The notes beneath the pieces are model-generated. The model was not told where the DNA came from and did not search any database. It saw nothing but the letters and a program-made list of their open reading frames with translations. Shown piece after piece: positions 1 through 27,568 of a DNA stretch of 27,568 nt. The stretch covers positions 1-27,568 of the forward strand of contig JBBQSO010000071.1 of assembly GCA_038213805.1 (NCBI GenBank). Reading direction: 5' to 3'. A program made the position numbers and the translations under genes. How positions within the stretch are numbered: the stretch's first letter is position 1; every line of letters starts with the position of its first letter. The stretch comes from Planctomycetota bacterium. Lineage in GTDB: Bacteria; Planctomycetota; UBA11346.

Positions 1-73
1 GGTCGGCCGCCGCGGCCAGACCGATGGCGACGGACAGCAACAGGATGCGCGCGGCCAATCCGGTGATCATCAT
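1..73 (-). CDS. 5' end of a secreted protein (signal peptide MMITGLAARILLLSVAIGLAAAAD), next gene of the Bat-type operon; truncated by the window edge
   Basis: ATG at 73 overlaps the TGA of the upstream VWA gene (ATGA coupling); hydrophobic signal-like N-terminus; position matches BatC/TPR-type genes. Confidence 0.55.
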   Translation of the reverse strand, partial: MMITGLAARILLLSVAIGLAAAAD

Positions 74-1059
74 CGCGGCGCCTCCCGCCGGCGCCGCGTC
101 GGCACCAGCACGCCGAGCAGGATGAGTGCGAAGCCGGGCAGCACCAGCCACTGGTAGCGCTCGCCGGCGACCACGCGGTGGCGTTCCTCCCACGGGTTCT
201 GCGCAACCTGCGCGCGCAGGTGCCGGTGGATGGCGGTGATGTCCTCGTCGCCGTTGCCGGCGTTGACGCAGATGCCGCCGCTCGCTACCGCCAGCGCGTC
301 GAGGGTCGCGCGGCTGGCCTCCATGCGCTCCTCTTTGCCGTCGATCACCAGCGTGGCGGGGCGCGCCGGGTCGCCGAGGAACAGCCCGTACACCGGCACG
401 CCGGCCTCGCGCACCTGCGCGCAGGCGGCCTGCACCGCGTCCTGATCATCGTCGGCGCCGTCGCTCAGCACCAGGATGGCCTGACCGCGCTCGACCTGCT
501 TGCGCAGCAGCTTGAGGCCGAACTGCACGGCCTCGCCGATGGCCGTACCCTGCAGGCCCTGGTCGGCCGGGAACAGCTCGGGGCTGCAGTCCTGGAGCAT
601 CTCGGCGAGCGCGTCGTGATCGCCGGTCAGCGGGCAGCGCAGCGTCGCGATGGCCGCGAAGGGTACCAGCGCCATGCGCGTCTCGGGGGCGGCGTGCAGC
701 AGCGCCAGGCACTTGCGCCGCGCTGACTCGAGGCGCGTCGGGTAGAGGTCGGTGGCGAGCATCGAGCGGCTGCAGTCGAGCAGCACCAGCACGTCGGCGC
801 CGTGCGCGGCGCGCAGCTCACTGCTCATGCCCCAGCGCGGTCCGGCAAGCGCAGTCGCGGCCACCGCCACCCCGCTCCACAGCAGCGCCTGGCGCTGCCA
901 GCCGCGCGCGCGCGCCACCGTCGCGGTGAGGTGCGCGCTGCCCGCGCCGACCCCGGCGCGCTGGCGCAGCACGCGCCGTCCCCACCACCAGCGCAGCCCG
1001 GCGAGGGCGGCGAGCAGCGGCAGGACCAGCAGCATGGCCGGGGCGGCGAAGAGGTTCAC
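70..1059 (-). CDS. batB: VWA domain membrane protein, BatB-like
   Basis: C-terminal part of ORF 70..1605. GTG start overlaps the batA stop (GTGA). N-terminal TM, LAGPRWG, MIDAS DCSRS, 'DLYPTRLE', 'PLTGD', 'VLSDG', C-terminal TM. Confidence 0.8.
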   Translation of the reverse strand: MNLFAAPAMLLVLPLLAALAGLRWWWGRRVLRQRAGVGAGSAHLTATVARARGWQRQALLWSGVAVAATALAGPRWGMSSELRAAHGADVLVLLDCSRSMLATDLYPTRLESARRKCLALLHAAPETRMALVPFAAIATLRCPLTGDHDALAEMLQDCSPELFPADQGLQGTAIGEAVQFGLKLLRKQVERGQAILVLSDGADDDQDAVQAACAQVREAGVPVYGLFLGDPARPATLVIDGKEERMEASRATLDALAVASGGICVNAGNGDEDITAIHRHLRAQVAQNPWEERHRVVAGERYQWLVLPGFALILLGVLVPTRRRREAPR

Positions 1060-2105
1060 GCCACCCCCCGCAGACGCGGCTCGAGCGCGAGCGCCAGCAC
1101 GGCCAACGCCACGCCGAGGGCCAGCGGCCAGGCGAAGCGGTCGGCGAAGTCGTCGTGCTCGATGATGGTGCGCGGCGTCGGCTCGAGGGCGTCGACCTGG
1201 GCGAAGATCTCGGCCAGGCCGGCGAGGTCGTTGGCCGCGAACGCCTTGCCGTCGGCCAGACCGGTGATGGCCTGCAGGCGGCCCATGTCGGGCAGCGCGT
1301 CGCCGCTCAGCGCCACGGTTTCGACGCGGCCGGCGCCGTCGCTGACGGTGTAGGTGCCGTGCGGATCGCCGACGCCGATGCCGTGGATGCGCACGCCCTT
1401 GTCGTGGGCGTAGCGCGCCGCCTCGAGCGGGTCCTTCCAGTTCTTCAGCTGGCGGCTGTCGACGCCATCGGTGATCAGGACGATCGCGCGGCCCTTCTGG
1501 TTGGGCGCGCGCAGCGCGCGCAGCGCAGCGCCCAGGCCCAGGCCGCAATTGGTGTTGTTGCCCAGCAGTCCGCCACCCTCGCCGCGTCCGGTGTCCTGGT
1601 TCCACAGTGCGCGCTGCTGGCGTTCGGTGCGCTCCAGGAACTGTGCGACGGTGTCGTGATCGTAGGTCAGTGGGCAGCTGGTCAGCGCATCGTCGCCGAA
1701 GAACACCAGTCCGATGCGGTCGTTGGGCCGGCCGGCGACGAACTGCGTGGCTGCCTTGATCACCGCTTCAAGACGGTCGACGCGCCGGCCGTTCGGCGTC
1801 GCCAGGTCGTCGATGCGCATGCTGCCGCTCAGGTCGATGACCAGCATCAGGTCGCGGCCGCTCTGGTCGTGTTCCTTGATCACCTGGCCGTACTGCGGCC
1901 GCGCCGCGGCGATCGCCAGCGCGGCCAAGGCGAGGCTGATCAGCACACGGAACAGCAGCGGGCCGCGGCTCGGGCGCAGCGCTTCGACGGCCAACGCGAA
2001 GCCGGCGAACTCGGCGCCGCCGCGGCGCTCGTGGCGCAGCAGCGGCAGGGCGGCGGGCAGCAGCAGGAGCAGCAGCCAGGGCGCGGCGAAGTGCGGCAGG
2101 TCCAT
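1056..2105 (-). CDS. batA: VWA domain membrane protein, BatA-like
   Basis: MDLPHFAAPWLLLLLL N-terminus (BatA F..PW motif), AARPQ, MIDAS DLSGS, 'DRIGLVFFG', 'PLTYD', 'LITDG', 'IHGIGVG'; ATG overlaps the upstream stop (TGATG). Confidence 0.85.
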   Translation of the reverse strand: MDLPHFAAPWLLLLLLPAALPLLRHERRGGAEFAGFALAVEALRPSRGPLLFRVLISLALAALAIAAARPQYGQVIKEHDQSGRDLMLVIDLSGSMRIDDLATPNGRRVDRLEAVIKAATQFVAGRPNDRIGLVFFGDDALTSCPLTYDHDTVAQFLERTERQQRALWNQDTGRGEGGGLLGNNTNCGLGLGAALRALRAPNQKGRAIVLITDGVDSRQLKNWKDPLEAARYAHDKGVRIHGIGVGDPHGTYTVSDGAGRVETVALSGDALPDMGRLQAITGLADGKAFAANDLAGLAEIFAQVDALEPTPRTIIEHDDFADRFAWPLALGVALAVLALALEPRLRGVA

Positions 2106-3319
2106 CAGCGCGCCCCTGCGGAAGTGTTGGTGGCGGCGGCCGGCTGCGTGCGCGCCTGCGCCTGACGTGCGGCCTCTTCGGCCTCGGCGTCGAGGCGCCG
2201 CTGGACGCCGTCGCACCACGCGCGCGCGCCCTCCATCAACGGTCGCACTGCGGTCGCCGGCAGATCCTCGGCCGCCCAGCGCAGGCCGTCGAGCTGGTCG
2301 AGCAGGCGCACCAGCTCGCGCTGCTCGGCCTCGGGGATGCGGCCGCGCAGGGCCGCCGCGGTCTCGCGCGTGGTCGAGCCAGGGCCGTCGAAGGCGAACT
2401 GCGCGCCACTGTAGCGGCGCAGCGCCAGGCTCAGGCGCGCGCCGGCCTCTTTGCCGTCGGGCGCGACGCGGGTCGCTTCCCAGTCGCTCTCGAAGCGCTG
2501 ACGCGGGGTCTGCACCGGCGGCAGGGCGCGGCGGCGCAGCAGCAGCGCCACGGTCAGCGCGGCGGCGGCGAGCAGCACCGCGGCCGCGCTCAGCAGCATG
2601 GTGCGGCCACTCGCGTCGCTGGCCGGGCGCGTCCACGCCGCGCGCGGCGCCGGCAGCTGCGGCGGCGCGGCCTCGGTGCCGACCTGCAGCAGCAGCGCGG
2701 TGCCTGCCGCGGCGTGGTCGGCGACGCTGCCGTCGGCGCGCGTCTCGCGCACCGTGAACGGCGGCACCGGCACTTCCCACGGGCCGCTACGCAGCGCGGC
2801 CAGGGTGATGGTGTAGACGCGGCGTTCCTCGTCGCCGCTGGCCAGGCGGCGGGCCGGTGGCAGGTCGGTGACGAACTGCCCGGTCAGGCCCGCGCCCGGA
2901 TCGGGCTCGCCCGCGCGGCTGCCGGGCCCGACCGGCGTCCAGGCGCGCGGCCAGCGGTAGGTGAAGGTGACCGCCACCGGGTCGCCGACATTGATCGCCG
3001 GCGCCACCGCGGAGAGCTCGACGGCGACGGCCTCTAGCGGGCGCGCGGACGGCGCCGCAGTGGCCGCCGGTGCGGTGGCTGGTGCCGGTGCGGCATCGGC
3101 GGCCCAGGCGCCCGCGGTGGCGAGGAGCAGGACCGCTGTGCGGAGCCAGGTACGAGGCGCGACGCACGCGTCGCCAGCAGCGGGTGGTGATTGGCGAGCG
3201 GCAAGCGGCGAGATGCGGTGTGCGCAGCGGTCCCTGACGCCCACGGCAACCCGCGCCGCCGACGTACTCAGCGCCCGCACCGCCTCCCGCCACCCTGTCA
3301 GACCGCGCCCCTCAACCAT
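2105..3319 (-). CDS. Hypothetical membrane-anchored protein of the MoxR/Bat operon (signal-like segment, beta-rich domain, TM, helical C-terminus); true start uncertain
   Basis: 404-aa ORF between DUF58 and batA, overlapping both; hydrophobic stretches 'TAVLLLATAGAWA' and 'LLSAAAVLLAAAALTVALLL'. Confidence 0.7.
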   Translation of the reverse strand: MVEGRGLTGWREAVRALSTSAARVAVGVRDRCAHRISPLAARQSPPAAGDACVAPRTWLRTAVLLLATAGAWAADAAPAPATAPAATAAPSARPLEAVAVELSAVAPAINVGDPVAVTFTYRWPRAWTPVGPGSRAGEPDPGAGLTGQFVTDLPPARRLASGDEERRVYTITLAALRSGPWEVPVPPFTVRETRADGSVADHAAAGTALLLQVGTEAAPPQLPAPRAAWTRPASDASGRTMLLSAAAVLLAAAALTVALLLRRRALPPVQTPRQRFESDWEATRVAPDGKEAGARLSLALRRYSGAQFAFDGPGSTTRETAAALRGRIPEAEQRELVRLLDQLDGLRWAAEDLPATAVRPLMEGARAWCDGVQRRLDAEAEEAARQAQARTQPAAATNTSAGAR

Positions 3320-4247
3320 GAACCCTCCGCCGACGCTCGCGGAAGAAGCGGCTGAGCGCGGTGAACGCGCCCTGCTCGGTGCCGAGCTCGACCAGGTCGC
3401 AGCCGGCGCCGCGGAAGGCGGTGGTAGCGTTCCCGCGCGCCTCGGCCCAGGCTGCGGCGTAGCGTTTCCGCGCCGCGGTGCCGCCGGCCAGCACCGCGCT
3501 CTCGTCGCCCTCGGGGTCGGCGAGCACGAACGGCGTGGTGCCGCCCGGCAGGGTGCGCTCAGCGGGATCGGCGATGCGCAGGCCGACCACGTCGTGGCGG
3601 CGGCTGGCGCGCGCCAGCGAGTCGGCGAAACGCAGGTCCTGGGTGCCGCGCGTGAACAGGAAGTCGCTGACCAGGAAGCACACCGCGCGCCGCGTCGCCA
3701 CGCGCACCAATTCGTCGAGAGCGTGCGCGAGATCGGTGGGGCGGGTGCCGGCGCGCGAGGCCAGCACCTCGCGCAGCAGGCGCGCGACGTGGCTGCGGCC
3801 CTTGCGCGCGGCGAGGTGGACCTCGGTGCGGTCGCTGAACGTCACCAGGCCGATGCGGTCGTTGTTCTTGAGCGCCGAGACCGCGACCACCGCCGCGGCC
3901 TCGGCGGCGAGTGCGAGCTTGGCGCGCGGGCTGACCCCGGGGATGGCGCCAAAGCGCATCGAGCCGCTGACGTCGACGAGCAGGAATACGGTCAGTTCGC
4001 GCTCCTCGCGGAAGACCTTGACGTAGGGCGCGCCGGCGCGCGCCGTCACATTCCAGTCGATGCTGCGCACGTCATCGCCGGGCGAGTACTCGCGGACCTC
4101 CTCGAACGCCATGCCCTGGCCGCGGAAGGCACTGCGGTACGGACCAGCGGCGAGGCCCGAGACCAGCCGCGAGGTGCGGATCTCGATCCTCTTCACCTGG
4201 CGCAGGATCTCGGCGAGTCCGTCCTGGACCGGCGGCGTTGCGGCCAT
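3312..4247 (-). CDS. DUF58 family protein (VWA-like partner of MoxR)
   Basis: Motifs 'YRSAFRGQGMAFEEVREYSPGDDVRSIDWNVTAR', 'VKVFREERE', 'DVSGSM', 'LVSDF'; start set at ATG 4247. Confidence 0.92.
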   Translation of the reverse strand: MAATPPVQDGLAEILRQVKRIEIRTSRLVSGLAAGPYRSAFRGQGMAFEEVREYSPGDDVRSIDWNVTARAGAPYVKVFREERELTVFLLVDVSGSMRFGAIPGVSPRAKLALAAEAAAVVAVSALKNNDRIGLVTFSDRTEVHLAARKGRSHVARLLREVLASRAGTRPTDLAHALDELVRVATRRAVCFLVSDFLFTRGTQDLRFADSLARASRRHDVVGLRIADPAERTLPGGTTPFVLADPEGDESAVLAGGTAARKRYAAAWAEARGNATTAFRGAGCDLVELGTEQGAFTALSRFFRERRRRVHG

Positions 4248-4254
4248 GGTCTGC

Positions 4255-5238
4255 TCAGGGCACCTGGACGTGTTCGAGCAGGCGCTGCACCAGCACGTCG
4301 CTGCTGAGCGATTCCGCTTCCGCCTCATAGCTGGGATGGATGCGGTGGCGCAGCACGTCTGGGGCGATGGTCTTGACGTCCTGCGGGGTGACGAAGCCGC
4401 GGCCCTCGAGGAAGGCCTGGGCGCGCGCGCCCACCGCCAGGGCGATGGTCGCGCGCGGGCTGGCCGGCACGTCGATCATGCCCGCCAGGCTGGCGATGCC
4501 CGCGCCCTTGGGGTCGCGGGTGGCGCGCACCAGGCTGACGCAGTAGTCCTTGAGGCGGTCGTCCATGTGCACCGCGTCCATCATCCGCTGGGCATGGGCG
4601 AGCGCCTCCATGGTCAGCACCTGGTGGATCTCGGGGACCTCGCGCGACAGCGCGCGGTCGAGCACGGTGCGCTCGTCGGCGGCGCTCGGGTAGTCGACGC
4701 GCACCTTCATCAGGAAGCGGTCGGTCTGCGCCTCGGGCAGCGGGTAGGTGCCCTCCTGCTCAAGGGGGTTCTGGGTGGCCAGGACCAGGAACGGGCGCGG
4801 CAGCGGGAAGGTTTCGTCGCCGATCGTCACCTGGCGTTCCTGCATCGCCTCAAGCAGCGCCGACTGGACCTTGGCCGGAGCGCGGTTGATCTCGTCGGCG
4901 AGCACGATCTGCGCGAACACCGGGCCCAGGCGGGTGGTGAACTGGCCACCAGCGTAGATGCGCGTGCCGACGATGTCGGCGGGCAGCAGGTCGGGGGTGA
5001 ACTGGATGCGGCTGAACTTCGCCGACAGGGCGCGCGCCAGGGTCTTGACCACCGTGGTCTTGGCCAGCCCGGGAACGCCCTCAAGCAGCAGGTGCGAGTC
5101 GGTGAGCAGGCCGATCAACAGGCGGCGCACCAGGTCGCGCTGGCCGACCAGGATCTTGGCGATCTCGGCCTCGACCAGGCGCAGCGGCTGGGCGGCGTCT
5201 GCATAGGCGGTGGCGGGGACGGCGGCGGGCACGGTCAT
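4255..5238 (-). CDS. moxR: MoxR family AAA+ ATPase
   Basis: Walker A GVPGLAKT, 'RIQFTPDLLPADIVG', Walker B 'LADEINRAPAKVQSALLEAMQE', 'ATQNPLEQEGTYPLPEAQTDRF'; GGAG upstream of ATG 5238. Confidence 0.95.
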   Translation of the reverse strand: MTVPAAVPATAYADAAQPLRLVEAEIAKILVGQRDLVRRLLIGLLTDSHLLLEGVPGLAKTTVVKTLARALSAKFSRIQFTPDLLPADIVGTRIYAGGQFTTRLGPVFAQIVLADEINRAPAKVQSALLEAMQERQVTIGDETFPLPRPFLVLATQNPLEQEGTYPLPEAQTDRFLMKVRVDYPSAADERTVLDRALSREVPEIHQVLTMEALAHAQRMMDAVHMDDRLKDYCVSLVRATRDPKGAGIASLAGMIDVPASPRATIALAVGARAQAFLEGRGFVTPQDVKTIAPDVLRHRIHPSYEAEAESLSSDVLVQRLLEHVQVP

Positions 5239-5372
5239 GGACGCTCCAGGGAGCTGGGGACGTCGGACCCTACTGGGCCTTTCGCTCCCCGGAAGGGTCG
5301 GGGAGTGGGGACGCAGGGGTCGGCTGGGCCGGTGCACCGCCGGTAGCCGATCGACGACCGCCTGCTGACCAC

Positions 5373-5505
5373 CGACAGCGGATAAAACAAGAGACGCGGA
5401 GGTGGAGAGGAGGGGAGGCGCCAAGGTCACTTTCCGGATGGGCTCTCTCCCTACGGTCCTCCTCCGGTCTCCGCGGCTCCGCGCCTCTTGTTTTATCGGT
5501 TGTCG
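5373..5505. repeat. Long imperfect inverted repeat (29-bp core arms, extendable inward) in the divergent moxR/hxlB intergenic region
   Basis: CGACAGCGGATAAAACAAGAGACGCGGAG (5373-5401) is the reverse complement of CTCCGCGCCTCTTGTTTTATCGGTTGTCG (5477-5505) with 3 mismatches. Confidence 0.8.
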
Positions 5506-5564
5506 CGGATCTCGGGTCTCTGGCCCCGCCGGCCTTTCCCCCTTCACCCGTGTGCTCGGCCGCC

Positions 5565-6140
5565 ATGCTGGCGCGCATGCAGAGCGCCTGTCGAGAGATC
5601 CTCGCCGAAGTCGCCGGCCTGCTCGAGCAGGTCCGCGATGACGAGGTCGAGCACATCTACAGCCAGATCGTCGCCGCCCCGCGCGTCTTCGGCTTCGCCA
5701 CCGGCCGTTCCGGGTTCGTGCTGCGCGGGTTCATCATGCGTCTGAACCACCTCGGCCAGACTGCCTACTACGTCGGCGAGGCCTCGACCCCACCGCTCGG
5801 CCCCGGCGACCTGCTGCTGGTGATGTCGGGCTCGGGCTCGACCGCCACCAGCCTGGGCGCCGCCATGGAGGCGGCCAAGCTTGGCGCCGCGGTCGCCGCC
5901 CTGGTCGGCAGCCGGCTGTCGCCACTCGGCCAACTCGCCGCCGCCCTGGTCGAGCTGCCCGCGCCGCACAAACGCGGCGTGATCGGCGACCAGGGCGCAC
6001 ACCACACCCGCCAGACCGCCGGCAGCCTCTTCGAGCAGGCCTGCTTCGTGCTGCTCGAAAGCATGATCCTGCGCCGCTTCAAGGAGCTGGGGCAGGATCC
6101 GCGCGCAGCGCTGACCAGGCACGCGAACCTCGAGGCCTGA
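5565..6140 (+). CDS. hxlB: SIS-domain sugar isomerase, 6-phospho-3-hexuloisomerase-like
   Basis: 'GRSGFVLRGFIMRLNHLG', 'VGEASTP', 'GDLLLVMSGSGST', 'GSLFEQ' and C-terminal 'RHANLE' are typical of PHI/HxlB. Confidence 0.85.
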   Translation: MLARMQSACREILAEVAGLLEQVRDDEVEHIYSQIVAAPRVFGFATGRSGFVLRGFIMRLNHLGQTAYYVGEASTPPLGPGDLLLVMSGSGSTATSLGAAMEAAKLGAAVAALVGSRLSPLGQLAAALVELPAPHKRGVIGDQGAHHTRQTAGSLFEQACFVLLESMILRRFKELGQDPRAALTRHANLEA

Positions 6141-6340
6141 GGGCGAGGAAACGGGAGGCGCCGCGAAGTTCGAGTTCCGCTTTTAGGGCAGCAGCAGGCG
6201 CCAGGTGTCCAGCGGGTGGACTCGGTACCAGCGTCTGGGGCATACCTGGGCCCGCGCGCCGCAGGCGCGCTCTCCGTCACATGCGGTCCAGCGGCGCGAG
6301 ATTCCAGGAAAGCCCCTCACGTGTCGACGGAGCACGAGGT

Positions 6341-6364
6341 CATGCTCGGCTGCAGCCGAGCATG
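6341..6364. other. Perfect 24-bp palindrome between convergent hxlB and thiC
   Basis: CATGCTCGGCTGCAGCCGAGCATG equals its own reverse complement. Confidence 0.6.
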
Positions 6365-6451
6365 CGAGCTGGAACGCCTTGCTCAGATCCACCGCCTGCC
6401 GACTACCTTCCGGGTTGGCCGAGATCACGAAGGCCCTGTGCAGCTCTCCGC

Positions 6452-8243
<1,792 letters not shown>

Positions 8244-8456
8244 GGCGGCATCATCCCGGCGGATGCGAGGGTGCAACGGCTGTCCGCGGCAACCTGCGCC
8301 GCTGTTCCAGCTTCGGAAAGTGCGCCCGCGGGTGCTGCGCGCGGGCATCCACAGGTCGCCAACGGTGCCATGGACACCTGCATCCCGCCGGCTAAACCCA
8401 TACGGCGCATGGTCTCTGCGCCCCACCGCTGGGGCGCTGCACGCACGGAACGCGAC

Positions 8457-9446
8457 ATGGCCGGGATCCCTCCGCCGCCCCACAACACCACGCGCATCGC
8501 GCGCAGCGCCGGCACCCCAGGGCGCGCGTTCGGGGAATTCATCATCCAGCGCGTCATCGCGGAAGGCGGACTCGGCATCGTCATGGAGGCGGTGCACCGC
8601 ACCACCCAGCGCCGCGTCGCGCTCAAGACCGTCAGCCCCGACTACCGCGAGCGCTTCGACATCACGCCGGAGCAGGTCCGCCAGCTGTTCTTCCACGAGG
8701 CCCAGGTGATGGCGGCGATCGACCACCCGCACGTCCTGCCGCTCTACGATGCGGGCCTGGCCCACCCCAGCCCCAAGGTGGCGGTGCCCTACCTCGCGCT
8801 GCGTCTGGTCGATGGCGGCGACCTCGCCAACCGCGTCCGCAGCGAAGGCGGCATGGAGGAGCGCGAGGTGCTGCGCCTGGCCTATGACTGCGCGCGCGGC
8901 CTCGAGGCGATCCACGTCGCGGGCTACGTGCACTGCGACATCAAGCCGGCCAACCTGCTGCTCGACCGCAGCGGCCACCTGCGCATCTCCGATTTCGGCG
9001 TCGCCTGCCGTACCGGCACCGGAGTCCAGGGCGGGCAGATCGCCGGCACGCCGAACTACCTCGCGCCGGAGCAGATCTCCGGCCTGCCGATGCAGCCGGG
9101 CGTCGACCTCTATTCGCTGGGCGCGACCATGCACTTCGCGCTCACCGGTCGCCCGCCCTACACTGGCGAGTCGGTCGGCGAGACCCTGCGCCTGGTGCGC
9201 GCCGCGACCGCGCCACCGGCGACCGGCACGCTGCGCCCGGGCCTGGGCGCCGACTGCGAAGCGGTGGTGCGCATGGCCCTGCACCCCGACCCCGGTCAGC
9301 GCTACGTGCACGCCCGGCAGATGATCCAGGATTGCCGCAGCGTGCTCGACGGGCGCAGCCCGGACCATGCGCTCGGACGCAAGGCGCGGCGCCGGACGCT
9401 GATCGGCTCACTGTTCTCGCGCGCCGACGCTGGCCGGGGCGGCTGA
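8457..9446 (+). CDS. Hanks-type Ser/Thr protein kinase, soluble, non-RD
   Basis: Gly-loop AEGGLGIV, VALK, HCDIKPAN, DFG, GTPNYLAPE, DLYSLG; no TM segment. Start uncertain (8409 is also possible). Confidence 0.9.
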   Translation: MAGIPPPPHNTTRIARSAGTPGRAFGEFIIQRVIAEGGLGIVMEAVHRTTQRRVALKTVSPDYRERFDITPEQVRQLFFHEAQVMAAIDHPHVLPLYDAGLAHPSPKVAVPYLALRLVDGGDLANRVRSEGGMEEREVLRLAYDCARGLEAIHVAGYVHCDIKPANLLLDRSGHLRISDFGVACRTGTGVQGGQIAGTPNYLAPEQISGLPMQPGVDLYSLGATMHFALTGRPPYTGESVGETLRLVRAATAPPATGTLRPGLGADCEAVVRMALHPDPGQRYVHARQMIQDCRSVLDGRSPDHALGRKARRRTLIGSLFSRADAGRGG

Positions 9447-9484
9447 ACGGTGATGGACACGGCCACCACGCCACGGACGGCGCC

Positions 9485-11164
9485 ATGTTCCTGATCGGCC
9501 TGCTTCCCGCGCTGCTGCTCACAGCCGGATTGTGGCTGCTGCTGCCGGTGCTGCCGCGCGACCGGCTGTGGGCGCGCCTGATCGCGGTCGCCATCCTCGA
9601 GGTCTTCGCCCTGCGCTACGCCTGGTGGCGCGTCCACGCCACCCTGCCGCCCTTCGCCTGGGAGCGCTGGACGCTGTGGCAATACGGCTTCTTCGCCTGC
9701 GAAGCGCTGGCCCTGACCTACGTGTGCTGGAGCGCGCTGATCTGCATCCGCCGCACCGACCGCGGCGCGCAGGCCGACGCCGGCGAGGCGCGCCTGGCGC
9801 AGCGCGACGCGCTGCCCACCATCGATGTCCTCATCCCGACCTTCGGCGAAGGCCTCGAGATCCTCGATGCGACCCTCGCCGGCTGCTTGGCCATCGACTG
9901 GCCGCGCGAGCGTCTGCGCATCACCGTTCTGGATGACGGGCGGCGCGATTGGCTGGCGGCGCGCTGCGCCGAACTCGATGTCCACTACCTGCGCCGCGCG
10001 GACGGCATGCACGGCAAAGCCGGCAACCTCAATTACGGACTGGCCCACACCGATGGCGAACTGGTGCTGGTGCTCGACGCCGACTTCATCCCGCAGGCGC
10101 GCATCCTGCGGCGCATGGCAGGGCTGCTGGACGCGCCCGATGTGGCCCTGGTGCAGACGCCGCAGCACTACGACAACCCCGACCCCATCCAGCACAACCT
10201 GGTCGGCGCGCGCGCCTGGACCGAAGAGCAGCGCTACTTCTTCGATGTCGCCCAGCCCAGCCGCGATGCCTGGGGCAACGCCTTCTGCGTCGGCACCGGC
10301 TTCCTGTGCAAGCGCAGTGCTTTCACCGCTGTCGGCGGCTACCCGCTCGGCTGCCTGTGCGAGGACCTCTACCTGAGCTATGCGCTGAAGAGTCATGGTC
10401 TGCGCACCGTCTACCTCAACGAGGCGCTCAGCCACGGCCTGGCCACCGAGAGCCTGGGCGAGTACATCGGCCAGCGTGTGCGCTGGTGCCAGGGCACCGC
10501 GCAGACCCTGTACCTGCCCTACGGGCCGCTGCGCGCGCCTGGACTGACGTGGCTCGACCGCGTGTTCTACGCCGACGTCCTGCTCTACTGGCTGTCCTTC
10601 CCGGTCCTGCTGCTGATCGTGCTCTCGCCGGTGGTCTACTGGTTCGCGGGCGTGCCGGTCTTCCAGTGCCAACCCGGTGACGCCTTCACCATGGTCCTGC
10701 CGCGCCTGGTCGCGGTGTTCGCCGTCACCTACTGGCTGTCCGCCGGCAAGGTCATGCCGGTGGTCACCGAGCTGAAGAAGTTGATCACCGTCTTCCACGT
10801 CGTCCCCGGCCTGCTCGCCGCGCTGTGGCGCCCGCATGGCCGCGCCTTCCGCGTCACCGCCAAGGGCGTGGGCAGCGACCGCGTGGTGGTGCAGTGGGGG
10901 CTGATGGCGCCGTTCCTGGTGCTGCTGGTGCTGACCGCGGCCGGCATGTGCGTGTCCTTCACCGCCGACTACGCGCGCACGCCGTGGAACGAGTTCACCG
11001 CGGTCAACCTGCTGCTCAGCTTCTATGGCACGCTGATGCTCGGCCTGTGCTGCCTGACCTGCATCGAGCGACCCAAGGGCGAGGGCTACTGGTCGCGCGC
11101 GCAGACCCAGCATGGTTCGCTGCGGCGGGCGGCAGAGGCGATCGCGCGGCGGGTGGTTGGGTGA
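9485..11164 (+). CDS. GT2 processive beta-glucan synthase (cellulose synthase superfamily; CrdS/BgsA-like), without PilZ domain
   Basis: VLDDG, HGKAGNLN, DAD, QTPQ, NPDPIQHNL, AFCVGT, CED (TED equivalent), QRVRW; N- and C-terminal TM helices. Confidence 0.88.
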   Translation: MFLIGLLPALLLTAGLWLLLPVLPRDRLWARLIAVAILEVFALRYAWWRVHATLPPFAWERWTLWQYGFFACEALALTYVCWSALICIRRTDRGAQADAGEARLAQRDALPTIDVLIPTFGEGLEILDATLAGCLAIDWPRERLRITVLDDGRRDWLAARCAELDVHYLRRADGMHGKAGNLNYGLAHTDGELVLVLDADFIPQARILRRMAGLLDAPDVALVQTPQHYDNPDPIQHNLVGARAWTEEQRYFFDVAQPSRDAWGNAFCVGTGFLCKRSAFTAVGGYPLGCLCEDLYLSYALKSHGLRTVYLNEALSHGLATESLGEYIGQRVRWCQGTAQTLYLPYGPLRAPGLTWLDRVFYADVLLYWLSFPVLLLIVLSPVVYWFAGVPVFQCQPGDAFTMVLPRLVAVFAVTYWLSAGKVMPVVTELKKLITVFHVVPGLLAALWRPHGRAFRVTAKGVGSDRVVVQWGLMAPFLVLLVLTAAGMCVSFTADYARTPWNEFTAVNLLLSFYGTLMLGLCCLTCIERPKGEGYWSRAQTQHGSLRRAAEAIARRVVG

Positions 11165-11166
11165 GA

Positions 11167-11348
11167 AGACCCTAGACCCTAGACCCTAGACCCTGGACGC
11201 GAGACCCGAGGGGATTTAACCGGCCCATCCCATATCATGCGGATGGCCGCTCATTCATTCCCAGTGCGCGTGGTGATCCCCAAACAGCTCTACGCGTCCG
11301 ACGACATTCTAGGGTCTTGCGTCTAGCGTCTGCGGCGCGCAGCGCCGC
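11167..11348. repeat. Miniature inverted-repeat element A: (AGACCCT)4 arm, unique core, inverted AG(G/C)GTCT arm, terminal 7-bp hairpin
   Basis: AGACCCT x4 at 11167-11194; inverted units at 11311-11331; hairpin GCGGCGC-GCA-GCGCCGC at 11332-11348. Confidence 0.85.
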
Positions 11349-13435
11349 TAGAACTCCACCACCGCGTACAGCCACAGCAGGGCCCGCTTCAAATAACCGG
11401 GATTCTGCTCGGTGAGCAGGATCTTGGCGCGCTGGCCGATCAGCGCGGCCTGACGGTCGCGCGCGTCGATGGCGACCACCACCTTGAAGGACTTCTGCTC
11501 CTGGTCGGCGGAGGGCAGGTGGTAGGCGTAGCTCTCGTCGTGGGCGCCATTGTCGCTGATGCGCACGGCGGTGACGGTGCCGCGGATCTGCCGCGCATCG
11601 CCGACCAGGTAGATCAGCGCGGCGTCGCCGACGGTGACGCTTTCCAGGTAGCGCTGGTGCAGCCACACCTCGACGACGATGGTGTCGCGGTCGGCGATCT
11701 GGTAGAGGTCGGCCCCGGTGGTGACGAACTGCCCGACCGTGGCCGAACGCTTCCACACCACGCCGGCGGCGGGCGCGACCACCTTGGCCTCGCGGCGGTG
11801 GGCGAGGTGCGCCTCCTCGACGGCGAGGTCGTCATCGTCCGCGGCGAGGTTGCGCGCCGCCTCGGCGGACTGGATGCGCAGGTCGGCGAGGCGGGTGGTG
11901 ACCGCGTCCAGGCGGACCTTCTCGAGCGGGCTGTCGATGCCGAGGTAGATGCCGGCGGCGAGCGCGGCGAGCTGGTTGTCGCTGCGCGTCAGCAGCGCTT
12001 CCTGCGCTTCGACCGCCTTGGCCGCGGCGAGCTGCTCCTGCCGCGCATCGTCGACCAGGTTGGCGGCCAGGGTGCCGGGCGGCAGGCTCTCGATGCGGCC
12101 GACGTCGCGTGCGCGCGTGGCGGCCGCGGCGCGCAGGCTATCGAGCCGGCTGGCGGTCTCGATGCGTAGCGCGCGCTGATCAGCGAGCAGGCGGTTGCGG
12201 TAGTTCTCGAGCTGCCCGCGGTAGTCCTCGGCCTCGCGCTCACGCGTGGCGATCTCGCTGGCGAGCGCGTCGGTGCGCACCTGCAGGGCCTGGCGGCCGG
12301 CGCGCATGCTCTCCAGGCGCGAGGCGTCGGCGTGCTCATTGCGCACCACCGACAGCACTTCGTCGGCGTGCACCGCCTCGCCCAGATCGTGCGCGAAGGG
12401 CGTCAGGTAGCCCTCGATGGGCGCGCGCACCGTGGCGATGCGCGCATTGACCACCGCCTGGCTGGAGATCGGGAAGACGCTCGGCAGCACCACCGACCAC
12501 AGCGCCAGCACCAGCAGGGCGACGGCGATGGCGACGCGCAGAATGCGGCCGCGCGGCCACGCCTTGGCCGGCGGTGCCGCGGGCGGTGCCGCGACGGTAG
12601 CGGGGCCCGGCTCCATGCGCGCGACGTCGCCGGTGGCGACAAGGATGTGCGCGCCGCTGCCGTCCGGCGCAGCTGCGCCCGGCGCGATCTGCAGCGATGG
12701 CGCGAAGCGTGTCGAGCCGTCGCGCGGGTTGGGGATGCGGCGCACCAGGGCGCCGCTGCCGTGACGCTCCAGGGCGGCGTCGATGGCACCGGTGCGCCCG
12801 GCGCGCGCCTGCACCAGCGCGTCCTCAAGCGAGGCGTTGGCGACCAGGGCGCGGCGCAGCAGGCGGGTGGTCGAGTCTGCCTCGCCCTGCACCGATTCGA
12901 CCTCGGCCAGGCGCTGTTCCAGGCGCTGGTTGGCGCCGAGCAGGCGCTGATATTCGCTGGTGGCGTCGCCCTCCAGGCGCTTGATCAGCGCAGTCTTCTC
13001 CTGCACCTCAAGCTCGAGCTGGCGCAGCCGCTGTTCGAGCCCGTCCACATTGGCGCGGGCAGCAGCGGCCGCGGGTGCCGCTGCGCTCGGCGGCGCGGGC
13101 AGGCGCTCCAACGCCGCATTTGTGGCCGGTCGCGGTAGGCCATCGAGGTGGGCGGTGTCGACGACCACGCCGGTGTGGGTGGTGGAGTCCTTGCCGCGGC
13201 CCATCGCCGTGTAGATGTCGGACAACACCGCTGCGATCTGGTCGACCTCGTGCAGCAGCGAATTGCCGGGCGGTGGGGTGATGTCGGAGGGGTCGATGGC
13301 GACGGTCGGCTCGCTGCTGCGCTCACCGCTGCGGGCGGCCGGACCGCGCGCGGGCGGGCGTCCCGGCTCACCACCGGCGGACACAGGGTGGGCCGGTTCA
13401 CCGGGCAGGGTGCGGCTGGCGTCGTCGAAGCTCAT
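11348..13435 (-). CDS. HlyD/membrane fusion protein (BgsB/Alg44-like) with a ~295-aa cytoplasmic N-terminal extension
   Basis: Single TM 'ILRVAIAVALLVLALWSVVL' followed by 'SSQAVVNARIATVRAPIEG', a long coiled coil and 'VVAPAAGVVW...GQFVTTGADL' (lipoyl-like halves); GGGGAG upstream of ATG 13435. Confidence 0.85.
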   Translation of the reverse strand: MSFDDASRTLPGEPAHPVSAGGEPGRPPARGPAARSGERSSEPTVAIDPSDITPPPGNSLLHEVDQIAAVLSDIYTAMGRGKDSTTHTGVVVDTAHLDGLPRPATNAALERLPAPPSAAAPAAAAARANVDGLEQRLRQLELEVQEKTALIKRLEGDATSEYQRLLGANQRLEQRLAEVESVQGEADSTTRLLRRALVANASLEDALVQARAGRTGAIDAALERHGSGALVRRIPNPRDGSTRFAPSLQIAPGAAAPDGSGAHILVATGDVARMEPGPATVAAPPAAPPAKAWPRGRILRVAIAVALLVLALWSVVLPSVFPISSQAVVNARIATVRAPIEGYLTPFAHDLGEAVHADEVLSVVRNEHADASRLESMRAGRQALQVRTDALASEIATREREAEDYRGQLENYRNRLLADQRALRIETASRLDSLRAAAATRARDVGRIESLPPGTLAANLVDDARQEQLAAAKAVEAQEALLTRSDNQLAALAAGIYLGIDSPLEKVRLDAVTTRLADLRIQSAEAARNLAADDDDLAVEEAHLAHRREAKVVAPAAGVVWKRSATVGQFVTTGADLYQIADRDTIVVEVWLHQRYLESVTVGDAALIYLVGDARQIRGTVTAVRISDNGAHDESYAYHLPSADQEQKSFKVVVAIDARDRQAALIGQRAKILLTEQNPGYLKRALLWLYAVVEF

Positions 13436-13565
13436 GGCAGCGGGCTCCCCATGGGGGCGGGATATGACCGCGCACGCAGCGGCATTGCAAGTGCTCGCTG
13501 GCGCTGCGTAGCAGCCTCGGACCAGCTCGCGCTTTGCGCCCGGCGATTCCCACCACGCTGGCGGC

Positions 13566-14207
13566 ATGAGCGAAGCTGATGAACCTGACGACGACGATGA
13601 GGCCGCCGATCCCATCGACGCCGATCTCGCAGCGCGCCTTGGCGCGTTGTGGGAGGCGTACCGTGGCGACGACGCCGCCACCGCCGTCCAACTCGGTCGC
13701 GAGCTGGTGCGCCAGCATCCGTCCAATGGCGAGGCGTGGTTCTGGCTCGGCTGCAGCCTCGAGCGCGAGGGCGCCTACCAGGCCGCCGACCGTTGCTTCG
13801 TGCGCGCCGCCAAGGCCGCGCAGGACGCGCAGGGTATGCCCTTCCGCGTCGGCTGGCGCCAGTTCCAGCAGGCCGTGACGGTGGCCGGCGACGCCCTGCC
13901 CGCACCGCTGCGCGCCGCGCTTGAGGAGGTCACCCTGGTGCTCGCCGACTACGCCGAATCCGCGCTGCTCGAGGGCTTCGACGAGCCCGAACTGCTCGGC
14001 CTATTCGTCGGCAACGAGCGCGGCGATCGCGACGAGCCCGGCACCCCGCAGATCTCGGCGCGCATCCACCTCTTCCGCCGCGCCCACGAGCACGCCTGCA
14101 GCTCGCGCCGCGAGTTCAGCGAGGAGGTCCGCCAGACGCTGTGGCACGAGCTGGGGCACTACCTCGGGTATGACGAGGGGGAGCTGGAGGAGTTGGGAAG
14201 AGGATAG
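13566..14207 (+). CDS. TPR-containing minimal zincin metallopeptidase (Zincin_1/DUF1025-like)
   Basis: TPR-like 'GEAWFWLGCSL', 'LPAPLR...LEEV', 'LLGLFVG', 'RIHLFRR' and 'TLWHELGHYLG' (HExxH). Confidence 0.85.
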   Translation: MSEADEPDDDDEAADPIDADLAARLGALWEAYRGDDAATAVQLGRELVRQHPSNGEAWFWLGCSLEREGAYQAADRCFVRAAKAAQDAQGMPFRVGWRQFQQAVTVAGDALPAPLRAALEEVTLVLADYAESALLEGFDEPELLGLFVGNERGDRDEPGTPQISARIHLFRRAHEHACSSRREFSEEVRQTLWHELGHYLGYDEGELEELGRG

Positions 14208-14403
14208 CGCGCCGTTGGCGCGCAGACCCGAGAGCCTAGACCCTAGACCCTAGACCCTAGACCCTAGACCCTGGACGCGAGACGCGAGACGCGAGACGCG
14301 AGACGCGAGATTCTGGTATTGAGTTGAAACCGTGGCACTTGATGCAAGGCGTGAGAACAGGGTCTAGGGTCTAGGGTCTAGCGTCTGCGGCGCCCAGCGC
14401 CGC
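14207..14403. repeat. Miniature inverted-repeat element B: hairpin, 12 heptamers (AGACCCT/AGACGCG), 48-nt core, inverted heptamers, hairpin
   Basis: Hairpin GCGCGCC-GTT-GGCGCGC at 14207-14223; heptamers at 14224-14307; inverted arm at 14359-14386; hairpin GCGGCGC-CCA-GCGCCGC at 14387-14403. Confidence 0.9.
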
Positions 14404-15134
14404 TACGGCACGAACGCCTGATGATGGAATTCCAGAGCCTCGACCACGTGCTGGTCCCAGTATTCCCAATTGTGGGCGCCGGGGTATTCCTGGTAGTAGT
14501 GGGGGAAGTCGAGCTTCACCAGGTGCGCGTGCAGCGCGCGGTTGGCGGTCAGGGTGAAGTCCTCGGTGCCGCAGTCGAAGCGCACGCGGGGCTTGGGGCC
14601 GGGCAGGGCGGCGAGGGCGAAGATGTTGTCCGCGGGGGCCAGGGCATCGCCGTAGATCAGCGGGAACTCCTCGGGGAAGCCCTTGTCGGCGACCATCTTC
14701 GCGACGTCGGCGGCGCTCGAGTGCGCGGCCACCGAGCCGAACAGCAGCGGGTGCTTGAGGCCGAGCTTGAGCGCGCCGTAGCCGCCCATCGACAGGCCGC
14801 CGATGCCGCGCATCTGCACGCGCGGGTCGGTGCGGAAGGTGCGGTCGATGTAGGCCACGGTCTCAAGGATGTGGGTCTCGTGGCGGGCGCGCGGTGCGCG
14901 CACCGCGTCGCTGTACCAGCCGCGGCCGCCGTCGGGCATCACCACCATGATGCCGAAGCGGTCGGCGTAGCGCTCGATCGAGCTGCGCCTGGTCCACGCG
15001 CTATGGTCGTCGGACAGGCCATGCAACTGGTAGACCACCGGCAGCGGTCCGGCCGGCTTCTCTGGCAGCACCACGCGCAGCGCGGTCATCTTGCCGAGGG
15101 CGTCGCTGAAGCGGTCGATATGCAGGATGGCCAT
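14403..15134 (-). CDS. Alpha/beta-hydrolase esterase (FrmB/tributyrin esterase-like family)
   Basis: 'PVVYQLHGLSDD', nucleophile elbow GLSMGG, 'DCGTEDF', 'GAHNWEYW'. Confidence 0.9.
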   Translation of the reverse strand: MAILHIDRFSDALGKMTALRVVLPEKPAGPLPVVYQLHGLSDDHSAWTRRSSIERYADRFGIMVVMPDGGRGWYSDAVRAPRARHETHILETVAYIDRTFRTDPRVQMRGIGGLSMGGYGALKLGLKHPLLFGSVAAHSSAADVAKMVADKGFPEEFPLIYGDALAPADNIFALAALPGPKPRVRFDCGTEDFTLTANRALHAHLVKLDFPHYYQEYPGAHNWEYWDQHVVEALEFHHQAFVP

Positions 15135-15303
15135 GGGATGGGCTCCAGCGAGCGATGGTCTGTGCACGTCAGCGAGGCGCAACGCCCGCCACGCAGCGTG
15201 GATTCCCGTGCGGTGAGACAGCGGGATTCGAGCGGCGGATGCGCGAGCGCCGTTGGCGCTCGCGAGACACGGTCACACGGCGGCTACCGCCCCCCCGCCG
15301 CCA

Positions 15304-18027
15304 TCACAGTCCCGCCAACGTCTCCCGCAGATTGCCCAGCTCGACGCGCTCCTTCGCCAGCAGCTCCCGGGTCTCCTCCACCTGCTGGGCCGGTGCACGC
15401 GCGATATAGTCGGCGTTGCCCAGGCGGCCCTCTTTGCCGGCGATGCTCTTCTCGGTGGCGGCGCTACGCTTGGCGAGCTGGTCCTTGAGCTTCGCGAGAT
15501 CGACCACCCCGGCGAGCGGCACGTGGATCTTGAGCTCGCCGACCACGGTGGTGACCGCGCCGGCCGGTTTGGCCGCGCCCGCGGCGATGACCAGGCCGCT
15601 GAGGTTGGCGCGGTCGATCAGGAACGCGCGCTCGCCATCCAGCGCCTGCGCCCGCGCCGCACCCGGCGTCGCGATGGTCGCCTCCAACGCCACGCCGTCG
15701 GCGAGGCTGACCAGGTTGCGCACGTTGCGGATGGCGCTGACCACCGCCTGCAGCTCGGCCATCGCGGGTGCCGCGTCGGCGACCTGCAGCGCCGCCACCG
15801 GCAGCGGCCAGGGCTGCAGCATCAGAAAGCGCCCGGGCTGCCAGGCCGCGCCGCCGGTCACCGTCTGCAAGGTCTGCCAGAGGTGCTCGGTGATGAACGG
15901 CATGCCCGGATGCAGCAAGCGCAGCACGCCATCGAAGCAGTGCGCGAGCACCGCGGTGGCGTTGGCCGCGGCGACGCCGCCGGCCTTGAACTGGTGCTTG
16001 GCCCATTCCAGGTACCAGTCGCAGAGCTCGTCGCGGAAGAAGCGGTAGGCGGTGTTGGCGTAGTCGTTGTAGCGGAAGCTTTCGAGCGCTGCGGTGCACT
16101 CCGCGACCGCGCCCTGCAGGCGGTCAAGGATCCAGCGCTCGGGAAGTCCCTGACCCGCAAGCGCGGCGACCGCCGCCGCGTCCGGCACCCCCGCCAGCGG
16201 CCGCTCCGCCAGGTTCATCAGCAGGAACCGCCCCGCATTCCACACCTTGTTGGCGAAGTTGCGCCCGGTCTCGAACTTCACCGGGCTGAGCTTGAGGTCC
16301 TGCCCTTCGGTGGTCATGTCGAGCAGCGTGTAGCGCACCGCGTCGGCGCCGTAGCCCGCGCACTGGTAGTCCTTGCCCAGGTAGTTCTGCGTGCCGCCCT
16401 CGATCATGATGATGGGGTCGATGCCGTTGCCCTTCGACTTCGACATCTTCTCGCCGCGCTCGTCGTTGACCGTGCCATGGATGTAGACGTCGCTGAACGG
16501 CCGCGTGTCGAGCGCGAACAGCGAGGTCATGACCATGCGCGCGACCCAGAAGAAGATGATGCCGCGGTCGGTGACCAGGGTCGAGGTCGGGAAGTAGCGC
16601 GCGAGCTCGGGCGTCTGCTCGGGCCAGCCCAGCGTCGAGTACGGCCACAGCGCCGACGAGAACCAGGTGTCGAGGACATCGGGGTCCTGCGTCAGCTTTG
16701 CCGACCCGCAGTGCGCGCAGGCGCTGGGGTCCGCCATGCCGACGGTGACCTGTGCGCAGTCCGCACAGTGCCACGCGGGAATGCGGTGGCCCCACCAGAT
16801 CTGGCGCGAGATGCACCAGTCGCGGACGTTGTCCAACCACTGCTCGTAGACCTTGCCCCAGCGTTCCGGGTGGAAGTGCAGCCGCCCCTCGCGCGTCTCC
16901 TTGACGGCGCGCTCCGCGAGCGGCGCCATCTTCACGAACCACTGTTCGGTGACCATCGGCTCGATCGGTTCGCCGGAGCGCTCGCTGTGGCCGACCGCGT
17001 GGGTGATCTCGGTGCGGCCCTGCAGCACGCCGCTCTGTTCGAAGGCGATGAGCAGCGCCTTGCGGCAGGCGAAGCGGTCCTGCCCGGCGTAGCCGGTGGC
17101 CTCTGCGGTCATGGTGCCGTCGAAGCCGATGACGCGCACCAGCGGCAGTTTGTGGCGCTTGCCGACCTCGTAGTCGTTGGGGTCGTGCGCGGGCGTGATC
17201 TTGACCGCGCCGGTGCCCTTCTCGGGATCGGCATGCTCATCGCCGACGATCGGGATCTGCCGCCCGACGATGGGCAGGGTGACGGTGCGGCCGATCAGCG
17301 CCTGGTAGCGCGGATCGGCGGGATTCACCGCGACCGCGGTGTCGCCGAAGAAGGTCTCGGGCCGCGTGGTCTCGACATCGATGTGGCCGCTGCCGTCGCT
17401 GAGCGGATAGCGCAGCTTCCACAGGAAGCCGGGCTTGTCCTTCATGTCGACCTCGTCGTCCGACAGCGCCGTCTTCAGCACCGGCGACCAGTTCACCATG
17501 CGCGTGCCGCGGTAGATCAGGCCCTTCTCGAACAGCGCGACGAACATCGTGCGCACCGCGCGCGACAGCCCCTCGTCCATGGTGAAGCGTTCGCGCGACC
17601 AGTCGCACGATGAGCCGAGCTTGCGCAGCTGGTTGACGATCTGCCCGCCCGACTGCTCCTTCCACGCCCACACCCGCGCCAGGAACTCGTCGCGCGGCGT
17701 GCTCTCCTTGCGCCTGCCCTCTTTCTCCAGCAGCTTCGCGACCACCGCCTCGGTGGCGATGCCGGCGTGGTCGGTGCCCGGCTGCCACAGGGTGTCGTGG
17801 CCCTGCATCCGCCGCCAGCGGATCAGGGTGTCCTGCAGGGTGTTGTTGAGCGCATGCCCCATGTGCAGCACGCCGGTGACGTTGGGCGGCGGGATGGCGA
17901 TGGTGTAGCTGGGCAGTCCCGCGCGCTTGCCCGCGCCGGCCTTGAAGCAGCCGCCTTTTTCCCAGCGCTCGTAGACCTCAGGCTCGACGGTCTTGGCTTC
18001 GTAGGACTTGGGGAGCTCGAGGGTCAT
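15304..18027 (-). CDS. valS: Valine--tRNA ligase
   Basis: 'PPPNVTGVLHMGHA', 'GTDHAGIATE', 'TTRPET', 'GTGAVKITPAHDPNDY', 'DWCISRQIWWGHRIP', 'DVLDTWFSS', KMSKS, C-terminal coiled coil. Confidence 0.98.
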   Translation of the reverse strand: MTLELPKSYEAKTVEPEVYERWEKGGCFKAGAGKRAGLPSYTIAIPPPNVTGVLHMGHALNNTLQDTLIRWRRMQGHDTLWQPGTDHAGIATEAVVAKLLEKEGRRKESTPRDEFLARVWAWKEQSGGQIVNQLRKLGSSCDWSRERFTMDEGLSRAVRTMFVALFEKGLIYRGTRMVNWSPVLKTALSDDEVDMKDKPGFLWKLRYPLSDGSGHIDVETTRPETFFGDTAVAVNPADPRYQALIGRTVTLPIVGRQIPIVGDEHADPEKGTGAVKITPAHDPNDYEVGKRHKLPLVRVIGFDGTMTAEATGYAGQDRFACRKALLIAFEQSGVLQGRTEITHAVGHSERSGEPIEPMVTEQWFVKMAPLAERAVKETREGRLHFHPERWGKVYEQWLDNVRDWCISRQIWWGHRIPAWHCADCAQVTVGMADPSACAHCGSAKLTQDPDVLDTWFSSALWPYSTLGWPEQTPELARYFPTSTLVTDRGIIFFWVARMVMTSLFALDTRPFSDVYIHGTVNDERGEKMSKSKGNGIDPIIMIEGGTQNYLGKDYQCAGYGADAVRYTLLDMTTEGQDLKLSPVKFETGRNFANKVWNAGRFLLMNLAERPLAGVPDAAAVAALAGQGLPERWILDRLQGAVAECTAALESFRYNDYANTAYRFFRDELCDWYLEWAKHQFKAGGVAAANATAVLAHCFDGVLRLLHPGMPFITEHLWQTLQTVTGGAAWQPGRFLMLQPWPLPVAALQVADAAPAMAELQAVVSAIRNVRNLVSLADGVALEATIATPGAARAQALDGERAFLIDRANLSGLVIAAGAAKPAGAVTTVVGELKIHVPLAGVVDLAKLKDQLAKRSAATEKSIAGKEGRLGNADYIARAPAQQVEETRELLAKERVELGNLRETLAGL

Positions 18028-18067
18028 GTGAGGTTCCTGGGAGGCGCTGGGATCACTGGAAACGCCG

Positions 18068-18112
18068 CGGGGCGGCCCGCAGGCCGCCCCGTCCGGGAAC
18101 GCGTGACCTGCG
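18068..18112 (-). promoter_or_regulatory. Candidate attenuator helices in the valS leader
   Basis: Perfect 10-bp hairpin CGGGGCGGCC-TGCG-GGCCGCCCCG (18068-18091); competing segment CGCAGGTC (18105-18112) is complementary to GGCCTGCG (18078-18085). Confidence 0.6.
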
Positions 18113-18118
18113 TCGGGC

Positions 18119-18160
18119 TCAGCGGGGTGCGACCACGACGGGTACGGGCTGCGGAGTCAT
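18119..18160 (-). CDS. Val-rich leader peptide MTPQPVPVVVAPR upstream of valS
   Basis: ATG ACT CCG CAG CCC GTA CCC GTC GTG GTC GCA CCC CGC TGA; 4 Val codons, 3 of them consecutive; ends 91 nt before the valS ATG. Confidence 0.7.
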   Translation of the reverse strand: MTPQPVPVVVAPR

Positions 18161-18167
18161 CGGCGGC

Positions 18168-18195
18168 ACGCTAGCGGGCTGCGCGACACGTTCAA
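18168..18195 (-). promoter_or_regulatory. Putative sigma70-type promoter giving a leaderless leader-peptide/valS transcript
   Basis: TTGAAC, 16 nt, TAGCGT, 7 nt, then the ATG of the leader peptide. Confidence 0.5.
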
Positions 18196-18206
18196 GGCGA
18201 CCAGTC

Positions 18207-18614
18207 CTACTGTCCAAAGACCCCGACCTTGCCCTTGCTGTTGCGGCGTACCCAGGCGGCGGGAGAGGTGACCAACACCGTGCCGGTCTTGGGCACGGGC
18301 TCACCGACGATGCGGTCGTCGTAGGGCAGGCTCAGCACGGTGCCGATCAGGTCCGCGGGGCCGTCGAGCACCTCGACGTCGACCACGTACCAGACGAAGG
18401 GCTCGGTGGTGAAATCGTTCGCGGCGTTGTCGAAGCTCTTGACCACCTTGAGGCGCATGGCGCGTTGGTCGTGCTCGGCCTCGGCGCGGGTCCAGACCGT
18501 ATTCTGCGGACGTCCCTGGCCGCAGCCGCTGAGGAGCAGGGCCAGGGCCGCCAGCGCGACGACGGTGATGGAGGGGATGCAGGCACCGGGCGCCGGGCAG
18601 GTCATGGCGGGCAT
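18207..18614 (-). CDS. Hypothetical lipoprotein
   Basis: Hydrophobic stretch ending in lipobox LSGC; start uncertain (18614, 18605 or 18647). Confidence 0.7.
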   Translation of the reverse strand: MPAMTCPAPGACIPSITVVALAALALLLSGCGQGRPQNTVWTRAEAEHDQRAMRLKVVKSFDNAANDFTTEPFVWYVVDVEVLDGPADLIGTVLSLPYDDRIVGEPVPKTGTVLVTSPAAWVRRNSKGKVGVFGQ

Positions 18615-18697
18615 ATCGGTGCAGTCTTTTCTTGTCTTGGCCTCCATCCAGCCATAAGTGCCCTGCCCCCGCTGCGGGGGCCTTCCCGGAGCCCCCG

Positions 18698-20038
18698 ATG
18701 TCCAGTCAATCCTCCATCTCCAGCGCCGTCCTCAACCCGCTCGCCGAGGCCGCCAACGCGGCCATCCGCAGCGACTGCCCGGCGGTCCTCGAGATGCTCT
18801 CCGAGCGCGGCAAGCGCTTCTTCTTCCCGGCCAAGGGCATCCTCGCCCAGGGCGCCGAGGCCAAGCAGAAGGCCAAGACCGCCAACGCCACCATCGGCAT
18901 CGCCACCGAAAGCGGCCAGCCCATGCACCTGCAGTGCGTGCACCAGTACTTCCAGGGCCTGACCCCGAACGAGATCTACGAATACGCGCCCAGCTACGGC
19001 AAGCCCGAGCTGCGCCAGGCCTGGGCCAAGAAGCAGCGCGAAGAGACCCCCAGCCTGGGCCAGAGCCTGACCTCGCTGCCGGTGGTCACCAACGCCCTGA
19101 CCCACGGCCTGGCGGTGGTCGGCGACCTCTTCCTCGATGCGGGCGAAGAGGCGCTGTCCAGCGACCTGATGTGGGAGAACTACAACCTCTCGTGGGAGAC
19201 GCGCCTGGGCGCGCGCATCAGCACCTATCCGTTCTTCGACACCCGCCTGACCGGCTTCAACCTGCAGGCCTTCTCCCAGGCGCTGTTCTCGCGTCGGGGC
19301 CGCAAGCTGGTGGTCGCGCTCAACTTCCCCAACAATCCGTCAGGCTACACCCCGACCCGCGCCGAGGCCGGCGCGATCGTCAACGCGCTGACTGCCGCCG
19401 CCGAAGCCGGCAGCAAGCTGGTGGTGGTGTGCGACGACGCCTACTACGGCATGTTCTTCGACGATCAGTGCGAGACCGAGTCGCTGTTCGGCCGCCTCGC
19501 CCAGGCCCACCCCAACCTGCTCGCCATCAAGATCGACGGCGCGACCAAGGAGGAGTTCGTGTGGGGCCTGCGCGTGGGCTTCGTCACCTATGGCGTGAAG
19601 GGCGGCACCAAGGCGGTCTACGATGCGCTCGAGCAGAAGACCGCCGGCATGATCCGCGCCGTCATCTCGAACGTCTCGATGCCTGGCCAGTCGATCGTCT
19701 ACAAGGCGCTCCAGTCGCCGTCATTCCGCGCGCAGCAGGCCGAAAAAGTCGCGCTGCTGCGCCGCCGCTCCGCCGCCACCGCGGTCGAGTGCCGCAAGAG
19801 CGAGTACGCCGACTGCTGGGACGTCTACCCGTTCAACAGCGGCTACTTCATGTGCCTGCGCGTGAAGGGAGTGACTGCCGAGGGGGTGCGCCAGGAGCTG
19901 CTCGAAGCGCATGGCGTGGGCGTCATCGCCCTCGGCCAGACCGAGGTGCGCGTCGCCTTCAGCTGTCTGACCGAGGCGCAAATTCCCGGCGTCTTCCTGG
20001 CCATCGCCACTGCGGTGCGGACGCTGGCCAAGAAGTAG
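18698..20038 (+). CDS. PLP-dependent aminotransferase, class I/II
   Basis: 'NATIGIA', 'YAPSYGKPELR', 'LNFPNNPSGY', 'DDAYYG', 'DGATKEEFVWGLRVG' (PLP lysine); GGAG upstream of ATG 18698. Confidence 0.92.
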   Translation: MSSQSSISSAVLNPLAEAANAAIRSDCPAVLEMLSERGKRFFFPAKGILAQGAEAKQKAKTANATIGIATESGQPMHLQCVHQYFQGLTPNEIYEYAPSYGKPELRQAWAKKQREETPSLGQSLTSLPVVTNALTHGLAVVGDLFLDAGEEALSSDLMWENYNLSWETRLGARISTYPFFDTRLTGFNLQAFSQALFSRRGRKLVVALNFPNNPSGYTPTRAEAGAIVNALTAAAEAGSKLVVVCDDAYYGMFFDDQCETESLFGRLAQAHPNLLAIKIDGATKEEFVWGLRVGFVTYGVKGGTKAVYDALEQKTAGMIRAVISNVSMPGQSIVYKALQSPSFRAQQAEKVALLRRRSAATAVECRKSEYADCWDVYPFNSGYFMCLRVKGVTAEGVRQELLEAHGVGVIALGQTEVRVAFSCLTEAQIPGVFLAIATAVRTLAKK

Positions 20039-20060
20039 CCAGGAGTCGCGCACGGCGAGC

Positions 20061-20203
20061 CGGGAGACGCGAGCCCCAGCTCGCCGTGCCTTCTCTTGAA
20101 GTGAAGGGATGCAGGTAGACCTCGCCCCCGTCACGGGCTGATCGATGGTTCCGTCGAGGCACGGAGCCGGTGGCGCACGGCGAGCTGGGGCTCGCCGCTC
20201 CCG
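20061..20203. repeat. REP-like inverted doublet (REPIN-like), copy 1
   Basis: CGGGAGACGCGAGCCCCAGCTCGCCGTGC (20061-20089) and the reverse complement of 20175-20203 differ at 2 of 29 positions; each contains an internal GCGAGC/GCTCGC palindrome. Confidence 0.8.
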
Positions 20204-20212
20204 ACCAAATGA

Positions 20213-20243
20213 ACACGGCGCCGGATACGATCCGGCGCCGTGT
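20213..20243 (-). terminator. 14-bp perfect hairpin downstream of the RRM gene; probable terminator
   Basis: ACACGGCGCCGGAT-ACG-ATCCGGCGCCGTGT, 32 nt after the RRM gene stop; weak U-tract on the minus strand. Confidence 0.6.
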
Positions 20244-20275
20244 CGATGGGGTCAGGCTGGAAGAGCCTGCGCTGA

Positions 20276-20719
20276 TCAGTGATCGCGGCTGCCGCGGTCG
20301 CGGCCACCGCCGCCGCCGCCGTAACCACCACCGCCGCCGCCGCCGCCGTAGCCGCCGCCACCGCCGCCATCACGACGCTGGCCACCGCCGCCGCCGCCGC
20401 CGTAGCCACCACCACCGCCGCCGCCGCCGCCGTAACCACCGCCGCCGCCGCCGGCGCCACCGCCGCCGCCGCCGGGCTGGCGGGGCTCGGCTTCACGGAC
20501 GCGCAGGGCGCGGCCGCTGTAGTCCTGGCCGTTGAGGGCCTGGACGGCCGCCTGGCCTTCGGGGGCGTTGGCCATGGTCACGAAGCCGAAGCCGCGACTG
20601 CGGCCGGTCTCGCGATCCATCACGACCTTGGCGCGCTGGACGACGCCATGGACTGCGAAGAGAGCGGTCAGGCCTTCGTCGTTGATCGACCAGGGCAGGT
20701 TGCCGACGTAGAGTTCCAC
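20276..20719 (-). CDS. RRM RNA-binding protein with Gly/Tyr-rich tail
   Basis: RNP2 LYVGNL, RNP1 RGFGFVTM, 'DRETGRS'; GTG start preceded by GAGGT; (GGC)n tail encoding GGGGGGGY repeats. Confidence 0.93.
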   Translation of the reverse strand: MELYVGNLPWSINDEGLTALFAVHGVVQRAKVVMDRETGRSRGFGFVTMANAPEGQAAVQALNGQDYSGRALRVREAEPRQPGGGGGGAGGGGGGYGGGGGGGGGYGGGGGGGQRRDGGGGGGYGGGGGGGGYGGGGGGRDRGSRDH

Positions 20720-20879
20720 AGATGACCTCGGATCTGGCGCGCGGCGCCACGAAAACAGGCGCCGGAAGCGCCTTGGGTGAGCTTCGGAACATGCCATTTG
20801 CGGGAATAATCCAAGCGAAATCTGCGCACTTCGCGTGAAGACGAGGGGGGTGAGTGAGATCCCGGGGCCCTGGCCAGGA

Positions 20880-22703
20880 TCACCCCTTGAGGGTCTGCTT
20901 GCGCACCAGGCTGGCATACTCGCCGTCGGCGGCGAGCAGTTCGCCATGCGTGCCCTGCTCCAGTACCGCGCCGTGGCGCGGATGTCCGCTGCCGGCGAAG
21001 ACATAGATCACGTCGGCGTGCTGGATGGTGGCCAGGCGGTGGGCGATCATCACCACCGTGCGCCCGCGCATCAGCTCGATCAGGGCGGCCTGGACGTGGT
21101 GTTCGCTCTCGGCATCGAGGGCGCTGGTCGGCTCATCCAGCAGCAGCACCGGCGCATCGCGCAGGAAGGCGCGGGCGATGGCGACGCGCTGGCGCTGGCC
21201 GCCGGACAGGCGCGTACCGCGGTCGCCGACCGGGGTGGCGTAGCCCTGGCCGCCCTCCAGGGCGAGGATGGCATCGTGGACGTGGGCGCGGCGCGCGGCC
21301 TGTTCGACCTCTGCGCGGGTCGCCGCTGGCCGGCCGTAGGCGATGTTGGCGTAGATGGTGTCGTCGAACAGGAAGTTGTCCTGCTGAACGATGGCGAAGT
21401 GCTGCGCGAGGCTGGCGAGCTGGAGGTCGCGCAGGTCGGCGCCGTCGATGGTGATGCGTCCGCCGGTGACGTCGTGGAAGCGCGGCAGCAGGTCCATCAG
21501 GGTGGTCTTGCCGGCGCCCGAGGGGCCGACCAGGGCCACGGTCTTGCCCACTGGGATGACCAGGTCGAGGTCCTTCAGCACGTCCTCGGCGGTGGGCTGG
21601 TAGCGGAACGCCACGCGCTCGAAGCGGATCGCATCCCGCGGCGTGGGGCAGGCCGTGGCGCCCGGCCGGTCGACGATGGCGCTCGGCCGGTCGAGCAGCG
21701 CGTTGACGCGCTCGACCGCCGGCAGCTGCTCCTGCACGTCGCCCCAGGTGCGCATCACCTCGCGCACCGAGGTGATCAGCCGCGCGAACACGCCCAGGCC
21801 GAGGAAGGCCACGGCGGGATCGACCAGGTTGTGGGCGAAGAGCGCGCCCAGGGCGATGAAGGTGCCGCCGACGATGGCGAAGATGGTGGCGTTGGTCACC
21901 GCATCGGACTGGGCGCGGGTGCGCGCCAGGCGCATGTTGGCGTTGAACAGCTGCATGTTCGCCTCGGCGTAGCGCACCGCCTCGCGGTCGGTCGAACCCA
22001 TCGCCTTGATCACGCGGATGCCGGCGGTGATCTGTTCTAGCACGCCGAAATTCGCGGCCAGCGACTCGCGCGCGACCTTCGAGCGCCGCCGGGTCTTGCG
22101 CAGCACCGGGATCAGCGCCACCACCACCAGCGCCATGCCCAGCAGCAGCACCGGCCCCATCCACAGGCTGCCGTCGTGGTGCCATGCGAACCAGGTGGCG
22201 AAGCCGATCAGGCCGATGGCCTCGATCGGGCTCTTCAGCAGCTTGCCGTAGAGCTGCTGCTGGATCATCAGCACCGCACCGAGGTCGCTGGTCAGGCGCG
22301 TCAGCAGGTCGCCGCGCGTCAGCTGGTGGTGGAAGGCCAGTTCGAGTCGCACCAGATGGCCGAGCACGCGGTTGCGCACGTCGCGCATGGTACGGTTGGC
22401 CACCCACTGTCCCGCCCACCACGCCAGATAGGCGGCCGTGGCGGCGAGCGGGCTGAGCATCAGCAGGGTCAGGCCGAGGTGGGTCAGGTCGTTGCTGGCG
22501 GCGAGGATGTCCGGGGTGGGCTGCGGACCCTGTCCCTTGAGCACCGCGCCGATCAGGGTCAGGAAGGGCGCCAGCTTGCTGAACAGGTAGCCGGTCAGCA
22601 CGCTCATCACGGCGGTGCTGACCAGCATCACCGCGGTCATCCAGCGGTAGGGGCGGGACTGCAGGAAGACCCGTTTGAGAAGGCTGAAATCGTTGCTTGC
22701 CAC
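20880..22703 (-). CDS. ABC exporter, fused TMD-NBD (MsbA-like)
   Basis: N-terminal TM helices, Walker A GPSGAGKTT, signature LSGGQRQR, Walker B LLLDEPTSALD, H-loop IAHRL. Confidence 0.93.
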   Translation of the reverse strand: MASNDFSLLKRVFLQSRPYRWMTAVMLVSTAVMSVLTGYLFSKLAPFLTLIGAVLKGQGPQPTPDILAASNDLTHLGLTLLMLSPLAATAAYLAWWAGQWVANRTMRDVRNRVLGHLVRLELAFHHQLTRGDLLTRLTSDLGAVLMIQQQLYGKLLKSPIEAIGLIGFATWFAWHHDGSLWMGPVLLLGMALVVVALIPVLRKTRRRSKVARESLAANFGVLEQITAGIRVIKAMGSTDREAVRYAEANMQLFNANMRLARTRAQSDAVTNATIFAIVGGTFIALGALFAHNLVDPAVAFLGLGVFARLITSVREVMRTWGDVQEQLPAVERVNALLDRPSAIVDRPGATACPTPRDAIRFERVAFRYQPTAEDVLKDLDLVIPVGKTVALVGPSGAGKTTLMDLLPRFHDVTGGRITIDGADLRDLQLASLAQHFAIVQQDNFLFDDTIYANIAYGRPAATRAEVEQAARRAHVHDAILALEGGQGYATPVGDRGTRLSGGQRQRVAIARAFLRDAPVLLLDEPTSALDAESEHHVQAALIELMRGRTVVMIAHRLATIQHADVIYVFAGSGHPRHGAVLEQGTHGELLAADGEYASLVRKQTLKG

Positions 22704-22766
22704 GTCCGCTCCGGGGGCGGAACATACCCCGGGTCGGGGGCGGCGCTATGGGGCCTTGGGGTCGGG

Positions 22767-22971
22767 AGACGTTAGGTCCTAGACCCTAGACCCTAGACCC
22801 TGGTATGAGGTGCATCACGGGGGATTGAAGATTGGATCGGTGCCGCAATATCTTGTCGACGTCTGGGAAGTCGGCCTAGCCGTGGGATGCGGGCAAGGCC
22901 GCCAGCATGCCTCGCGCCCCCGATCGGCACTCTCTGGTCTAGGGTCTAGGGTCTGCGGGCCAGAGGCCCGC
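22767..22971. repeat. Miniature inverted-repeat element C: AGACCCT arm, core, inverted AGGGTCT arm, terminal hairpin
   Basis: AGACCCT x3 at 22781-22801; AGGGTCT x2 at 22941-22954; hairpin GCGGGCC-AGA-GGCCCGC at 22955-22971. Confidence 0.8.
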
Positions 22972-23060
22972 TTGCCCCCCACAACCCGTCCCCACACTGC
23001 CGCGACCGCCCGGCGCGGGCCGCTGAGCGCGGGGTGCCGGGCCCATCAGGGAGCTGCATC

Positions 23061-24194
23061 GTGGGCGAACTCCGCGACCGTCTCGACGGTCTCAAACGCA
23101 AGCTGGACGAATTCGCCAGGCTGGTCGACCGTCCGGCCAAGCTCGAGGCGATGCAGCGCCACGAGCACCGCATGGGCGATCCCGCCTTCTGGAACGACCA
23201 GGCCAAGGCACAGGCGGTGGTGGTCGAGCTGAAGGCGATCAAGAACACTCTCGATCCCTATGATGCCATGGCGCAGTCGCTGTCCGACGCCAGCGAGCTG
23301 CTTGAACTGGCCGAGGGCGACCGCGACGACGCCACCCTCGCCGAGATCGTGCGCGAGGCGCAGCGCATGGAGGCCGACTATGACAAGCTCGCGCTCAAAC
23401 TGGTGCTGTCCGGCAAGTACGACAACGCCAACGTCTACCTGACCATCAAGCCCGGCGCCGGCGGCACCGAGGCCTGCGACTGGGCGGGGATGATGTTCCG
23501 CATGTACAGCGCCTACCTGCAGCGCGGCGGCTACACCGTCGAGGTCATGGACATGCTGCCCGGCGACGAGGCCGGGCTGAAGATCTGCACGCTGTCGGTG
23601 CGCGGCCCGTACGCCTACGGCTACCTCAAGGCCGAGATGGGCACCCACCGCCTGGTGCGCATGAGCCCGTTCAACGCCGACGGCAAGCGGCAGACCAGCT
23701 TCGCTGCGGTCGAGGTCACGCCCGAGATCGACGAGGTCGGCGAGGTCAAACTCGACGAGAAGGAGCTGCGCATCGACACCTATCGCGCCTCGGGCGCGGG
23801 CGGCCAGCACGTCAACAAGACCGACTCGGCGGTGCGCGTCACCCACATCCCCACCGGCCTGTTCGTTGCCGTGCAGACCGAGCGCAGCCAGGTCCAGAAC
23901 AAGGGCCGCGCGATGAAGATGCTGGTAGCCAAGCTCCAGCAGCTCAAAGAATCTGAGCGCCTCGACGAGCTCAAGGATCTCAAGGGCGAGCGCGGCACCA
24001 TCGGCTGGGGTCACCAGATCCGCAGCTACTTCCTGCAGCCCACCCAGATGGTGAAGGACCTGCGCACGCGCCACTCCACCAGCCAAGCCTACGACGTGCT
24101 CGACGGAAATCTGCAGCCGTTCATCGACGCGTACCTGCGCTGGCGCCTTGGCGGCAGCAAGGACATGAAGGGGGCCGAGGAGGAGGAGGGGTGA
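23061..24194 (+). CDS. prfB: Peptide chain release factor 2, continuous reading frame
   Basis: 'GAGGTEACDW', SPF tripeptide anticodon, GGQ motif, 'WGHQIRSY'; GTG start after GGAG. Confidence 0.97.
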   Translation: MGELRDRLDGLKRKLDEFARLVDRPAKLEAMQRHEHRMGDPAFWNDQAKAQAVVVELKAIKNTLDPYDAMAQSLSDASELLELAEGDRDDATLAEIVREAQRMEADYDKLALKLVLSGKYDNANVYLTIKPGAGGTEACDWAGMMFRMYSAYLQRGGYTVEVMDMLPGDEAGLKICTLSVRGPYAYGYLKAEMGTHRLVRMSPFNADGKRQTSFAAVEVTPEIDEVGEVKLDEKELRIDTYRASGAGGQHVNKTDSAVRVTHIPTGLFVAVQTERSQVQNKGRAMKMLVAKLQQLKESERLDELKDLKGERGTIGWGHQIRSYFLQPTQMVKDLRTRHSTSQAYDVLDGNLQPFIDAYLRWRLGGSKDMKGAEEEEG

Positions 24195-24202
24195 CGCCAA
24201 GC

Positions 24203-24320
24203 CGGGAGCGGCGGGCGCCATCTTGCGTGCGGCATGGGATCGCCGCCAAAACCCCGAGCTTGGCGGGATTCCCGAGAGTGAGAGCCGGTGAGGCAAGGCG
24301 AGCTGGGGCTCGCGCCCTGG
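24203..24320. repeat. REP-like inverted doublet, copy 2 (degenerate)
   Basis: GGCGAGCTGGGGCTCGC at 24297-24313 is identical to 20179-20195; degenerate partner CGGGAGCGGCGGGCGCCATCTTGCGTGC at 24203-24230. Confidence 0.7.
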
Positions 24321-24366
24321 CGACTTGGCGGTAAAGAACCGCGCAGTCCTGCCCGACGTTTTGCGC

Positions 24367-25554
24367 TCAGCTGCCGGCGCGCGCCGCCGCCGGCTCAAGC
24401 AGGCCAAGCAGCGCGTTCTCGTACTGGTCGACGATCGGCTTCTCCGCGAACATTTCGGCGCGGCGGCGCGCGGCAGCGCGCATCGCGCGGTAGCGCGGCT
24501 CGTTCTCGAGCAGGTCGGCGGCGAGCGTGCCCAGGCAGACGTCGCCGCCCTCCTCGCAGAGGATGCCGCTGACGCCGTCCTCGACGACCTCGGGCAGGCC
24601 GCCGGCGTGGTAGCCGAGCACCGGGCAGCCGCAGGCCATCGCCTCGAGCGCGGACAGGCCGAAGCTCTCGGCGCGGCTCGGCAGCAGGAACAGGTCGCTG
24701 GCCTGCAGGATCGGCTCGGGCTTCTGCTGGCCGAGCAGGCGCAGGTCGTCGCGGATGCCGAGCTCCTTGGCGAGCGCCTCGGCCTTGGGCAGGTCGGGGC
24801 CGTCCCCGACCAAAACCAACACCGCCGGCATGCGCTTGCGCAGCGTGGCGAAGGCGCGCACTACCTCTTCGATGCGCTTGACCGGGCGGAAGTTCGAGAC
24901 GTGGGTGATGACGCGCTGGCCTTCGCCCGCCAGGCAGGCGCGCCAGGGCTGGGCCGCGTCCGGCTTGAAGCGTTCGAGATCGACGAAGTTGGGAATGGCC
25001 TGCACCGAACCGGGCGTGGTGTTGAAGTAGGTCGCGGTCTCTTGCGCCAGCCACGCGCTGGGCGCGGTGAGCAGGTCCTGCTGGCGCAGCGCGAAGCGCG
25101 TCAACTCGAAGTAGCTGCGCTCGCGCCCGACCAGCGTGATATCCGTGCCGTGCAGGGTGCAGGCGAGCTTGACGTCGCGGCGCGTACTGCCGCCGCGCTG
25201 CAGCCGGCCGGTCTCCGGGCGGCTGGAATCGCGCAGCACCTCGCGCGCCTGCCACGCGGCGACCGCGTGCGGGATGGCGTAGTGGCTGTGGATCAGTTCG
25301 ACGCCGTACTCTTCGACCAGCTCGATGAGCTTATTGCTGAGGTTGAGCGTGTAGTGCGGGTAGCGGAACAGCGGGTACTCGCTGCCGTGCACCGCGTGGA
25401 AGCTGAGGTTGGCGAGCGGCCGGTCCATGCGGAACGGCATTTCGTACGACACTACGTGCACCTCGTGCCCGCGCTCGGCCAGGCGCATCGCCAGCTCGGT
25501 CGCGACCACGCCGCTGCCGCCGTAGGTGGGATAGCAGGTGATGGCGAGGCGCAT
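24367..25554 (-). CDS. bshA: GT4 N-acetyl-alpha-D-glucosaminyl L-malate synthase BshA-like
   Basis: 'ITCYPTYGGSGVVATEL', 'HYAIPHA', 'TLHGTDITLVG', 'HVSNFRPVKR', 'ESFGLSALEAMACG'. Confidence 0.88.
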   Translation of the reverse strand: MRLAITCYPTYGGSGVVATELAMRLAERGHEVHVVSYEMPFRMDRPLANLSFHAVHGSEYPLFRYPHYTLNLSNKLIELVEEYGVELIHSHYAIPHAVAAWQAREVLRDSSRPETGRLQRGGSTRRDVKLACTLHGTDITLVGRERSYFELTRFALRQQDLLTAPSAWLAQETATYFNTTPGSVQAIPNFVDLERFKPDAAQPWRACLAGEGQRVITHVSNFRPVKRIEEVVRAFATLRKRMPAVLVLVGDGPDLPKAEALAKELGIRDDLRLLGQQKPEPILQASDLFLLPSRAESFGLSALEAMACGCPVLGYHAGGLPEVVEDGVSGILCEEGGDVCLGTLAADLLENEPRYRAMRAAARRRAEMFAEKPIVDQYENALLGLLEPAAARAGS

Positions 25555-25650
25555 GCGCGGCTTCCCGAAGGGTTATGGCGCGAGCTTGGCGGAGGCGCCG
25601 GCGCTGGCCATCGCCAATGCTACTGGGTTCTGCGGCAGGCTTTCGGGGGT

Positions 25651-25850
25651 GGGGCTGATGGCTGATGGCTGATGGCTCGTGGCTCGTGGCGCAGTGTCTG
25701 CAGCTCATGATGTGCGGTGAGTGCCAAGCAGCGAGCGGCCAGGCCGAGATACGGATGCGTCACGTAGGATCCCACGCAGGACTCGGGACGAGAAGCCATC
25801 AGCCATCAGCCATCAGCCATCAGCCATCAGCCAAAATATCCATCAGCCCC
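25651..25850. repeat. Miniature inverted-repeat element D: (GCTGATG)3(GCTCGTG)2 arm, core, (AGCCATC)5 arm
   Basis: Left arm 25654-25688, right arm 25794-25832; outer GGGGCTGATGG (25651-25661) and CCATCAGCCCC (25840-25850) are perfect inverted repeats. Confidence 0.85.
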
Positions 25851-25867
25851 ATCAACCTCTCCCCTCC

Positions 25868-26779
25868 CTACTTGCCCGCACTCACGCTCAGCACCGGCTT
25901 GAGCGTGAGGTCTCCAGTCGGGGTGAACAGGCGTTCCCACGGCTGGTAGCCCTGGCGTTCGAGGCGCAGGGTCAGCGCCTTCGCCGGTAGGTGCAGCTGC
26001 GTGGGGGTGGTGCCCATCAGGTTGCCATCGACCAGCACATCAGCGCCGGTGGGCTCGGAATCGATCAGCACGGTGACTGCGGCCGGCACCGCGACCACGG
26101 CGGCTGGGGCGGCAGTAGCGACCGTGCCTGCCGCGGTCGCCGGCACCGCGCCCGGAATGGCGTCAGGCAGATCCTGTTGGCGTTCAAGGTAGGCGCGCAG
26201 CGTGGCCAGGCAGTTGCGGATCGCGTCCCAGCTCGCCTTGCTGCGCGGGTCGGCGTCCGAGGTCTGGAGCTTGGGCGAGGTCTGCCCGGAAAAGCCGCCC
26301 GTGGCCTTCTTGAGGAACACCAGCTTGCCGTCCGCCTGGTAGCCGCGCATCTCGGCGGTGGATTCGAAGTGGGCGATGCCGGACTTGGACTCGAGCCCGG
26401 TGCTGACGTCGTGCAGTTCGAGGACGCGCGTCGTCACCACCAGATAGGCGCCGGAGGCCGCGGGCTGGGCGCTCGTGGCCCACACGTCGCTCGCCGAGGA
26501 GGGCAGGCCCTCGCCGACCCAGGCCTTCACCTCGCGCACGCGCAGGTCGACGTCCAGACGCATGGCGTAGGCGTAGTCGAGGTTCGCCTCCGGGTAGAAG
26601 GCCGCGACCGGCGCGACGTCGACGGGTGCGAAGACCACCGGGCGTTGCACGGTGGTGCCGGCCACGGTGGCTGCGGCGTCGCGCTTCTCCCAGCGGTTGG
26701 CATCGCGGCCCACGGCGCAGCCCGCGGTGGTGGCCAAGGAGATCAGGACGAGGAGGGCGAGGGGGAGTCGAACGTGCAT
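25868..26779 (-). CDS. Lipoprotein with C-terminal PEGA domain
   Basis: Lipobox TAGC; Ala/Pro linker; C-terminal '[14 protein letters not shown]...GTTP...[11 protein letters not shown]' PEGA pattern. Confidence 0.82.
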
Positions 26780-26859
26780 GGCGCGGAAGTATGGTCGCTG
26801 GGCGCACGGCGCCAGCGACGCTCACATGCGGCCGCACTATCTGGGTCGTCGCGTGAGTA

Positions 26860-26887
26860 TTGACAGTCCAGCGGACGGCGGTGTGCT
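26860..26887 (+). promoter_or_regulatory. Putative promoter of fucU
   Basis: Perfect TTGACA at 26860-26865, 16 nt, weak -10 TGTGCT, 7 nt, then ATG. Confidence 0.4.
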
Positions 26888-26894
26888 GCCGCGC

Positions 26895-27326
26895 ATGCTG
26901 CGTGGCATCTCACCCCTTCTGTCCCCGGACCTGCTCGCGGTGATGTGCCGCATGGGCCATGGCGACGAGCTGGTGCTCGCCGACGCCCACTTCCCCGGCG
27001 AGTCCTTCAACCCACGCGTGCTGCGCGCCGACGGCCTGCGCATCCCCGCGCTGCTCGACGCCATCCTGCCGCTGCTGGTGCTCGATCCTTACGTCCCCAG
27101 CCCGCTGTTCATGATGCAGGCGGTGCCGGGCGACAGCCTCGATCCCGCGGTCGAACGCAGCTATCGCGTCGCCATCGATCGCCACTGGCCCGCCACGCCG
27201 GCGATCGAGCGCGTCGAGCGCTTCGCCTTCTATGAGCGTGCCCGTGGCGCCTTCGCCGTGGTCATGACCGGCGAGACGGCGAAGTATGGGAATATCATTT
27301 TGAAGAAGGGTGTGACGCCGATTTGA
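26895..27326 (+). CDS. fucU: L-fucose mutarotase (RbsD/FucU family)
   Basis: '[14 protein letters not shown]...[15 protein letters not shown]', 'ERFAFYERA', '[16 protein letters not shown]'. Confidence 0.92.
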
Positions 27327-27568
27327 GGGGCTGATAGCTGATTGCTCGTCGCCACTTGTCCTGCGAACGAGCCGATGCACAGCGTATCGCCTGCCGTCAA
27401 TAGTGGCCGAAGCCGGTGCGTTCCGCGCCGGCTTCGGCCATCAGCCATCAGCCATCAGCCATCAGCCATCAGCCATCAGCCATCAGCCATCAGCCATCAG
27501 CCATCAGCCATCAGCCATCAGCCATCAGCCATCAGCCATCAGCCATCAGCCATCAGCCATCAGCCATC
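27327..27568. repeat. Element E: degenerate GCTGATG left arm, 17-bp hairpin, then ~19 perfect GCCATCA units running off the window end
   Basis: GGGGCTGATAGCTGATTGCTCGTCGC resembles the left arm of element D; hairpin at 27404-27440; tandem array at 27437-27568. Confidence 0.88.

Follow-up and report, generated by a model that had tools for sequence, protein, structure and literature searches.

The gene valS, coding for valyl-tRNA synthetase, lies on the minus strand of the window (the whole stretch of DNA analysed here, 27,568 nucleotides in length), and is separated from an upstream ORF of 146 codons by a spacer of 179 bases. What this spacer contributes to the expression of valS is the question that the locus raises. 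The initial annotation had placed in it a candidate leaderless leader-peptide attenuator, in which the position of a ribosome on a short Val-rich ORF would choose between an antiterminator and a hairpin, together with a further helix that would mask the SD-like motif of valS. All of the sequence elements named there (the promoter-like pair, the ORF, the competitor, the hairpin and its flank) were found letter for letter at their minus-strand places, and are listed here with the neighbouring genes.

15304-18027, minus strand: valS, valyl-tRNA synthetase, 907 aa, the gene that would be regulated; Pfam domains tRNA-synt_1, Anticodon_1 and Val_tRNA-synt_C
18035-18038, minus strand: SD-like AGGA of valS, 7 nt before its ATG
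18058-18067, minus strand: putative terminator tail CGGCGTTTCC, with T at 18062-18060
18068-18091, minus strand: putative terminator hairpin, 10 perfect pairs with the loop TGCG, -25.3 kcal/mol
18078-18085, minus strand: predicted 3' strand of the antiterminator, GGCCTGCG, comprising the final four bases of the 5' arm and the terminator loop
18105-18112, minus strand: predicted 5' strand of the antiterminator, CGCAGGTC, starting 6 nt after the leader stop codon, from the nascent fold
18119-18160, minus strand: leader ORF of 13 codons and a stop, MTPQPVPVVVAPR, with Val codons at 18145-18143 and 18139-18131
18168-18173, minus strand: -10-like hexamer TAGCGT, ending 7 nt before the leader start codon
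18190-18195, minus strand: -35-like hexamer TTGAAC, in relatives mostly CTTGCC
18207-18647, minus strand: 146-aa ORF upstream of the leader, without any Pfam match

From these parts, their conservation, their constant spacing and the covariation of the antiterminator, we propose that the spacer probably contains a ribosome-mediated transcription attenuator of valS, which would sense Val-tRNA and be carried on a leaderless transcript. The window belongs to a MAG of 180 contigs (90% complete, 5.5 Mb, 69% G+C). The same 48 genomes make up the comparison set at family, order and class scope, all of them MAGs and none closed (30-1010 contigs). MAGs are thus far the sole source of this lineage, which has the level of a class.

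The promoter-like pair and the leader ORF

The -35-like and -10-like hexamers are separated by 16 nt, and no SD-like motif was found in the 7 nt between TAGCGT and the ATG at 18160. Since the -10-like hexamer ends so close to the ATG, the transcript is predicted to begin at or 1 nt before this codon, and from promoter spacing alone we infer that the leader transcript is leaderless. Among the 19 leaders collected from the window's genome and its relatives (see below), 17 have a TTG-type hexamer at an equal distance from the start codon, as read by eye from the leader sequences. A -10 hexamer of the TAnnnT type precedes the start codon in 14 of 20 candidates, that being the number that passed the TAnnnT filter, and the spacing of the promoter-like pair to the start codon (ATG or GTG) is fixed in most leaders. 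A generic scan for sigma-70 promoter and terminator consensus sequences called no site at the leader.

The 13 codons of the window's leader include four for Val, namely GTA, GTC, GTG and GTC. Across the 19 leader peptides Val accounts for 81 of the 214 residues after the start codon (38%), the flanking residues being variable, and it is encoded by GTC 44 times, GTG 15 times, GTA 14 times and GTT 8 times. With each of the four Val codons in use, the changes fall mostly in third positions, as in coding sequence, and we count as support for the attenuator that the leader ORFs appear to be under selection for Val at the level of the peptide. In the window's own valS not one of the 64 Val codons is GTA or GTT, as against 22 of 81 in the leaders; the leaders are therefore enriched in rare Val codons. 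Occupancy of the leader ORF by ribosomes is predicted, its translation likewise being a prediction from the sequence. All RNA runs contained just 4-5% of the sampled words; the four that were compared with the locus, available as contigs, matched conserved coding parts of valS from other organisms and not the leader, a result that is neutral for the attenuator.

Occurrence before valS in related genomes

The N-terminus of valS was located in 44 of the 48 genomes, two of them cut at a contig end, which leaves 42 readable upstream regions. The search was for a 9-15-codon ORF in which three or more of five consecutive residues are Val, followed by a hairpin 25-32 nt past the stop codon. A Val-rich ORF upstream of orthologous valS genes, as the initial annotation would lead one to expect, is indeed present: 17 of the 42 regions contain the Val-run ORF and the hairpin, and two more are weaker, although the resulting 19 leaders are related sequences, so that such counts overstate the independent support. 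In the 17, a run of three to six Val is followed by a hairpin of the GGGGCGGCC-loop-GGCCGCCCC type and by a short, T-containing tail resembling CGTTT. The two weaker cases, G022 and G051, have a like layout with three and one Val codons, respectively, all GTA. The leader of G003 starts with GTG. In that genome the interval between hairpin and valS (L028 1228-1500) is occupied by about 250 nt of tandem repeats, in which an 8-nt unit occurs many times and is succeeded by a 7-nt unit.

Other loci have kept less. G004 retains the promoter-like pair and the hairpin together with an ORF that has no Val run, while G001 and G059 retain -10-like remnants only, without start codon or hairpin, and these promoter remnants look like decay of the element. 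Nothing was seen at 21 of the 42 loci. Since the element is missing from 23 of the 42 related valS loci, it is dispensable. In G061 (L126), which has no leader, the spacer before valS is filled by a long inverted repeat with arms of some 30 nt. By genus, the element occurs in g1 (9 of 11), g5, g10, g11, g12 and g32, and in weaker form in g13 and g33; g2 (0 of 7), g3 (0 of 5), g4, g6, g7, g9, g14, g15 and g34 lack it. The mean column identity of the leaders is 58%. A quick tree of valS has leader-bearing genomes on each side of its deepest split; this suggests that the element is old and was lost several times, and at least four changes are forced by well-supported branches. The valS proteins themselves differ in one respect: in about 10 relatives the match to the window's protein is interrupted near residue 101-106 with no stop there, which suggests an insertion of some 25-30 residues in these relatives compared with the window's protein.

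A covariance model built from the 19 leaders scored 61-100 bits on these same training sequences and gave nothing else above 34 bits in the 48 genomes, so that no member was found there beyond the training set. The next matches, at 27-34 bits, were the G004 remnant and ordinary gene-end terminators. There is one copy per genome, always before valS, as far as can be judged from 19 leaders and a model trained on the same sequences. The detector that had found the leaders was also applied to other valS loci. It found the element before valS in none of 63 distinct other Planctomycetota genomes (60 of 134 valS matches from outside the family plus five others, two of which overlapped), and in none of 79 other bacterial valS loci, mostly Alphaproteobacteria, among the matches listed.

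These data bear on the possibility that the parts have come together by chance, with a hairpin that only terminates the 146-aa gene upstream and a short ORF that is left untranslated. The end of that gene lies 115 nt before the hairpin, and the same type of stem serves gene-end terminators elsewhere in the lineage, as would be expected on this reading. Against it, the Val run, the gap of 25-32 nt and the fixed promoter-like pair recur across genera in leaders that otherwise differ, and the element was absent from both sets of control loci. Moreover, loci with a leader do not share one upstream gene, and that of G009 has a separate terminator of its own before the promoter; we count the independence of the leader from the upstream gene as supporting the attenuator. 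Such ORFs are also rare genome-wide. Both strands of the 5.5-Mb genome contain 35,910 ATG-initiated ORFs of 6-30 codons, of which 43 have at least four Val in five residues; only five of these 43 are followed, 15-40 nt past the stop, by a hairpin of at least 8 bp, and the stem reaches 10 bp only at valS, the other four having 8 bp. The combination of a Val-rich ORF and a hairpin at valS is beyond chance, and we regard a fortuitous assembly of unrelated parts as very unlikely. A C-terminal motif of the 146-aa ORF was also seen before valS of many relatives, whether the leader is present or absent.

Elsewhere in the window's genome no convincing case of another amino-acid-run leader with a hairpin was found. 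A Leu run on C45 and a Trp run on C111 were considered as leaders and rejected, because each falls within a very long ORF on the other strand, and no leader of this kind was found before ilvB. Comparison of the window with Rfam gave no match at the gathering score. At E-values up to 10, the region 17950-18300 gave only a 17-bit chance match to PtaRNA1, on the other strand. A T-box riboswitch was considered and rejected, there being no match to the T-box covariance model.

Alternative helices and proposed termination before valS

The attenuator that we propose would operate as follows. Transcription would start at or beside the ATG of the 13-codon ORF and give a leaderless mRNA. With Val-tRNA plentiful, the ribosome would reach the stop codon and cover approximately the first 11 nt past it; the masked post-stop strand could then not pair, the 10-bp GC hairpin with its CGTTT-type tail would form, and RNA polymerase would terminate before valS. 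With Val-tRNA scarce, the ribosome would stall in the Val run, 1-5 codons earlier, and leave the post-stop strand free, whereupon the antiterminator would form, the terminator would be blocked and valS would be transcribed. Four steps of this scheme are predictions: where transcription starts, that the ORF is translated, that RNA polymerase terminates at the hairpin, and that the leader responds to valine.

The two strands of the putative antiterminator, CGCAGGTC and GGCCTGCG, can form seven Watson-Crick pairs and one G-U pair, and the duplex in the window has an energy of -15.2 kcal/mol against a shuffle mean of -10.4. When the nascent RNA is folded from the stop codon as far as the last base of the loop, nearly all leaders form a helix between a strand that begins 2-10 nt past the stop and the 3' part of the 5' arm together with the loop. 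Loop and partner covary: UGCG is accompanied by CGCA, UGCC by GGCA, and UUCC by GGAA or GGGA, while loops starting with A pair with U. Because MAFFT left the antiterminator strand out of register, cognate and non-cognate combinations of post-stop strand and arm plus loop were compared without an alignment. In 15 clade representatives, cognate pairs had -18.9 and non-cognate pairs -16.4 kcal/mol (20,000 permutations, p = 1e-4); the initial annotation had proposed a test for covarying helices in related genomes. Taken individually, 10 of the 19 leaders have a loop pairing that beats shuffles (z of -1.5 or lower). Six (G007, G005, G002, G006, G019 and G057) seem to be paired to the core of the arm in another register. 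Counted against the antiterminator is that strong alternative pairings arise easily in GC-rich RNA.

Folding under a ribosome footprint, which the initial annotation had also suggested, gave results in the expected direction. In a model where the ribosome covers 14 nt, counted from the A-site codon's first base, the competitor has a mean energy of -19.8 kcal/mol with the ribosome at the first Val codon of the run and -17.8 at the last, against -9.0 once it stands at the stop (19 leaders), part of this last drop being due merely to the shorter RNA. A conserved 1:2 (anti-antiterminator) helix was not found in the 19 leaders, in which pairing between the ORF and the post-stop strand ranges from 0 to 18 nt; such a helix is not universal among attenuators. 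Since there is no conserved 1:2 helix, the design appears to be one of two helices, and untranslated RNA may default to read-through, unlike in the classical trp model.

The GGCGGCC core of the hairpin is invariant in all 19 leaders and the tail has a nearly invariant T; hairpin and CGTTT-type tail together are conserved in 19 of 19, the window's tail having only three T, and the hairpin energies range from -13 to -31 kcal/mol. In all 19 the full-leader MFE structure keeps the terminator. Since the terminator wins at equilibrium throughout, any switch must be kinetic, as in known attenuators. The fold of the window's whole leader is not unusually stable (z = -1.27).

The initial annotation had taken the weakness of the U-tract as a ground for translational or Rho-dependent control. 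This argument loses its force here, where short (C)GTTT tails are usual after GC-rich hairpins. In the window's genome, GTTT occurs within 12 nt after 9.9% of GC-rich hairpins of at least 10 bp compared with 1.5% of random places (6.6-fold), and 98 of 312 GC-rich hairpins of the same genome (G000) have at least four T in the 10-nt tail, compared with 10% at random places. Gene-end terminators in the lineage often combine a stem resembling GGGGCGGCC with a short tail, (C)GTCGTT or CGTTT, in place of a long T-tract. In the leaders of G048 and G050 the hairpin is followed by seven T. Since short (C)GTTT tails are the local norm, termination of transcription at the hairpin is probably a better reading than a mask over the SD motif.

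Such a mask was the second element of the initial annotation, and would make the device a translational attenuator, the leader ORF acting through an anti-SD helix in the manner of the leaderless polycysteine ORFs of mycobacteria. In the window, the 8-nt stretch before the hairpin, GTTCCCGG (18100-18093), differs by one mismatch from the complement of CCAGGAAC (18040-18033), which lies in the SD region, and AGGA-like motifs precede valS in many relatives. The mycobacterial leaderless Cys ORFs, in the portion of the preprint that describes their action, likewise work on an RBS-sequestering structure (10.1101/834739). However, the helix is not conserved: it is confined to the window's genome (G000) and its two closest relatives, G010 and G003, where it is no better than in shuffled sequences (the fraction of shuffles as good being 0.08-0.22), and in the other 16 leaders the pairing is at shuffle level, bar G057 (fraction 0.05). 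The conserved hairpin excludes the SD motif, and a T-containing tail is conserved after its stem. Between the end of the hairpin and valS lie 22-54 nt in 17 of the 19 leaders, but 147 nt in G050 and 295 nt in G003; the last two distances fit termination, not SD masking. We therefore consider translational control through SD masking quite improbable.

It is more improbable still that the short ORF specifies a functional hydrophobic micro-peptide, or that Rho-dependent polarity acts in place of the hairpin: the leader peptide is hydrophobic, and weak T-tracts in GC-rich bacteria have sometimes been linked to factor-dependent termination, but the peptides vary from 9 to 15 residues with only the Val run conserved, one of them stopping immediately past five Val, as would not be expected of a folded or membrane peptide, and neither the invariant hairpin nor the covarying competitor is needed for Rho polarity.

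Of the initial annotation, then, the attenuator core stands, namely a leaderless leader peptide on which the position of the ribosome would choose between antiterminator and hairpin, and it draws support from conservation, geometry and covariation; the anti-SD helix and the argument from the weak U-tract do not. Perhaps, in addition, this transcription attenuator is an ancient, class-wide, leaderless two-helix device, the first leader-peptide attenuator to be described for valS and for the Planctomycetota, with repression exerted by the terminating ribosome, with valS on by default when the leader is untranslated (there being no 1:2 helix), and with GTA and GTT codons that tune it to a rare isoacceptor of tRNA-Val. 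We offer this wider proposal tentatively and regard it, taken as a whole, as rather unlikely.

Comparison with known attenuators

Leader-peptide attenuation is textbook biology for the Proteobacteria and Actinobacteria. Full-text literature searches yielded no description of a leader peptide for valS, and none of a specific attenuator in Planctomycetota. What is new here is the gene, the amino acid, the phylum and the unusually compact form; the principle is not new, and the valS leader overturns nothing. Its design would fit into approximately 100 nt, with a leaderless start, 9-15 codons and two helices. The 19 diverged versions with covarying loops, together with the 23 related loci without the element, offer a natural test set for the minimal length of an attenuator. 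The Planctomycetes appear, in the part of Korolev et al. (2016) that concerns them, only as a statistical peak of leader genes (PMC4833913).

In Corynebacterium glutamicum, the ilvBNC operon offers a parallel in the sensing of Val. A passage of PMC11857589, citing Morbach et al., describes a 15-residue leader, IlvL, with three consecutive Val and a transcription start site one nucleotide before the start codon; replacement of Val by Ala abolishes valine-dependent expression, and antiterminator and terminator hairpins are present (PMC11857589). As described in that passage, ilvBNC shares with the valS leader a short leader peptide with a Val run and, as predicted for the latter, a near-leaderless start and the pair of antiterminator and terminator hairpins. 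It differs in that the regulated genes are those of branched-chain synthesis and not a synthetase, and in that Ile and Leu codons are sensed as well. Further, it is modelled with three hairpins, belongs to an Actinobacterium and has no sequence relation to the valS leader, which is without a conserved third helix.

Attenuators on synthetase genes are closer in function. The relevant section of Seliverstov et al. (2005) predicts that in Streptomyces leuS and trpS have attenuators of the classical kind, and cites that of pheST (PMC1262725), while Naville and Gautheret (2010), in the corresponding part of their paper, report His leaders on hisS paralogues in bacilli and state that, at the time, Proteobacteria and Actinobacteria were the only groups with known leader peptides (PMC2965389). 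In a term search valS was not mentioned in the text of PMC1262725 or PMC2965389. So far as these sections describe them, the attenuators of gamma-proteobacterial pheST, Streptomyces leuS and trpS, and hisS of bacilli resemble the valS leader in having an ORF with cognate codons and, as predicted for valS, an antiterminator and a terminator. They differ from it in amino acid, gene and phylum, the valS leader being apparently leaderless and only 9-15 codons long. By analogy, its regulatory logic would match that of the known synthetase-gene attenuators, as these are outlined in PMC1262725.

The leaderless polycysteine ORFs of mycobacteria, in the portion of the preprint devoted to them, sense Cys by ribosome stalling and act on translation (10.1101/834739). 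They have in common with the valS leader, on that description, a short ORF with a run of a single amino acid, which in the valS leader is predicted to be leaderless as well. In the valS leader, unlike in these ORFs as there described, it is the terminator-type hairpin and the T-containing tail that are conserved, and not the masking of an SD motif.

In the Firmicutes, valS is controlled by a T-box, which senses uncharged tRNA-Val and ends in antitermination. The gene is the same in the two cases and the signal would be so too, but the T-box binds the tRNA directly, whereas in the attenuator proposed here sensing would be carried out by the ribosome. If the valS leader is real, the same solution as in the known leader-peptide attenuators has arisen or persisted in a deep uncultured lineage, for a gene on which Firmicutes use the T-box.
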